This document shows, one piece after another, positions 1 to 64,000 of a stretch of 64,000 nucleotides of DNA. Origin of the DNA: Candidatus Hydrogenedentota bacterium. GTDB lineage: Bacteria; Hydrogenedentota; Hydrogenedentia; Hydrogenedentales; CAILVY01. Each line of letters starts with the position of its first letter. The first letter of the stretch is position 1. The notes beneath the pieces were generated by a model. That model did not search any database. It was given only the letters and a program-made list of their open reading frames with translations, and was not told the DNA's origin. The stretch is taken from assembly GCA_029565395.1 (NCBI GenBank), contig JAKQOG010000048.1:206-64205 (forward strand), given 5' to 3'. The translations under genes and the position numbers were made by a program.

Positions 1-26
1 AAGACGGCTTTTGTCCAGGCCCGTAA
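1..26 (+). CDS. 3' end of an upstream giant surface-protein paralog (window-truncated)
   Basis: The frame starting at nt 3 reads DGFCPGP followed by TAA at 24-26. This is the same Cys-Pro-Gly tail that ends the giant ORFs at 3684, 7457, 15382, 23844(-) and 28669(-). Confidence 0.45.
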
Positions 27-103
27 GGGGGCCGCCGCATGTATCGGAAATGCAGGGTGCGCCGCGCGCACCGTTTACGCCAAAATGCGCATAATAAAAA
101 ATA

Positions 104-132
104 TTGACGAATCCTTCTGCGGATCGCATAAT
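104..132 (+). promoter_or_regulatory. sigma70-like promoter upstream of giant ORF 1
   Basis: TTGACG at 104-109, a 17-nt spacer, then CATAAT at 127-132. It lies ~115 nt upstream of the ATG at 247 in an AT-rich stretch. Confidence 0.35.
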
Positions 133-246
133 GGGGCATGTGCAGAACAGGATGGGTATCGATGCAGAGCAAGATATTTTTCCTTTTTTTATGACTAAGC
201 AGACGGGAGACAGAATAGCCAGAGTAACCACACTGGGAGAGGTGTC

Positions 247-3200
247 ATGAGTAAAATAGAGGTTAAGCAGAGGATGACGTGGTGGGTTTTGGGATTGGTA
301 ATGTGTTCCGTTATGGCCTGTGCCGCCAATGGGGAAATGGCGGCCGGCGCTTCGAAAACGCCGGTTGAAAATCCCGCCATTTTGGTATATGTGGGCCTAT
401 GCACCGGCGGGCAGGACTATGCCAACGAAGCCCTTGCCAACCTTGGCTATGCCAATGTCACCACGGTCACCACTTTGGCTGATTTTCAAACACAGTTGGC
501 CTTCTCGTGGAATCTGATTATTTATGACGGATACTACTCCTTTCTGAATACCACCATCCTCGATATGCTCAAAACAAAGTATGATTCAGGCGGCCGCATC
601 ATTTTTTCCGATGCGAATGTTCTTGCGCTGAAGGCGCATTCGTTGTTTTCCGCCGCCGGTGTCTCCATTATCAACGAATTCACCGTTCCGGAACCCCTTT
701 ACCCCTGGCAAAACGATCCCCTGTTCATTACCCCCAACGAAGTGCCGCCCATCACGGTCCTGAGCGATTTGTGCAACCGTGACGGCGTGCATCTGGAACC
801 TGTTGCCGGGCTGTCTACCGCACACGCTGGCGCCACCGAAACGGCCGAAACCAACAAGGCCCTGTTAACCGTGGATGCGAAACGCCATTTTATCTTTAAT
901 GGATTCGCTCCACAAACCGTCACGGGCGATCAGGATAGCGACAGCAAGCCTGACATGGTTGAATTATATGAAAATGAAATTCATCACTTGCTTGCGGGCG
1001 GCAACGGCGCGCTGGTCTTTTTTTCAACGTGTAACGGCGGCTTGGACTACTTTTCGGATGCATTGGATATGGCTGGCTTGAGCAACCGCACCGTTGTGTA
1101 TAATCAAGATGATTTTCTTGATCAATTGAATACGGGCAACTGGCGGTTGGTGATTGTGGATGCCTACGACATGAGCATAGACTCCACAGCGCTGGATGCA
1201 TTGGTCCGTCATTACAATAGCGGCGGGAAGACAATCCTGTATACGTGGAATCTGTTGAGTCTTGCTGCACATCCCTTCTTTACTCTCGCCGGCGCCAATC
1301 CCCTGTCCAACTATTCCACCCCGCAACCCATCTATGACTGGGATGTCTCGAATCTTTTCAAACAGCCGTGGACCATTCCTGATCTCACTGCGCTGAGCGA
1401 CCTGTGCCCTATCGATGGCCAGTATCTTCAAGCTACCACGGGCATTGCGCTCGCCGGCAACACCCCAACGTATGACGCCACTAAAGCCACCATTGTCATG
1501 GATGCCCACCGCCGGATATTGCTGAACGGATTCGCTCCCCAGAATGTTACCAGTAACCTTACGGGGTACAACGACATGACGGCCCTGTATGAAAACGAGA
1601 TCAACCTGTTGCTCTGGGGTGGACGCGGCACCCTGGTGTATATCGAGGCATGCGGGGGAAGCCCGGACTATATCTCCCCCGCCCTGGCCAATCTTGGTAT
1701 TACGGACGTTACTAGAGCCTCCGATGCGCTTGATTTCACCCTCCAACTTGCATCGGGCACCTGGGATACGGTCATTTATGAGGCCTACCGCATCGACACC
1801 ACCACGGAAACTCTGGACGCATTGCTGAACTTTTTTGATAAGAACCAGGGAAGTCTCGTCATCTCTCTATTTGACCTGAAAGCATTTGCCAGTCATCCTC
1901 TCTTTTCGGACCGTGCCGGGATCACCGTGGGTAGCGAGTACGGCGATCCACAGCCCATCTATGCCTGGAATCAATCCATCCTGTTTCAGGCGCCCAATGA
2001 GGTCCCTACTCTCAGCGCTTTCTCGAACCCCTGCGCGACGGACGGACAATTTATGGAAGTGACCACCGCCACCGCCCATGCGGGTTATACGGCAGATCCT
2101 TCAGCGAACAACACCGCCATTGCCGTTAACCAGAGCAAGCGGCTGATCGTCAATGGATTTATCCCAGGAATTGTGACAGGAGACGCCGATGGGGACTTAA
2201 AAGACGACATGGTTGAGCTCTACGAAAATGAAATTCTCTATAGCCGGGCAGGAACCAAGGTGGGGACCCTAGTGCTTTTCAACGATTGTTTTTTCGGACA
2301 AAATTATGTGGAACCGGCAGCCGCTAATCTTGGGTTGTCGAGAACGATCATAAGCAACGAAACATGGTTTCGAACCTATCTTGCCGCAGGGGATTGGGGT
2401 ACGGTCATTTATGATTCCTACAGCGCTTTCTTTCCGAATGGCCTTGAACAGGATCTGACGGCATATTACGATCAGGGTGGACGCATCATCCTGTCCGCGT
2501 GGGACCTTACCTCTTATGGAGGATACCCCATTTTGGACCGAGCAGGCATTTCGGTGGGATCCCAGTATAACACCCCTGAGCCTATCTATGCCTGGGACGT
2601 ATCGCCATTTTTCGATACCCCCAACCTAATCCCTAATCTGACCATTTTCAGTGATTTATGCGATGTTGACGGCCAGTATCTGCAACCCGGTACGGCATCC
2701 GCGGTCGCCGGCTTCACCGCTTCCCCTCAGGCAGACACCGCCGCCATTACCATGGACGCCCAATCCCGTTTTATCGTGAACGGTTTCATGCCCCAGAATG
2801 TTACCGGCGATGAAGACGGCGATACCAAGCTGGATATGGTTGAACTGTATGAAAATGAACTTAATGCCGTGCAGATGGCAACAGCAGAACGTTCCTGCCC
2901 CGCGGAATCCTTCTTCTCGCAAATACCGTATGCTCCCCCTGAAGCAATGGGTGCATGGTTTAGCGATGTGGATCTCCCCTATACGGTGTATGAAAACTTT
3001 AATGGCCTTACGGATCCCATCGGACAGATCGTGTGGTGGGGGCTCAATTGTTATTGTGACGCCATACCCGCGACGGACACCTTTTCTGTTGGATTTTACG
3101 AGGACAATGCGGGACTGCCCGGGAACCTGATTTACGAAGAAACCGTGACCCCCATACGGGAAAAGGTTGATGTGATGTATTATGTCTGGTGGCTATATCA

Positions 3201-3684
3201 ATATACCGTCACTTTAGCGGCGCCCCAATCAATCGACTCCGGCTGGCTCAAGATACGCGTTATAAATAGCAGCAAGTGCACGTGGGGATGGATGAGCAGC
3301 GGCCAGGGCGATCATTTCGCCTACCAGGAGGGTAGCGGACCCTTGAATAATCTGGATTTCGGCGTCTGTTTCATTGGCGCCAGTGCAAGCGGTATCCACA
3401 GCGCCGACACCAACAGCGATTATATCATCGGCCTCTCGGAACTTCTCCGCGTTATCCAGTTTTTCAACTCCAATGGATTCCATTGCCAGGCTGGCACCGA
3501 AGACGGTTTCGCGCCGGGTCCCGGCGATACAAGCTGTGCTCCCTATGACAGCGACTATAACCCAACCGATTGGCAGATAAGCCTTTCGGAATTGCTCCGG
3601 GTGATCCAGTTCTTCAATTCCGGCGGATATCATTACTGCCCCGGCGATGGTACGGAAGACGGGTATTGCCCCGGTCAAGGCTGA
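247..3684 (+). CDS. Giant secreted repeat protein 1 (1145 aa): signal peptide, 4 tandem ~210-aa repeats, one WWG/FYEDNAG-type domain, C-terminal dockerin/EF-hand-like Cys module
   Basis: RBS GGGAGAGG lies before the ATG. The N-terminus MSKIEVKQRMTWWVLGLVMCSVMACAANG is signal-like. Four repeats start near aa 54, 264, 470 and 684 (GGxDY...ALANLGY...DMVELYENE). The last ~90 aa are DTNSDYIIGLSELLRVIQFFNS...GTEDGYCPGQG. Confidence 0.85.
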   Translation: MSKIEVKQRMTWWVLGLVMCSVMACAANGEMAAGASKTPVENPAILVYVGLCTGGQDYANEALANLGYANVTTVTTLADFQTQLAFSWNLIIYDGYYSFLNTTILDMLKTKYDSGGRIIFSDANVLALKAHSLFSAAGVSIINEFTVPEPLYPWQNDPLFITPNEVPPITVLSDLCNRDGVHLEPVAGLSTAHAGATETAETNKALLTVDAKRHFIFNGFAPQTVTGDQDSDSKPDMVELYENEIHHLLAGGNGALVFFSTCNGGLDYFSDALDMAGLSNRTVVYNQDDFLDQLNTGNWRLVIVDAYDMSIDSTALDALVRHYNSGGKTILYTWNLLSLAAHPFFTLAGANPLSNYSTPQPIYDWDVSNLFKQPWTIPDLTALSDLCPIDGQYLQATTGIALAGNTPTYDATKATIVMDAHRRILLNGFAPQNVTSNLTGYNDMTALYENEINLLLWGGRGTLVYIEACGGSPDYISPALANLGITDVTRASDALDFTLQLASGTWDTVIYEAYRIDTTTETLDALLNFFDKNQGSLVISLFDLKAFASHPLFSDRAGITVGSEYGDPQPIYAWNQSILFQAPNEVPTLSAFSNPCATDGQFMEVTTATAHAGYTADPSANNTAIAVNQSKRLIVNGFIPGIVTGDADGDLKDDMVELYENEILYSRAGTKVGTLVLFNDCFFGQNYVEPAAANLGLSRTIISNETWFRTYLAAGDWGTVIYDSYSAFFPNGLEQDLTAYYDQGGRIILSAWDLTSYGGYPILDRAGISVGSQYNTPEPIYAWDVSPFFDTPNLIPNLTIFSDLCDVDGQYLQPGTASAVAGFTASPQADTAAITMDAQSRFIVNGFMPQNVTGDEDGDTKLDMVELYENELNAVQMATAERSCPAESFFSQIPYAPPEAMGAWFSDVDLPYTVYENFNGLTDPIGQIVWWGLNCYCDAIPATDTFSVGFYEDNAGLPGNLIYEETVTPIREKVDVMYYVWWLYQYTVTLAAPQSIDSGWLKIRVINSSKCTWGWMSSGQGDHFAYQEGSGPLNNLDFGVCFIGASASGIHSADTNSDYIIGLSELLRVIQFFNSNGFHCQAGTEDGFAPGPGDTSCAPYDSDYNPTDWQISLSELLRVIQFFNSGGYHYCPGDGTEDGYCPGQG

Positions 3685-3710
3685 TCGCAAAAGAAACAGT
3701 ATACACCCGC

Positions 3711-3745
3711 GCGCGGCTAGCAAAAGAGGCTTGCCGCGCTTTTTC
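3711..3745 (+). terminator. Rho-independent terminator after giant ORF 1
   Basis: Stem GCGCGGC (3711-3717), loop, stem GCCGCGC (3733-3739), then TTTTT. Confidence 0.55.
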
Positions 3746-3791
3746 TATGATTGCTTCTGTGTTTCTTTTATTATTGCTCTTTATTTTTGCT

Positions 3792-3819
3792 TTGCTTGTA
3801 TACATGCATAGTGTATACT
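3792..3819 (+). promoter_or_regulatory. Candidate sigma70 promoter for giant ORF 2, overlapped by a GTATAC-ATGCAT-GTATAC palindromic array
   Basis: TTGCTT at 3792-3797, a 16-nt spacer, TATACT at 3814-3819. The spacer and -10 contain GTATAC ATGCAT AGT GTATAC (3798-3818). Confidence 0.3.
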
Positions 3820-3881
3820 TATGATTAAGTATAGGTGTGAAAAGAAACGTAGAGGGAACCCAACCTGAAGGAGGGAGCATC

Positions 3882-6800
3882 ATGCTGTATATAAGACGCA
3901 CGGGACATTTTCCACATCAATCAACGTTAATCGCACGGGTTCTGTTAGGAATAGCTCTTATTCCCATTCTAGGCGGTCAAGCACCCGCACAAATCAACGC
4001 TCTTGCGCTTAAAGATGATGCGCGAACAAAAGTTACCCTGTGCACGGTAACGATCAATTTCGATGATGTATCTGCGCCCACGTTATTCATGAATGCAACG
4101 CATCTTACGGACGCATACAGTCAAATGTATGGAGTAACGTTTTATGGCCCAGACGGGGATAACGGCGGCGCCATTTTAGATAGCAGCACTTGGGCGTCGG
4201 TCACAGGCGAAAGCACCCCGAATTTTCTAGCCTTTGACACCCTGGGAGATCTTTCGGATGGCGGTGTAGCCATAGGGCCAGAAACGATTGAATTCCGAAG
4301 TCCCGTGGATGGTGTCAGCGTAAATGTGGCTACGGGGACGGGAGGCCATGCCACCCTCGAAGCCCGTGACCCGTATGGAACGGTTCTGGACAGTCAAACC
4401 GTATCATTGGGTTTCGCGATGCAAACGGTCACGATTATGTCGCCAGGAATTAAGTCATTAGTAGCGTCCTTTGACGACTCGACATTTCTAATGGATGATC
4501 TGTGCATTTACGGCGATCCTAACGGTGAGTCCTGTGCTGATGATTCGTTCTTTAGTCAAAAACCTATGAGTCCGTGGGAATCATGGAATGGATTTCCAAG
4601 CAATGTTGGGGGGAATAGTCTCTTGTATGAGAATTTCTCCGGATTGACCGAACCAATACAACGTATTCGTTGGTGGGGATTTGGAGTTGCCCCCGGCTTT
4701 TTCAACTGCACGCCCACGGGGAGTTCGTTTGAAATTGGGTTGTATTATGATGACGGGGGCGCGCCCGGAGCTCAATGTTACTCAGAGACCGTGACGGCGG
4801 CAATGTACGAGACGGGCCGGATATTTGCAGGAGTAGATAACTTTACGGAATACAGGTTCGAGGCAGACCTTGCAAATCCGTCCTACTTTTCCAATGGCTG
4901 GATTATGATTAAAGGCCTGGGAGATTTCTCCACATGCGGTTTTTATTGGCTGTTATCGCCAGAGGGCGATAACGTTTCCTCGCTGTCCACGGATGAAGGG
5001 GCCACCTTTAGCCCACAGACGATGAATTTCTCTATTTGCCTGAGCCCCGGCCCTGGCTACCGGCAGGAATGTGGAACGGGTTCTGCCTTTTCACAACGGC
5101 CCTTTGTTCCAAATTCTGTTTCTGAGTTTGGAAATTATTTCTTCAGCAGCGAAGCGCTGGGCTACACTGCCTATGAGAATTTTTCAGGGCTTAGCTGGCC
5201 TGCCAAGCACATTACCTGGTGGGGCATTGACTACTCCACTTCCTATAGTCCTTGTTCACGCACGATGGGTGATTTTACCATTTCCGTATACAACGACAAT
5301 GCCGGCGCTCCGGGTTCACTGGCGCTTGAGGAAACACTCACGCCTGTCCGCATGGATACAGGCAGGCAATGGTTCGACGGGACAAATTATTATCCTGAAT
5401 ACCGCTATGAAGCTGAATTGACCGGGCAGATTGACCTGGCGGATGGGTGGATTTCGATTTTTGGCAGCAATGAAGATGGGACATGCGGTTTTGCCTGGGC
5501 TGTCTCGCCGGTGGGGGACGATCTGATTTACCAAGCAATGAATGGTGAAACTCCCGCCAGTAAGCCAGGTTTTGACTTGAGCATTTGCCTGGACACCTAT
5601 ACGGGACCGCCACAGTATTGCATGGATGGTTCGCAGTTTAATCAAAAGCCCTATGGTCCTCTGGACCCTGGAGTCAACGCATGGTATAGCGGAGACGAGA
5701 CCGGATATATTGTGTATGACAATTTTTCCTCGCACTGGCCAATAAATTCCCTTCAATGGTGGGGAGCGGCCAGCGGACCGGCTTGCACCTCGTTTCAAAT
5801 TACATTTTATGAGGATAATGCCGGGCAACCAGGGATTGTGACATATCAGGAGAATGTGGTGGCGACACAAGAGCCAACGACTCGTTTATTTTTTGGAGGG
5901 CCTGAGTACAGGTTCTTCGCCACGCTTAGTTCTTCGGTAGCATTGGCCAGCGGCTGGATCTCCATCGCGGGGATAAACGGAGCCGGGTGTGGCTTTGGAT
6001 GGATTTGCTCTCCGAATGGGGATGACATTTCATTTAGTCAAACCCCGCCTGGCAGCGGTCCCTTCGTTAACCTCAACGTGGATCTGGCGTTGTGTCTGGG
6101 CGCGGATACGGGACCTGCGGAAACGTGCTCACCGTATGCACTGTTCGGCCAGCCGAGCATGGACCCCACTGCCTTGGGAGTGAACGCTCTCTTCAGCGAC
6201 GAAATATTGACCTATGCCGCCTATGAGAATTTTTCGGGAATCACGGATTCGATTACCGATGTCCGCTGGTGGGGCGTTCATTTCAATTACGCACCTTGTA
6301 CGCGCGTGACAGATACGTACCAAATAACATTTTATGAGGATAATGCAGGGCAACCGGGCGCTGTAGTGGAACAGGCGGTGATTACGCCGGACCGGACATT
6401 GACAGGCCGGATATTCTATTTTTCGGCGGACTATCCGGAATATTTGTGCCATGTGCGGCTAAGTACACCGGTGTCCCTTGCCACGGGCTGGATCTCCATT
6501 GTGGGCGTAGGGGATGCATCGTGTGGATTTGCATGGATGTGTTCAAGCGTGGGCGATTCTTTCTGCCTTCAATACCCCATCGCCGGCGGATCCCCCTTGA
6601 CTGGATACAGTGATCTCAGTCTATGTCTAAGCCATGAAGAAGAATTGTGCCAAGTCGTCCTCGATGGATCACAAGAAGCGCCACCCATTGGCAGCGCTGC
6701 CACTGGTATGGCAACATTTGCACACGTTGGCCCAGATGCAGTGCAGTTGACAGTAGTCCATGATGTGGCAGATCCTACCGCTGCACATATACACAGTGGC

Positions 6801-7457
6801 GTGCCTGGAGTAAATGGTCCGGCCGTCTTTGATCTGGGAATGCCAACCAGCCCCATAGAAGTGACGATGACATTGGCGGAATACACCTTGTTCTCTACTG
6901 ATCATTATGTAAATGTTCATAGTCTCATGTATCCGGCCGGAGAAATCCGAGGCGATATTCTCTGTCTTCCGGCCGAAGGCGAAGGCGCGGAGGAAGGTGA
7001 AGGTGCAGTGGAAGGCGAAGGCGCGGAGGAAGGCGAAGGCGCGGAGGAAGGTGAAGGTGCAGTGGAAGGCGAGGGTGCAGTGGAAGGCGAGGGTGCAGTG
7101 GAAGGCGAAGGCGCGGAGGAAGGCGAAGGCGCGGAGGAAGGCGAAGGTGCAGTGGAAGGCGAAGATGGATTCCTGACGGCGGATCAGGATCAAGACAATG
7201 CGATCAGCCTTTCCGAACTGCTCCGCGTTATCCAGTTTTTCAACTCCAATGGATTCCATTGCCAGGCCGGCACCGAAGATGGCTATGCCCCCGGTCCTGG
7301 CGATACGAGCTGTGCGCCCTACGACAGCGACTATAACCCAATCGATTGGCAGATAAGCCTTTCGGAATTGCTCCGGGTGATCCAGTTCTTCAATTCCGGC
7401 GGATACCACTACTGTCCCGGCGATGGCACGGAAGACGGGTATTGCCCCGGCCTATAA
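3882..7457 (+). CDS. Giant secreted repeat protein 2 (~1191 aa): signal peptide, 4 tandem ~170-aa WWG/FYEDNAG repeats, CHRD domain, EG-repeat linker, C-terminal dockerin/EF-hand-like Cys module
   Basis: The start is moved to the ATG at 3882, which has a strong GGAGGGAG RBS; the ORF track starts at 3837. The N-terminus MLYIRRTGHFPHQSTLIARVLLGIALIPILGG is signal-like. A CHRD-like segment reads LDGSQEAPPIGSAATGMATF...AAHIHSGVPGVNGPAVFDL...VNVHSLMYPAGEIRGDI. The C-terminus closely matches that of ORF 1 and ends ...GTEDGYCPGL. Confidence 0.85.
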   Translation: MLYIRRTGHFPHQSTLIARVLLGIALIPILGGQAPAQINALALKDDARTKVTLCTVTINFDDVSAPTLFMNATHLTDAYSQMYGVTFYGPDGDNGGAILDSSTWASVTGESTPNFLAFDTLGDLSDGGVAIGPETIEFRSPVDGVSVNVATGTGGHATLEARDPYGTVLDSQTVSLGFAMQTVTIMSPGIKSLVASFDDSTFLMDDLCIYGDPNGESCADDSFFSQKPMSPWESWNGFPSNVGGNSLLYENFSGLTEPIQRIRWWGFGVAPGFFNCTPTGSSFEIGLYYDDGGAPGAQCYSETVTAAMYETGRIFAGVDNFTEYRFEADLANPSYFSNGWIMIKGLGDFSTCGFYWLLSPEGDNVSSLSTDEGATFSPQTMNFSICLSPGPGYRQECGTGSAFSQRPFVPNSVSEFGNYFFSSEALGYTAYENFSGLSWPAKHITWWGIDYSTSYSPCSRTMGDFTISVYNDNAGAPGSLALEETLTPVRMDTGRQWFDGTNYYPEYRYEAELTGQIDLADGWISIFGSNEDGTCGFAWAVSPVGDDLIYQAMNGETPASKPGFDLSICLDTYTGPPQYCMDGSQFNQKPYGPLDPGVNAWYSGDETGYIVYDNFSSHWPINSLQWWGAASGPACTSFQITFYEDNAGQPGIVTYQENVVATQEPTTRLFFGGPEYRFFATLSSSVALASGWISIAGINGAGCGFGWICSPNGDDISFSQTPPGSGPFVNLNVDLALCLGADTGPAETCSPYALFGQPSMDPTALGVNALFSDEILTYAAYENFSGITDSITDVRWWGVHFNYAPCTRVTDTYQITFYEDNAGQPGAVVEQAVITPDRTLTGRIFYFSADYPEYLCHVRLSTPVSLATGWISIVGVGDASCGFAWMCSSVGDSFCLQYPIAGGSPLTGYSDLSLCLSHEEELCQVVLDGSQEAPPIGSAATGMATFAHVGPDAVQLTVVHDVADPTAAHIHSGVPGVNGPAVFDLGMPTSPIEVTMTLAEYTLFSTDHYVNVHSLMYPAGEIRGDILCLPAEGEGAEEGEGAVEGEGAEEGEGAEEGEGAVEGEGAVEGEGAVEGEGAEEGEGAEEGEGAVEGEDGFLTADQDQDNAISLSELLRVIQFFNSNGFHCQAGTEDGYAPGPGDTSCAPYDSDYNPIDWQISLSELLRVIQFFNSGGYHYCPGDGTEDGYCPGL
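6975..7165 (+). repeat. Perfect tandem 18/36-bp DNA repeats encoding an (EGEGA[EV])n acidic linker inside giant ORF 2
   Basis: Units gaaggcgaaggcgcggag and gaaggtgaaggtgcagtg are repeated about 10 times. They translate to EGEGAEEGEGAVEGEGA... Confidence 0.9.
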
Positions 7458-7625
7458 TCAGCTAAAAACTATATTAGCCGGACAGGCTGAAAGACTGAGC
7501 CCTGCTTTGGCCGGGGTTCGGGTCTTAGCCATTGCCTCCACGCCATGGGGAACCCCTTTTTCGGGGGATTTGGCGTGTATAAGGTTGTTTCATCCGGTTG
7601 GGGCATGGGCAATGCAAAATTATTG

Positions 7626-7654
7626 TTGACATTCCATAGAAGTATCGTTAGAAT
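7626..7654 (+). promoter_or_regulatory. Near-consensus sigma70 promoter for giant ORF 3
   Basis: TTGACA at 7626-7631, a 17-nt spacer, TAGAAT at 7649-7654. It sits ~70 nt upstream of the ATG at 7724. Confidence 0.5.
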
Positions 7655-7723
7655 ATGTAAATAGGATAAGGCGGGTGCTGGTCTGTCGGGGGGAAATTAC
7701 GCGATGATGAGGAGTACTGGGCC

Positions 7724-10700
7724 ATGCGCAAGCAGCTCTGTATCGCGGCGATTATCGGAGGGTGGATTGTTTTTTTCGTATATAACCCCAATGCATCCGC
7801 GGGGTCCAATCCGCCTGTGTATGTAAGCCATAACAACGCCTCCGGCAATGAAGATGGTGCAAGTTGGGCCACAGCGTTCACCACGATCCAGCCGGCGTTG
7901 GATAATGCCGCAGCGGCAGGCGGCGGCGAGGTATGGGTGGCCAAGGGAAGCTATGGTGAAATCCGGGACAATACCGGCGCGCTGGGTTCGCTGGTTCTGT
8001 GGAGTGATGTGGGTGTGTTTGGCGGATTCGATGGGACGGAAGCAACTATTGAAGAACGCGATCCGAATACCAACCTCACCATCATTGATGGTTCCGCATC
8101 GCGCTTGGAAGGCCAGGAACTGGCCCCGGCCTATCATGTAGTCCGCGGGGAATACCTGAGCGATGTTGTGTTGGATGGTTTCATTATTGGGGGTGGAATG
8201 AATCCCTATCAGACGGTTGCCGATCCCGGTGGCGGGGGAATCTATCTATCAGGGGCGGATGCGACTGTGGTGCTAGAGCATTTGACGCTGAATTTTAACA
8301 GCGCTAATTTAGGTGGAGCCATTTATTTGAACAATGCTTCTCCAATAATACGCAATTGCAGGATTGTGGGGAATGGCGCGTTTGATGGGGGTGGATTGTA
8401 TCTGGTTAATTCTTCGCCCCGTATAGAAAATGTACTGGCCATGAATAATCTGGCCCCGCCGCTGTTTGATAATTCAGGACTTGGTGGAGATGTATATGCT
8501 GATGCTGAATCGTCGCCCCTTATGGTAAATGTGACCCTGGCAGGATCTATAGCGAAGGAAGGTGCGATCTATAGCGCAATGCGGGACAATACCGGGCCAG
8601 TTCTGGTGAATGCGGCGATAAGTTACACCAGTGATATGGAACATGATGTTATTCATGAGGATGTGGCGGGCGATATCCAGGCTACCTATACCCTCGCCCA
8701 GAAGCAGTTGCCGGGAGAGGGGAACCAATCCGGACGCGAGTTGTTCCGAATAAGCGATTATTCCGTTTTTACGGACGATCCGGTCTACGACACAGCCACC
8801 GGCCATACTACTTTTTTTGATCGATCCAAACATTTCGCGCCGAATTCTTTGGTGGGTACGCTGTTGCGGGTGGATACGTATGGAATTCCTTGGTATTACG
8901 TCTACACCTTTGTCATTTTGGAAAACACGGAAACAAGCATCACCGTGTTTAGGGATACGGATATGGCCATCACGGCGGGGACGCATTACGCCCTGCTCGA
9001 TGGCAGCATGGAGAAGATTTCGCCCACGGTGGACACGGGCGCGTCCAACGGAACTCCTTCACACGATTATCTCGGTCAAGCGCGGGGGTATGATGGCGAC
9101 GGTTTGGGGCATGTTACCGGGGATGGGTCGGACTATGACTTGGGCTTCTTAGAATACACCGGACAGGTGTGGGGCGTGGCGCCAATTGCGGATCAAAAAC
9201 TCGAAACGGCCGTGTTGCACGTGTTGCCCAGCGTGGAACCGCCCATTCATACCGATGAGTTTCTGACAGTGACGGAATTAGACGCTTCCTCCCAAAACAT
9301 CACCAATATTTGGGGAATCGAGTACGGCGTAAATCTGGAAACATTGAATCTTAGCAATAATGCCATTTCGCGGCTGGGTGCACTTGCGGGAGCGCACAAA
9401 TTACATTGGCTCGATTTGCACCATAATCAAATCACGGAAATTAGTGCGCTGCTAGCGAACACCGGACTGGGTGGCGATGATTTCCTCGACCTGCGTGGCA
9501 ATCCGCTAACGGAAGAGACTGTGTGCGCGGATCTTCCTGTGCTCCAGGCACGGTTTAACGATCCGCGTAATCTCCTCTATGACCAGTGGTGTGGGCCACA
9601 GGCGCGGCTGACTATGACGGTAATAGGTATTGGCACGGTTAGCCCGGAACCTGGCATTACGGTATATCATCCCGCCGAATATGCACACCTCTCCGCCACT
9701 CCGATTGCGGGAAGTGGATATGCCTTTGATCACTGGGAAGGCAGTGTTTCCTCGGACAGCCCGGCGGTTGATCTGATTATGTATTCGGATAAGAATATTG
9801 CGGCGGTGTTTGTAAATCAAGGCGTGGAAACGCATACCCTCACCCTGCTAAAAGTGGGAGACGGCCAGGGTGATCTATCGCCGGGCGAAGGCGTATTCAC
9901 TTATGTCGAAGGACACTCCGTGGATATTAATGCCGTACCTGTTTCCGGCGATGTCTTTGGCGGATGGAGCGGCGATTTTGTCAGCATGAACACCAGCGGA
10001 ACGATCGTAATGGATGCCGACAAGGTAATCACCGCAACGTTTTTGCACACCTATGTAACACTCGATATAGCGATCACGGGCAATGGCTCCACCAATCCCG
10101 CCCCCGGCACGTATTATTATGCGCCTGGCGCTCAAGCCACGCTTGAGGCCTTGGTTACCGACCCAGTGTGGCATTTTGATCATTGGGAAGGCGGCGTGGA
10201 CACCCCCACAAACCTGCACACCACGATCACCCTCACCCAATCGGCCTCTATAACGGCCGTGTTTGTTCAGTATGAACGCGTGCTGGAAATCCGCGCTTAC
10301 GGTAATGGAACCACTATCCCCGCGCCCGGCCTGCATGGATATAATCCCGGGGATGCCGTGCAAATCCAAGCCATTCCTGGCGGAGGCGCTGCTTTCTCCG
10401 GATGGATGGGGGATCTGCAAGGTCAGGAGACTCCCGCCTCTGTTACCATGGAGGCAGACCGGTTAGTACTCGCCTTCTTTACTAATACCGACACCTCGTC
10501 TTTGTTCCATTCTGTTGATACTAATCATGACTGGCATATTTCCTACTCAGAAATGTCCAGGATTTTCCAGTTCTTCAATATGGGAGGAGATTACCATTGT
10601 GAAGCCGGTACTGAAGATGGATATTTTCCCGGTATTGGCAGCCATGATTGTGCCCCGCACGATGCCGATTATGATCCTCAAGACTGGCGTATTTCCTTGT

Positions 10701-13700
10701 CGGAACTGCTGCGGATGCTGCAATTCTTTTATGCCCCCGACAGCGCTTACCATGTGAATACCAATTCCCCCGACGGTTTTGCGTCTGGACCTCCGGCAAC
10801 CCCAAAAGTCAGCAGAGAAATCTTGTCTCCTGCATGCCAGCCCGGACAAACCGTAGATGTTCGTGTAACCCTCGATTGGTCAGAACGGCCCGTTCCTCCT
10901 GTATCCGCTATCGAAATACACGAAGTTATCCCTGATGGATACACATTTGTTCAAATACTCAATGCTCCTTCCGGGTACTTTATACAAGCACCGGCGATGG
11001 GCAGTTCCGGGGCCATCACGATCAACTGGTATTCCGCGGCGGCACCTGAGGCGCCAAACCTTCCTGTAAATCTTGATTACCGGCTGCAAGCGCCGCCGGA
11101 TCAGATTGGTATCGTGCATCTGCATGGCAGCAGTACATTTGCGATCGATGATTTCAATGTAACCTCGCAGGACACGGACTCTTTTACGAGTGCCTTGCAC
11201 GTGGATCAGCGGAATACCTCCGGAGTGGAAAACGGACTATGCTGGGAAACGGCATTCACCACGATTCAGCCTGCCATTGATCGGGCAACAAATTTCGGCG
11301 GCGGAGATATATGGGTGGCCAAGGGGACGTATAGTGAAGTCCGCGGCAATACAGCCTCTCTTGGTTCGCTAGTGCTTCTGAGCGGGGTAAACCTCTACGG
11401 TGGTTTCTCTGGCGTGGAAACCAGGTTGGACGAACGGGATAGCGAGAAAAATCTTACGATAATAGACGGACACGCCTCCAGGCTCTCCGGGTCAACTGCA
11501 TACCCCGCCTATCACGGGGTGTTTGGGGAAAACCTGACCAACGCGACATTGGACGGATTTGTGATCGCTGGAGGAACAGGGGGTGATTCAGGAACAAATA
11601 CCTATGGCGGGGGCATTTATCTGGCCGCGTCAGATAGTACGGTCTTGTTGAATTATCTAACCATTTGCAATAACATCGCGCCTTATGGCGGGGGCATATG
11701 CGTGGATGGCGTGTCTCCCCGTATTCAAAATTGCCGGATTATCAATAATACGGGTAGCTCTTCTGGCGGGGGAATATTCATTAAAACGGGTGAACCCACC
11801 TTCGAGAATCTCTTGCTGCTCAATAACAGAGGCGGTAATGCCGGGGCGGTAGATATTTACGCCAACGATTTCCCAACCTTTCACAATGTCACCATCGCCG
11901 ACAACTGGTCCTCCGTTGCTACCGTGTACGATTCGGGAGGAAGCACAGGACGTCCATCACTGGTGAATGCCGTGTGGGATCTAAACCACAATTCATCTGC
12001 TTCCAGCAATGTTGACGTAAATGGAAGTGTCGGCGTGCAGTATTCTCTGGCTCCGCGTGTCATCAGCGGTGATGAGAACCTTACCGGGCATGCCCTGTTT
12101 CGCGTGTTGAGTCATTCCGTCTTTACAGCCACTCCATCGTTTGATACAGAGACATACCGCACTACATTCTTCGACGACACCCAATCATTCATTCCCGGCG
12201 CGTTGGCAGGGGGTATTGTCCAAACATACGACAGAAAGACTACCGAGCATGGCAATTACTTCGTCATCTTGGACAACACGGAAACCGCCTTCTCCGTATT
12301 TGGAGATCAAACAGGATACGGATGGACTGGCGATTGGTATTGTTTCCTTGATGGGAGCATGGAGAAGAACTCTCCCGCAGTTGATACCGGAAGTTCTTGG
12401 GTGGGCATGCCCGCAACAGATTACCTCGGCCAGCCGCGCGGATATGACGGCGATGGGCTGGGCTGGGTTGACTTTGGGCTTCGAGACTTTGACATGGGCT
12501 TTCTGGAATACACCGGCCAGCCTTGGGGCGAGGCCTTCTTCCCGGATCAGCAATTGACTTCGGCCGTTTTCAACGCATTGCCGGGCGTTGAGCACACGGA
12601 TGAGTTGCTGGCCCTGACAACACTGAATGCACCTTCCCAAGGTATTGCCGATTTGTCAGGCATCGAACATTGCATGAATCTTCAAACTCTGGATCTCAGC
12701 AACAATCCCATCAGCGACATAGAAATGCTGTCCGCGCTGACCTCCATCGCGTATCTGGATCTTCATGACAACCGGGTCACAACAATAGACGCCCTGCTTG
12801 CCAATACGGGCATCGGCGGCGATGACGTGGTGGACCTTCGCGGCAATCCTTTAACGCAGGATGCGGTCTGCAACGGCATTCCAGCCCTTCAGGCGCGTTT
12901 CAATAACCCGGACAACGTACTCTACGATCAATGGTGCGGACCGCAGGCGCGGCTTACCCTCCAGATCGTCGGTGTAGGTTCGGTAACCCCGAATGCGGGA
13001 ACCACCGTGTACCATCCTGGGGATCATGTGCGTGTGTATGCCGAGCCCATTGATGGCAGCGGATATGCATTTAAGGAATGGAGAGGGAGCTTTTTTACCA
13101 GCAATCATGTTCTCGACTTTGCGATAACCTCGGACATAACCCTCACCGCCTATTTTGTGAATTCCGGGTATCAATTTCACATCCTCCATATAGAGCGCGC
13201 AGGAAACGGCGAAGGGACCATTCTGCCAGGCGAGGGTTCTTTCACGTATATCGCCGGCCGCAACGCCCCCATCAGCGCCACCCCTCAAAATGGCAGCGGC
13301 TTTGGCGGGTGGACTGGCGATCTGAACAGCTTGCGTTTAAACGAGAATGTGGCTATGAACGCCGACAAGGCAATTACCGCAACGTTCATGCAAGGAGGCA
13401 TACCGCTCACGCTAAGTGTCTCCGGACGCGGCGAGATTAATCTCCCCACGGGAACGTTCTATTACGCCCCAGGCATTACTATTCCGCTTGTTGCGCATGA
13501 AACAGATACGCTCTGGTACTTTGATCGTTGGGAAGGCGCCATAAATTCTCCCGATCAGCAAATTGAATTCGTGCTGACGGAACCTGCCGCCATAACCGCT
13601 GTTTTCCGGCTCTATGAGCGCAGGCTTCGAATTCTGGCCTATGGCCGCCATGGAACAACGGATCCCTTGCCTGGTTTGCATGGGTACCATCAAGATGAAC

Positions 13701-15382
13701 AGGCTCAGATTTATGCATACCCAGAGTATTTTTTTTCCGGGTGGATGGGGGATCGCCATGGACGCGATAATCCTCTCTACATGGCCATGGATATAGACCA
13801 TCTGGTGATCGCATCCTTCGCCCGTACGAATGGTTTGTATCATTCAGCGGATGTGAACCATGACTGGTACATTGATTTAGAAGAACTTATGCGCGTGATT
13901 CAGTTGTTTAATTCCGGCGGGTATCATTGCCAGGAAGGGACCGAAGACGGATATGCTCCGGGTCCAGGGGACGTGGGTTGCGGGCCACACGACGCTGATG
14001 AGAATTGGGACGGGATAATAGGGCTGTCTGAAATGTTGAGAGTGGTTCAGTTTTATAATTCCGAGGGTTATCATATCGCGTTCGGCACCGAAGACGGTTT
14101 TGCCCCCGCCTTTTTGGGCGATGCCGGTCTGCTTGTCATCAGACGCGAAGCCGATCCACCGGTCTATGTTCCCGGACAGGGGGTAGATATCCACCTGTCG
14201 ATCAGTCCAGCCAATGGGCGCATCTATGACATGTTTGCGATTCAAATCAGGGAAGATCTTCCTCTGGGATGGAGTTATGTCGAATCCTCGTCCACGCCGG
14301 AAGGATTTTTCAGCACTATGCTGGCGCCAGGCGCCACGGGAAGCATTGATTTTGGCTGGTATTCAATCGATAATGCCACAATGCCTGACTTGCCGGTTGA
14401 ACTCACCTACCGGTTGCAGGTTCCCATGGATCAGACCGGCAGGATGACTATTTCAGGTTCCTGTATATCGGTATTCGATAACGACCATGTGTATACCTTG
14501 GGCATAGACCCAATCTATTTGGACCCGGCTGCCGAAGGAGAAGGCACTATCGAAGGAGAAGGGGTTATCGAGGGCATGCCCTTTGAAGGTTCCCCGGAAG
14601 AAGGGGAAGGTCTGATTGAAGGCGAAGGCGTTGCCGAAGGTGAAGGCGAAGGCGGCGCTGAAGGTGAAGGGGAGGAAGGCGAAGATGTCGTCGAAGGCGA
14701 AGGCTCTATCGAGGGCGAAGGCGAATTGCCGGTTTCCGTGCATAGCGCCGACAGCAATGGCGATGGCATGATCAGTCTGAGCGAATTTCTACGGGTACTG
14801 CAGTTCTATAATTCCGGCGGATATCGTTGTCAGCCGGGCACCGAGGATGGCTACGCGTCGCACCTAGGCGATACATCCTGTGTGCCTCACAGTTCCGATT
14901 ACCACCCGCAGGATTGGCAGATTGATCTGTCCGAACTGCTCCGGATGGTGCAGCTCTATAACGCCGGCGCTTATCATGCCTGCACAGATTCCGAAGACGG
15001 ATTCTGTCCGGGACCTGTAGAAACCGAAGGCGCCTGCGAAGGCTCGATCGAAGGTTCCACTGCTGAAGGCGAAGAAGGCGAGGGTGAATTTGCCGCCCAG
15101 ACGGCCGATCAGGATGGCGATGGCGTAATCAGCCTCTCCGAAGTGCTGCGGATGATCCAGTTTTTCAATGCTGGCGGGTTCCATTGTGAATCGGGTACTG
15201 AAGACGGATATGCCGCGGGGCCGGGGGATACTGATTGCGCATTGCATACCAGCGACTACCACCCGCAAGACTGGCGCATCAGCCTTTCCGAACTCCTCCG
15301 TACGTTCCAGTTTTACAATGCCGGTTGGTATCGCTATTGCCCCGGCGAGGGCACTGAAGACGGCTATTGTCCGGGAATATAG
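7724..15382 (+). CDS. Giant secreted protein 3 (2552 aa): a ~1150-aa super-unit duplicated in tandem (parallel beta-helix, LRR, 4 InlB-B-like repeats, dockerin-like module, Ig-like domain), then EG linker and two more dockerin-like modules
   Basis: RBS GAGGAG. The signal peptide is MRKQLCIAAIIGGWIVFFVYNPNASA. Beta-helix heads GASWATAFTTIQPALDNAAAAGGGEVWVAKGSY (aa ~45) and GLCWETAFTTIQPAIDRATNFGGGDIWVAKGTY (aa ~1170) mark the two units. LRR motifs read LETLNLSNNAISRLG..LHWLDLHHNQITEI. The InlB-B-like repeats have the form PGxTVYHPGxxVxLxAxPxxGxxFxxWxG. Dockerin-like modules lie near aa 930, 2040, 2340 and at the C-terminus, which ends GTEDGYCPGI. Confidence 0.85.
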   Translation: MRKQLCIAAIIGGWIVFFVYNPNASAGSNPPVYVSHNNASGNEDGASWATAFTTIQPALDNAAAAGGGEVWVAKGSYGEIRDNTGALGSLVLWSDVGVFGGFDGTEATIEERDPNTNLTIIDGSASRLEGQELAPAYHVVRGEYLSDVVLDGFIIGGGMNPYQTVADPGGGGIYLSGADATVVLEHLTLNFNSANLGGAIYLNNASPIIRNCRIVGNGAFDGGGLYLVNSSPRIENVLAMNNLAPPLFDNSGLGGDVYADAESSPLMVNVTLAGSIAKEGAIYSAMRDNTGPVLVNAAISYTSDMEHDVIHEDVAGDIQATYTLAQKQLPGEGNQSGRELFRISDYSVFTDDPVYDTATGHTTFFDRSKHFAPNSLVGTLLRVDTYGIPWYYVYTFVILENTETSITVFRDTDMAITAGTHYALLDGSMEKISPTVDTGASNGTPSHDYLGQARGYDGDGLGHVTGDGSDYDLGFLEYTGQVWGVAPIADQKLETAVLHVLPSVEPPIHTDEFLTVTELDASSQNITNIWGIEYGVNLETLNLSNNAISRLGALAGAHKLHWLDLHHNQITEISALLANTGLGGDDFLDLRGNPLTEETVCADLPVLQARFNDPRNLLYDQWCGPQARLTMTVIGIGTVSPEPGITVYHPAEYAHLSATPIAGSGYAFDHWEGSVSSDSPAVDLIMYSDKNIAAVFVNQGVETHTLTLLKVGDGQGDLSPGEGVFTYVEGHSVDINAVPVSGDVFGGWSGDFVSMNTSGTIVMDADKVITATFLHTYVTLDIAITGNGSTNPAPGTYYYAPGAQATLEALVTDPVWHFDHWEGGVDTPTNLHTTITLTQSASITAVFVQYERVLEIRAYGNGTTIPAPGLHGYNPGDAVQIQAIPGGGAAFSGWMGDLQGQETPASVTMEADRLVLAFFTNTDTSSLFHSVDTNHDWHISYSEMSRIFQFFNMGGDYHCEAGTEDGYFPGIGSHDCAPHDADYDPQDWRISLSELLRMLQFFYAPDSAYHVNTNSPDGFASGPPATPKVSREILSPACQPGQTVDVRVTLDWSERPVPPVSAIEIHEVIPDGYTFVQILNAPSGYFIQAPAMGSSGAITINWYSAAAPEAPNLPVNLDYRLQAPPDQIGIVHLHGSSTFAIDDFNVTSQDTDSFTSALHVDQRNTSGVENGLCWETAFTTIQPAIDRATNFGGGDIWVAKGTYSEVRGNTASLGSLVLLSGVNLYGGFSGVETRLDERDSEKNLTIIDGHASRLSGSTAYPAYHGVFGENLTNATLDGFVIAGGTGGDSGTNTYGGGIYLAASDSTVLLNYLTICNNIAPYGGGICVDGVSPRIQNCRIINNTGSSSGGGIFIKTGEPTFENLLLLNNRGGNAGAVDIYANDFPTFHNVTIADNWSSVATVYDSGGSTGRPSLVNAVWDLNHNSSASSNVDVNGSVGVQYSLAPRVISGDENLTGHALFRVLSHSVFTATPSFDTETYRTTFFDDTQSFIPGALAGGIVQTYDRKTTEHGNYFVILDNTETAFSVFGDQTGYGWTGDWYCFLDGSMEKNSPAVDTGSSWVGMPATDYLGQPRGYDGDGLGWVDFGLRDFDMGFLEYTGQPWGEAFFPDQQLTSAVFNALPGVEHTDELLALTTLNAPSQGIADLSGIEHCMNLQTLDLSNNPISDIEMLSALTSIAYLDLHDNRVTTIDALLANTGIGGDDVVDLRGNPLTQDAVCNGIPALQARFNNPDNVLYDQWCGPQARLTLQIVGVGSVTPNAGTTVYHPGDHVRVYAEPIDGSGYAFKEWRGSFFTSNHVLDFAITSDITLTAYFVNSGYQFHILHIERAGNGEGTILPGEGSFTYIAGRNAPISATPQNGSGFGGWTGDLNSLRLNENVAMNADKAITATFMQGGIPLTLSVSGRGEINLPTGTFYYAPGITIPLVAHETDTLWYFDRWEGAINSPDQQIEFVLTEPAAITAVFRLYERRLRILAYGRHGTTDPLPGLHGYHQDEQAQIYAYPEYFFSGWMGDRHGRDNPLYMAMDIDHLVIASFARTNGLYHSADVNHDWYIDLEELMRVIQLFNSGGYHCQEGTEDGYAPGPGDVGCGPHDADENWDGIIGLSEMLRVVQFYNSEGYHIAFGTEDGFAPAFLGDAGLLVIRREADPPVYVPGQGVDIHLSISPANGRIYDMFAIQIREDLPLGWSYVESSSTPEGFFSTMLAPGATGSIDFGWYSIDNATMPDLPVELTYRLQVPMDQTGRMTISGSCISVFDNDHVYTLGIDPIYLDPAAEGEGTIEGEGVIEGMPFEGSPEEGEGLIEGEGVAEGEGEGGAEGEGEEGEDVVEGEGSIEGEGELPVSVHSADSNGDGMISLSEFLRVLQFYNSGGYRCQPGTEDGYASHLGDTSCVPHSSDYHPQDWQIDLSELLRMVQLYNAGAYHACTDSEDGFCPGPVETEGACEGSIEGSTAEGEEGEGEFAAQTADQDGDGVISLSEVLRMIQFFNAGGFHCESGTEDGYAAGPGDTDCALHTSDYHPQDWRISLSELLRTFQFYNAGWYRYCPGEGTEDGYCPGI

Positions 15383-15408
15383 ACAGGTGTTTTTCGTTTC
15401 TTTGGTTG

Positions 15409-15427
15409 GCGCAGATTGATTCTGCGC
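15409..15427. terminator. REP-like hairpin copy 1 (GCGCAGA-N5-TCTGCGC), likely terminator of ORF 3
   Basis: The stem arms gcgcaga and tctgcgc are separated by the loop ttgat, immediately 3' of the stop at 15382. Confidence 0.45.
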
Positions 15428-15455
15428 TTCATAGAGTTCGATATTCAGTTTTTAT

Positions 15456-15474
15456 GCGCAGAATGAATCTGCGC
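15456..15474. terminator. REP-like hairpin copy 2, likely terminator of the convergent oxidoreductase gene
   Basis: The stem arms gcgcaga and tctgcgc are separated by the loop atgaa. On the minus strand it is followed by an A/T-rich run, 25 nt past the minus-strand stop at 15499. Confidence 0.45.
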
Positions 15475-15498
15475 CAACTTGTGCTGCGCGCGTGGGTC

Positions 15499-16875
15499 TT
15501 ACAATGTCCAACCTTCCCGATAGGGCGGATTCAATAATTGATTGGCCTCTTCGTCGTTGGTGAAGCGCAGGGCTGCGCCGTCCCAATCGAGTTTGCGGTC
15601 TTTTAGGCGCATCGCGAGCACGCCCAGCAGCACCATGGTCGTGAGTGCGCCGCCATACTCAAAATTTGAGCTTGCGGGATTCCCATCCTTGCACGCGCGA
15701 ATCCAATCCTGCTCATGCGCGCCCTGACAATCCTTCACGCGGGGGATGGTCTTCGGCGGCTGTTTATAGTCCCGCATCAATTCTCTTGGCAGCAATTTAA
15801 GACCGCCCGCGCCATGCGAACCGTGCAAAATCGTCCCTTTCTCACCCACCAGCAGCGCACCGTTGCTGTCAAAACGCTGATTTGGCGCGAAATCCCTTGG
15901 AATCGGCGGCAGGAGCCGTCCGTCATACCATGTCAACGCCACTGGCGGCATTTTCCCCCGTGCGGGGAACTGATACCGGATGATTGCCGCGCGCGGATAT
16001 GTTTCCTCGCTCACTTCTTTTTCCCAATGCGTGGTGGTGGCCTCCACGCTCACGGGGTGGCCGAGTTTAAGGCCCCAAAACGCCGGGTCCAGAATATGGC
16101 ATCCCATGTCGCCCAATGGACCCGTGCCAAAATCCCACCACCCGCGCCATGTTAGTGGACAATAAATCGGATGATATGGGCGGTACTTCGCAGGTCCCAG
16201 CCACAAGTCCCAATCCAGTGTATCCGGCACCGGCGGCGTTTCCGCCGGACGCTTCATCACGGGAAAGGTTGACCATGGATCGCCGCCCACCGGACGGTCG
16301 CTCCAGGCATGCACCTCGCGGATGGGTCCCACCGCGCCATCTTCAATCCATTCATACAAGCGGCGGATACTGTCCGATGAATGCCCCTGGTTGCCCATTT
16401 GTGTCTGTACCTTGCATTCCTGCGCTGTTTTCATGAGGGTCTGCACTTCATACACGCTGTGCGCCAATGGTTTCTGGCAATACACATGCTTCCCCAGCCG
16501 CATGGCCGCCATTGCCGCCGCTGCATGCGTATGATCCGGCGTGGCCACGATGACCGCGTCGATATTCTTCGCTTCCGCCTCCAGCATCTTTCGGAAATCG
16601 CGATGCCGCCGCGCATTTGGATATGCCTTATACGTATCCCCGGCCCGCGCGTCATCCACATCGCACAACGCCACGATATTCTCCGTGCTGCATGCGTCAA
16701 TATTCGCGCGGCCCATTCCGCCAACGCCTATTGCCCCAATATTCAATTTCTCATTTGGGGACCGCTTCCCCGGAACCACCTGAGCGGTGTTGGGGCGCGT
16801 CGCGCACCCCGCCATAATTGCCGTGGCCGTCGCCGATGCCAAAAATGCCCGCCGGGAAAGTTCGCTCTTGTTCAT
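15499..16875 (-). CDS. Gfo/Idh/MocA-family NAD(P)-dependent oxidoreductase with TAT signal (possible lipoprotein)
   Basis: The start is moved to the ATG at 16875, which has an AAAGGAGAA RBS; the ORF track starts at 16995. The N-terminus MNKSELSRRAFLASATATAIMAGC has a twin-arginine motif and a lipobox-like AGC. GAIGVGGMGR...ALCDVD is the Rossmann motif of this family. Confidence 0.8.
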   Translation of the reverse strand: MNKSELSRRAFLASATATAIMAGCATRPNTAQVVPGKRSPNEKLNIGAIGVGGMGRANIDACSTENIVALCDVDDARAGDTYKAYPNARRHRDFRKMLEAEAKNIDAVIVATPDHTHAAAAMAAMRLGKHVYCQKPLAHSVYEVQTLMKTAQECKVQTQMGNQGHSSDSIRRLYEWIEDGAVGPIREVHAWSDRPVGGDPWSTFPVMKRPAETPPVPDTLDWDLWLGPAKYRPYHPIYCPLTWRGWWDFGTGPLGDMGCHILDPAFWGLKLGHPVSVEATTTHWEKEVSEETYPRAAIIRYQFPARGKMPPVALTWYDGRLLPPIPRDFAPNQRFDSNGALLVGEKGTILHGSHGAGGLKLLPRELMRDYKQPPKTIPRVKDCQGAHEQDWIRACKDGNPASSNFEYGGALTTMVLLGVLAMRLKDRKLDWDGAALRFTNDEEANQLLNPPYREGWTL

Positions 16876-17132
16876 GCACGGTTCTCCTTTGGTCAACCCA
16901 TAATAATAGCTTCTAGTATACTTAAAGTCCGGGCGCGCATGCAGCGGTTGTATCCCCAACCTTTTGGAGAGGCTCCTTGCCCAATTTGGGAACATGCCCC
17001 AGGATTTTTGTATCCGCGCACCCGGCTCATGATATACTTCGCTGTTTTACCGGGCATAATTAGAATAAATGAAACGGCGTACAGTTTCCTTGGGTCTAGT
17101 ACCTGATTGGGCTATTATCAAGGTGTTCATTT

Positions 17133-18545
17133 GTGGCTAAGGTACACTGCGGCATAGATTTCGGGACTTCCAACTCCAGTGTGGCGGTCGCCGACAGCCA
17201 TGGGGTTCGTGTACTGGAACTTGATCCTTTGAACGACGCCCCAGCCTCTTTGCCCTCGCTCCTGTATATTACCAGCGATGGGGAGCCGATTGTGGGCCGT
17301 GCCGCTGCGGCAGCTTTTATCGAACGGAATGTCGACCGGGAAGTACTCCTGCGCCAAGTGGATCTCGGGATTGCCATCGAAGGTTACGTAGGGTCGGAAC
17401 CGGATAAAAGCGAAACCTACCGCCCTGGCGTTATCGATCCTAATCTCCGGGAAGCGGTCCGCGCCCGCGCCGTGATTGAGGTGAACTCCCCGGGCCGTCT
17501 CTTTCAATCCTTGAAAACCCTCCTCCGCCATATTGCCTTCAAAGGAACGGAAGTCTTTGGCACCACCTATCAAATTGAGGAGCTCGTCGCCATTCTCCTG
17601 CGCCGTCTGAAAGCCGCCGCCGACGAGGCCGCAGGCGAATCCGTTGAACGTGTGGTGCTGGGGCGGCCGGTACAATTTTCGGAGCGCGCCGATGAAAATG
17701 AAATTGCCGAACGGCGTCTCTACACCGCCGCCCAACTTGCCGGATTCAAGGATATAGTCTTTTTTTATGAACCCGTCGGCGCGTGCGTGGAATACGCCAT
17801 GGCCACTGACCGGCCCCAGCGGCTCATGGTTGTGGATATCGGCGGCGGCACCTGTGATGTGTGCATTATGGAATTTGGCTCCGCGCATAATGTGGCGGAA
17901 CGCCTGGCCGAAAGCCGCATCCTGAGCGTAGCGGGCATCCCCGTTGCCGGCGATGCTATCGACCGGGAGATTATCCGCGACAAATTATTCCCTATTTTTG
18001 GAAGCCGTGCACGCTACGGCCCCTCCCAATTGCCCATGCCGCAGTATCTTTATAACAACATTCTCGACTGGCAAAACCTGTACAAACTGAACAACGAGGA
18101 AACCATCAACTGGCTCTTGGCCGCCGAAGCCTCCTGCAATTATCCCGAAGGACTGCGCGCGCTCCGGCTCCTCATTCAACGGAACTACGGCTATCCCGTG
18201 GCCCGCGAGGTTGAAGCCGCCAAAAAGCGCCTCTCTTCCTTGCTCGAAACAGACATCGATCTCCAAATGGATGCCTTGCACATTCAGGAACGGCTCGAAC
18301 GAACCGAATTTGCACACATTATTGAGCATACCCTCGAAAAAATGCTCCATAGTATCGAAGCGGCGGAACGGCTTGCGGATGTTACCCCGCAGAACATCGA
18401 TTTTGTGTTGACTACCGGCGGGACCAGCCTTATTCCCGCCATCCGCGCCATGCTCGAGGAACGCTTTGGACCCGGCCGAATCAAACAACGCGATACCTTC
18501 ACGAGCGTCGCCACCGGCTTGGCGATTGTCGCACAATTCTCGTAA
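17133..18545 (+). CDS. Hsp70-family (actin-like ATPase) protein, YegD/HscC-like
   Basis: GTG start with an AAGGTG RBS. The N-terminus GIDFGTSNSSVAV is the Hsp70 phosphate-1 motif. VVDIGGGTCDV is phosphate-2, and there is a later TGGTS motif. Confidence 0.7.
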   Translation: MAKVHCGIDFGTSNSSVAVADSHGVRVLELDPLNDAPASLPSLLYITSDGEPIVGRAAAAAFIERNVDREVLLRQVDLGIAIEGYVGSEPDKSETYRPGVIDPNLREAVRARAVIEVNSPGRLFQSLKTLLRHIAFKGTEVFGTTYQIEELVAILLRRLKAAADEAAGESVERVVLGRPVQFSERADENEIAERRLYTAAQLAGFKDIVFFYEPVGACVEYAMATDRPQRLMVVDIGGGTCDVCIMEFGSAHNVAERLAESRILSVAGIPVAGDAIDREIIRDKLFPIFGSRARYGPSQLPMPQYLYNNILDWQNLYKLNNEETINWLLAAEASCNYPEGLRALRLLIQRNYGYPVAREVEAAKKRLSSLLETDIDLQMDALHIQERLERTEFAHIIEHTLEKMLHSIEAAERLADVTPQNIDFVLTTGGTSLIPAIRAMLEERFGPGRIKQRDTFTSVATGLAIVAQFS

Positions 18546-18588
18546 TGAAGCGCTTTCGTGCTACTCTGGTTGAAAAGACAACGTTGCC

Positions 18589-18981
18589 ATGGCATACCGG
18601 ATTCTCGACATAGCCTTCTTCCTCTTTCACTCCGCCTTCATCCTGTTTGTACTGACAGGTTGGATCTGGAAACGAACGCAGATACTCCATCTTGCCGCCT
18701 GCCTGCTCACCGCCTTGTCTTGGTTTGGACTTGGATTCTGGTATGGTTTCGGCTATTGCCCCTGCACCGACTGGCATTGGAAAGTCCGTGAACACCTCGG
18801 CTATACGGACATGCCGCAATCCTACATAAAATTCTTGATTGACGCGCCAACCGGCCTCGCTACCCCGGCCGCCTGGGTGGACGGAATAACCGTCGTACTC
18901 TTTTTTCTTGCCACCCTCCTTTCCCTGTGGGTGAACTTCCGCCACATGCGTCTATTTCGGAAAAAGCTTGACAGTAATTAG
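18589..18981 (+). CDS. Small integral membrane protein, possibly DUF2784 family
   Basis: There are four hydrophobic segments. The CPCTDWHWKVREHLGY motif resembles the CPLT..E..LR signature I recall for DUF2784. Assignment is by memory only. Confidence 0.4.
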   Translation: MAYRILDIAFFLFHSAFILFVLTGWIWKRTQILHLAACLLTALSWFGLGFWYGFGYCPCTDWHWKVREHLGYTDMPQSYIKFLIDAPTGLATPAAWVDGITVVLFFLATLLSLWVNFRHMRLFRKKLDSN

Positions 18982-19068
18982 AGTACACATTTATAGTTAT
19001 GACGCCGGAAGTTGCGGCCTGTGGGATAGTACAACCAGCATGATGTGCAGTGCAGAAGGGGATAATGC

Positions 19069-20508
19069 ATGCCGATGCAGGAAGGCGATGCCGCCAAGAC
19101 AGAAGGGAATGCTGCCGCACCAGAACTGAAACCGTTTCAGTTTCTGGTAAGCGATGACCGCATGACCTTGTTTATTGATGGGGAGGTTTCCGCGGAAACG
19201 CTGGACCGGCTTATCTCGGATGTATGCACGGAACTTGTTAAAATAGGCATTGGCGGCGGCGGCGCCCTTTCTGAAGCCGCGCGCCGGTTGCGGGAGGCCG
19301 TTCCCTTGGGTCCAGTGCTTTCCCATTATACCTTGCTTGAAGGAAGACGCCCGATTCCCCCCAAGGAAGCCGAAATTGTCTGGTCCGATGAATATTTCAA
19401 AACAGGATTCGTAGTTGATCCGGTCACGGGCGCCGTGGATTACCGGAAACGCGCGGGGCGGCAATCCGTGGCCGAAGGCGAACATCTTGCTACAATGATT
19501 CCCGCTCAACCGGGGGAGGACGGCTGCGATGTATACGGAAAAACCGTTCCCGCGCTCAAACCCAGACAATTCCGTGTCCGGGCCGGGGCCAATGTCCGGT
19601 TTGATGAAGAGGAAGGCAAATACTATGCCACCAGAGACGGCCGTATCCGGTATGTGGGCAATGTGCTCTCCGTGGACGATGTCTATACCATCACCGGCAG
19701 CGTCGATCTGAAAACCGGCAATATAAAACATCCCGGTGCACTGGTGATCTCGAAAAATATCGAGCCGGAATTCACTGTCGAGGCCTTGGGCGATATCGAA
19801 GTTAATGGTTATGTGCAAAACGCGGCCGTCACCACCAAAGGCAGCCTGATTGTGCATGGCGGCATTACCGGCGGTCCGAAAAGCCGGATCAAAGTGGATG
19901 GGAACATCCAGGCGAAATTCCTCCAGAGCGTGGAAATAGAGGCCGGGGGGGATGTTATCGTGGAGCACGAAATTGATCAATGCGTGATTAAATCCCGGGG
20001 AGCCGTAAAAGTCCCGCATGGCCGGATTGTCGGCGGTGTTATCATTGCTCTCGGCGGTGTTGAAATCGGCCAGGTTGGCAGCGAGGCCTATATCCGCACC
20101 GAGATTACCGCCGGAGAAGACTATTCGCTGAAGGCCATAGTGAGCGTCAAGGAAAGCGAATTGGAATCTCAGCGGAAGAGCCTTGCCAAAATCGCGGAAC
20201 GGCTCGCCCCGTTAAAGGAGCGAAGCAAATCCTTGCCCCCCAAACTTCGTGAAATGGCCACGATTCTGCTCAATGAGGCCACGAAAGTGAATGATTCCAT
20301 CCGGCAAATTGACGAGGAACTGGAGAGAGTACGTGAAGATTCCCGCTCCCGCATGCTTAAGGAAATCGTGATCCACAAGGAAATCTTCCCCGACGCGCTG
20401 TTCACCCTCCCCCCGCTCAACATGCCCATCAAGACCAGAGTCACGGGGCCCATTAAAATCGTAATCCGTGAAGGCGACATTGTCATGATCGCCAGCCATG
20501 CAAAATAA
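19069..20508 (+). CDS. FapA/DUF342-family protein (beta-solenoid, flagellar-assembly-protein-A-like)
   Basis: It has the typical ~480-aa length. A repetitive beta-helix core reads ...VNGYVQNAAVTTKGSLIVHGGITGG..IKVDGNIQAKFLQSVEIEAGGDVIV...GGVIIALGGVEIG. The C-terminus is a charged coiled coil. Confidence 0.55.
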   Translation: MPMQEGDAAKTEGNAAAPELKPFQFLVSDDRMTLFIDGEVSAETLDRLISDVCTELVKIGIGGGGALSEAARRLREAVPLGPVLSHYTLLEGRRPIPPKEAEIVWSDEYFKTGFVVDPVTGAVDYRKRAGRQSVAEGEHLATMIPAQPGEDGCDVYGKTVPALKPRQFRVRAGANVRFDEEEGKYYATRDGRIRYVGNVLSVDDVYTITGSVDLKTGNIKHPGALVISKNIEPEFTVEALGDIEVNGYVQNAAVTTKGSLIVHGGITGGPKSRIKVDGNIQAKFLQSVEIEAGGDVIVEHEIDQCVIKSRGAVKVPHGRIVGGVIIALGGVEIGQVGSEAYIRTEITAGEDYSLKAIVSVKESELESQRKSLAKIAERLAPLKERSKSLPPKLREMATILLNEATKVNDSIRQIDEELERVREDSRSRMLKEIVIHKEIFPDALFTLPPLNMPIKTRVTGPIKIVIREGDIVMIASHAK

Positions 20509-20639
20509 TCAGCACGGCTATTTTTAGTGTATCCTGCCAGAGCCCTCCATGACTGTCTGGGGTTGTCCTTATTCTTGCGCCTGTCCCAGGGCGGGTATTA
20601 TTATTCTCAAGGAATTCCAACAACGATGCGAGGCGCACA

Positions 20640-22178
20640 ATGAAACTCCGCAGAAAAAAACCGGCTCCACATGTAACCCTGATCCAATCCACGGCGCTTG
20701 TGCTTTTGCGCGTCGCCATTGGCTGGCACTTCCTGTACGAAGGCATTTCCAAACTCCTTACGCCAGGTTGGTCCGCCGAAGGCTATCTCCGCGGCTCCCG
20801 CTGGATATTCGCCGAGACCTTCACCAAAATGGCGTCGGATCCCACCCAGCTCTTTGTCGTCAATCAACTCAATAAATGGGGCCTCATGCTGATCGGACTG
20901 TGTCTCGTGCTGGGCCTTTTCTCCCGTCTTGTCAGTTTGCTTGGCGCGGTGCTTGTGTTGTTTTATTACGCCGCGTATCCCCCCTTGTTTCTTGGTGACT
21001 TCGGAACGGTGCGCGAGGGAAGTTATCTCATCGTGGACAAGAACCTTGTCGAGATCCTTGCCCTATGCGTGCTGATGCTCTTCCCCACGGGCCGGTATGC
21101 CGGATTGGACAGCTTCCTCGCCCGCAGAAAAAAGACAGCGGCAGTAGTTCCGGTAATATCGGGCCCGGCAGGCATGGCGCCCATGAGTCCGCCGCCGCCC
21201 GCGCCGGATCGGCGTGCATTTGTTCAAGGCATCGCCACGTTGCCATTCATGGTGGCCTTCGGCGCGGCCTTGGTCCGCAAGCGCTCTTTAATCAGCCATG
21301 AAGAAAAGGATCTTGTGGACGCGGTGAGCAGCGCCACGATAAAAACATTCAACTTTGCATCGCTTAAGGATCTGAAGGGCGAGATTCCCAAGGCGGCTAT
21401 CGGCTCCAAGCAGTTCAGCCGCGTGATTCTCGGAGGCAACCTGATAGGCGGCTGGGCCCATGCCCGTGATCTGATCTATGTGTCCAAGCTGGTCAAGGCC
21501 TATCACCATCGCGACAAGATTTTTGAAACCTTTATGCTTGCGGAGCAGTGCGGCATCAACGCTATTTTGACCAATCCCATCCTGTGCGGAACCATTAACG
21601 AATACTGGCGGCAAGGACTGGGCAAAATTCAATTTATCTCCGATTGTGGCGGCGAGGATTTGCTCGAGCGCGTCACACAGTCCATCGACAAAGGCGCGGC
21701 CGCCTGCTATGTACAGGGCGCTACCGCGGACCGGCTCGCCGCGGAGGGCAAGTTCGATCTCATTGCGCAGGCCCTCGACCGTATCCGCGCGAATGGGTTG
21801 CCCGCGGGCATTGGCGGCCATGATGTCATCACCGTCCGCGCCTGTGCGGATAAAGGGCTGAAGCCCGATTTCTGGATGAAAACAGTGCACCCGAAAACGT
21901 ATTGGTCCGCGCGGCATCCCGAAGAAAACGACAATGTCTTTTGCAAGGAACCGGAGGAGACCATCGCCTTCATGAAGGACCGGCAGGAACCCTGGATCGC
22001 TTTCAAGATCCTGGCGGCGGGCGCCATCGACCCGAAAGAGGGATTCCGCTACGCCTTCGAGAATGGCGCGGACTTTATCTGTGTCGGTATGTACGACTTT
22101 CAAATGGTCGAGAATGCCAACCTTGCATTGGAATTGCTCAACGGCAACCTTACGCGGCCGCGCCGCTGGAGCGCGTAA
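20640..22178 (+). CDS. DoxX-family membrane domain fused to an uncharacterized ~300-aa C-terminal domain
   Basis: The N-terminus LLRVAIGWHFLYEGISKL plus 3-4 TM segments looks DoxX-like. A Pro-rich linker and a further TM follow. I could not assign the C-terminal domain. Confidence 0.55.
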   Translation: MKLRRKKPAPHVTLIQSTALVLLRVAIGWHFLYEGISKLLTPGWSAEGYLRGSRWIFAETFTKMASDPTQLFVVNQLNKWGLMLIGLCLVLGLFSRLVSLLGAVLVLFYYAAYPPLFLGDFGTVREGSYLIVDKNLVEILALCVLMLFPTGRYAGLDSFLARRKKTAAVVPVISGPAGMAPMSPPPPAPDRRAFVQGIATLPFMVAFGAALVRKRSLISHEEKDLVDAVSSATIKTFNFASLKDLKGEIPKAAIGSKQFSRVILGGNLIGGWAHARDLIYVSKLVKAYHHRDKIFETFMLAEQCGINAILTNPILCGTINEYWRQGLGKIQFISDCGGEDLLERVTQSIDKGAAACYVQGATADRLAAEGKFDLIAQALDRIRANGLPAGIGGHDVITVRACADKGLKPDFWMKTVHPKTYWSARHPEENDNVFCKEPEETIAFMKDRQEPWIAFKILAAGAIDPKEGFRYAFENGADFICVGMYDFQMVENANLALELLNGNLTRPRRWSA

Positions 22179-22256
22179 TCTTCGGAAGTTGAAAGGACAT
22201 CGTAGCTACTTCCGGTAGGACGATGTATCCAGATCATGGCCTTGTGTTTCGGGATC

Positions 22257-22300
22257 CGGGGTCCGGGATCCGGGGTCCGGACCCCGGATCCCGGACCCCG
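22257..22300. terminator. Perfect 44-nt GC-rich palindrome, a bidirectional terminator between convergent genes
   Basis: ccgggg tccgggatccggggtccgg | accccggatcccggaccccgg forms a 22-bp perfect stem centred at 22278/22279. It is built from two copies of cgggatccggggtc and their reverse complement. It sits between the stop at 22178 (+) and the stop at 22303 (-). Confidence 0.6.
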
Positions 22301-22302
22301 TT

Positions 22303-23694
22303 CTAATCTTCCGGCCTTTCATGTCCCGGCGACATCTTCACCAAGCGCGGGAAAAACCGGGCGAGTTTTTCCACCAGGTCCTCTTGGCTGCGCATGACGT
22401 CGTCGATGTCTTTATAGACCATCGGGACTTCGTCGAGTCCTGCTTCCATTAGGGTGACACCGCGGTCTTTCAGTATTTTCGCGGCCTCTTTCCAGGAGAA
22501 TGTTTTTTTTGCTTGTGTGCGGCTCATTACGCGGCCCGCGCCGTGCGAGGCGGAATTCAAGGATTCCGGATTGCCTTTGCCGCGCACGACGTATGCAGGG
22601 GTGGCCATCGAACCGGGGATGATGCCCAGCATTCCTTTCCCGGCGGGGGTTGCACCCTTGCGATGCACGATCACCGTTTCGCCGTCGTGCATTTCCTTCC
22701 ATGCAAAATTGTGGTGGTTCTCGATATCGAGCAGCACGCGCACGCCCAAGTGCTGGGCGATGTGCCGGTGGATGCAGGCATGATTCGCCGCGGCATATTC
22801 ACCCATGAGTTGCATCGCCGCCCAATATTCCTGACCTTCATGCCGGTCCATGTCCAACCACGCAAGATGATGGAGTTCGCGCGGCAATTCCGGATGCTGC
22901 CGCTGCGCGGTTTTGCTGTAATGTTCGCAGACCAGCGCGCCCGTGCCCCGGCTGCCGCTGTGCGTGAGCAGGGCAAGATACGCGCCTGGCGCCAAGCCAA
23001 GATCCTGGGAGAAGATCTCCAGCGTGCCGAATTCCACAAAATGGTTGCCGCTGCCGCTTGTACCAAGCTGCGACCACGCCTTGTCCTTGTGTTCGCGTGT
23101 TACGGGCGACACGGCCCAATCGCGATCCATCACGGGATGTGAGCGGCGGTTTTGGAAACACGATCCCACGCCGAAGCGCGTTTCCTTATCTATCGCGGTT
23201 TTGAGCAGGTCCTCGTGTTTGTCCAGCGTGTTCACCGGCAGATCCAACACGGACATTTTCATCCGGCAGGCAATGTCCACGCCCACGGCGAAAGGGATCA
23301 CCGCATTGCGCGTGGCCAGCACCCCTCCGATGGGCAGGCCATAACCCACATGCGCGTCGGGCATGAGCGCGCCTTTCATTGAAATCGGCAGCGAACACGC
23401 ATTCTCCATCTGCTGGATCGATTTCGGATCCAAATCGCGGCCCCACTGACGGTATGGCGCGAGATGTGAAGGATGCAGCGCGCCCGCCGCGGGATGCGGT
23501 CCTGCCAGCGATACCGCCAACTCGCCAAATGTGGCGTCCATCGTGTGCGCCCCCGGATTGCGCAACAGAATCCGCAGATGCTTCCGGATGTGCTTTGCAT
23601 GCAGGCCCGATTGCGCCGCGCGCTGAATGGTCCGCCGCGCCACCTCCATCGCGTGCGCCGGCACGCCCATTTGTGTCAATTCTTTATCCTTCAT
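22303..23694 (-). CDS. rtcB: RNA-splicing ligase RtcB
   Basis: Motifs seen are SGSRGTG, NHAGAGR-like SASHGAGRVMSR, HNFAW and MPDAHVGYG, all characteristic of RtcB metal-binding and GMP-His sites. Length is 463 aa. Confidence 0.8.
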   Translation of the reverse strand: MKDKELTQMGVPAHAMEVARRTIQRAAQSGLHAKHIRKHLRILLRNPGAHTMDATFGELAVSLAGPHPAAGALHPSHLAPYRQWGRDLDPKSIQQMENACSLPISMKGALMPDAHVGYGLPIGGVLATRNAVIPFAVGVDIACRMKMSVLDLPVNTLDKHEDLLKTAIDKETRFGVGSCFQNRRSHPVMDRDWAVSPVTREHKDKAWSQLGTSGSGNHFVEFGTLEIFSQDLGLAPGAYLALLTHSGSRGTGALVCEHYSKTAQRQHPELPRELHHLAWLDMDRHEGQEYWAAMQLMGEYAAANHACIHRHIAQHLGVRVLLDIENHHNFAWKEMHDGETVIVHRKGATPAGKGMLGIIPGSMATPAYVVRGKGNPESLNSASHGAGRVMSRTQAKKTFSWKEAAKILKDRGVTLMEAGLDEVPMVYKDIDDVMRSQEDLVEKLARFFPRLVKMSPGHERPED

Positions 23695-23843
23695 TTTTCA
23701 CCATTTTCTGAGTTCGGGCCCTATAGTTCCGGACGGCCTTCTTTCTATCATGAACACCACAAACGGCACAATCTACTTCCGGGTGGGAGATTTTTTGCGG
23801 AAGTGCAATCTGTTTAGGTTCAGAGGTTTGTTTTTGGGGACAA

Positions 23844-26800
23844 TCAAAGCCCCGGGCAGAATCCGTCTTCGGTGCCTTCGCCGGGGCAGTAGTGATACCC
23901 GCCGGAATTGAAGAACTGGATCACGCGCAGCAATTCGGACAAGCTGATGTGCCAGTCTTGGGCATTGTAATCGCTATCATATGGCGCACAACTTGTATCG
24001 CCCGGACCGGGCGCGTAGCCGTCTTCCGTGCCCGCTTCACAATGGAATCCGTCTGAATTGAAGAATTGGATTACACGGAGCAGTTCCGAAAGGTTGATAA
24101 AACCATCCTGGTCTTGATCGGGCGTCAGATATCCGTCTTCGCCTTCTCCTTCCTCGCCACCTTCTTCTCCCCCTTCGCCTTCAGCAATACCCTCTTCTCC
24201 TCCTTCACCCTCTGGGGCGCCTTCGCCTTCTTCCACGCCTTCGGCCTGACCCTCCTCCGGCGAACCTTCGGAGGGCACGCCTTCAGTTTCTCCTTCTTCC
24301 ACGGCCCCTTCTCCTTCCTCTCCGCCTGGAACAGGGTATGGCGCACTGAAGACGGATGTGTTGCCGTCACTGGCCGTAGCCGTGGCGGTGATGTTCATTC
24401 CGGCATAGGGTGTTATGTCCACATCTAAATGGAAATTTCCGGAGCCATCCGACGAAGCCGCGCCGAGAAAAATGCGGCCTTCATCCTCATCATCCGCGAA
24501 TGCTTCAATCGTGGCCAATGCAATGCTTGTGCCGTCGATGGAACCCAATGCAGTAATGACCGGGGCCGGAACATTGTTATTGGCGCCTGGGAGCAATTCT
24601 ATGCCCAAGCCGCCATTTGAATAGATGGAGTTGCCCGAAATACGAACATACAAAACAGTTTCCTCGAGATACACGCCTGCGGCATAATTAAAAGCAATCG
24701 TATTGCCTTCTCCGGGGGTGGTTCCACCGATTGTATTGTCCTCGGCATGCCAACCCGCTTGCACACCCCAACTCTGCGGATTCCCGGAGGGCGCGCCGGT
24801 TCCCAGGGCATTCGGTCCAATCCAATTGCCCTGTACCTTATTCCCTGTTACATTCGCTCCCATTAGCCGGACACCACAACTCCCGTTGCCGGAGATTAGG
24901 TTCCGCCACCAGGAAAGTCCGCCGCCGATGAGATTGTTGGTGGCTTCTTCAACAATCGACACTCCTGCAAGCTCGTTGGCGATCGCCATCATGCCACTGG
25001 CATCCGTGCCGATATAATTGCCTTGCACGGCGCAATCATGCCCATCCACTCCGGAGATCCGAATGCCGTAAAAGCACCCGGAGATAATATTGCGGTAGCC
25101 TATGTTTTCCCCGCCGATCTGGGTTTGCGGCGCCATTACGTCAATCCCCGTGGCATACTGCACGGCCAAGGCGGACGCTCCATCTTTGTCCAAGCCAATA
25201 TAATTCCCGTAAATCATGTTGCCCATGCCGGCGGCGCCATCGATCAGAATTTCACCTCCGCCGGCATTGCCTGCAATGATATTGCCGCTTGTCTCCGATT
25301 CCCCGCCGATCACGTTACCCGGAGAACCATTAATCCAGACGCCATAATACCCATTGCCCATCGCCGCCATGCCCGTGGCGTCCACCCCAATGTAGTTTCC
25401 TAAAATTTCCGTGGCGGTGGCGGAGGAACCAACATGGACCCCCGCTGAGCTGTTGCCGGAAATAATATTGCCACTGAGTCCGTCTCCCCCGCCGATGATA
25501 GTGCCTGAACCATCGGCCACATATATGCCCACGGCGTTTGGCATGCTGGAGGTTCCATCGGTGCCGAGCGTGCATTCCGCGACCGTGTTATTGTTGCCGC
25601 TGATGTTCACACCCGCATAGGGGAAATTCACAATCCCAAGGCCACGCACTTCATTTCCGTCCGAGAGCAGCACAAGACCGTTGTCCGAACCGGAGAGGCC
25701 CGACCCATCTAGAACTATTTGGCCGGCCCCATTAATAACCGTAGGGGCTGAGCTGTCATTCAGCGCCGGGAGCGCCGAACTGAGCGTTATCGTGACGGTT
25801 TTCGACAGATCGAAGACGATTGTGTTTTCGCCGGTCATGGCATTAGCCTGCTCTATGGCCGCTCGAAGCGTATGCGGGCCGCTGTCGCCGGAGTCCGTCA
25901 CGGTGATTGTGGCATCAAAAAAGATGGCCGCGGGCGCGCTGAAGGCGGACGTGCAACCGGTGGTGGTGTCCGTGGCCAGGGCGGTGACATTCAGTCCGTT
26001 ATAGGGCAATAAATCCACATCCACATGAAAATCGCCGGTGTCTTCGGCTATGGCCGTCCCGATAAACAAGCGCCCTTCGTCTGCTTCATCAACGAAGACA
26101 TCCACCAGCGCATAGGGGGGCGCGGTTCCATCCACCGAACCGAGCGTGGTGATAACCGGCGCGGCGATATCGCCGTTGGTTCCGGGATCAAGCACAATGC
26201 CCTCTTCCGTATTGTCATGTATGGAATTGCGGAGAATGCTGATCCCGGTGCTTCCATCGCGAACCCATACGCCTTTGCTTCCATTGAACGCAATGATGTT
26301 GGCGGCGCCGTCTTCCGCGCCGCCGATAACATTCTGACTTGCGTGGTCGGTCAAATACACGCCTATGGAACCATTGGGCAACGGATTACTTCCCGAAACA
26401 TCGCACCCGATTTTGTTCCCCTTTACCACATTGTTGGCCGTATCCGTGGTGAAGATGATAATTCCAAAATTACTGTTGCCGGAAATCAGATTTCCCGCAC
26501 CTGCGGCAGTGCCGCCAATCATGCACATTTGGGCGCCTGATTCCACCGCCACCCCTGACCGGTTTGGAACCGATAGCATGCCGCTGATGTCCGTGCCGAT
26601 ATAATTCCCTTGAAGGAAATTGCTGGAGGAAACAAGATCAATGCCTTCTTCCGAATTGCCTGATATCAGATTCCCATGCCCCGCCACCCCGTCGCCAATG
26701 TGATTGCCGCTGGACCCTGAGTCCACCACGATCCCGTTTTGCCCGTTGGCTAGCGAGGCTGTCCCTTCCCGGTTTGTGCCGATGCGGTTTCCGAAAACGC

Positions 26801-28493
26801 TGTTACCGCTGCTGTTGCGGATTAAGATGCCTTCCACGGCATTCCCCGAAATCAGGTTGCCCTCCGTCTCGAACGCCCCTCCAAGGGTATTGCTGCCGGA
26901 TTCTTCCACCATAATTCCATGGCTCGAATTCAAAATCGCGGAGACTCCCGTCATATCCGTCCCGATGGAATTCCCCTGAATCACCGCGCTCATGTCTCCC
27001 CCCGCTCCATACAGATAAATACCTTGATTGGTATTTCCTGAAATAAGATTCCCGTCGTTTTCTCCCGTGCCGCCGATGATAGAGGCTTGCGCATTGTCAA
27101 GGTAAATACCGGCTCCGCCGTTTGGAATAGCAGTGGTCCCGTCAGGATTGGTTCCGATGAGACACCCCCGCACAGTATTGCCCGTCGAGGCGATGTTCTC
27201 TATCCAAACGCCGTTGCCCGTGTTGCCGGAGATGATGTTGCGCAACACTGTCCCATCCACCGCCACCTCCAGAACATTGTTGGAGCCGTTATCGATGTGC
27301 ATGCCTGCGCCGCCATTGGGCACATCCGTGGTTCCATCGGCACTGAGACCGATAATGTTGTTGGTGAAAGTATTCGTCTGAGCGCCCCCGTTGATCAGCA
27401 CGCCGTCTTCAGCATTGCCGGAGATAACGTTGCCTTCCACGCTGGCGCCGCTTGACCCGCTCAGCACCAGGCCGCTCATCGCATTTTCCAGGTCGCCCGT
27501 GGCGTCGGCGCAGTTCCCGATGAGATTGCCGGAAATGGCGGCCCCATCGATGCCACCGAGGATAATCCCATGGCCGAGGTTGCCCACAATAATGTTGTCA
27601 CTGATGGAACAAGATCCTTCTTCTACCGAAACTCCATGGCTGCCATTGCCAAGCGGGCTGCTGCCATTCGCGGTTAATCCAATGTAATTGTTCTGAATGG
27701 TTATATTGGTGCTGGCGGCGCCGGATACGCTTATCCCTTCCATTGTATTGCCGGAAATCACGTTCCCCGCCGCGCTGCTGGTTCCGCCTATCCGGACACT
27801 GGGCGCGTCCGCCAGTTGAACACCTGGGCCACCGTTCGGAACTGCGCTCCCTCCTGTAGCGGTGGCGCCGATATAATTACCGTAGATATTGATGGCGCCC
27901 GTACTGGAGGTGACGTATACCCCAGCGTTCGTATTGCCGCTTATGATATTCCGCTCACTTGAAGTACTCCCCCCTAACGTGGCCCGCCCGCCCGTGATGG
28001 AAACACCCCAGCCATTGGCTATCACAAAACGGCCATCATAGCCGATCAGGCAACCGGTCACCACGTTGTATGATCCGCCGATCACAATACCCGACTTCTG
28101 GAATCCGCCGATAATAAGCCCGTTAATAACATTCGTATTGGAACTTAGGATCAAGCCATGACTGTTGCCGGCGGAGGCGCCATTCAAGGTAATTATCCCT
28201 CCTCCATTTATCGTGGTCCCGCCCGAGGAGTCGTCCAACGCCGGAAGTTCGGAAGTGAGATTGATAATGCGATCTCCCTCTGGAAGATTAAACACGATGG
28301 TATCCGCGCCTGCAAGCAAATTGGCAGATCCAATGCATTTGCGCAGGGTTGGGTTGATAACCCCGTCTCCGGAGTCGGTCACGGTAAATGTGGCCGCCTG
28401 CGCCCAACTCCCCACAAACAACAACAGCATTACACCCGCAACAAATTGTTTTCCCCATCCAAGCCCTTTTCGCCCATTAGCCGCTTTGTTCAT
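23844..28493 (-). CDS. Giant secreted protein 4 (~1549 aa): two tandem NosD-like parallel beta-helix (PbH1) arrays, EG linker, C-terminal dockerin/EF-hand-like Cys module
   Basis: The start is moved to the ATG at 28493 (MNKAANGRKGLGWGKQFVAGVMLLLFVGSWAQAA signal peptide, AAAGGA RBS); the ORF track starts at 28622. There are dozens of GxxISGNTxxGI/V repeats. Each half ends with the related segments DGTAPPYALVDVFVDEADEGRLFIG and DGTSIALATIEAFADDEDEGRIFLG. The C-terminus ends GTEDGFCPGL. Confidence 0.85.
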   Translation of the reverse strand: MNKAANGRKGLGWGKQFVAGVMLLLFVGSWAQAATFTVTDSGDGVINPTLRKCIGSANLLAGADTIVFNLPEGDRIINLTSELPALDDSSGGTTINGGGIITLNGASAGNSHGLILSSNTNVINGLIIGGFQKSGIVIGGSYNVVTGCLIGYDGRFVIANGWGVSITGGRATLGGSTSSERNIISGNTNAGVYVTSSTGAINIYGNYIGATATGGSAVPNGGPGVQLADAPSVRIGGTSSAAGNVISGNTMEGISVSGAASTNITIQNNYIGLTANGSSPLGNGSHGVSVEEGSCSISDNIIVGNLGHGIILGGIDGAAISGNLIGNCADATGDLENAMSGLVLSGSSGASVEGNVISGNAEDGVLINGGAQTNTFTNNIIGLSADGTTDVPNGGAGMHIDNGSNNVLEVAVDGTVLRNIISGNTGNGVWIENIASTGNTVRGCLIGTNPDGTTAIPNGGAGIYLDNAQASIIGGTGENDGNLISGNTNQGIYLYGAGGDMSAVIQGNSIGTDMTGVSAILNSSHGIMVEESGSNTLGGAFETEGNLISGNAVEGILIRNSSGNSVFGNRIGTNREGTASLANGQNGIVVDSGSSGNHIGDGVAGHGNLISGNSEEGIDLVSSSNFLQGNYIGTDISGMLSVPNRSGVAVESGAQMCMIGGTAAGAGNLISGNSNFGIIIFTTDTANNVVKGNKIGCDVSGSNPLPNGSIGVYLTDHASQNVIGGAEDGAANIIAFNGSKGVWVRDGSTGISILRNSIHDNTEEGIVLDPGTNGDIAAPVITTLGSVDGTAPPYALVDVFVDEADEGRLFIGTAIAEDTGDFHVDVDLLPYNGLNVTALATDTTTGCTSAFSAPAAIFFDATITVTDSGDSGPHTLRAAIEQANAMTGENTIVFDLSKTVTITLSSALPALNDSSAPTVINGAGQIVLDGSGLSGSDNGLVLLSDGNEVRGLGIVNFPYAGVNISGNNNTVAECTLGTDGTSSMPNAVGIYVADGSGTIIGGGDGLSGNIISGNSSAGVHVGSSATATEILGNYIGVDATGMAAMGNGYYGVWINGSPGNVIGGESETSGNIIAGNAGGGEILIDGAAGMGNMIYGNYIGLDKDGASALAVQYATGIDVMAPQTQIGGENIGYRNIISGCFYGIRISGVDGHDCAVQGNYIGTDASGMMAIANELAGVSIVEEATNNLIGGGLSWWRNLISGNGSCGVRLMGANVTGNKVQGNWIGPNALGTGAPSGNPQSWGVQAGWHAEDNTIGGTTPGEGNTIAFNYAAGVYLEETVLYVRISGNSIYSNGGLGIELLPGANNNVPAPVITALGSIDGTSIALATIEAFADDEDEGRIFLGAASSDGSGNFHLDVDITPYAGMNITATATASDGNTSVFSAPYPVPGGEEGEGAVEEGETEGVPSEGSPEEGQAEGVEEGEGAPEGEGGEEGIAEGEGGEEGGEEGEGEDGYLTPDQDQDGFINLSELLRVIQFFNSDGFHCEAGTEDGYAPGPGDTSCAPYDSDYNAQDWHISLSELLRVIQFFNSGGYHYCPGEGTEDGFCPGL

Positions 28494-28668
28494 GAAATTG
28501 ATCCTTTCGTTCCCACGCATTAACCCTTGGGATACTCCTCTGCGATGTGATTTTTCTTCCCTGCCCGCCAGATAAACCGCCCTTCCGGCGGACAGGCAGT
28601 TATTGAACTCATAATACTCCATCTTTTCCCCAAAGCGAAATATTTTCTTGCGGCAGAAGAGAGTGTTT

Positions 28669-31341
28669 TTAGGAGCCCGGACAGAACTCGTCTTCCGTTC
28701 CTTCTCCTGGACAATAATGATACCCGCCGGAATTGAAGAACTGGATTACGCGCAGCAATTCGGACAAGCTGATGTGCCAGTCTTGAGCATTGTAATCGCT
28801 ATCATATGGCGCACAACTGGTATCGCCCGGACCGGGGGCATACCCGTCTTCCGTGCCCGCTTCACAATGGAATCCGTCTGAATTGAAGAATTGGATTACA
28901 CGGAGCAGTTCAGAAAGACTGATAAGGCCGTCGCCGTTGGAATCCGCGGAGTGAATGCCACCGTAGACTTCGCCTTCGCTTCCGCCTTCGGCGGAACCTT
29001 CCTCCGGTGAACCTTCGGAGGTCATGCCTTCGGGCATGCCTTCAACCTGACCTTCGGTTTCTCCTTCCACCACCACCCCTTCACCTTCCTCCAGCGATCC
29101 CTCCGAAAGCATGCCTTCGGACTCGCCTTCCACCACACCTTCTTCACCACCCTCACCTTCCTCTTGGCCTTCACTTCCGCCTTCGGCGGAGCCTTCGATC
29201 TGACCTTCAGCTTCTCCCTCTTCTGTGCCTTCTTCAACCCCTTCGCCCTCAAGCTGCCCCTCAATTGCACCCTCTAAAGCTCCTTCGGCAAAACCTTCAC
29301 CTTCAGGTTGCCCTTCGACAACTCCCTCGCCATCAGGCGCTCCCTCTATGATTCCCTCAGGTTGCCCTTCCACTATGCCTTCTATATCACCCTCAAGAAG
29401 ACCTTCTTCGCCTTCCTGACTCATAACAGGCGCCATGCAAAGGCTCATGTCGAAATCAGGAATCTCCTTGTGCCCTCCGTTGACCGGCATATACATGGTT
29501 CCATCGCCAATGGGAGAACCAATCCAATGGAATCGGCAGGAAACATCGATAACACCGAATATTGAAATCCATCCCTCTGTTATAGACAACGGCGGCTCAA
29601 GGACGGCTTCATACCGTATCACGGGAAAGCTGGAAAAAAACTGGCCTGTTTCCATGCGCATCGGCTCTATCTGATAGGCCTGCAGGATCTCTCCGGGCGC
29701 ACCGCTGTCATTTTCATAAAAATCGATGCGGAACGTGTCAGGATCCCGGTCACAAGGCACCGCTTGCATTAGAAATTCATCATACTGAGTGTTAATGCCC
29801 CACCACCGGATTCTTCCAATGGGCGCTGTTAAGCCGGAAAAGGACTCATGGGGCCGATGATAATCATCCCCATTACTCGGAATTTCAAATGCAAAGCGGG
29901 GACTGGCCGGAGGCTGGGAAAAAACAGCGTCGTCTGAGCATTCGTGGTTGTCATTCGGGGCAATCGTCAGAACGGCCTCCCGAGTAGCAAGCGTAGTGCA
30001 GGCATTGGATACGGTGCAGCGGTAGCGGCCTGCGTCGCTTGGGAACACTTGTGCGAGGGAGAGCGCCGGGCTTGTTTCCGCGGATAGAATGGAAAATCCC
30101 ATCCCTCGATCCACTTCCCATAGGTACTGTGCAGGGATATCAGGATCGAGGGCAACGTCAAACTCGACCAGGTCGCCGATAACGGCCTCTTTATCCGCGG
30201 GTTCTGACGCTAGCGTGAAAGGATAGGCGACAGACAGGGTCACAGGACCGGAAAATGTGGTGAAACAACCATTGCCCGCGTAGGTTCGGATCTGGAGCCC
30301 GTCGTGTGTCTCCGGCTGCACGTTCGTGAACGTATAGGTGCGGTTATCCCCGCTATCAATAGTATCCCAAAGTTCGGTAACGGGGTTATAGACTTGCCAA
30401 AAGACCGCTCCGTTCGTCACGTCATATTCGACTGTAAAGGTGACATCTTCTCCGGCGCATGTACTTTCATCGATTAAGGGGATAATCACCTGCGGCGCCA
30501 CCTGAACACCAAAAAAGACTATATCGCTGGTATCGCTCCCGTATGCATTGTGTACAATCGCCCGGTAGTAACCGGAATCGCTTGCCTTGACTGGATCCAA
30601 CACCAGCGGCGTTCCGGACTGACCCGTCACATCATGCCAGCTTGTGGGATCGCCCGGATCTTCAGAATGCTCCCAATACACCGATAAGGGCGCCGCACCC
30701 GCAATGCCCAACGGTACTTCCAGCCGCGCGCCATCGCACACATCCACCACCGTTATTTCAGGTTGCACCGTGATATGCGGGGCGCCAATCGTCTGCGGAT
30801 CGGGCTGCAATGGGGTATAGCCGGTATCATCGGCTACATTATAGGACAGCACGGTGGTTTCATGCCTGATGGTGCAGTTGAAATAATCGAAAGCCAACTG
30901 GTCGGAAACGGACGGATCGATGACATCCCACCGGAACGTGGCAAGGTGATAGTTGCCAGCGGGAAACGTGTGGTATGCCCCCCCCTGATGGAGAATCAAC
31001 ATGGCGGTGTCATTTCCGCCTAAATCCAACTGCACCAGATCATTATAATTTCCAAAGCCGCTTATCGCATAGTAGGCATCCATGGCCTCAAGATAGTGAT
31101 ACGGCGCTGGATTTAGCGCAGTTTCATCCGCCTGCACGGTAATGACACTGGTTCCCACACTCCACCCTGACGCACTGACTCTCGCCCAAAGCTCCGCACG
31201 GTACACACCCTCCTCCATCCAGACATTCCGGAGGGAGAAGGTGACCCGGCTTTCCGCGCCGGCAGGAAGGACGGGTAGAAGACTTAACAAAAAAATGATG
31301 CAAATGATACAGAAATAGTGTTTGCACTGTTTCGCAACCAT
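28669..31341 (-). CDS. Giant secreted protein 5 (~890 aa): Ig-like domains, one WWG/FYENDSG-type domain, long EG-rich linker, C-terminal dockerin/EF-hand-like Cys module
   Basis: The start is chosen at the ATG at 31341, which has a GGAGGG RBS 7 nt upstream; the alternative ATG at 31356 has no RBS. The signal peptide is MVAKQCKHYFCIICIIFLLSLLPVLPAGA. The C-terminal ~90 aa are nearly identical to ORF 4 and end GTEDEFCPGS. Confidence 0.85.
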   Translation of the reverse strand: MVAKQCKHYFCIICIIFLLSLLPVLPAGAESRVTFSLRNVWMEEGVYRAELWARVSASGWSVGTSVITVQADETALNPAPYHYLEAMDAYYAISGFGNYNDLVQLDLGGNDTAMLILHQGGAYHTFPAGNYHLATFRWDVIDPSVSDQLAFDYFNCTIRHETTVLSYNVADDTGYTPLQPDPQTIGAPHITVQPEITVVDVCDGARLEVPLGIAGAAPLSVYWEHSEDPGDPTSWHDVTGQSGTPLVLDPVKASDSGYYRAIVHNAYGSDTSDIVFFGVQVAPQVIIPLIDESTCAGEDVTFTVEYDVTNGAVFWQVYNPVTELWDTIDSGDNRTYTFTNVQPETHDGLQIRTYAGNGCFTTFSGPVTLSVAYPFTLASEPADKEAVIGDLVEFDVALDPDIPAQYLWEVDRGMGFSILSAETSPALSLAQVFPSDAGRYRCTVSNACTTLATREAVLTIAPNDNHECSDDAVFSQPPASPRFAFEIPSNGDDYHRPHESFSGLTAPIGRIRWWGINTQYDEFLMQAVPCDRDPDTFRIDFYENDSGAPGEILQAYQIEPMRMETGQFFSSFPVIRYEAVLEPPLSITEGWISIFGVIDVSCRFHWIGSPIGDGTMYMPVNGGHKEIPDFDMSLCMAPVMSQEGEEGLLEGDIEGIVEGQPEGIIEGAPDGEGVVEGQPEGEGFAEGALEGAIEGQLEGEGVEEGTEEGEAEGQIEGSAEGGSEGQEEGEGGEEGVVEGESEGMLSEGSLEEGEGVVVEGETEGQVEGMPEGMTSEGSPEEGSAEGGSEGEVYGGIHSADSNGDGLISLSELLRVIQFFNSDGFHCEAGTEDGYAPGPGDTSCAPYDSDYNAQDWHISLSELLRVIQFFNSGGYHYCPGEGTEDEFCPGS

Positions 31342-31482
31342 GACCAAACCCTCCATGAGTACCTGTAAATGATATTACTGCGAATTTATATTGAAATCAA
31401 GGGCTTTTTCAGAGAGAAATTGAATGTGCCCTGTGTAGTGGAGTAGTTTGGATGCCTTGACAACAATAGAAGGAGCGGAGCC

Positions 31483-33984
31483 ATGAGAATGCGATGGATC
31501 ATAGCGGGCATGATGGTCTTAGGGAGCCTTACGGCGATGGCAGGGGTAGATGTGGCAAAGATGCAGGATTGGACGATTGTCTGTGCGCCTGATGCTTCGC
31601 CCAGTGAAAAATACGCAGCGGAAGAATTTCAGAAGTTGTTCAAGGAGGCATCGGGATTTGAATTGCCCATCAAGGATAGCGCGCCAGGCAGATGGCACAA
31701 TATATTCATTGGGCCGGGCGCGGTAGCGAAAGCAGGCCGTTTGGCCTTTGATATTGCGGCTATGGGTGAAGAGGGCTTGCGGATACGGATCGGAAATTAT
31801 AATGTTGCTATTGCGGGTGGACTTCCCCGAGGAACACTCTATGGCGTCTATGAGTTCTTTGATCGTTGCCTCGGCGTGCGCTTTCTCACGGCGGACCACA
31901 CGTATTTCCCTGAAAAGACCAAACTCGCCGCGTTGAAAAAAGAGGACTATTCCTACATCCCCACCTTTTCTTTCCGGTGGCCGTATTATTGGGAAAACAG
32001 CAATAATCCTGGATTCGCCGCCAAACTTCATGTAAATACGGTATCGGATGACGAAAAACTCGGCGGGAAAACCCATCAAAACCTCATCAATCATTCCTTG
32101 TATCAATGGGTTAATCCTAGCTTGTATGGCCAGTCGCATCCAGAGTATTTTGCGCTGGTGGATGGAAAGCGAAAGCTTGAGGTGGGCGGCGGCGGCCCCG
32201 AACCGTGTGTGACGAATCCGGAGGTGATCGAGATCGTCGCGGACGGCGTGAATAAGGTTCTGGACGCCAACCCGAAACTGCAAAACATCAGTGTGAGCCA
32301 AAATGACAACGATGTATATTGCCGCTGCCCGAAATGCGAGGAAATCACTCAGCGTGAAGGCACGCCCATGGGCCCCCACCTCGCCATGGTGAATGCCGTG
32401 GCCGAGCGGGTGGAGAAAAAACATCCGAACGTCAAAATCGGCACGCTCGCGTATTGGTATACCCGCAAGCCGCCGAAAACCATCGCCCCGCGCGCAAATA
32501 TGCAAATTCAACTTTGCAGCATCGAATGCTGCACCTTCCATGCCCTCGATGATCCTGCCTGCCCTCTCAACCAGAAATTCTGCTCGGATCTCCAAGGCTG
32601 GAAAGCCATGTGCAAGGACATCTGGATCTGGAATTACAATACGAATTTCAGTTGTTACGATTTACCGTTCCCGAATCTCCGCAGCATCGGAGCAAACGTG
32701 CGGTTTTTCCTGAATAACAACGTTAAAGGCGTGTTCATGCAGGCTAACGGCAATGGCAGCAGCGGCGAAATGTCCGAATTGCGCAATTATGTAATCGCCC
32801 GCTGCCTGTGGCATCCCGGCCAGGAGAGCTGGCCGCTGGTGGAGGAATTTTGCCGCCTCCACTACGCGGAATCGGCCCAGCCCATCCTCGATTACCTCAC
32901 CATGCTCCATGACAACACTGCCGGAAAAGGAAAACATCCCAATTGCTTCCCCAACGCCGATGCCATCGGTTTAGACCCGGATATCGCGCGAAAGGCCTTT
33001 GACTACTTTGAACAGGCCCATGCGCTTGCAAAGAGCGATGCGGTGCGGGCGCGCGTGGAGAAGGCCTCGGTCTGCGCTTACAAGGCGATGATCGTGGCGG
33101 GCGGCGGGCAATGGGCCTATGAAAACGGCGAATGCCGCCGCACCTGGAACGAACCCCGCTTCAATCAACTGGTGGATCGCTACATCGCGCTCTGCCAGCA
33201 ATACAACGTGAGCATGGAGAATGAAGGGCGGCCGATGGCGGATTACATCGCACAGTTGAAACGGCAAAATGCCTTGAAGGCTCTGCGGATCGAAAATGAC
33301 ATATGGCGTTTGACCGTGCTGCCGGAGGAAAACGGGAAACTGGTCGAAATGCTCCACAAACCCACCAATCGCAACCTGCTCAAAGCCATGACCCATAACG
33401 ACATTCTGAGAGGCACGATCGAAGACATCGGATTGAAAGGGTACGATCAAACCAAGCCTCTGGCTTTTGCCGCAGAAGTAAAAGGAACTTCCATCCAATT
33501 GACGAAGAAATTAGAAGACGGAAGCACGCTGGAGCATACCATTGCACTCAAGGCCAGCCGTCCGGATGTGGTCTTTTGCGAATCTGTCTTAACCCATCAG
33601 GGCAAAGAGCCCAAAGCCTATCAACTCAAGGCGCACCCGGAATTTGATCCTCTCTCCAAATCGGACAATTGCGACGTGGTCAGCGCGTACATCAAGGATG
33701 CCGCCTGGACCAAAATTAACCGTGAATGGAAAATGGAAACGGGACCGGACGTTGAAATTCTGAACAAGGCCAAGGGCGGGGCGTTCGCCTTTTTCAGTCA
33801 TGAGGCAAACTTCGGCGTGCAAGTCTCTTATGATCCCAAACAATACGAACGCCCCTACCTCTGGTGGCATCCCCCATTTTCCCAGATTAACCTGGAATTA
33901 TTCTCTCAGGAAAAAACGTTGAAGCCCGGCCAATCCTTGCACTTCGCCTATCAATTCTCCTATCTGGCGGAACCGCCGAAATAG
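31483..33984 (+). CDS. DUF4838-domain protein (secreted)
   Basis: The signal peptide is MRMRWIIAGMMVLGSLTAMAG. The N-terminal segment IVCAPDASPSEKYAAEEFQKLFKEASGFELPI is typical of DUF4838 proteins. The RBS is GGAG. Confidence 0.55.
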   Translation: MRMRWIIAGMMVLGSLTAMAGVDVAKMQDWTIVCAPDASPSEKYAAEEFQKLFKEASGFELPIKDSAPGRWHNIFIGPGAVAKAGRLAFDIAAMGEEGLRIRIGNYNVAIAGGLPRGTLYGVYEFFDRCLGVRFLTADHTYFPEKTKLAALKKEDYSYIPTFSFRWPYYWENSNNPGFAAKLHVNTVSDDEKLGGKTHQNLINHSLYQWVNPSLYGQSHPEYFALVDGKRKLEVGGGGPEPCVTNPEVIEIVADGVNKVLDANPKLQNISVSQNDNDVYCRCPKCEEITQREGTPMGPHLAMVNAVAERVEKKHPNVKIGTLAYWYTRKPPKTIAPRANMQIQLCSIECCTFHALDDPACPLNQKFCSDLQGWKAMCKDIWIWNYNTNFSCYDLPFPNLRSIGANVRFFLNNNVKGVFMQANGNGSSGEMSELRNYVIARCLWHPGQESWPLVEEFCRLHYAESAQPILDYLTMLHDNTAGKGKHPNCFPNADAIGLDPDIARKAFDYFEQAHALAKSDAVRARVEKASVCAYKAMIVAGGGQWAYENGECRRTWNEPRFNQLVDRYIALCQQYNVSMENEGRPMADYIAQLKRQNALKALRIENDIWRLTVLPEENGKLVEMLHKPTNRNLLKAMTHNDILRGTIEDIGLKGYDQTKPLAFAAEVKGTSIQLTKKLEDGSTLEHTIALKASRPDVVFCESVLTHQGKEPKAYQLKAHPEFDPLSKSDNCDVVSAYIKDAAWTKINREWKMETGPDVEILNKAKGGAFAFFSHEANFGVQVSYDPKQYERPYLWWHPPFSQINLELFSQEKTLKPGQSLHFAYQFSYLAEPPK

Positions 33985-33988
33985 TCGG

Positions 33989-35320
33989 TCAGGACACTTC
34001 GTCTGAAATGGCGTAGAGCTTTGCCCGGTGCATTTTGATATGAAGCAGACATGGCGCTGAACCCGCCGCCTGGAAAAATTCCGGTGGCAATGGAGCACGT
34101 TCTGAATTGACGCCCTCCAACCGGCAAGGTGATGCGCCGGGTATGGGTGCATTTTCGGCATTGCGCAGTTCCACTTCGAGCCAGCCCGCTTGTGCGTCCA
34201 CATTCAACGATATAGGCTTGGGTGGTGGCGCGAAGGGCTGGGTGGTAAATTCGCCTTCTTCCGACGCCACTACCGCCGTCAATCCTTCCCGGCGATACGA
34301 GACAAGGTACATTCCGGCGTCTTTGCCCGCCACGAAACACCATTTGCCCGCGTGCATGAAAGGATCGGCATACGTCCAGAAGCCGAGATCCACAGGGCGA
34401 AAAGGCCGCTCCCAGTGCCGCGCATCCCGGCTCACTACCAGTTCCGTCTTGAGCAGGCCGCTGTGCTGATTGGGGCGGTTGGGGTCGCCATAGTATTTCA
34501 TGATCAATCCCGCGTAGCCGTATCCATATGCAAACACCTTCATTAAATAGAACTCTGTTTCCGGCGCATCCTCCGCATCTGGGCGCAACAACGCTGCTTG
34601 GGGAGACCATTGGATAGCGTCCGTCGACTTCCGCAAGGTGATTACCCGGCGCTTCTTGTCCAGATTATCCGCATAGGGTTTCTCCGGCCAGTCCTCCAGT
34701 GCCGTCTGATACACGAAGTATTCCCCGTCTTTTTTAATGAGCGTAAAGGCGTCATTATGCTCCGTAAATACTGTGCCGCGCGGGTCTTTTTCCCAATGCA
34801 CACCGTCCGGTGATTTCGCCAGCATGGCGCCCGCCTCGCCTTTTTCCGGCTGATCCCAATACAGCATCCGGTATTCCCCGCCCTCGCGTACCAATTGAAA
34901 AACATTAAAGCCGCCCCACGTGGGCGGATACGGCGACCGCCGCATCACCACATTGTTCGGCCCTTTCCAGGCAGGCTCCTCTGGAAACAGGGGGGGCAGG
35001 CTCCAACCTTTCCCCTCCAATTCCCCCAGACAGAGGGTCCGCTGATCGCTATACTCCGCCTCGCCTTTATCTACACGCTGATACCATACACGAATCTTCT
35101 CTCCCTCGGGGAAGGCCGCCACTGGATATGGCCATAGTTTCGGGCGGCTGGAATCCGGGGTGATAAGCACGGACATCGATTCTGGTACTTGCGCTTCGAT
35201 AGTCACCCCCCCCGTTTCCCGAAGGTCCCCTGGACCCAGAAACAACATGGGAAGCGCGCCAGAAGAAAGCGCCAACATAGCGAATGGAACCAGCGGTATC
35301 ATGCCCGGATTTCCTTTCAT
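33989..35320 (-). CDS. Secreted hypothetical protein, possibly a beta-propeller glycoside-hydrolase-like fold
   Basis: There is a signal peptide. The sequence is Trp/Asp-rich with no recognisable catalytic motif. It ends 4 nt from the convergent upstream gene. Confidence 0.5.
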   Translation of the reverse strand: MKGNPGMIPLVPFAMLALSSGALPMLFLGPGDLRETGGVTIEAQVPESMSVLITPDSSRPKLWPYPVAAFPEGEKIRVWYQRVDKGEAEYSDQRTLCLGELEGKGWSLPPLFPEEPAWKGPNNVVMRRSPYPPTWGGFNVFQLVREGGEYRMLYWDQPEKGEAGAMLAKSPDGVHWEKDPRGTVFTEHNDAFTLIKKDGEYFVYQTALEDWPEKPYADNLDKKRRVITLRKSTDAIQWSPQAALLRPDAEDAPETEFYLMKVFAYGYGYAGLIMKYYGDPNRPNQHSGLLKTELVVSRDARHWERPFRPVDLGFWTYADPFMHAGKWCFVAGKDAGMYLVSYRREGLTAVVASEEGEFTTQPFAPPPKPISLNVDAQAGWLEVELRNAENAPIPGASPCRLEGVNSERAPLPPEFFQAAGSAPCLLHIKMHRAKLYAISDEVS

Positions 35321-35473
35321 TTAATAGTGAACCATAGCCTATCGTGGACTCCTTGAGAAGTGCGAAAAGAAGAACCGCTGCCGCCGTGGTTGACATGGCG
35401 CTTCCAGAAACTTACAATATGCACAGGTTGCGGTCCAGGTGCGCCGGTGTGGGCGCAGGGAGAAGATGGATCA

Positions 35474-35929
35474 ATGAAAGCACAGCTTGTGGAACTGGTC
35501 GGCGTGATTTTGCGCCGAATCGAGGAACAGCCCGGCATTCCGCCTTCGGAGAGCCGGATGCGTTCCTGGCTGGTCCGGCAAGGCTATAATAAACGCGATA
35601 TCGACGCCGCCATCAAAATGGTGTGGGAGCGTATCATTAGCGCCAGCCCTGTGACCCGGCGTATCCCGGGGGCCGTCCGGCAGTTGTCAAATTACGAGGC
35701 CCAAAAGCTTTCCCGGGAAGCCCGGGAGGCCTTGGCCCGCTTGGACTTATACGAACTGATGGACCCCATGGAACGGGAAATGCTCCTGGATCGTTTGGGG
35801 CAATTTGAAGGAGAGGTCGGCATGGAAGACCTCGATTACCTCCTCTCGTGGATTCTGTGTTCCACGAGGGATGTCGAGTCACAGCAGACAATTTTTAACG
35901 TATTTGAAGGTAGCCGGACCCTGCATTAG
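35474..35929 (+). CDS. smg: Smg (DUF494) family protein
   Basis: The start is moved to the ATG at 35474; the ORF track starts at 35360. It encodes 151 aa, MKAQLVELVGVILRRIEE...SWLVRQGYNKRDIDAAIKMVWERI. It lies immediately upstream of topA, as in the enterobacterial dprA-smg-topA arrangement. Confidence 0.5.
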   Translation: MKAQLVELVGVILRRIEEQPGIPPSESRMRSWLVRQGYNKRDIDAAIKMVWERIISASPVTRRIPGAVRQLSNYEAQKLSREAREALARLDLYELMDPMEREMLLDRLGQFEGEVGMEDLDYLLSWILCSTRDVESQQTIFNVFEGSRTLH

Positions 35930-35954
35930 GCAGGGTTCTATACGACGGTAACTT

Positions 35955-35978
35955 CGCCCATTCCCACTAGGATGGGCG
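35955..35978 (+). promoter_or_regulatory. Hairpin between smg and topA (attenuator or terminator candidate)
   Basis: Arms cgcccat and atgggcg flank a 10-nt loop, followed by ttattcg. Confidence 0.25.
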
Positions 35979-36006
35979 TTATTCGCGTATAGGGGAGAAC
36001 ATAAAT

Positions 36007-38430
36007 ATGGCACGATATCTTGTTGTTGTGGAGTCACCCGCAAAGGCGCGCACCATTAACAAGTTCCTCGGAACGCAGTATTCGGTGAAGGCCAGCAACG
36101 GCCACGTCCGCGATTTGCCTGAAAATGAAATGGGCGTCGATATCGAGCATGACTTCGCGCCGAAATACGTCTCCATTCCAAAGGCCGCCAAGGCCATCCA
36201 GGGGCTCCGCGAGGCCGCGAAAAAGGCCGAACATATCCTTATCGCCTCCGACCCCGACCGCGAAGGCGAAGCCATCGGATGGCATGTCGCCGCATTGCTT
36301 GAAAAAGAAAAGAAACCCATCGAACGCATCGTGTTCAACGCGATCACCCGCCGAAGTGTATTGGAGGCCGCAAAGCACCCCCGCCCCATCGATGAAAGCC
36401 TCGTCAACGCACAACAGGCCCGCCGCATCCTCGACCGTCTTGTCGGCTACAAGCTCAGCCCCCTTCTCCAATGGAGTATCCGGAAAGGCCTGAGTGCCGG
36501 GCGTGTGCAGTCTATCGCCGTCCGCATGGTTTGCGACCGCGAAAACGAAATCCGCGCCTTTAACGCCGAAGAATACTGGACCATCGACGCTACCCTGAAA
36601 ACCCCTCGCGCGGAAATCTTCGTCGCCCGTCTCAACGCTATCCAGGGGGAAAAAGCCCTGGTCCCCAATCAAGAAACCGCCGAGCGCATCCTCCGCGACC
36701 TTGACGGCGCCGAATACCAGGTTGCTTCCGTGGACAGCAAGGAAGTGCGCCGCCGGCCGTATCCCCCCTTCATCACAAGTTCCTTACAGCAGGAAGCCTC
36801 GAGGAAACTCCGTTTCAATCCCCGAAACACCATGCGAATCGCCCAGCAACTCTACGAAGGCATTGAATTGGGCAGCGAAGGCCGCATAGGTGTCATTACC
36901 TACATGCGCACCGACTCCACGCGCATCGAACCGGAAGCCCTCGACGATGTCCGCGCCTACATCAGCCAAACCTTTGAACCGGCCATGCTCCCCGAACAGC
37001 CCAACTTCTACAAGGGCAAAAAAGGCGCCCAGGACGCCCATGAGGCCATCCGCCCCACAGCCGCCTCGCGCACCCCCGAAAGCATTCGCCAATACCTCAC
37101 TGAGGAACAATTCAAACTGTATCTTCTTATATGGCAACGGTTTGTGGCATGCCAGATGACTCCCGCCGTTCTCGACCAGACCACGGTGGATGTCACGGCC
37201 AAGGTCTATACCTTCCGCGCTACCGGCTCCGTCATGAAATTCCCCGGATTCACCAAACTCTATGAAGAAACCACCGAAGAACCCGATACTAATGGGAATG
37301 GCAACGTTGACATAGACCGCAGCGAACAGAACCGCCTCCCTGAAATCAATCAGGGCGAATTCCTTGTAGCCGAAGGCCTCCAACCGGACCAGCATTTCAC
37401 CAAGCCTCCCGCGCGGTACACCGAAGCCAGCCTGATCCGCGCTCTGGAAGAAAACGGCATCGGACGGCCCAGCACGTACGCCCCCACCGTCAATACCGTC
37501 CTTGACCGCGGCTATGTTGAACGCGAAAAAGGCCGCCTTAAACCTACTGAACTCGGCGAAGACGTCAATAAGATCCTCATGGAACACTTCCCCGATATTA
37601 TGGATTACCAGTTCACCGCACGCCTTGAGGAAGACCTCGACCTTGTCGAAGAAGGCCAGCGCGAATGGCATCACCTTCTGCAAGACTTCTACTCCGCCTT
37701 TGAGAAAGACCTAACCGCTGCTCAACACAAAATGGCCATGGGCTCCATGGAAGGGGACAATAAATGCCCCAAATGCGGAAAACCCATGGAAGTCCGCGAA
37801 GGCCGGTTTGGCGTTTTCATCGCCTGCCAGGATTATCCCAAGTGCAAAGGCACCAAAAAGGTCACCCGAACGTCCGCCGTGCAGGAAACCGATGAAACGT
37901 GCAGCGAATGCGGCGCGCCCATGGTAATCCGCCAGGGGCGCTTCGGAAAATTCATGTCCTGCTCGACCTATCCCAAGTGCAAAAACACCTTCAGCATCGA
38001 TAAAGACGGCAACAAAGTCATCCGTCCTCCTAAAGAACCGCCCAAGAAAACCGATCAGAAATGCCCCGAATGCGGCGCGTTTCTACTCATCCGTAAAAGC
38101 CGCCGCGGCGACGAATTCTACGGATGCGAAAAATATCCCAAGTGCCGGTTCACCAAACCCATGGAACTTGGCCTGAACTGCCTCAGACCCGGCTGCGGCG
38201 GGACCCTCGTCAGCAAAATTGGACGTGGCCGCCGCTTCATTGGTTGCGACAAACACCCCGAATGTCACTTCGCCGTGTTCGGCCAACTCGATAAGGCCAC
38301 GCCGTGTCCGAAATGTGGCAATTCCTGGACGTACACCACCAAATCCAAAACAAAACCCCATACGAGGCATTGCCCCGTACCCGGCTGCGGCTTCGAGGAA
38401 CTCATTCCCGAGGAAAAACCCGCCGAATAA
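36007..38430 (+). CDS. topA: DNA topoisomerase I with four C-terminal C4 zinc-ribbon domains
   Basis: The TOPRIM N-terminus is MARYLVVVESPAKARTINKFLG. The active-site region reads ...GVITYMRTDSTRI. There are four CPKCG/CSECG/CPECG...C-x-x-C zinc ribbons. The RBS is GGGGAG. Confidence 0.9.
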   Translation: MARYLVVVESPAKARTINKFLGTQYSVKASNGHVRDLPENEMGVDIEHDFAPKYVSIPKAAKAIQGLREAAKKAEHILIASDPDREGEAIGWHVAALLEKEKKPIERIVFNAITRRSVLEAAKHPRPIDESLVNAQQARRILDRLVGYKLSPLLQWSIRKGLSAGRVQSIAVRMVCDRENEIRAFNAEEYWTIDATLKTPRAEIFVARLNAIQGEKALVPNQETAERILRDLDGAEYQVASVDSKEVRRRPYPPFITSSLQQEASRKLRFNPRNTMRIAQQLYEGIELGSEGRIGVITYMRTDSTRIEPEALDDVRAYISQTFEPAMLPEQPNFYKGKKGAQDAHEAIRPTAASRTPESIRQYLTEEQFKLYLLIWQRFVACQMTPAVLDQTTVDVTAKVYTFRATGSVMKFPGFTKLYEETTEEPDTNGNGNVDIDRSEQNRLPEINQGEFLVAEGLQPDQHFTKPPARYTEASLIRALEENGIGRPSTYAPTVNTVLDRGYVEREKGRLKPTELGEDVNKILMEHFPDIMDYQFTARLEEDLDLVEEGQREWHHLLQDFYSAFEKDLTAAQHKMAMGSMEGDNKCPKCGKPMEVREGRFGVFIACQDYPKCKGTKKVTRTSAVQETDETCSECGAPMVIRQGRFGKFMSCSTYPKCKNTFSIDKDGNKVIRPPKEPPKKTDQKCPECGAFLLIRKSRRGDEFYGCEKYPKCRFTKPMELGLNCLRPGCGGTLVSKIGRGRRFIGCDKHPECHFAVFGQLDKATPCPKCGNSWTYTTKSKTKPHTRHCPVPGCGFEELIPEEKPAE

Positions 38431-38448
38431 TCAACCTGAACTCCTGTG

Positions 38449-38469
38449 GGCGCAGATTCGTTCTGCGCC
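38449..38469 (+). terminator. REP-like hairpin copy 3 (GGCGCAGA-N5-TCTGCGCC), terminator of topA
   Basis: ggcgcaga ttcgt tctgcgcc is followed by tttgtt, 19 nt after the topA stop. Confidence 0.5.
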
Positions 38470-38614
38470 TTTGTTCCCCGCATGTTCTGCCCTGTCTTCA
38501 GTATTCGGTATAGGGTACAGGGTTCAGGACATGGGTTTCGTATTTTGCATTTGGCACCAAACCCCGGATATCGGCTCCTATCCTTGAACCTCTGGCACCT
38601 CGCGCGTATAGTAA

Positions 38615-38821
38615 ATGCACTGTTTGGAGAATAAGAATACCGTGATTGAGAAAGTAGTGAGAAAAGGCAATTTGCGGGACTGGGATGAGGTTGCCCGGAA
38701 TCTTGAATACTGGCTGTCGCGCCGCCCCTTGGAACGTGTTGAGGCGGTCGAAATACTGCGGAGACAACGGGATGGAAGTGCAGCCCGACTTCAGAGAATT
38801 ACTCGCATTGTTCAACGCTAA
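38615..38821 (+). CDS. Small hypothetical ORF (68 aa) overlapping the start of the NTase-fold gene
   Basis: It overlaps the next gene by ~50 nt in another frame and has no recognisable family. It may be spurious, or the partner of a TA-like pair. Confidence 0.2.
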   Translation: MHCLENKNTVIEKVVRKGNLRDWDEVARNLEYWLSRRPLERVEAVEILRRQRDGSAARLQRITRIVQR

Positions 38822-39221
38822 TAATGTGGCCTGCCTCGTTGTCGGGGCGCACGCATTGGCATATCATGGCGTCCCGCGCTATACGGGCGACTTGGATATT
38901 CTGGTCCAACCTAATCCTGAAAATGCAATACGTATCGTGCGTGCACTAGGCCAGTTTGGCTTTGGTTCACTAGGATTAACTCAAGAGGATTTTGCCGAAC
39001 CTGACAAGGTTGTCCAGTTGGGGTGTGCGCCTGTACGAATCGACATCCTCACCTCACTCACCGGCGTAACGTGGGAGGAATGCATGGCCGGCTGTTGTGC
39101 AGATAACTACGGTGAGGTGCCGGTTAATTATCTCGGCAAACGGGAATTGATTCTGAACAAGCGCGCCCTTGGCCGCGCAAAGGATTTAGCCGACATTGAA
39201 GCGCTCGAAGGTATAGTGTGA
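38772..39221 (+). CDS. Minimal nucleotidyltransferase-fold protein (HGxPRxTxDLD family)
   Basis: The start is moved to the ATG at 38772; the ORF track starts at 38685. MEVQPDFRELLALFNANNVACLVVGAHALAYHGVPRYTGDLDILV carries the hG...R..GD.D pol-beta-type NTase signature. Confidence 0.5.
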   Translation: MEVQPDFRELLALFNANNVACLVVGAHALAYHGVPRYTGDLDILVQPNPENAIRIVRALGQFGFGSLGLTQEDFAEPDKVVQLGCAPVRIDILTSLTGVTWEECMAGCCADNYGEVPVNYLGKRELILNKRALGRAKDLADIEALEGIV

Positions 39222-39290
39222 TCCTGGCAATTAAATATCTGTCTTCGCCATACACCGACTTCAAAATCCTTCGCCCCTTTCCTTGTTCCC

Positions 39291-40268
39291 TTAAGATATC
39301 GTGTATGTAAATGTCCCCTCCCGCACCGTCTTGTTCACGTTTCCCTTCGCCTCAAGATGCCGCAAATGCGCGCCTGCTTCCCCCACGGCGAACCATTTTT
39401 GCATCATCGGGAAGTGGTCCCAGGAGGGGGCGGCGAAATCCCATGTCATGCGTGTTGCGGTTTCGTATGCCGTACGGGCTCCTTCCTGTAGAATTTTCAC
39501 TACTTCGTCCTCACGCTCCTGATGATGATCCTTCAGTTCCCGGATGCGTCCTTGGAAATCGGTGAAGGTGCGGCGGTGTCCGGGGAGAACCAGGGCGACG
39601 TCCAGGCCATATACCTTGTCCAAGCTGGCCAAATATGTTCCCAGCGTATCCGTATCATCGGCCGTCGTGGAGATGTTCGGCGTGATATCCCCCAGCACAT
39701 GATCCCCCGATATAAGTATCCGGTGATTCGTTTCATATAGACACAAGTGACCGGGACTGTGCCCTGGCGTGTGTACGCACCTGAATTGGTAGTCGCCCGC
39801 ATTAAGAACATCGCCATCCCTCAGGATGGTGAATTCCGGGTATTTCGGGGGACTGTTCCGGATGCCGGGGTGTTGTTTCATGGCGTCCGTCAGCCCTTCT
39901 TCCGGGAATCCGCAGGCACGCCCGAATTTGATCAAGCGGGCGAGAAAGGTTTCGACATTGAATGTGTGCACCCATTGTGCCTCCGGCGCATTAAAATACA
40001 CGCGGGAACCTTCCGAGGCCAGCGCCGTCACCAGGCCCAGGTGATCCGCGTGAAAATGCGTAATGAAGAAATCCGTTCGCGCCCGATCGATATCCAGTTC
40101 CTTAAACCCCGCCTCCAGCGCATTCTGGCACGCCGGCTGATTCATCCCCGTATCCACCACCAGCGTGCGCTCTCCCGACCGCACGACGTACGCGTTAATA
40201 TTCCGCAGCGGATTCCGTGGCAGTGGAACCTCAATCCGGAACACGTTCGGAAGCACCGTCTCGATCAT
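39291..40268 (-). CDS. MBL-fold metallo-hydrolase
   Basis: It carries the metal-binding motif HFHADH, plus VVDTGM and later GH motifs. The start is probably MIETVLPNVFRIEVPLP at 40268; the alternative ATG is at 40322. Confidence 0.7.
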   Translation of the reverse strand: MIETVLPNVFRIEVPLPRNPLRNINAYVVRSGERTLVVDTGMNQPACQNALEAGFKELDIDRARTDFFITHFHADHLGLVTALASEGSRVYFNAPEAQWVHTFNVETFLARLIKFGRACGFPEEGLTDAMKQHPGIRNSPPKYPEFTILRDGDVLNAGDYQFRCVHTPGHSPGHLCLYETNHRILISGDHVLGDITPNISTTADDTDTLGTYLASLDKVYGLDVALVLPGHRRTFTDFQGRIRELKDHHQEREDEVVKILQEGARTAYETATRMTWDFAAPSWDHFPMMQKWFAVGEAGAHLRHLEAKGNVNKTVREGTFTYTIS

Positions 40269-40588
40269 AATGCCGAAAATCCTTTCGTCGGAAACGTTAG
40301 AAAAATAGTAACACTCTGTCAAACAGTTTTTGGGGTGAAACTATACCGAATCCGTGCAGATCGGTGTAATTTCATCTTTACCATCAACTTGGGGATGACT
40401 CAAAAAGTTATCCCGGCACTTACTGACAGACGGAATACAAGGTAATAATAGCATGTCACGTTCGCGTCACCATCATTTCCGCGAAAGGGGCTTTCTAAAA
40501 ATAGAATGATGTCCTTCTTTCGGCCCTTTGGGACTACTTTGGCGAAGATATCCACGGCCCAGGGCATCGCTACGCTTGCCCTGGGCCG

Positions 40589-40771
40589 ATGACCGCTCCG
40601 AAAAGACTATCGCGAACGAACTTCGCAAAAAACGCCGCTCCGGACGATTTTGATCTCATCATCGCCGCTACTGCCCTGGTAATGGGCTACCGCCTTGTCA
40701 CCAACAACGAACGCCATTTCACCTCTATCCCCGGTCTCGAAATCGAAAACTGGACCCGAATGCCCCACTGA
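40589..40771 (+). pseudogene. Remnant of a PIN-domain (VapC-like) toxin gene, C-terminal third only
   Basis: DFDLIIAATALVMGYRLVTNNERHFTSIPGLEIENW matches the C-terminal conserved block of VapC. An in-frame stop lies 87 nt upstream and there is no N-terminal PIN half in any frame. Confidence 0.5.
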
Positions 40772-40878
40772 CCCCATTAATTGGATTAATTGGAATTCAG
40801 TTGCAAAGCACCCCAATTCTTGTATAGGCTGTTACTGTACTGGAGGATGGATAGTCCATCATCTAAGGGAGAGCAAAC

Positions 40879-41064
40879 ATGCCTAAGAAAAAAGCCATAT
40901 ACAGTAACACCCAGTCTATCCGTCAACTGGGCGAGGCCTTTGCTGGCATGGCAAACGGCAAAGTCTCCATCCCGCAACGGGATTGCCCCGATGTTCCCAA
41001 ATTCATTCAGCAACTGCAGTCCGCACAAGCGGCTACACGCAAACATACTATAAAGTTTGGCTGA
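40879..41064 (+). CDS. Small hypothetical protein (61 aa), first gene of a two-gene low-GC cassette
   Basis: It has a strong AAGGGAGAG RBS and ends 21 nt before the next ATG. No family is recognised. Confidence 0.35.
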   Translation: MPKKKAIYSNTQSIRQLGEAFAGMANGKVSIPQRDCPDVPKFIQQLQSAQAATRKHTIKFG

Positions 41065-41085
41065 TATGGATAAAGGGGATGAGGT

Positions 41086-42627
41086 ATGTGCTTAGGGCGT
41101 TTGGGACAATCTATTGACATCAATCTTGTTGACATTCGTCAACCTTTCTCGAATTTCCTTTTTGTGGATACGCTCCTGCCCAATGGGGATTACGGGGCCG
41201 TCCGCCGCCTGTTTTCTTTGGCTCGGAGGGGCGATGGAAAAACTCTGATACTCGAAGATATTGAGGCAGTTGGCGCGGTGGCTGATGAGATCGTTGAACT
41301 CTCCACCCTGTTTCCCGGATATCACTGTGATGGGGTGAAGCGGCTTACATTTTGGAAACAATCCTGTACTTCCACACAGGGTATTGAGCATCTTTCGGAT
41401 GAAGATCTTTTGGGCTATGCCATTATCAAACAAGATGTAGTTTCTGACAGACCGCCAGTATGGCATATTTTCGAGTCTGTATTTAGAAAATATCCACACG
41501 AACATAATTGTGTTCCAGGCGAAGCGCCATTCATGGTGCGCAGCGGAAACCGGATTTTCACTGTTAATGGTGTTATGTATTGTCAGCAGAACGGACTGAA
41601 CAAGGCATGTGCCCAAGTTGCCCTCCGAAGCTTGCTCAGCCGCATTCTATTAAATGAAGACCTCCCTTATAGCATAATGAATCAAATCGCGGGGGAAAAT
41701 AATCCTGGATTCAATCCGGCTGAAGGTCTTGATACGAATCAAATTCGTTGCATCCTCGATCACTATAAAATCCTGTATGATGATTTTGACTATATGGCGG
41801 ATAATACAGCGGCTATCCCGTATTCCCGGATCCTGTATGCCGGAATAGAGAATAGCTTGGGCGGTTTGTTGGGGTTTGAACTTTCCGGCGCTGGAGCGCA
41901 TGGAGAAAAACACATCATTCCCTTTTATGGACACACATTCAATCAAGATACATGGGTGCCACGGGCAGGTCTGGCTTACTTCCATGTTGGTGAAAACACG
42001 CGATACATCTCCAGCGAAGAATGGTTGAGCAGCTTCATCGGCCACGACGATAATTTCGGTAGTAACTACTGCGTGCCGCGAAAATTTCTCGAATACGGCC
42101 AAGTGAAATACGTTGTGGCGTTGCGTCCGCCCAATACGGAATATGGCGCGATAGAAGCGGAAGCAATTGCAGTCGATTGTCTTTATTCCACAATCCACTT
42201 CTTGCGCCCTCATGACAACTACTGGATAAGACGTCTCATTCACCACATCGGGGAGCAGGATGTGGTCCTGCGCACCTTGTGCCTGAATCGGAACCAATAT
42301 GTCGGACACCTTCGGGAATGCAGGGATTGGACAAGCAATTCGGAAGCAGAGGCAATTTTGGATCGCTTCGTTAAAGTATTGCCGGAACATCTATGGATGG
42401 TGGAGATTTCCATTCCCGAACTATTCTCTGCCAACTATCGAAAACTTGGCGAACTCGTTCTCGATGCGCGCGTGTCTCTGGTTCCTTATCCGCCGGATGA
42501 GCCCCTATGGGTGATTGCCCGCTTCCCAGGAACGTATCTGATAAATCAATCCCCAACAACCTCATCCACATCTTTCTTGATACTGCCAAGTGCCTTGGAA
42601 AGCCATACTCCCCTCTATCGCGGTTAA
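41086..42627 (+). CDS. Hypothetical 513-aa protein in low-GC islet; possible papain-like (C39-like) cysteine peptidase fold
   Basis: The RBS is GGGGATGAGG. GC is roughly 48 % against ~60 % for the neighbours. CQQNGLNKACAQVALRSLL resembles the Q-x(6-8)-C-[GA]-x-A-x-[LV] catalytic-Cys context. A candidate His segment is HIIPFYGH. Confidence 0.5.
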   Translation: MCLGRLGQSIDINLVDIRQPFSNFLFVDTLLPNGDYGAVRRLFSLARRGDGKTLILEDIEAVGAVADEIVELSTLFPGYHCDGVKRLTFWKQSCTSTQGIEHLSDEDLLGYAIIKQDVVSDRPPVWHIFESVFRKYPHEHNCVPGEAPFMVRSGNRIFTVNGVMYCQQNGLNKACAQVALRSLLSRILLNEDLPYSIMNQIAGENNPGFNPAEGLDTNQIRCILDHYKILYDDFDYMADNTAAIPYSRILYAGIENSLGGLLGFELSGAGAHGEKHIIPFYGHTFNQDTWVPRAGLAYFHVGENTRYISSEEWLSSFIGHDDNFGSNYCVPRKFLEYGQVKYVVALRPPNTEYGAIEAEAIAVDCLYSTIHFLRPHDNYWIRRLIHHIGEQDVVLRTLCLNRNQYVGHLRECRDWTSNSEAEAILDRFVKVLPEHLWMVEISIPELFSANYRKLGELVLDARVSLVPYPPDEPLWVIARFPGTYLINQSPTTSSTSFLILPSALESHTPLYRG

Positions 42628-43018
42628 TAATAAAAATTTGATCTCTGAACATACTCACATGATTACAATATACGCCCTAAACTACCTATACACCTTCACA
42701 GCCTAAGTCATCTCCGCATCCTTCAACTTTCAGCCACTATGAATTGCATCTATTCCTGCTGAAAATAACGAATGAAGTTTCACCACTCTCTTACTTCTAG
42801 TAATAATACTATTCCAAATCCACAAAAAAACAAAAGAATTTGCCACAGGATGATTGGCAAATTAATTTTAATGAAAAGACGATCACAGCAGACATATTCT
42901 CAAACCGTCTTTTTGTGTGCTATCCTCATTACATTCTTTTCTAGCGGCTTCGCCACGTTGTAATCTTTGTGGTTGATGCGGTTAAATGTCATCACGTACG
43001 ACATAGGAACTTTGCAGC

Positions 43019-46000
43019 ATGAATCGCTATTCAATTCTTTACATATTCTCTGTGGTATTTTTCTTCCTCAATAACCTTCCCACTCTCCACGCCGATGACT
43101 TTCTTGGTATTCCGCTCAAGCCTGATCCGCCGTTTGCGATGGATGGCGCGCTCGGTGAATGGACCTCGGTGCCGAATGCGTATGTAATGGAGAAAAAAGA
43201 ACATGCCGTGTGGGGCGCGGCGCAATGGACGGGTCCCGCCGATTTCAGCGGCTGGGTAAAACTGGCTTGGCGCAATGACAGCCTGTTTATCGCCGCGCAG
43301 GTCACGGATGATCAATTCCATCAAACGCAGGCGGGCAGTGGAATCTGGAAAGGCGACCATATAGAGATCTATGTGGATACCCAGCCGGACACCGCAAAGG
43401 TTCACGCACCTTTTGGCGATGAGACATTTCAAATTGCGCTGAGTCCGGGCAATTTCCAGCACACCGGCGATCCTCTTGTGGATCGCCTTCCCGAAGCGTT
43501 TTGTTTTCATCCCCATCAGAAAGCAATACCGGAAGCCATTGTGGCCTCCACGCGAACGGAACAGGGCTGGACCCTTGAAGCGGCCATCCCCTGGAGCGCT
43601 TTGGGTATCTCCGCGCCCACTTCCGGCATGGCCCTGAATTTCGAGGCGGCGCTATCGGACACCGATTCGAATGAAGCACAACAGGAAACCTTGCTGGCCT
43701 CTTCCACCGCACGATGGGAACATGTCCGCTCCCGCTTACGCCGTGCCGTGCTCGCGGGCAGCGATGGCGTCCCGCACGAAGCCGCGCCCGCCGCAGTCAT
43801 TTTCAAAGAAGCGCGCATCGAACCGGGCAAAAAACAAGCCTTTGAGTTTGATGCGCCGCCTGTTCCGGAAGGCAAAGACGCAATTTTGTCGTTCAAAGCC
43901 CGTCTGGACTATAAAACAGTCGCGGGGAATTGTCCCACCATGGTGCTCACGCTCAATGGCAAGCCGGTAACCGGCGCGAATTTCGTTAATCGCCCTGTCA
44001 AGGCCAAATCCGGCGGCGGTCAAATGTTCACCCTCGGCGGCGGCGAAACCATCACGGTATTTTACGCGCCCGATTTCGACAGCGCGGACCTCGACTCGCA
44101 CTACGGCCTCAGGGACGGCACCCGTGCCTGTTATTTTGATCTTCGTATTTCTGATCAACTCCAATCCGGCAAGAATACGCTCGAAATCGCCCACATCACC
44201 ACCTCTATTCAGAATCCGCTGATTATCGAGAACGCCACGCTCCAGTTCCGCACCCCCGCGCCGCCTCCCAAGCCCAAAGCCGGTCCTCCTACGGGTCCCC
44301 TCCCCTTTTACGAACCACACCCCGCAGCTACGGATTTTTCCGTCAAAGAATTGCCCAATGTGCAACTCGAACTGACTATTGATGGCGAAACTTTTCTGAT
44401 TGAGAGTCAATTCTCCTCGCCGATGCCGGAATGGGTCCACGGTTCCTGCACGTATTTCACACATGCCCGCCGCATCGAATCCACCCCGGAACTCGTCATC
44501 GTCCGCGATGAATTTGAAAACCTGGGCAATGAAACTCTCGGCATCATGCAGCGCCACCAAATCAATTTGAAGGACCGCATCAAAAAACTCTGGCTCTCCG
44601 GTCTGGAACAAGGCGGAACCACCGCCGCCATGAATCAGCCCGCCAATCCCACCACCTATGCCGCCACTGATGCGCACGGCATCGGCCTGATGCCCCTCAG
44701 CGACGCCTTTCGCCTCCATGCCACCAACTATGCGCAAAACGGAACCATTGGCCTCGCCGATAACCTCCTCGTACTCCCCCCGAAAGTTAAATACACTGCG
44801 GAATGGATCATCATCCCCACGCGCCAGCCCGATTACTACGCCTTCATTAATCCCGCGCGCCGCCTACTCGGTGCCAACTTCCTCATCGACGGCGCATTCG
44901 CATTCTTCCGTGCCGGCCCCCTCACCGACAAATGGTCCGATCAGCAAGTTACGGATTTTCTGCGATTCAAGGATGCGCGCTACGTATGCAGCTCCATTGA
45001 CTATCCCCTATACCACGGCTGGTATCCCCACGGCACCGCCTTCCAGCGCATTACCTACGATAATTACATCGGCTCCTTCGCGCGCTGGCGGAAACTCGTT
45101 CCGGAAATCAAGTGCCTCCTGTACTTCCATTGCTTCATCGACGTAACGGAAGACGGTCCCTCCGTTTTCGCCGATGCGCGCACGCTCCAGCCCGATGGCA
45201 ACCAGGCCACTTACGGCGAAGCCCATGACCGGCTGTACTTCCCCACCGATAAAAATTCCTACGGCGCGGCAGTCGTGAAAAATGTGGACAACATCCTCGA
45301 TGTCATCGGCGCCGATGGCGTCTACTGGGACGAACACGAATACAGCCGCGTCAGCTATCAGTGCGGCGAACCCTGGGATGGATGCACCGGCGAAATCGAT
45401 CCGAAAACCATGCGGGTATCGGGCTTGAAATCGTCCATCACGCTGCTGAGCGAATCGTGGCGGTTGGCGCTGGCCAAACGCATTCTCGCGCGCGGGCCCC
45501 TCATTGGAAACGGCCCGCCCTTCACACGCGCTATGGCCGCGCTGAAATTTCCGTGCTTCGTCGAAACCGGCAGTATCACCCACTGCACCCAAGCCCATTT
45601 GCACTCCCCCATTGCGCTCGGCGACCACCTTACCGAGCGAAGCGAACGCGACGCTTACAACGTCATGCTCGGCGCACTCGACTACGGCTGTGTCTACCAT
45701 TGGTACAATGATCTCACCGTCATCCCCACGCATCCGCAATTCACGCACTATATGTATCCCATCACACCGCTCGAACTCCACGAGGGATACATCCTCGGAA
45801 AAGAGCGCATCCTCACGCGAACGAGCGGCTGCTTCGGCTGGGGCGACGCCTCCGAACACGAAGTCCACGTCTTCGACGACACCGGAACCGAAGTTCAACA
45901 CTTCACTGCGCCCTTCCTTCACGAAGACGGAAAGACCTACACCGAACTCCGGCTCCCCGAAGACTACGCCGCCGCCATCCTCCGCAGATTGGTCCAGAAC

Positions 46001-46078
46001 CACCACGCATGCACAATAGACCCGATCCACCACGAAAAAATAGTATCGTCGATCAAGAAACACGGGGTAGAATCTTGA
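43019..46078 (+). CDS. Large secreted protein with N-terminal CBM9-like carbohydrate-binding domain
   Basis: The signal peptide is MNRYSILYIFSVVFFFLNNLPTLHA. AMDGALGEWTSVPNAY...WTGPADFSGWVKLAWRNDSLFIAAQVTDDQ matches the CBM9/DOMON-like signature. The remaining ~800 aa are unassigned. Confidence 0.65.
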   Translation: MNRYSILYIFSVVFFFLNNLPTLHADDFLGIPLKPDPPFAMDGALGEWTSVPNAYVMEKKEHAVWGAAQWTGPADFSGWVKLAWRNDSLFIAAQVTDDQFHQTQAGSGIWKGDHIEIYVDTQPDTAKVHAPFGDETFQIALSPGNFQHTGDPLVDRLPEAFCFHPHQKAIPEAIVASTRTEQGWTLEAAIPWSALGISAPTSGMALNFEAALSDTDSNEAQQETLLASSTARWEHVRSRLRRAVLAGSDGVPHEAAPAAVIFKEARIEPGKKQAFEFDAPPVPEGKDAILSFKARLDYKTVAGNCPTMVLTLNGKPVTGANFVNRPVKAKSGGGQMFTLGGGETITVFYAPDFDSADLDSHYGLRDGTRACYFDLRISDQLQSGKNTLEIAHITTSIQNPLIIENATLQFRTPAPPPKPKAGPPTGPLPFYEPHPAATDFSVKELPNVQLELTIDGETFLIESQFSSPMPEWVHGSCTYFTHARRIESTPELVIVRDEFENLGNETLGIMQRHQINLKDRIKKLWLSGLEQGGTTAAMNQPANPTTYAATDAHGIGLMPLSDAFRLHATNYAQNGTIGLADNLLVLPPKVKYTAEWIIIPTRQPDYYAFINPARRLLGANFLIDGAFAFFRAGPLTDKWSDQQVTDFLRFKDARYVCSSIDYPLYHGWYPHGTAFQRITYDNYIGSFARWRKLVPEIKCLLYFHCFIDVTEDGPSVFADARTLQPDGNQATYGEAHDRLYFPTDKNSYGAAVVKNVDNILDVIGADGVYWDEHEYSRVSYQCGEPWDGCTGEIDPKTMRVSGLKSSITLLSESWRLALAKRILARGPLIGNGPPFTRAMAALKFPCFVETGSITHCTQAHLHSPIALGDHLTERSERDAYNVMLGALDYGCVYHWYNDLTVIPTHPQFTHYMYPITPLELHEGYILGKERILTRTSGCFGWGDASEHEVHVFDDTGTEVQHFTAPFLHEDGKTYTELRLPEDYAAAILRRLVQNHHACTIDPIHHEKIVSSIKKHGVES

Positions 46079-46158
46079 ATTCATCCGGTCCGGGAAGCAA
46101 GTTCCTGAACAATTGCCCGGCCCGGTTTTTACAAATATCTTATCAGGGAGACAGGAAA

Positions 46159-46521
46159 ATGTTTGAGCATTATCGGGAACCATTATTATCGATGGAAGCC
46201 TTCGTGGCGCGGCTTGCCCTGCACGGATTAATTTTCGTGGGAATGGTAGTGGGCGCCTTGGGCATTGGCCTGCTTGGCTATCATGGCCTGGAGGGCCTTT
46301 CCTGGGTGGACGCGCTGGTAAACGCCTCCATGTTACTGGGAGGCATGGGGCCTGTGAATGAGTTGCACACCGCCGCCGGAAAAGTGTTTGCATCGGGATA
46401 CGCCCTGTTTTCCGGGCTGTTTTTCGTGGTTGCGATGGGGGTGCTCCTCGCCCCTATGGCGCACCGGCTGTTGCATCGCTTCCACCTGCAACACGATTCA
46501 GAGGACGCGGACCAACCATAA
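46159..46521 (+). CDS. Small membrane protein (120 aa), hypothetical
   Basis: It has an AGGAAA RBS and 3-4 hydrophobic helices. The start is moved from the track's 46009 to the ATG at 46159. Confidence 0.45.
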   Translation: MFEHYREPLLSMEAFVARLALHGLIFVGMVVGALGIGLLGYHGLEGLSWVDALVNASMLLGGMGPVNELHTAAGKVFASGYALFSGLFFVVAMGVLLAPMAHRLLHRFHLQHDSEDADQP

Positions 46522-46553
46522 TTTGATACAATCCCCTCAGGGCTGAACAAGAT

Positions 46554-47555
46554 ATGTGGTTGACAACCTATTCACAACGGATGCAATGCGCGATGGCATG
46601 TTCCCTGGCATGTCACCTGCTGTTGTTTCTGGCGCCGTGGAGCGCCGCCCGGAGCGGCATTCATATCGGTCCGATGCCGCGCCCACCGGCAGTGGTGCTG
46701 AATTTTAAACATCCCGAACCCGCTCCGGCGCCCGTCCGGCAATTGGTGGATGTACATACACCGGCCAATGCCCCGGTGGCGCAAAATGATTTGATTGCGG
46801 TGGAAAATTCCAACGCCACCGATATTGCATTGCGCGATGGAACAAAGCCCGGCCCTCACTTGGATCAAATTGCCGGCCATGATTCACTGACACCCCCCGC
46901 GCCGGTGAAACCAGTGGAAGAAACCGTGGCGCCTCCGCCGCCCATGCCGGAAATTCCCTCTCCAACCGCGGCAACACCTCCGCCAGAATCCTCCCCTCCC
47001 CTCCTTGAGCAATCCGCCGCGCACGAACCTAAACCCAGGGAGAAAAAGGAAATTTTCCAGGTGGCGAAAGCGTATGTACCGCCGCCGTTTCAACAGACAC
47101 CGGAATCTCCGCCAGAAACCATGGAAATGCCTGTACCAAAACCTGAAGCTGCCCCCGCGCCGCCCGAGATCCCTGAAAACGTACAAAGCGTTTCCCGCGG
47201 CCGGCTCTATGACAAAGTAAACACGATAGGATTTCCGGGTTTCGAAGCCTCAAAAGACCAGGTGGCCCCCTATCTGCACGAAGTGCGGCGGCGCGTGGAA
47301 AAACGGTGGAACGCGGCCCTGCTGACCCGCTATTCAGGGGTTAGTCCCACGGAGGTGGTTATTGATTGCGCCATAGCATCCGATGGCAGGCTGGCACGCG
47401 TGGAAATCGTGGGCGAGCCGGAAGATCGGGTGTATGCCGCGTTGTGCAAGGAAGCCGTGGAGAAGGCCGGGCCCTTCAAGCCATTTCCATTTAAGGTGCC
47501 GGATATGTATCGTAACAAGAACCTGGAAATCCGCTGGACCTTCAGTTTTCTATAA
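46554..47555 (+). CDS. TonB-family energy transducer (N-terminal anchor, Pro-rich spacer, TonB C-terminal domain)
   Basis: A long PxP/PPPP spacer is followed by the C-terminal ...YLHEVRRRVEKRWN...VVIDCAIASDGRLARVEIVGEPEDRVYAALCKEAVEKAGPFKPFP. Confidence 0.6.
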   Translation: MWLTTYSQRMQCAMACSLACHLLLFLAPWSAARSGIHIGPMPRPPAVVLNFKHPEPAPAPVRQLVDVHTPANAPVAQNDLIAVENSNATDIALRDGTKPGPHLDQIAGHDSLTPPAPVKPVEETVAPPPPMPEIPSPTAATPPPESSPPLLEQSAAHEPKPREKKEIFQVAKAYVPPPFQQTPESPPETMEMPVPKPEAAPAPPEIPENVQSVSRGRLYDKVNTIGFPGFEASKDQVAPYLHEVRRRVEKRWNAALLTRYSGVSPTEVVIDCAIASDGRLARVEIVGEPEDRVYAALCKEAVEKAGPFKPFPFKVPDMYRNKNLEIRWTFSFL

Positions 47556-47564
47556 GGAGTAGCA

Positions 47565-48188
47565 ATGTTTCATACGTTCGCCATGTTGAAACAAGGGGGC
47601 TGGACCATGGCGCCGCTGGGGATGTGTTCCCTGCTGGCGCTCGCCATCATTCTGGAACGGCTTCTTGCCTTGCGCCGCCGCGCCGTGATCGATCCAAAAA
47701 TCATGAGTGCCGTCGAGCACTGTGCAGGCGAGTCTTCCGCCACAACGCTCTTAAGCGCCTGTCAGCGCGCACAAGGGGCGTTCGCGGAAGTGATTGCCGA
47801 AGTATTGCGCTCCCGCCAACTCGATTACGAACATTGGGTGGAGAATATGCGCGCCGCCGGGCGGGTCCAAATGGGCAAACTCGAGCGCGGCCTCACCACG
47901 CTCGAAATCATCGGCGGGATCAGCCCCCTCCTGGGGTTGCTGGGTACGGTGCTGGGCATGGTGGACATGTTCAACGCGGTCTCCATTGCAGGGTTGGGGA
48001 ATCCCCAGGTTCTCTCCGATGGAATTGCCAAGGCGCTGATCACGACAGTGTGCGGATTGGTGATTGCCATTCCCGCCGTAGCCTTCCACGGCATATTCAC
48101 CCGCCGGGTCGAAGAACTCGCCACGGAGATCCAGGATCAGGCCATGAACCTCATCTTGCGCCTCCGTGCGGAACGCGATTCTGAATAA
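47565..48188 (+). CDS. exbB: MotA/TolQ/ExbB proton-channel family protein
   Basis: The RBS is AAGGAG. LEIIGGISPLLGLLGTVLGMVDMF...GIAKALITTVCGLVIAIPA matches the ExbB/TolQ TM2-TM3 signature. Confidence 0.75.
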   Translation: MFHTFAMLKQGGWTMAPLGMCSLLALAIILERLLALRRRAVIDPKIMSAVEHCAGESSATTLLSACQRAQGAFAEVIAEVLRSRQLDYEHWVENMRAAGRVQMGKLERGLTTLEIIGGISPLLGLLGTVLGMVDMFNAVSIAGLGNPQVLSDGIAKALITTVCGLVIAIPAVAFHGIFTRRVEELATEIQDQAMNLILRLRAERDSE

Positions 48189-48514
48189 GCTTTTACTGGC
48201 TCGGACCATAAAAATAAACACGTATATTCCAATACTTTTTTGCGGGAAGGCAAAAGATGACACCAGGGCATCAAGATAAGGCGGTGGTTTGTTCTATACA
48301 AGGAATGAATGATAAACTGGACGGAATATGAAACGGCGCCATGCCGGGTCAAGTCTAAGAATGGCGAGGTATGTAACGGTATTTCGCGCGGGATGTACTA
48401 CAACGAGAGGCCTGGTGACTTTTGAGTGTCTTGGAAAGTGCGTTAACACATTTAAGGGCAATGGCTTACATGAAATTTTCTCTGCGGAAGGTGTACAGAT
48501 CTCAACGGAATTAA

Positions 48515-51500
48515 ATGAATAATACTGCCACTCAAAAAAAATATCGTGTTGCGGTCCGCCGTCCGGTGGCCGTAACCATGTTTTTTATAACGTTGATCGT
48601 TTTCGGCTGGAAATCCTACCAGCAGTTGCCGGTCAACCTGATGCCGAACATCTCCTACCCCACCTTGACGGTTCGCACAGAGTATGAAGGGGCGGCTCCT
48701 GAAGACGTCGAAAAACTGGTAACGCGCCCCCTGGAAGAGGCCTTGAGCATTGTGGGGGGATTAGTGGAGATCAGCAGCGTTTCCACACCGAGCATATCGG
48801 AAATCTCGCTCGAATTTACCTGGGGAACCGATATGAATTTGGCCTTGCAGGAAGTCCGGGATCGCCTGGACTTGTTTGACCCCCCGAAAGAAGTGACGGA
48901 AAAGCCGATTATCCTTCGATACGACCCCTCGCTGGATCCGGTAATGCGCATTGCCATTACGGGGTCAAATTTTGATGATGTGGCGGATCCTGTCAAGCGC
49001 ACGGAATTGGAAACCAAAGAACTTACCGCCATCCGCGAAGCGGCCGAACGGCATGTAAAGGGAGACCTGGAAGCGCAAAGCGGCATTGCCCAAGTATTGG
49101 TTAAAGGCGGCCGGCAACAGGAAATCCAGGTGAGCGTGGATGCGGAACGCCTCAAGGATATCGGCATTTCGCTGAATGACGTGGCGAACGGGCTGGCCCA
49201 GCAAAATATCAATCTTTCCGGCGGCCGTTTGCGCGAGGGCAAGACTGAATACCTGGTCCGGACGCTGAATGAATATCGTGATCCTGCTGAAATTGCGAAT
49301 ACCATAGTCACTTCCGCCAAGGGGCAGAAAGTAATGTTGTCGGATGTGGCTGAAGTCAAGGTAGGAGAAAAGCAGCGGGAAACCATCGTACACATCAATG
49401 GCAAGGAAGCGGTGGCGCTGGACATATTCAAGGAAGGCGACGCCAACACGGTGGTGGTGTGCAATAAGCTCATGGATGTGTTCGGCTTTCCCCGGGAAAA
49501 AACCCTTGGCGAAAAATTCTCCGATTTATTTGCGGAGGCTCAAACCACACGCGTGGGACATGACGCCGTGGTGCAGGGCGGGTCTCTTGATCAGCTTGTT
49601 AAAATGGTCCTTTCCCGCCTGCCCAAAAACGCGGAATTTTCATTGATCAGCGACCAGTCGCGGTTTATCAAGGGCGCCATCAAGGAAGCCCAAAGCGCGG
49701 CGATATTGGGCGGCGTTCTGGCGCTTCTGGTGATCTTCCTGTTTCTGCATAAAATTAACACCACCATTATCATCGGATTGGCCATTCCCATTTCACTGAT
49801 CGCCACGTTCTGTCCCATGTACATGTGGGGTATAACCCTGAATGTAATGTCATTGGGCGGGCTGGCGCTGGCCGTCGGCCATCTGGTGGATGACTCCATC
49901 ATTGTATTGGAGAGCATTTACCGATGCACGGAAGAAGGCGATACGGGACTCGACGCCATTGAACGTGGGGTGAAAGAGATCTTATCGGCGGATGTTTCCA
50001 CCACCATCACCAACATCGTGGTATTCCTTCCGATAGCCTTTGTGCAAGGGGTGGCCGGGCAAATCTTCGGTAATTTCGCTTTTACCATGACCTTCTCGCT
50101 GATAGCCTCTCTGGTGACAGCGCTCTACTTGGATCCCATGCTGGCTTCCCTGGGCCGTTTCAAGGCAATGGGGAATCTGGATCGTATCTGGTTCATACGG
50201 GCCTATCAGACGGCGTTGGACGAGGGAGCGGGCGGGCGGTTGTCCGCCATGGCCAAGATGATTCCCATCAGCCTGCGTTTTGTGGGAATAGGAATCAAGG
50301 ACTCCGCACAGCAGGCCTTTGGGCCTTCAGTGAACTCCCTTCGAGAACTGGGACAAGGGGTAAGCCTGCGCCGCCTGTGCGTGGGTGTATTGGCGCTGTG
50401 CGCCATTCCCTTCGTGGCTGTGCTCTTTGTCTTGCAACTGCTCATCACCCTGCTTTCCACGCTTTTCCTGATGGCGCTTTTTATTATCGCCATCACGATG
50501 CTGGGAACGTTTTTACTTTCAGGCGGCGTTCTTAAGGTGGTGCTCTGGGCGCCGCTGTCCATCTTCAACATTGTGTTCGCGAGCGTTAAATACGCCTATT
50601 CGAAACTGTTGCGCGTGGCCCTCCAGTTTGGGCCGGTAGTACTGTTGGTTATGGCCGGTTTGGCGGGACATTCCTGGTACCTGACAAACTATCTGGGCCG
50701 CGAACTGATTCCACCGCTGAAACAGGGAGAATTCAGCATCCGCATGCAGGCGCCGCCGGGCACACGGCTGGAGGAAACGGAGAAGCTGGCGGACAAGATA
50801 GAAGAAGTGTTGCTAAATAACCCGAAAGTGGCTTCCGTGGGGGTGGAAATTGGCATAGAGAAGAGCAGCACGAAGGTGGAACGGGGCGAGAACATCGCCC
50901 AATTCAATATATTGCTTCGGGATCCGGAAGAAAATGCACAACATCAGGACGATATTGTTGCTGAGTTGCGGACACAGATCATGACGGTCTCTTCGGAACA
51001 AATCACGTTTGTTTTCCCCACGCTATTTAGTTTTAAGACGGCCGTTGAACTGGAAATCCGGGGCGATGATCTGGAAGAACTCAAGCGGGTGGGCGCGCGC
51101 GCCCTGGAAGCGGTGCGCGACATCCCCGGCTTGAAGGATGCAGAACTCAGCGTAAAACGGGGGTATCCAGAAGTAATCATCGAACTGGATCGCGACCTTC
51201 TGGCCTCAAAGAATCTTTCACCGATTCAGGTGGCGCAAAAACTGCGCACGGAAATTCAGGGAGACGTAGCCACGCGGTTCAGCCAGGGCGGCGAGCGTAT
51301 CGACATCCGTGTCCGTTCTGATCAGACGCGATTACAGACTATCCAGGATCTGCGTTCTCTGTCGATCGTGGATGGCAATCCGCCCATACCGCTATCTTCC
51401 GTGGCCAACATCAGCATTCAAGACGGTCCGAGTGAAATCCGGCGCATAGACCAGCGCCAGGTTGTGCTGATTCAGGGCAACGTGGAAGGGTTCGACTTGG

Positions 51501-52099
51501 GCAGCGTTTCGCGGGAAATCGAAAAGCGGATGCAGCACGTGGAAAAACCCGACGATTTCAGCTTTGTGCTGGGCGGCCAAAACCGTGAACTTCAAACGTC
51601 ATACGGCAGTCTGATGTTTGCGTTGATGCTGTCGATTTTCCTGGTGTATGTGGTGATGGCGTGCCAGTTTGAATCCTTGATACAACCGGCGCTGATCATG
51701 TTTACCATTCCCCTTGGCTTTATTGGTGTTATTGACGCGCTTTATCTATTAGATATGCCGCTGAGCATCGCGGTCTTCATGGGCGGCATCCTGCTCGTGG
51801 GAATTGTGGTGAATAACAGCATGCTGCTGGTGGATTATGCCAACCAGCTCCGTAAGCGCGGGCGTACCCGCCGCGAAGCCATTTATGAGTCGGGATTGGT
51901 CCGGTTTCGCCCGGTGTTAATGACCGCCATCACCACGATTATCGGCGCGGTGCCCATGGCGCTGAGCGGCGGGGATGGCTCCGAATTGCGCAAGCCGTTG
52001 GCGGTTACCGTGATTGCCGGGCTTACAGTGGCCACGATGTTAACCCTCGTGATTATCCCCGTGGTATATGACCTATTCGGTGGACGGGACAAACGGTGA
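48515..52099 (+). CDS. RND efflux transporter permease (1194 aa, with an extra ~150-aa insert)
   Basis: The AcrB-like N-terminus is VRRPVAVTMFFITLIVFG, and there are 12 TM helices in two halves. It overlaps the next RND gene by GTGA. The insert spans roughly aa 560-720. Confidence 0.8.
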   Translation: MNNTATQKKYRVAVRRPVAVTMFFITLIVFGWKSYQQLPVNLMPNISYPTLTVRTEYEGAAPEDVEKLVTRPLEEALSIVGGLVEISSVSTPSISEISLEFTWGTDMNLALQEVRDRLDLFDPPKEVTEKPIILRYDPSLDPVMRIAITGSNFDDVADPVKRTELETKELTAIREAAERHVKGDLEAQSGIAQVLVKGGRQQEIQVSVDAERLKDIGISLNDVANGLAQQNINLSGGRLREGKTEYLVRTLNEYRDPAEIANTIVTSAKGQKVMLSDVAEVKVGEKQRETIVHINGKEAVALDIFKEGDANTVVVCNKLMDVFGFPREKTLGEKFSDLFAEAQTTRVGHDAVVQGGSLDQLVKMVLSRLPKNAEFSLISDQSRFIKGAIKEAQSAAILGGVLALLVIFLFLHKINTTIIIGLAIPISLIATFCPMYMWGITLNVMSLGGLALAVGHLVDDSIIVLESIYRCTEEGDTGLDAIERGVKEILSADVSTTITNIVVFLPIAFVQGVAGQIFGNFAFTMTFSLIASLVTALYLDPMLASLGRFKAMGNLDRIWFIRAYQTALDEGAGGRLSAMAKMIPISLRFVGIGIKDSAQQAFGPSVNSLRELGQGVSLRRLCVGVLALCAIPFVAVLFVLQLLITLLSTLFLMALFIIAITMLGTFLLSGGVLKVVLWAPLSIFNIVFASVKYAYSKLLRVALQFGPVVLLVMAGLAGHSWYLTNYLGRELIPPLKQGEFSIRMQAPPGTRLEETEKLADKIEEVLLNNPKVASVGVEIGIEKSSTKVERGENIAQFNILLRDPEENAQHQDDIVAELRTQIMTVSSEQITFVFPTLFSFKTAVELEIRGDDLEELKRVGARALEAVRDIPGLKDAELSVKRGYPEVIIELDRDLLASKNLSPIQVAQKLRTEIQGDVATRFSQGGERIDIRVRSDQTRLQTIQDLRSLSIVDGNPPIPLSSVANISIQDGPSEIRRIDQRQVVLIQGNVEGFDLGSVSREIEKRMQHVEKPDDFSFVLGGQNRELQTSYGSLMFALMLSIFLVYVVMACQFESLIQPALIMFTIPLGFIGVIDALYLLDMPLSIAVFMGGILLVGIVVNNSMLLVDYANQLRKRGRTRREAIYESGLVRFRPVLMTAITTIIGAVPMALSGGDGSELRKPLAVTVIAGLTVATMLTLVIIPVVYDLFGGRDKR

Positions 52100-55000
52100 A
52101 ATTCTCATTGCCATCGTTTTCGCTGAGGCACCCCGTCACGGTGCTGATGGTGTTGGTGTCCATCGTCGGGGTGGGGCTTATTGCGTGTTTCCGGATGCCG
52201 GTGAAATTTCTTCCTGAAATGGATTTTCCATTTATCCGGTGCTTTATCCCCTATCCGGGGGCCACGCCTGAACAGGTGGAAAATGAAGTCGCCATCCCCG
52301 CCGAGGGAGAGTTCAGAACGATACCGGGAGTCCGCCGAATCAACACCATCTCCAACAGCGACGGATGCAGCGTTAATCTCCGTTTTGAAGACAGTGTCAA
52401 TATGTCCACCGCATCCGCGGAAGTTCGCGACCGGATGGAGCGCCTCAAACTGAGACTCCCCAAGGAAGTGGACAAACTGTTTCTTGCCCGGCACAGCATC
52501 AACTCGTTGCCCATCATGGCCGTAGGGCTTTTCCGCGGGGGCGACGAGGCGGAATTTATCCACTTGGTGCGGACGGTAGTGGAACCGCGATTAAAACGCC
52601 TGGATGGCGTGGCGGAAGTAAGGGTATTCGCCAGCCGGCCAGAACCCGAAGTGTTGATTGAATTTGATCAAAACCTGCTGCGCACGCACAACATCGCCCT
52701 ATATCAGGTTATCACCTCCCTGCAGACCGCCAATCTGAATTTGGCCGTCGGAGACCTCTCTGAAGGTGAAACCAAGTATTTCGTCCGGGTGGCGGGAGAA
52801 ATGAAGCGTCCGGAAGACCTTGCCAACATCATTGTTTCCCCCGCGGGCCTGCGCCTGAAAGACATCGCGAAAGTAGGTTTCCGTACCCGGGAAATGGAAG
52901 GCCATTATGACATAGACAGCAAAGGCGGCGGGTTCGTGCTGATCATGAAAGAGTCTGAGGCGAACACGGTGCAAACCTGCCATGGGGTGCGTGACGAACT
53001 GGAAAACATCAAGAAGGAATCCGTGTTCGCCGGAACCGAGAGTCTCGTATTCTTTGATCAGGCGGACTTGATTGAATACGCGTTGAACGGGCTGAAAGAA
53101 GCGGGTTTGGGCGGCGCCTTTATGGCGATTATCGTGTTGTATGCATTTCTGTTGCGGCTGCGTCCAACCTTGGTGGTGACCTTGGCGATTCCCACTTCGC
53201 TCATCTCGTCGGTGGCGTTCATGTTTTTTGCGGGCATGACGCTCAATGTAATTACGATGGTTTCTCTGATCGTGGCGGTGGGCATGCTGGTGGACGATGC
53301 CATTGTGGTGATCGAAAATATTTACCGCCACCACCAGAACGGCGAAGACCTGGTGGTGAGTTCGGAAAAGGGCGCGTCGGAAGTGGTGATTGCGGTAACC
53401 GCTTCCACACTCACCATCATGGTGGTGTTCATTCCCGTGCTTTATATGCAGAGCGGGGAAATGGCGGTGCACATGAAACAATTCGCGGTGCCCATGTGCG
53501 CGGCGCTTTTCGCCAGTCTTTTCGTGGCGTTCACGCTTATCCCACTGGCCACAAGCCGCATGAAGGACACCTCGCTGCTCGATGTGTTGCGCCGGTGGCG
53601 GCAGCGAAATAAGTCTGCGGAACGCCAGGGATGGTTCGCGCGTGCGTTTAACGTGCATCCCTTCACGTGGGTGATCCGGGCATATGCCATAAGCCTGGAT
53701 TGGGCGCTGAAACGGCGGACGCTGGTCGTTATGGGGCTCATTTTGTTATTGGTTGGCACGGTGGCGCTGCCCTACCAGAAAGTAGGAATGCAAAGCATGC
53801 CCACGCTTGATATGCGCCAGATCGACATCGACGTGGAACTCGAGCAAAACTTTGACTTGGCCATGACTACGAACACGTTTGACATGTTGAAAAAAACGGT
53901 CGACGAATTGCGGGATCAATTGGGCATTAAGAATGTGTTCACCCACTACTCCACCAGTATGGGCACAATCACTATCTATCTGAAAAAAGATGAAGATTAC
54001 CCAGCCGGGGAATTCCCTCCCTACAAGACCAAAGAGGCATTGGCTTTTTTGCAAGAACGCATCCCAAAACGGATGCCCGGCCGCCAGATAAAAATCTCGA
54101 TGCCGGAAACCGGCCGGGAAGAAGGACAGAAAGCCAGCATGGTCTCCGTGCGGCTCCGAGGCGATGACTCGCGGATGCTGGAGAATCTGGCAAATAGTTT
54201 TTCAAAGGTAATGGCGGGTGTGCCCAATATCAGCGATGTAAAAGTGAACCGCGACCAGTTGAAGCAGGAAGTCCAACTGGCGATTGACACACCCCTTGCG
54301 AGTAATGCCGGAATCAGCCCCATGATTGTGGCGCGCACAGTGGATGTGGCGTTGCGCGGCAACCGCATGCCCCCCTTGAAACAGCGGGGCCGTGAGTTTC
54401 CGGTATGGGCGCAGTTTCAAGAAGAAGATCGTAAAAGCCGGTCGAATCTAGACAATGTATCGGTGTTTAGCGGTCTGGGGGGATTGGTGCCCCTGAATCA
54501 ATTGGTGACCTATGACAAGGCCTTCAGCCCTACCTCCATCGAACGTGTTGATGGACGGAACGTCATCACGGTCTCAGGGCGCGTTTCCACAAACATATTA
54601 TCCATAGTGTTGAAAGACCTGGAGGGCGTGGTCAACTCCTTCGAGTTGCCCACGGGGTACACCATCGATCTGGGCTATGAATTCGACGAACTGCGGCACA
54701 ATATGGCAAACTTTTTCGCCACGCTCATGTTCGCGGTCGTCCTGGTGTACATTGTAATGGCGGCGCTGTTTGAAAGCCTGGTGCTGCCGCTTTCAATCCT
54801 GGTTTCCATACCCTTGGCCTTTGTTGGGGTGTATTGGGGGATGTTTTTCATGCGAACGCCCTTGGATACCATTGGCCTTATCGGATGCATCCTGATGGTG
54901 GGAGTGGTGGTGCGCAATGGAATTGTAATCGTGGATCACATCAATTTTCTCCGGCTGGAAGGCATGCCGCGCCATGACGCGGTGGTTCAAGCTGGCCATG

Positions 55001-55299
55001 ACCGCTTCCGGCCGGTGGTGATGACGGCGCTTACCACCATCCTGGGCGTAGTTCCGCTTGCATTCGAAGCCAGGGCCGGCAGCACGGTGTCATTCGTGAG
55101 CTTAGGCCGTTCGTTCATCAGCGGCTTGACCACAGGCACTATTTTAACCCTGGCGATTGTTCCGCTTTTTTATACACTCATTGAAGACATGAAGGATTAT
55201 TTCTTTACCGCTCTAATCCGTTTTCTGCAAATAATCCGGAGCGGAAAGCAGTCCGCCGATACCTCTCCCACCGAAATCTCTCCCGCCGAAACCCCGTAA
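52096..55299 (+). CDS. RND efflux transporter permease, second tandem copy (1067 aa)
   Basis: A GTG start overlaps the upstream stop. It has RND TM motifs including AVGMLVDDAIVVIENI, and it is a paralog of the upstream gene. Confidence 0.8.
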   Translation: MKFSLPSFSLRHPVTVLMVLVSIVGVGLIACFRMPVKFLPEMDFPFIRCFIPYPGATPEQVENEVAIPAEGEFRTIPGVRRINTISNSDGCSVNLRFEDSVNMSTASAEVRDRMERLKLRLPKEVDKLFLARHSINSLPIMAVGLFRGGDEAEFIHLVRTVVEPRLKRLDGVAEVRVFASRPEPEVLIEFDQNLLRTHNIALYQVITSLQTANLNLAVGDLSEGETKYFVRVAGEMKRPEDLANIIVSPAGLRLKDIAKVGFRTREMEGHYDIDSKGGGFVLIMKESEANTVQTCHGVRDELENIKKESVFAGTESLVFFDQADLIEYALNGLKEAGLGGAFMAIIVLYAFLLRLRPTLVVTLAIPTSLISSVAFMFFAGMTLNVITMVSLIVAVGMLVDDAIVVIENIYRHHQNGEDLVVSSEKGASEVVIAVTASTLTIMVVFIPVLYMQSGEMAVHMKQFAVPMCAALFASLFVAFTLIPLATSRMKDTSLLDVLRRWRQRNKSAERQGWFARAFNVHPFTWVIRAYAISLDWALKRRTLVVMGLILLLVGTVALPYQKVGMQSMPTLDMRQIDIDVELEQNFDLAMTTNTFDMLKKTVDELRDQLGIKNVFTHYSTSMGTITIYLKKDEDYPAGEFPPYKTKEALAFLQERIPKRMPGRQIKISMPETGREEGQKASMVSVRLRGDDSRMLENLANSFSKVMAGVPNISDVKVNRDQLKQEVQLAIDTPLASNAGISPMIVARTVDVALRGNRMPPLKQRGREFPVWAQFQEEDRKSRSNLDNVSVFSGLGGLVPLNQLVTYDKAFSPTSIERVDGRNVITVSGRVSTNILSIVLKDLEGVVNSFELPTGYTIDLGYEFDELRHNMANFFATLMFAVVLVYIVMAALFESLVLPLSILVSIPLAFVGVYWGMFFMRTPLDTIGLIGCILMVGVVVRNGIVIVDHINFLRLEGMPRHDAVVQAGHDRFRPVVMTALTTILGVVPLAFEARAGSTVSFVSLGRSFISGLTTGTILTLAIVPLFYTLIEDMKDYFFTALIRFLQIIRSGKQSADTSPTEISPAETP

Positions 55300-55359
55300 A
55301 AAAGAAATTGCCCCGTTATCCTGTGGAGAACGAGGCAATAATGGATTTGATTCTTTAGG

Positions 55360-56520
55360 TTAGCAGAGTTCGAAGACGCCTGCGGCGCCCATGCCGGTGC
55401 CGATGCACATGGTTTCGAGGCCATATTTCACGCCACGGCGGCGCATCTCGTGGATCAACGTGGCGGCGAGCTTGGTGCCGGTGCATCCGAGCGGGTGGCC
55501 CAGCGCAATGGCGCCGCCATTCACATTGACGATACCGAGGTCGAGATTATAGTGCTTGACAACGTAGAGCGTCTGCGAAGCAAAGGCTTCGTTGCACTCG
55601 ACCAAGCCGATATCCTTGATGGTGATGCCCGCCTGCTTAAGGGCGTCATCAATCGCGGGGATTTGGGCCGGGCCGAGGTACTTGGGAGAACCCGCGCCTA
55701 CAGCATAACCGCGCAACTTGGCCATGGGCTTCAGGTTGAACTCTTTCAGGACATCCGGGCCGCAGATCACACTGGCCGCCGCGCCGCAACTGGTCTGGCT
55801 GGAGTTGCCCGCGGTGGCAACGCCAAGATCCGGCCTGGCCGCAAACGCCGGTTTCAGTTTGGCAAGCCCTTCCAGGGTCGTTTCCGCACGTGGACCCTCG
55901 TCCGTATCGAAGATATACATGCCCTTGGGGCCTTTTACTTCGAGCGGCACGATTTCTTCCTTAAACTTGCCTTCCTTAATCGCGGCGACGGCGCGCATGT
56001 TGCTCTGATAACCCAATTGATCGCATTCGGCGCGGGTGATGCTGAAGTCCTTGGCCACGTTATCGGCGCATTGGCCCATACTCGTGTAGGCTTCAGGATT
56101 GTTTTTCACCAGCCAGGGATTGGGCAACAGCTTGTTGCCGCCCATGGGGATCAGGCTCATGGACTCGATCCCGCCGGCCACCGCGCAATTCAGCATACCG
56201 GTTTCTATCTTGGCGCCGATGATCGCCATGGATTCCAGACCCGAAGAGCAGAACCGGTTGACGGTCACGCCGCTCACCGTATCCGGCAGACCCGCCGCCA
56301 GCGCCACAATGCGCCCGACGTTCATGCCCGATTCCGCTTCGGGAAATGCGCAACCCAGCAATACATCCTGGATGCGTTCGGGCGGAAGGCCGGAACGTTT
56401 CACGGCTTCTTTCACCACCACGGCGCCCATGTAGTCCGGGCGCGCATGGGCAATGAGGCTGCCCGCGCGCGACTTGCCAACCGCGGTCCGCACCGCTGAC
56501 ACTACATAAACCTTATCCAT
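55360..56520 (-). CDS. fadA: Acetyl-CoA C-acyltransferase (thiolase)
   Basis: MDKVYVVSAVRTAVGK, the active-site NRFCSSGLE (Cys), NVNGGAIALGHPLG and CIGTGMGAA are all seen. Confidence 0.85.
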   Translation of the reverse strand: MDKVYVVSAVRTAVGKSRAGSLIAHARPDYMGAVVVKEAVKRSGLPPERIQDVLLGCAFPEAESGMNVGRIVALAAGLPDTVSGVTVNRFCSSGLESMAIIGAKIETGMLNCAVAGGIESMSLIPMGGNKLLPNPWLVKNNPEAYTSMGQCADNVAKDFSITRAECDQLGYQSNMRAVAAIKEGKFKEEIVPLEVKGPKGMYIFDTDEGPRAETTLEGLAKLKPAFAARPDLGVATAGNSSQTSCGAAASVICGPDVLKEFNLKPMAKLRGYAVGAGSPKYLGPAQIPAIDDALKQAGITIKDIGLVECNEAFASQTLYVVKHYNLDLGIVNVNGGAIALGHPLGCTGTKLAATLIHEMRRRGVKYGLETMCIGTGMGAAGVFELC

Positions 56521-56541
56521 AGGTCTTTTCTCCTTACCTGC

Positions 56542-58944
56542 TTAGTTCCGCAGTGGTTTGCCGCTGGCCAGCATGTGCTGCATGCGCGCCTGGGTCTTTT
56601 CCATGCCACACAGACTGCAGAATGCTTCGCGTTCCAGATCCAGGATATCCTGTTCCGTGACCGGCATCCCTTGGATCCGGTCGCCGCCCGCGAGCACATG
56701 CGCGATCTTGCCCGAAATGATCATATCGTGTTCGGAAGCCCAACCGGCCTGGTTCATGCCCCAGACGCCCGCGTTGAAGGCCGCTTCGATGCTCTCGCCG
56801 AGCGCCCAGAGGCGCGGCGGACGCGGCGCGCGGTAGCCCATTTGGAGCATGCCGAGCACCACGTTCTTCGCGCGGCCCAATTGCAGTTCGAAGTTCGGCT
56901 CGATGATGTCGGTGGGCCGCAGGTAGCCGAGTTCGATGAACTCGCCGGCACTCGTGCCCACTTTCGCGGTGGCAATCGCTTCAAATGCACGGCGCACATA
57001 CTGGAATGCGTCCGCGGATACATTCGCGGGAATATATTCCAGCGCGCGGACCAGCATTTCCTTGGTGCCGCCGCCAGCCGGGAGCAACCCCACGCCCACT
57101 TCTACCAACCCTGCATAGGTTTCACCGGAGATAACGCATTTGTCGGTGTGCATGCAGATTTCCACGCCACCGCCGAAGGTATAGTGATGGGGCGCCGCCA
57201 CGATCGGCTTGCTGCAATATTTCATGCGCGCGCCGGTGTCTTGGAGGGCTTTCACCACCGCTTCAACGTTCGCCCAGTTCTCCTGCATGATCTCACCCAG
57301 CAGCATGAACAAATTGGCGCCCGCGCAGAAATGCGGCCCCTGGTTGCCGATGACCATTCCGTCGTATTTCCCTTCGTCCAGGAGGTCCACGCCTTTGTTC
57401 AGCATCAGGATCATATCACCGTCAATCGCGTTCATTTTGCAGTGGAATTCCACGTTGATGACGCCATCGCCGATGTCAATAATGCTGGCACTGTCATTCG
57501 ATGCAAGAACCTTGCTCTTGTCCAGGTTCTTAATGGATGCCAGCTTGACTTCTTTGGGATTTTTCTTGACCGGCTTGTAGGACTTGGACGCCAGATCGAA
57601 GAACATTTCCACGCCCTTCTCCAGCTTGTAGAAGGACTTGGCGCCCGCTTTGCGCATCGCTTCCACGAGCGGTGGCATCTTAATGCCGGCGGCTTCCATC
57701 TTCGCCGCGAAGTCTTCGAAGCCCAGCATGTCCCAGGTGTCGAAAATGCCGGTTTCCCATGCAAAGCCCCAGCGCACCGCGTTGTCAATGTTCACGATGT
57801 CGTCGGAGATTTCGGGGATGCGGTTGGCGGCATAGACGCACAGGTTCGCGAAGAACTTGAAGAGGAACTTGGAACCTTTGTCCTCGCTGAAAAGCATGAT
57901 CTTGAACTTTTCCGTGAGGTCTTCCACGCTCCGCACCGCGCCCGTGCAGTCAAATTTCGCCTTCACCGGGGGACGGTATTCGACGGTGGCCGGATCAATC
58001 GCGTAAATGATGGCCTTGCCTTTTTCGTCCTTCTCGGCGGTTTTCTTGTAGAAGCCAGAGCCTGATTTGTTGCCCCAGTACTTCTTCTCGACCATCGCAT
58101 CGTACCAGTCGGGGCCTTTCATAATGTCGTGCCACTCGTCGTCCGGGCAGCCGTTGTAGACATTCAGCGCCACCTTCTGGAAGGTGTCGAGGCCCACCAG
58201 GTCGCACGTGCGGAAGGTCGCGGAGCTGGCATGCCCGATGGCCGGGCCTGTCAACGCGTCCACTTCTTCCGGCGTCAACCCTTCCTTCGTCATTTCATGC
58301 ATCAAATACTGCATGGCGAAGGTGATGATGCGGTTTGCGCAGAAGTTGGGCGTGTCCTTGGCATACACGATGCCTTTCCCCAGCACATTTTCCCCAAACC
58401 ACGCCATGGTTTCGATGACCTCCGGCAGGGTGTCCGGACCGGGGATCAGCTCCAACAGTTTTAAATACCGCGGCGGATTGAAGAAGTGCGTGCCCATGAA
58501 ATGCTCGCTCATTTCCTTGGGCATAAAGGCCGCCATATCCTTCATCCGTATACCGCTGGTGTTCGAGGTGACGATCGAGCCCGGCTTCCGGTGCTGCGCC
58601 ACTTTCTCGAATACCGTTTTCTTGACATCCAGGCGTTCCATGACCACTTCAATGATCAGATCGCAATCGGCGATCTTATCCATGTTGTCGTCAAAGTTGC
58701 CCGTGTCAATCATCTCCACGCCGCTCTTCACAAAAAGCGGCGCCGGTTTAGCCTTGAGCAGGGCAGCCTTGTTGCCCTCCACCAGACTATTCCGCTTCTT
58801 CTTGTTCTTCTTGTCCTCCTCGGACAGGTTCGGTGTCACGATGTCCAGCATTACGCTGGGAATCCCGCAATTCGCCATGTGTGCGGCGATCGCGGCGCCC
58901 ATCACGCCCGAACCCAACACTGCGACACGCTTAATTTCCTTCAT
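56542..58944 (-). CDS. fadN: Bifunctional 3-hydroxyacyl-CoA dehydrogenase / enoyl-CoA hydratase, FadN-type domain order
   Basis: The N-terminal NAD Rossmann is VAVLGSGVMGAAIAAH. A C-terminal crotonase fold follows (NQGPHFCAGANL). The protein is 800 aa and sits directly upstream of the thiolase on the same strand. Confidence 0.8.
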   Translation of the reverse strand: MKEIKRVAVLGSGVMGAAIAAHMANCGIPSVMLDIVTPNLSEEDKKNKKKRNSLVEGNKAALLKAKPAPLFVKSGVEMIDTGNFDDNMDKIADCDLIIEVVMERLDVKKTVFEKVAQHRKPGSIVTSNTSGIRMKDMAAFMPKEMSEHFMGTHFFNPPRYLKLLELIPGPDTLPEVIETMAWFGENVLGKGIVYAKDTPNFCANRIITFAMQYLMHEMTKEGLTPEEVDALTGPAIGHASSATFRTCDLVGLDTFQKVALNVYNGCPDDEWHDIMKGPDWYDAMVEKKYWGNKSGSGFYKKTAEKDEKGKAIIYAIDPATVEYRPPVKAKFDCTGAVRSVEDLTEKFKIMLFSEDKGSKFLFKFFANLCVYAANRIPEISDDIVNIDNAVRWGFAWETGIFDTWDMLGFEDFAAKMEAAGIKMPPLVEAMRKAGAKSFYKLEKGVEMFFDLASKSYKPVKKNPKEVKLASIKNLDKSKVLASNDSASIIDIGDGVINVEFHCKMNAIDGDMILMLNKGVDLLDEGKYDGMVIGNQGPHFCAGANLFMLLGEIMQENWANVEAVVKALQDTGARMKYCSKPIVAAPHHYTFGGGVEICMHTDKCVISGETYAGLVEVGVGLLPAGGGTKEMLVRALEYIPANVSADAFQYVRRAFEAIATAKVGTSAGEFIELGYLRPTDIIEPNFELQLGRAKNVVLGMLQMGYRAPRPPRLWALGESIEAAFNAGVWGMNQAGWASEHDMIISGKIAHVLAGGDRIQGMPVTEQDILDLEREAFCSLCGMEKTQARMQHMLASGKPLRN

Positions 58945-59296
58945 TGGTCAGCCTTTCCCTACGTGTTTCGCAATCCGGGTTAATAAAAAACCTACCTAAC
59001 GTTCGTTAAAGAAACGTCTCCCTATAGTACACAAGAATCCGCCCCGCGTCAAGTCTTTCCGCCGGGAAAATTATCCCCAGTAAAATGGGGGTGGAAATGG
59101 GGAAAGGGGCGGGAGAGGGATTTTGCGGGTTCTGGAGGATAGTAAAGGTGTAAACGCTTCAAAAACGCTTTATTTTCTAAGACTTGGCGGACAAGCATGG
59201 TGGAAAGACCTTGATAAGTGGCATTTATGAACATGATTCGATACACTATGGCCTCATTTTGTTAAAAGAATCAAATACCCGGCATACACGCATGGT

Positions 59297-62056
59297 GTGG
59301 TAAAGAAAGCAGCTATGAAAACTTCATTAAGTCAGAGGGGGACGGTGTGTATCCGGTGGCGTCTGGACTGGCTCATATTGTTCCTGTTGCTGGCTGTCAG
59401 CATTGTCATCGTTTATCATTATTACTTATTGCCGCCTTATTTCCCCAAGAATTTTGGCGCCGTGGATGTGTACACGCTTTTTGGCCCTTTTGCTTATCTT
59501 TTGGATACGGCGTTACATGAGGGGCATTTCCCATTATGGAATCCATTGTCGTATTGCGGGCAACCATTCGCGGCGAATCCCCAGACCTCGTTGTTTTATC
59601 CTCCCCAATTGCTCCGGTCTGTTCTCACCCTGGAGCCCACTCCGTGGGCCACTGCCATTAGCTTGCAGATTTTGGTGGGCTTCCACATCCTTTTGGCGGG
59701 CATGGCCACCATCGCCTTCGCGCGGAGCTATGGATTAAGCCGTTCTGCGTCGTTCACGGCCGCCGTAGTCTATGTTTTCGGCCCTCATTCCATGTTGCGG
59801 GTAATGGAGCACTGGACCCTTTTCGCAATTACCGCCTGGCTGCCGCTGGTACTTCTTTTAGCGCGGCGCGCGATGGAGGCGGATCAAGGCCGTGACCGGG
59901 TGAGATATATGCTTTTAGGCGCGCTGGCGTTCTCCATGTGCATTCTTGCCGGATTTCCCCAGGTAACCTATTATTCAGCACTGGCCTTAGGCTTGTTTTG
60001 CGGACTGCACGTATTGGCCCATGTGGAATGGAAAGTGCGCGGACGCTTCCGCCGTCTGTTCAGGCGTTCCTTTTCCACGCTGATCATTCTAGGGGTTCTT
60101 GTGTTTGTTTCAAGCCTGATAGCCGCCGCATTTCTTCTGCCGGCCGCGGAATTCGCGGGCTTAAGCTCACGAATCAGCGGCAGCGGGCTTCGTGTCGGTT
60201 CGCCGCCCCAGGATTTGAACCCAGTTCACCTGCTGCAAAACCTGGCGATATTCACAGGCGCGAAAGACAATTGCCAGGGGTGGCGCGCAGCGGGTATTGC
60301 ATCGTTATTGCTGGGCATGGCTGCGTTTGGCCATCGCCGCCGCCGCGATGTATTTGTGTTTTGCGCTTTCTGTATCATCATGAATGACCTGGTTATTGGT
60401 CCGCCAATGCCTTTTGGCCGCCTGCTGGCCATGGTGGACGTATTCAATTTCGGTTCCCCATGGCGGTCAAACATTGCTGCCAGCCTTCCCTTTTCCCTAT
60501 TGGTTGGATTTGGGTTGGATGCCGCTACGGAACGGATAAAAACCATATCAGGCACGGCATTACGCACGTTTTTGTATTTATTGATTGGCGCATTGGCCCT
60601 GAAGGCCGTTATGGATTGGCGAACCGATCATCCTTTCTTACAGACTTCCCTGGCGGTTGTTATCCTTCCGGCCATTACGTTGGGAATCCTGCTGCTCGCC
60701 ACACCGTTAAACCGGCCGGCATTTCTCCGGCCGGTAATTGCCCTGCTTGTATTCGCAGAAATCGCCGCCTGGGCGTATTATTATGTGCCCGTCTACATCA
60801 ACCAGCGTATGCCGCGAAGCACGATTGCAGGGACGGGTGAACTGCCTGTTTTTTGGAAGGATAACATTCGGGGCACCGTGCCGCGGGCAAACACCAACTG
60901 CTGGACTTTGTCCCCGGCGATTAACGGGTATGATGCGGTGTATATCCATGATGTGCGGCAAGCGCTTTGCACGCCGGGCCGGGAAAGGAATTACTACCGG
61001 GTGCTGCATACCTGGGAAGTTCAAGTGGACAACCAGCGCGGCAATTTGTTCCTGAAACGCGCCTTCTGGCTGGCGCGTGATTTCGTGCGCGGACCCTTAC
61101 CGCCCAAACACGCCTTATTCCCCAGCAGCACTACCGTATATTTGCCTGACCCGCCGCCGGAGCTTCCCATACCGGAAGTGCCCCGGGCTAAAGTGCCTGC
61201 CAGGGCTGTTTCCGAGGATGTCGAACGTGTTCTGGTGGCGGAAGAAGCGCAACTCAAACAAAAGCCCGCCACCCAAAAAACAAAGAGAAAAGAGAGTCTT
61301 GCATTGCCAACCATAAACGTTGGCAATATACACAGTGCACTCGAGCTAACGTATACCACAACCAGTCAGGTTGATTTGAATATCCAGTGTTATGAGCCTT
61401 CCACCAAACGACGGGAAGACGGATTCAGGAACCGCCTTAAACCCACCCGCGGCCAGGAAGCCAAGGTGCAGATTGCCCTGCCCGACTTCATGGATCTTCA
61501 AGCCACCTTGCAGTGGGAAGCGCCGCCGAACACATTGCAGCTCATACGGGCAGAACTGTTGAAAGACCGGGCGGATGAAAACAATTTGATTCACATTATC
61601 AGCCGTTCATTTGACGAAGTTGAACTGTTGATCGACAAGCTGCCCGCCCCCCGTATTCTTACCTTTTTAGATTCCCATTATCCGGGGTGGAAGGCGTATG
61701 CAGACGGTCAGCCTGCCCCTATTTTTAAAGCCAACGATGCTTTTAAAGCCATCGCATTGCCTGCCGGCGCTCACCACGTGATCTTTCGTTTCGAGCCTGT
61801 GCGGGTATATGCCGGTCTTGGCATTTCACTCATTTCAACCGGCGTTGTACTGATAGCCCTCCTCTTTCTGCGGCAAAAACCGCAGAACGACATTTCCACA
61901 TCTGAAGAGCCTCCGTTGCCTATATTTTCCGACAACAGCAGGGGCGGGGAACATAACATCGAACCCGCTGAAGAACCTTTTCCTCCGGTTATTTCCCCTG
62001 ACGAGATTTTTCCAAACAGCCAAGAGACGGATGGCCAAGATTCATTGAACCGGTAA
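59297..62056 (+). CDS. Large polytopic membrane protein, YfhO-like
   Basis: The N-terminal half has ~12 TM segments. WNPLSYCGQPFAANPQTSLFYP resembles the YfhO family block. The C-terminal ~350 aa are extracytoplasmic. Confidence 0.5.
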   Translation: MVKKAAMKTSLSQRGTVCIRWRLDWLILFLLLAVSIVIVYHYYLLPPYFPKNFGAVDVYTLFGPFAYLLDTALHEGHFPLWNPLSYCGQPFAANPQTSLFYPPQLLRSVLTLEPTPWATAISLQILVGFHILLAGMATIAFARSYGLSRSASFTAAVVYVFGPHSMLRVMEHWTLFAITAWLPLVLLLARRAMEADQGRDRVRYMLLGALAFSMCILAGFPQVTYYSALALGLFCGLHVLAHVEWKVRGRFRRLFRRSFSTLIILGVLVFVSSLIAAAFLLPAAEFAGLSSRISGSGLRVGSPPQDLNPVHLLQNLAIFTGAKDNCQGWRAAGIASLLLGMAAFGHRRRRDVFVFCAFCIIMNDLVIGPPMPFGRLLAMVDVFNFGSPWRSNIAASLPFSLLVGFGLDAATERIKTISGTALRTFLYLLIGALALKAVMDWRTDHPFLQTSLAVVILPAITLGILLLATPLNRPAFLRPVIALLVFAEIAAWAYYYVPVYINQRMPRSTIAGTGELPVFWKDNIRGTVPRANTNCWTLSPAINGYDAVYIHDVRQALCTPGRERNYYRVLHTWEVQVDNQRGNLFLKRAFWLARDFVRGPLPPKHALFPSSTTVYLPDPPPELPIPEVPRAKVPARAVSEDVERVLVAEEAQLKQKPATQKTKRKESLALPTINVGNIHSALELTYTTTSQVDLNIQCYEPSTKRREDGFRNRLKPTRGQEAKVQIALPDFMDLQATLQWEAPPNTLQLIRAELLKDRADENNLIHIISRSFDEVELLIDKLPAPRILTFLDSHYPGWKAYADGQPAPIFKANDAFKAIALPAGAHHVIFRFEPVRVYAGLGISLISTGVVLIALLFLRQKPQNDISTSEEPPLPIFSDNSRGGEHNIEPAEEPFPPVISPDEIFPNSQETDGQDSLNR

Positions 62057-62193
62057 CAGGCTATCAGTCGTCCATGCCTCGGTAAAAAGAGAGAAATGGC
62101 CTCCTGAAAAAATCCGTTGAGGCTGGATAGATGATCCCGAATTGCATCATACTTCCTACTGTCAATATAGTGGTTGTGGAAAGCGAGGATATC

Positions 62194-63633
62194 ATGGATC
62201 GTAGAACATTCCTAGTCATGAGTTCAGGCGTGGTGGTGGGATTAAATATGCCCTGGGCACGCCGTGCGGCGGCGCAACCGGATGTAATTGAGCCGTTCAA
62301 GATCAGTCTGGCGGAATGGTCGCTGAACCGCGCCCTGGCGGCGAAAAAATTAACCCACATGGACTTTCCGAAAACGGCCAAATGCGACTATGAAATCGAT
62401 TGCATTGAACTTGTGGATCAGTTTTTTGCCACGAAATCGAAGGACATGAACTACCTGAAAGCATTCAAGCAGCGTGCGGACGATGAAGGGGTGCGCATCG
62501 GCCTGATCATGCTGGACACCAATGGCCCCCTGGGCTCTCCGGACAAGGCGCGGCGGGACAAGGCCGTGGATCAGACGTTTCCCTGGATTGACGCCGCGAG
62601 ATTTTTTGGCGCCCGGACGATCCGTGTCAACGCGCGTGGTTCTGACGATCCCAATGTGTTGCGTTCAGGCATTGTAGAAAGTTGCGCACGGCTTGCGGAG
62701 TACGCCTCGGCCCTTGGCATCAACATCACCATCGAAAATCATGGCGGGCCATCATCCGACCCGCAGTGGCTGGCCGGCGTAATGAAGGAGGTAGGCAAGG
62801 CCAACTTCGGCACGCTGCCGGATTTCGGGAACTTCCCGGCGGATACGAATCGCTACGATGCCGTGGAGGCCCTATTGCCGTACGCAAAAGCGGTGAGCGC
62901 CAAAGCCACCCAGTTCTCGGCGGACGGCCAAATCACCGACACGGACTTCCGGCGGATGCTGCGGATTGTCCGCGATGGCGGCTACACCGGCTATGTGGGG
63001 GTGGAATCCGCACCGCCCTCGGCAGACGAGGAACCCGCTGCGATTCGCATAACACGCGACATCCTCAAGAGAATTCGCGAGGAACAACAGCGGTGCGTCC
63101 CCATTTTTAACGGGAAAAGCCTGGAGGGGTGGTCTTTGGTGGAAGGCGGCGAATGGACCGTGGAAGATGGCGCGCTAGTGGGCCGAAATGGCAAGAATTG
63201 GTCCACCGATCCGGAGAAAACCGGTTCCTGGCTCCGTACCAATCAGGAATACGGCGATTTTCGCCTTGAACTCCAGTACAGCATCAACGAAGGCGGCAAC
63301 AGCGGGGTGTTTTTCCGCTCCGCGCTAGAGAAAAATCCCGCTTTTACCGGATATGAAATGCAAATCGTCGACGCCTTTGGCCAACCGCCGAACAAGCAGA
63401 GCGCCACGGCCATTTATGACGTTGTTGCCCCCATGAAAAACCTGGTGCGTCCGGCGGGACAATGGAACACGGTCACTATTATTGCTAAAGGCCCGAAAAT
63501 TGCCTTTGAAATGAACGGAGAGAACGTGTTGGAAGCAGAACTGGATCGGTCGTTGCGTGGATACATTGGTTTGCAAAATCACGATGCGCATGCCGTGGCA
63601 AAATTCCGCAATATCCGAATCGAGGCGCTGTAA
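62194..63633 (+). CDS. TAT-exported fusion: sugar-phosphate isomerase/epimerase (xylose-isomerase-like TIM barrel) + DUF1080 (3-keto-disaccharide-hydrolase-like) domain
   Basis: The start is moved to the ATG at 62194 (GAGGAT RBS); the ORF track starts at 62131. MDRRTFLVMSSGVVVGLNMPWARRAAAQ is a TAT signal. The C-terminus reads FNGKSLEGWS...FRLELQYSINEGGNSGVFFRS...GYIGLQNHDAHAVAKFRNIRI. Confidence 0.7.
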   Translation: MDRRTFLVMSSGVVVGLNMPWARRAAAQPDVIEPFKISLAEWSLNRALAAKKLTHMDFPKTAKCDYEIDCIELVDQFFATKSKDMNYLKAFKQRADDEGVRIGLIMLDTNGPLGSPDKARRDKAVDQTFPWIDAARFFGARTIRVNARGSDDPNVLRSGIVESCARLAEYASALGINITIENHGGPSSDPQWLAGVMKEVGKANFGTLPDFGNFPADTNRYDAVEALLPYAKAVSAKATQFSADGQITDTDFRRMLRIVRDGGYTGYVGVESAPPSADEEPAAIRITRDILKRIREEQQRCVPIFNGKSLEGWSLVEGGEWTVEDGALVGRNGKNWSTDPEKTGSWLRTNQEYGDFRLELQYSINEGGNSGVFFRSALEKNPAFTGYEMQIVDAFGQPPNKQSATAIYDVVAPMKNLVRPAGQWNTVTIIAKGPKIAFEMNGENVLEAELDRSLRGYIGLQNHDAHAVAKFRNIRIEAL

Positions 63634-64000
63634 TTGTTGCGTTTGCCCAAACGAAACGACATCACGCCCGCAGACCCGCGGGAAGAACCCACGCGCTATT
63701 ACTATTGGCCGATGGTGGGATGGTTCTACCGGAAACGGCTGCGGATGGTGGTGGAGGCGCTGGGGAATAGGCGGTATGCCAGACTGCTCGAAGTAGCCTA
63801 TGGCAGCGGTATTTTTCTTCCCACCTTACATGGCCTGTGCGATGAATTGCACGGGCTTGACCTTCTGGATCGTCAGGAGGTGGTGCAGGAAACCCTGCGC
63901 AAGGCGGGCGTCTCCGCACACTTGCAGGTTGGCGACGCGTTGGCCATGCCCTATCCCAACGAACACTTCGACGCTGTTGTGAATGTGAGCATGCTGGAGC
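63634..64000 (+). CDS. Class I SAM-dependent methyltransferase (partial, runs off window end)
   Basis: The frame opens right after the upstream TAA, giving a probable TTG start. LEVAYGSGIFLPTL is motif I, and VGDALAMPYPNEHFDAVV is the post-I/II region of Methyltransf_11-type enzymes. Confidence 0.45.
   Translation, partial: MLRLPKRNDITPADPREEPTRYYYWPMVGWFYRKRLRMVVEALGNRRYARLLEVAYGSGIFLPTLHGLCDELHGLDLLDRQEVVQETLRKAGVSAHLQVGDALAMPYPNEHFDAVVNVSMLE

Follow-up and report, generated by a model that had tools for sequence, protein, structure and literature searches.

A Conserved Two-Gene Cassette With a Predicted Papain-Like Protein in a Low-GC Islet of a Candidatus Hydrogenedentota Bacterium

Introduction

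The segment at positions 40400-43018 of the window, i.e., of the whole 64-kb stretch of Candidatus Hydrogenedentota DNA that was analysed, raises the question of whether it holds a working genetic unit or the remains of one. A first-pass annotation had described it as a low-GC islet containing a truncated VapC toxin gene, a short tandem repeat, two genes for proteins of 61 and 513 aa and an AT-rich tail, and had interpreted the whole as horizontally acquired DNA, possibly a degraded defence or addiction island. As set out below, the foreign composition and the debris described there are real, and beside the debris lies an intact two-gene operon (40879-42627), which is best explained as horizontally acquired and as the representative of an undescribed family.

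Composition and Surroundings of the Islet

Windowed GC analysis placed the islet among the lowest parts of the window (0.466 versus a mean of 0.543, sd 0.022), ranking fourth from the bottom of 614 overlapping windows of 2619 bp. The minimum of 0.465 belongs to the window starting at 40301 and thus to the same patch. Codon usage points in the same direction, with a GC3 of 0.486 in the 513-aa gene and 0.532 in the 61-aa gene versus 0.65-0.67 in the host genes topA, the MBL hydrolase gene and the CBM9 gene. In terms of both GC and GC3 the segment is compositionally foreign, in agreement with the proposed horizontal acquisition, and the islet is best explained as a small accessory DNA patch with topA on one side and the CBM9 gene on the other. 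Terminal direct or inverted repeats marking the ends of a mobile element were not found at the islet, nor were Rfam families or tRNA genes within it, and promoter and terminator matches stayed at chance level. The region is 100% identical in the four contigs compared, out of seven from different samples which carry the 513-aa protein; the contigs with this exact protein represent one and the same genome.

The toxin-antitoxin (TA) debris noticed earlier consists of a VapC/PIN remnant on the forward strand (40589-40771), a non-functional ORF of 60 aa. Its C-terminal 38-48 residues align with models of tRNA(fMet)-specific VapC and span only profile positions 84/93 to 130/132 (NCBIfam NF047863: E 9e-10, positions 93-130 of 130; Pfam PIN: positions 89-117 of 120), which bears out the description as a C-terminal-only fragment. 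Unlike in a VapBC system, the first two thirds of the PIN domain are missing, as is vapB. In HMM scans the remaining two frames upstream of 40589 gave no match to VapC, and no vapB or other upstream antitoxin ORF was found. A full-length frameshifted pseudogene was rejected as an explanation, as the three-frame scans support a C-terminal piece only. The GC3 of the remnant (0.62) is host-like, and the fragment is, judging from its sequence, a dead leftover of an older vapBC locus. Between its stop codon and the promoter region of the cassette, a 9-bp tandem repeat, ATTAATTGG, occurs in 2.1 copies (40776-40794; TRF score 38). This repeat had likewise been reported before and is real but tiny; no function was found for it, and no equivalent motif exists upstream of other cassettes.

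On the other side, an AT-rich non-coding spacer of 391 bp (42628-43018) separates the cassette from the CBM9 gene. Its GC content of 0.368, versus a mean of 0.543 (sd 0.038) for 391-bp windows, makes it the GC-poorest stretch of its size in the window; in the scan, the two lowest values (0.371) came from windows beginning at 42601 and 42651. The tail had been annotated as AT-rich and free of ORFs, and apart from two short, unsupported ORFs this description holds. A palindrome, TTGCCA-N9-TGGCAA, is situated inside an inverted repeat at 42832-42868; no Rfam family, tRNA or terminator was found in the spacer, where promoter and terminator matches were at chance level. At other loci the spacer 3' of the cassette ranges from a few bp to about 700 bp; the 390-bp tail does not belong to the conserved module. 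It can be regarded as an ordinary, if extreme, intergenic spacer, in which the CBM9 gene probably has its promoter.

Further upstream, an NTase-fold gene and an MBL hydrolase gene had been annotated. The MBL hydrolase is well founded (Pfam E 1.9e-22), whereas the direct profile matches of the 149-aa product to NTases (AbiEii/NTP_transf_5) are weak, with E values of 0.03-0.1; one homologue cluster, however, is tagged DUF2204/DUF6036, in favour of the assignment. This gene is overlapped by a 68-aa DUF6922-like ORF (E 7e-4, below cutoff), both being located at 38615-39221 on the forward strand. The NTase-type pair has more than 2298 homologues across phyla at about 70% identity and, as far as the weak profile matches indicate, is probably a neighbouring TA-like pair of the same accessory patch.

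A Conserved Gene Pair

The cassette itself comprises two ORFs on the forward strand, both as annotated. The gene of the small, basic protein of 61 aa (40879-41064) is preceded by the Shine-Dalgarno-like sequence AAGGGAGAG (40865-40873), as seen in the sequence itself, at a distance of 5 nt from the ATG start codon. After a spacer of 21 nt, in which a further Shine-Dalgarno-like sequence (AAGGGGA..GAGG, 41073-41084) was read, the gene of the 513-aa protein follows (41086-42627), so that the ribosome-binding sites claimed for both genes are in place. A homologous small ORF, as detected with a small-ORF HMM, lies directly upstream of the large gene and on the same strand in 72 of the 80 loci fetched, and downstream of it, i.e., in reversed order, in one further locus. 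The loci without a match are contigs that end early or the most divergent members of the family. Where a pair was called, the two genes are nearly always at most 40 nt apart or overlap by 1 nt. Moreover, the distances among the small proteins follow those among the large ones (Mantel r 0.81, 58 pairs, a value reached in none of 2000 permutations), i.e., the two proteins co-evolve. The small ORF shows a pN of 0.11-0.29 versus a pS of 0.52-0.91 and is thus under purifying selection. The two genes form an intact operon and the conserved unit of the family. The idea of a degraded cassette had to be given up, as neither gene is truncated, no invariant residue of the family is lost from the 513-aa protein and the pair is conserved as a unit.

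More than 630 homologues of the large protein were found (44-71% identity), all of them annotated as 'hypothetical', and the family comprises 1426 representative clusters at 50% identity. Among 185,579 species genomes, 73 loci were detected in more than a dozen phyla, the carriers being mostly uncultured bacteria. Neither protein has a match in Pfam, NCBIfam, PADLOC or PHROGs, and none of the defence models of PADLOC-DB v2.0 matches either of them at E of 1 or less. Likewise, no Pfam match was obtained for any of 30 members of the large family at E of 10 or less, and searches of the PDB sequences with the full profile as well as with a profile of the protease domain returned nothing at E of 10 or less. 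The first reading of the 513-aa protein as belonging to no recognised family thus extends to all of these collections. No description was found in the literature on papain-like TA or defence pairs or on the Desulfurivibrio locus tags.

Fold and Candidate Active Site of the Large Protein

The AF2 model of the large protein (pLDDT 83.8, pTM 0.84) shows an N-domain (about aa 1-140), a papain-like cysteine-peptidase domain (about 145-346) and a C-domain (about 350-513). In Foldseek searches against the PDB, the top matches were staphopains A, B and C (probability 1.0, E 2e-3, TM 0.56-0.59 on the target). Other top matches included a 'CD lyase' (22oc), a Josephin-type DUB, GtgE, the phytochelatin-synthase-like protein Alr0975 (2bu3) and C39 domains, among them PCAT1, ComA and the C39-like domain of HlyB; a glutamine-deamidase-type papain-fold toxin was found as well. 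The top matches in BFVD were papain-like or AvrRpt2-like proteins. Staphopain, C39, GtgE, phytochelatin-synthase-like and AvrRpt2-like proteins all fall into 'Cluster I' of the papain-like peptidases (PMC10318531). According to the model, the central domain has a papain-like cysteine-peptidase fold, nearest to staphopain and C39. The curated models of C39, C39_2, C47, C70 and BtrH_N do not match the large protein or any of 30 family members, even at E of 10 or less (Pfam, NCBIfam and PDB sequence searches).

About 75 positions of the large protein are invariant, and identity across phyla amounts to 44-50%. Such conservation is unusual for a defence gene and was counted against a TA or defence reading. 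The invariant positions include Gln167-Gln168 and Cys175 in the motif YCQQNGLNKAC (codons at 41584-41610, forward strand), which do not vary in 30 diverse homologues. The codon of Cys175, TGT, was read at 41608-41610, and the residue is the first of a helix (175-184) in the model. Gly282-His283 of the motif GHTFNxD (41929-41934, forward strand) is located at the end of strand 275-284, and the motif GHDDNFG (Gly319-Gly325; 42040-42060, forward strand), including the invariant His320-Asp321-Asp322-Asn323, coincides with strand 316-321. From this arrangement we infer a catalytic triad in which Gln167/168 would serve as the oxyanion Gln, Cys175 as the nucleophile and His283 as the general base; Asp321, Asp322 and Asn323 of GHDDNFG are candidates for the third residue. 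An invariant loop (286-314) was modelled at low confidence. Neither protein features a signal peptide or a transmembrane segment, and the large one is predicted to be soluble and cytoplasmic. Deamidases, acyltransferases and transglutaminases likewise occur among enzymes with a papain fold. For the large protein, the modelled fold and the residues named above point to peptidase chemistry, i.e., to a putative thiol-dependent hydrolysis.

The Small Protein

The AF2 model of the small protein (pLDDT 71, pTM 0.31) contains helices at 11-22 and 38-55 and no compact fold for the protein alone, and the fold search returned no match, as expected at this pTM. Both results are as expected if the small protein folds on its partner. 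The databases contain 107 homologues of 48-96 aa (most of them 57-63), none of which bears a Pfam tag and one of which stems from an Asgard archaeal MAG. In 50 small proteins no Pfam match and no domain of the RHH, HTH, AbrB or Phd type was found. The median pI is 9.9, versus about 6 for the large protein. Conservation covers the whole 60 residues and includes a hydrophobic-x-Phe-x C-terminus. A ubiquitin-like nature was considered, since the protein often ends in Gly. It was rejected because the terminal position is occupied by any of G, K, R, D, A, S and P, and because the model consists of helices instead of a beta-grasp.

Genomic Context

The neighbours of the cassette differ at nearly every locus, and there is no conserved third gene. 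The cassette is AT-richer than its flanks at 56 of 60 loci, by 7.4 points on average and by 6.6 points in this window, and 8 of 60 loci have a tRNA gene no more than about 1 kb away. In a Kiritimatiellia/Verrucomicrobiota locus, the pair sits between hsdS and hipBA-hsdR, and in four more lineages type I restriction-modification (R-M) genes or an R-M-linked YgjP-like gene are adjacent. Such companions thus occur at 5 of 74 unique loci, which is above a roughly guessed expectation of less than 1%. In addition, AAA_21/AriA-like ATPases are encoded next to the pair at about five loci, and in this window the pair is found beside the VapC remnant and the NTase-type TA-like pair. Counted against a TA or defence reading were the occurrence of recognised defence genes near only about 7-15% of the loci, most having housekeeping neighbours, and the lack of any family match in IMG/VR, the INPHARED phages and the PLSDB plasmids.

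The flanking CBM9 protein (1019 aa) has relatives on metagenome contigs at 51 loci, with up to about 58% identity over the full length. None of the neighbours at these loci is shared with the window, and the boundaries of the insertion are therefore not definable. The case named beforehand as refuting the horizontal reading, an islet of the same composition in all relatives with a housekeeping function, was not encountered: the contexts of the cassette differ among genomes, and the neighbours of the CBM9 relatives are unlike those in the window.

Comparison With Known Systems

In terms of fold, the closest system is the staphopain-staphostatin pair (family C47 and its inhibitor; 1pxv, 1y4h), in which a papain-like cysteine peptidase and a small dedicated protein likewise share one operon. 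Staphopains, which come from Staphylococcus, are made as pro-enzymes of about 390 aa and secreted, and staphostatins are cytoplasmic beta-barrel inhibitors of about 105-110 aa, encoded downstream. In contrast, the enzyme described here is predicted to be cytoplasmic and has two extra domains, its partner of 61 aa is helical/extended and encoded upstream, and sequence similarity to staphopain is not detectable. With the C39/C39_2/C70/BtrH_N/phytochelatin-synthase group the large protein shares the fold, a Gln 6-8 residues before a Cys at a helix start and a Gly-His on a strand. It differs by being free of an ABC transporter fusion, by about 140 extra N-terminal and about 165 C-terminal residues and by the invariant 30-residue loop.

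The genetic organization resembles type II TA systems, in that a larger gene closely follows a small one, to which it is tightly linked, and the two are inherited together. The patchy occurrence across phyla, the higher AT content and the variable sites, including that between hsdS and hsdR next to hipBA, add to this likeness. Known examples of modules embedded in type I R-M operons are hipBA and PrrC. Nevertheless, the putative toxin, at 513 aa and with three domains, exceeds classical toxins in size by far, and the predicted thiol peptidase activity is, to our knowledge, not that of any recognised type II toxin family. Moreover, the small protein is devoid of RHH, HTH, AbrB and Phd-type domains, and no operator palindrome was found in 12 loci.

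Possible Function of the Cassette

There is about an even chance that the cassette encodes a cytoplasmic thiol protease restrained by its small partner, as a module of the TA or abortive-infection type. To what is observed, i.e., the conserved and co-evolving pair with its signature of mobility, the modelled fold and the unvarying residues of catalytic type, this reading would add peptidase chemistry, inhibition by the small protein, toxicity and some role in defence. Most likely, the small protein would bind the large one and keep the peptidase inactive, acting as an antitoxin or as a pro-peptide or inhibitor in trans. Under stress or phage infection, or if the locus itself were lost, the small protein would disappear or be displaced, and the freed peptidase would cleave a conserved cellular or invader protein, leading to growth arrest. 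The putative active site, composed of the oxyanion Gln167/168, the nucleophile Cys175, the base His283 and an Asp or Asn from the GHDDNFG strand, would be contained in the peptidase domain flanked by the two family-specific domains. More tentatively, the cassette might stand for a new class of TA or abortive-infection system, i.e., a horizontally spread addiction or immunity module in which a papain-like protease is silenced by a pro-peptide-like protein of about 60 residues in trans and, once released, cuts a universally conserved cellular or phage protein; this wider proposal is somewhat doubtful. The TA reading has to reckon with the lack of a recognisable DNA-binding antitoxin domain in the small protein; nor did the regions preceding the small gene, compared over 12 loci, share a palindromic operator.

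The missing antitoxin-type DNA-binding domain, together with the high full-length conservation across phyla, the mostly housekeeping neighbours and the absence from the plasmid and phage collections searched, would also suit a regulated proteolysis of the housekeeping type, in which a protease and its chaperone, adaptor or activator serve an accessory physiology, e.g., stress-dependent processing, with no TA or defence role. However, the family is rare and patchy (73 loci among the 185,579 species genomes), its context differs at almost every locus, the cassette is consistently AT-richer than its flanks, and the pair has been inserted repeatedly within type I R-M operons and beside TA genes, which makes this explanation unlikely. 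A chemistry other than proteolysis, as carried out by deamidases, transglutaminases and acyl- or peptidyl-transferases (cf. BtrH, phytochelatin synthase, Cif/OspI-type toxins) on a protein or small-molecule target, may leave the logic of the system unchanged. It is suggested by the phytochelatin-synthase-like acyl-enzyme (2bu3), the 'CD lyase' (22oc) and the glutamine-deamidase-type papain-fold toxin among the Foldseek matches, and by the lack of a match between the large protein and any sequence model of a true-peptidase family. Still, true peptidases provide the strongest and most recurrent matches (staphopains with probability 1.0, C39, GtgE, AvrRpt2-like), and in its Gln-x6/7-Cys and Gly-His motifs the protein agrees with the peptidase group (PMC10318531), so that a non-proteolytic enzyme appears quite unlikely.

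As regards the small protein, its role might be that of a substrate, i.e., of a precursor matured by a C39-like peptidase to a peptide signal, a bacteriocin or a RiPP-like product. Peptidases of the C39 type mature short precursor peptides whose genes lie close by, and the Foldseek matches include PCAT1 and ComA; the small protein is unstructured alone and ends in the conserved hydrophobic-x-Phe-x. Yet the vicinity features no conserved gene for a transporter, a modification enzyme or an immunity protein, a double-glycine leader or a Cys/Ser/Thr-rich core is missing, conservation spans all 60 residues and both proteins lack export signals; a precursor is accordingly improbable. Finally, the whole islet including the cassette could be a decaying defence or addiction island of no present function, as the truly degraded VapC fragment, the low GC content and the AT-rich non-coding tail might suggest. 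Such decay is highly improbable for the cassette, both genes of which are intact, of family-typical length and preceded by strong ribosome-binding sites. The large protein retains its invariant residues, the small-ORF family is under purifying selection, and the region is 100% identical in four compared contigs (of the seven from different samples with the protein).

Conclusion

The family described here comprises about 1,400 clusters and is yet absent from Pfam, NCBIfam, PADLOC and PHROGs. Even on a conservative view, a fold and candidate catalytic residues can now be assigned to a large family of 'hypothetical proteins', and a partner of about 60 aa, which is often missed by gene callers, proved to be a real gene. 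If the reading of a protease restrained by this partner is true, the repertoire of TA and phage-defence systems would gain an effector that is a protease, along with a small regulator of a novel type. With only two genes on 2 kb, the cassette would then offer a minimal system for the questions of how a cytoplasmic papain-like protease stays off, what triggers it and what gets cut.

Composition and contents of the islet

The islet between topA and the CBM9 gene (40400-43018) has a windowed GC content of 46.6%, compared with a mean of 54.3% for the window. The extreme AT content that the first-pass annotation had read in its non-coding tail (42628-43018) was borne out by a GC value of 36.8%, and no 391-bp windows in the 64 kb have less GC than those found there (sd 0.038). 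Ranking fourth lowest among 614 overlapping windows (minimum 0.465, beginning at 40301; sd 0.022), the islet is in effect the lowest-GC 2.6-kb stretch in the 64 kb. GC3 amounts to 0.49 in the gene of the 513-aa protein (41086-42627, + strand) and to 0.53 in that of the 61-aa protein (40879-41064, +), whereas topA, the MBL gene and the CBM9 gene reach 0.65-0.67. Both ORFs lie where they had been placed, each preceded by a strong Shine-Dalgarno-like sequence, and the earlier observation proved correct in every part, including the C-terminal-only VapC piece. This 60-aa ORF (40589-40771, +) aligns with VapC/PIN models over their final 38-48 positions only, and the other upstream frames gave no VapC signal; it is therefore a C-terminal remnant without vapB. 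A perfect 12-bp inverted repeat (CGGCCCAGGGCA / TGCCCTGGGCCG, 10-nt loop, 40555-40588) ends one base before its ATG. The tandem repeat noticed near 40780-40797 consists of a 9-bp unit (ATTAATTGG x2.1, 40776-40794), for which no role was found.

As had been claimed, the tail contains no supported ORF, and neither an Rfam family nor a tRNA or terminator was detected in it. Since downstream spacers range widely in other loci, it is not part of the module; most simply, it contains the promoter region of the CBM9 gene. Within this AT-rich spacer, roughly 150 bp ahead of the CBM9 gene, is an inverted repeat (AAAAGAATTTGCCA / TGGCAAATTAATTT, core palindrome TTGCCA-N9-TGGCAA, 42832-42868) that may serve as a regulator site.

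A 149-aa NTase-like gene lies in the interval from topA to the MBL gene, and its start is overlapped by a 68-aa ORF whose DUF6922 match is sub-threshold (the two span 38615-39221, +). Homologues of the NTase-like protein number >2,298, share about 70% identity and occur in Thermodesulfobacteriota, Nitrospirota and Zixibacteria; one homologue cluster is tagged DUF2204/DUF6036, and the two genes are probably a second mobile toxin-antitoxin-like pair in the same patch. With this pair and the VapC remnant, 38.4-43.0 kb is a small accumulation site for addiction-type modules, which supports the general idea of horizontally acquired DNA. The MBL-fold hydrolase (39291-40322, −) carries a 'faint' precomputed tag, Anti-Pycsar_Apyc1, and has a host-like GC content (0.554).

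The large protein

No family had been recognised for the 513-aa protein at first reading, and none was matched in Pfam, NCBIfam, PADLOC or PHROGs. Nevertheless, >630 homologues of about 520 aa were found (44-71% identity), every one labelled hypothetical, and when 1.84 billion representatives were searched exhaustively with a profile, 1,426 clusters emerged at E<=1e-3 and 575 at E<=1e-30. An alignment of 30 diverse members features about 75 invariant positions, all of which are retained in the window's protein. A scan of one genome per species revealed 73 loci in Hydrogenedentota, Verrucomicrobiota, Kiritimatiellia, Lentisphaerota, Planctomycetota, Omnitrophota, Desulfobacterota, Desulforudis, Chloroflexota, Fibrobacterota, Calditrichota, Nitrospirota and gammaproteobacterial sulfur oxidisers. 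The window's cassette is an intact representative of a large two-gene family that has no name. In Opitutales/Puniceicoccales, the large proteins reach 614-637 aa (loci L072, L074-L076; proteins P0135, P0150, P0154, P0155, P0159) and carry an insertion of about 100 aa separating the N-domain from the protease domain. An imperfect 15-bp tandem repeat (CAATCTTATTGACAT x2, 86% matches, 41107-41135) lies within the first codons of the window's large gene.

An AlphaFold2 model built from the 30-sequence alignment was confident (pLDDT 83.8, pTM 0.84) and comprises an alpha/beta N-domain (~1-140), a central part (~145-346) and an alpha/beta C-domain (~350-513). Searched with Foldseek, the PDB gave matches to staphopains A, B and C, with probability 1.0, E 2e-3 and a target-normalised TM of 0.56-0.59, and further to a 'CD lyase', a Josephin-type deubiquitinase, the C39 peptidase domains of PCAT1 and ComA, the C39-like domain of HlyB, GtgE, the phytochelatin-synthase-like Alr0975, IdeS and SpvD; papain-like and AvrRpt2-like proteins were matched in a viral structure library. 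Staphopain, C39, C70, BtrH_N, phytochelatin synthase and GtgE are grouped in 'Cluster I' of papain-like proteins (PMC10318531). Sequence profiles of the full protein and of the protease domain alone reached none of the solved structures, so the family is new at the sequence level. In the invariant YCQQNGLNKAC, Cys175 follows Gln167/168 by 7-8 residues and starts the modelled helix 175-184; His283 of the invariant GHTFNxD ends strand 275-284, and the next strand that is ordered carries the invariant GHDDNFG. As modelled, this arrangement corresponds to the layout of a Gln/Cys/His/Asp(Asn) thiol peptidase, with GHDDNFG, which also contains His320, holding the candidates for the Asp/Asn of the triad. 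No signal peptide or membrane segment was predicted, so the protein acts in the cytoplasm.

The loop 286-314 (window 41941-42027), about 30 residues long, is almost invariant across phyla (N286, D288, W290, A294, Y298, F299, G302, Y307, S310, W313) yet modelled at pLDDT <50. This combination would fit a segment ordered only on binding something, and the loop might order solely upon binding a partner or substrate.

The small protein and its pairing

An ORF of 57-67 aa was present immediately upstream of the large gene in all of the first six contexts inspected, in two of which gene callers had missed it. Of 80 fetched loci, 72 have a match to an HMM made from 17 such ORFs immediately before the large gene and in the same orientation; the misses include four contigs cut at the large-gene start and three of the most divergent members. 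In nearly all loci with a called pair, the small-gene stop lies <=40 nt from the large-gene start or overlaps it by one base. Pairwise distances of both proteins are correlated (Mantel r 0.81, 58 unique pairs), a value reached by 0 of 2000 permutations. Among related small ORFs, non-synonymous differences (0.11-0.29) are far under synonymous ones (0.52-0.91); the ORF is therefore a genuine gene on which purifying selection acts. The large gene has an obligate partner in this small one.

Both genes of the window share a reading frame, interrupted by three in-frame stops within 21 nt (TGA 41062, TAA 41071, TGA 41080; 41062-41085). On a Lentisphaeria contig (L054) the order is reversed, with the large gene at 526-2103, the small ORF downstream (2213-2395) and none seen upstream. 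Another locus (L010) features a second, truncated small-protein ORF (2772-2933) downstream of the cassette, abutted by a defence-like pair that runs on the opposite strand, an AAA_21 ATPase with its 219-aa partner (region 2772-4860).

The small family has 107 database members, mostly of 57-63 aa, with neither a Pfam domain nor a fusion to other domains. The protein is basic (median pI 9.9, net charge +6; large protein pI ~6) and conserves the pattern [YF]-x-S-P-x-I-A ... F-G ... V-x-V-x-M ... D-V-x-x-F-I-x-K ... A-x-K-K ... h-x-F-x. Modelled alone, it forms two helices linked by extended segments without a compact fold (pLDDT 71, pTM 0.31), and no structural match was obtained. RHH, HTH, AbrB and Phd-type domains are absent from it, and no conserved palindrome was found upstream of the operon among 12 loci. 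One homologue (P0352) takes its name from a MAG of Promethearchaeota (an Asgard archaeon), a hint that transfer may have reached outside Bacteria.

Mobility and genomic context

Neighbours of the cassette vary at almost every locus, and no conserved third gene was found across loci. As 56 of 60 loci have a cassette richer in AT than the flanking DNA (mean 7.4 points), with the window's value of -6.6 equal to the family median, the low GC noticed at first reading is a property of the cassette family and not of the Hydrogenedentota genome. Conflict systems are among the neighbours at several loci. In a Kiritimatiellia/Verrucomicrobiota locus, the pair sits inside a type I restriction-modification operon, with hsdS on one side and hipBA-hsdR on the other, and type I restriction-modification genes or their YgjP-like companion adjoin it in four further lineages (L024, L025, L028, L067); by our rough expectation, chance adjacency to type I restriction-modification genes would be <1%. 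AAA_21/AriA-like ATPases are neighbours in about five loci, and 8 of 60 loci have a tRNA gene no more than ~1 kb away. Searches of IMG/VR viral contigs, INPHARED phages and PLSDB plasmids turned up no family member, and no terminal repeats were found around the window's cassette, both of which count against easy mobility.

Interpretation

Genetically, the pair behaves like a toxin-antitoxin module: the small gene lies upstream in tight coupling with a larger gene for an enzyme and is inherited and exchanged with it; the pair is rare, patchy and compositionally foreign; and it occupies variable sites, among them the interior of type I restriction-modification operons and the vicinity of other toxin-antitoxin genes. 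Bacterial papain-like proteases able to harm their own cell are known to come with dedicated small inhibitors, as staphopain does with staphostatin (PDB 1pxv). These genetics, the papain-like fold with its invariant residues, the cytoplasmic location and this precedent lead to the proposal that the 61-aa protein would bind the 513-aa protein and block its active site or lock an inactive state. Were the small protein lost or displaced, the protease would be set free, cleave a conserved target and thereby stop growth. What is shown for the pair is the fold, the residues, the pairing and the mobility, whereas we infer peptidase chemistry, inhibition and toxicity, as well as any anti-phage role; the proposal as a whole appears evenly poised between right and wrong.

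The same coupling could belong to a protease-plus-adaptor pair with a role outside conflict, which we regard as rather unlikely. That the fold performs another chemistry, e.g., that of a deamidase or acyltransferase, is unlikely; it would change the biochemistry, though not necessarily the logic of the system. It is quite improbable that the small protein represents a processed precursor. The first-pass annotation had favoured horizontally acquired DNA, possibly a degraded defence or addiction island. Acquisition was supported and degradation holds true for the VapC piece, but a decaying, functionless cassette is most improbable, as both genes are intact and the large protein keeps all of the ~75 invariant positions.

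Accordingly, the object of interest is not debris but an intact cassette with a papain-like cysteine peptidase. A new protease-based toxin-antitoxin or defence module is a credible possibility for this member of a large, horizontally mobile, unnamed family.
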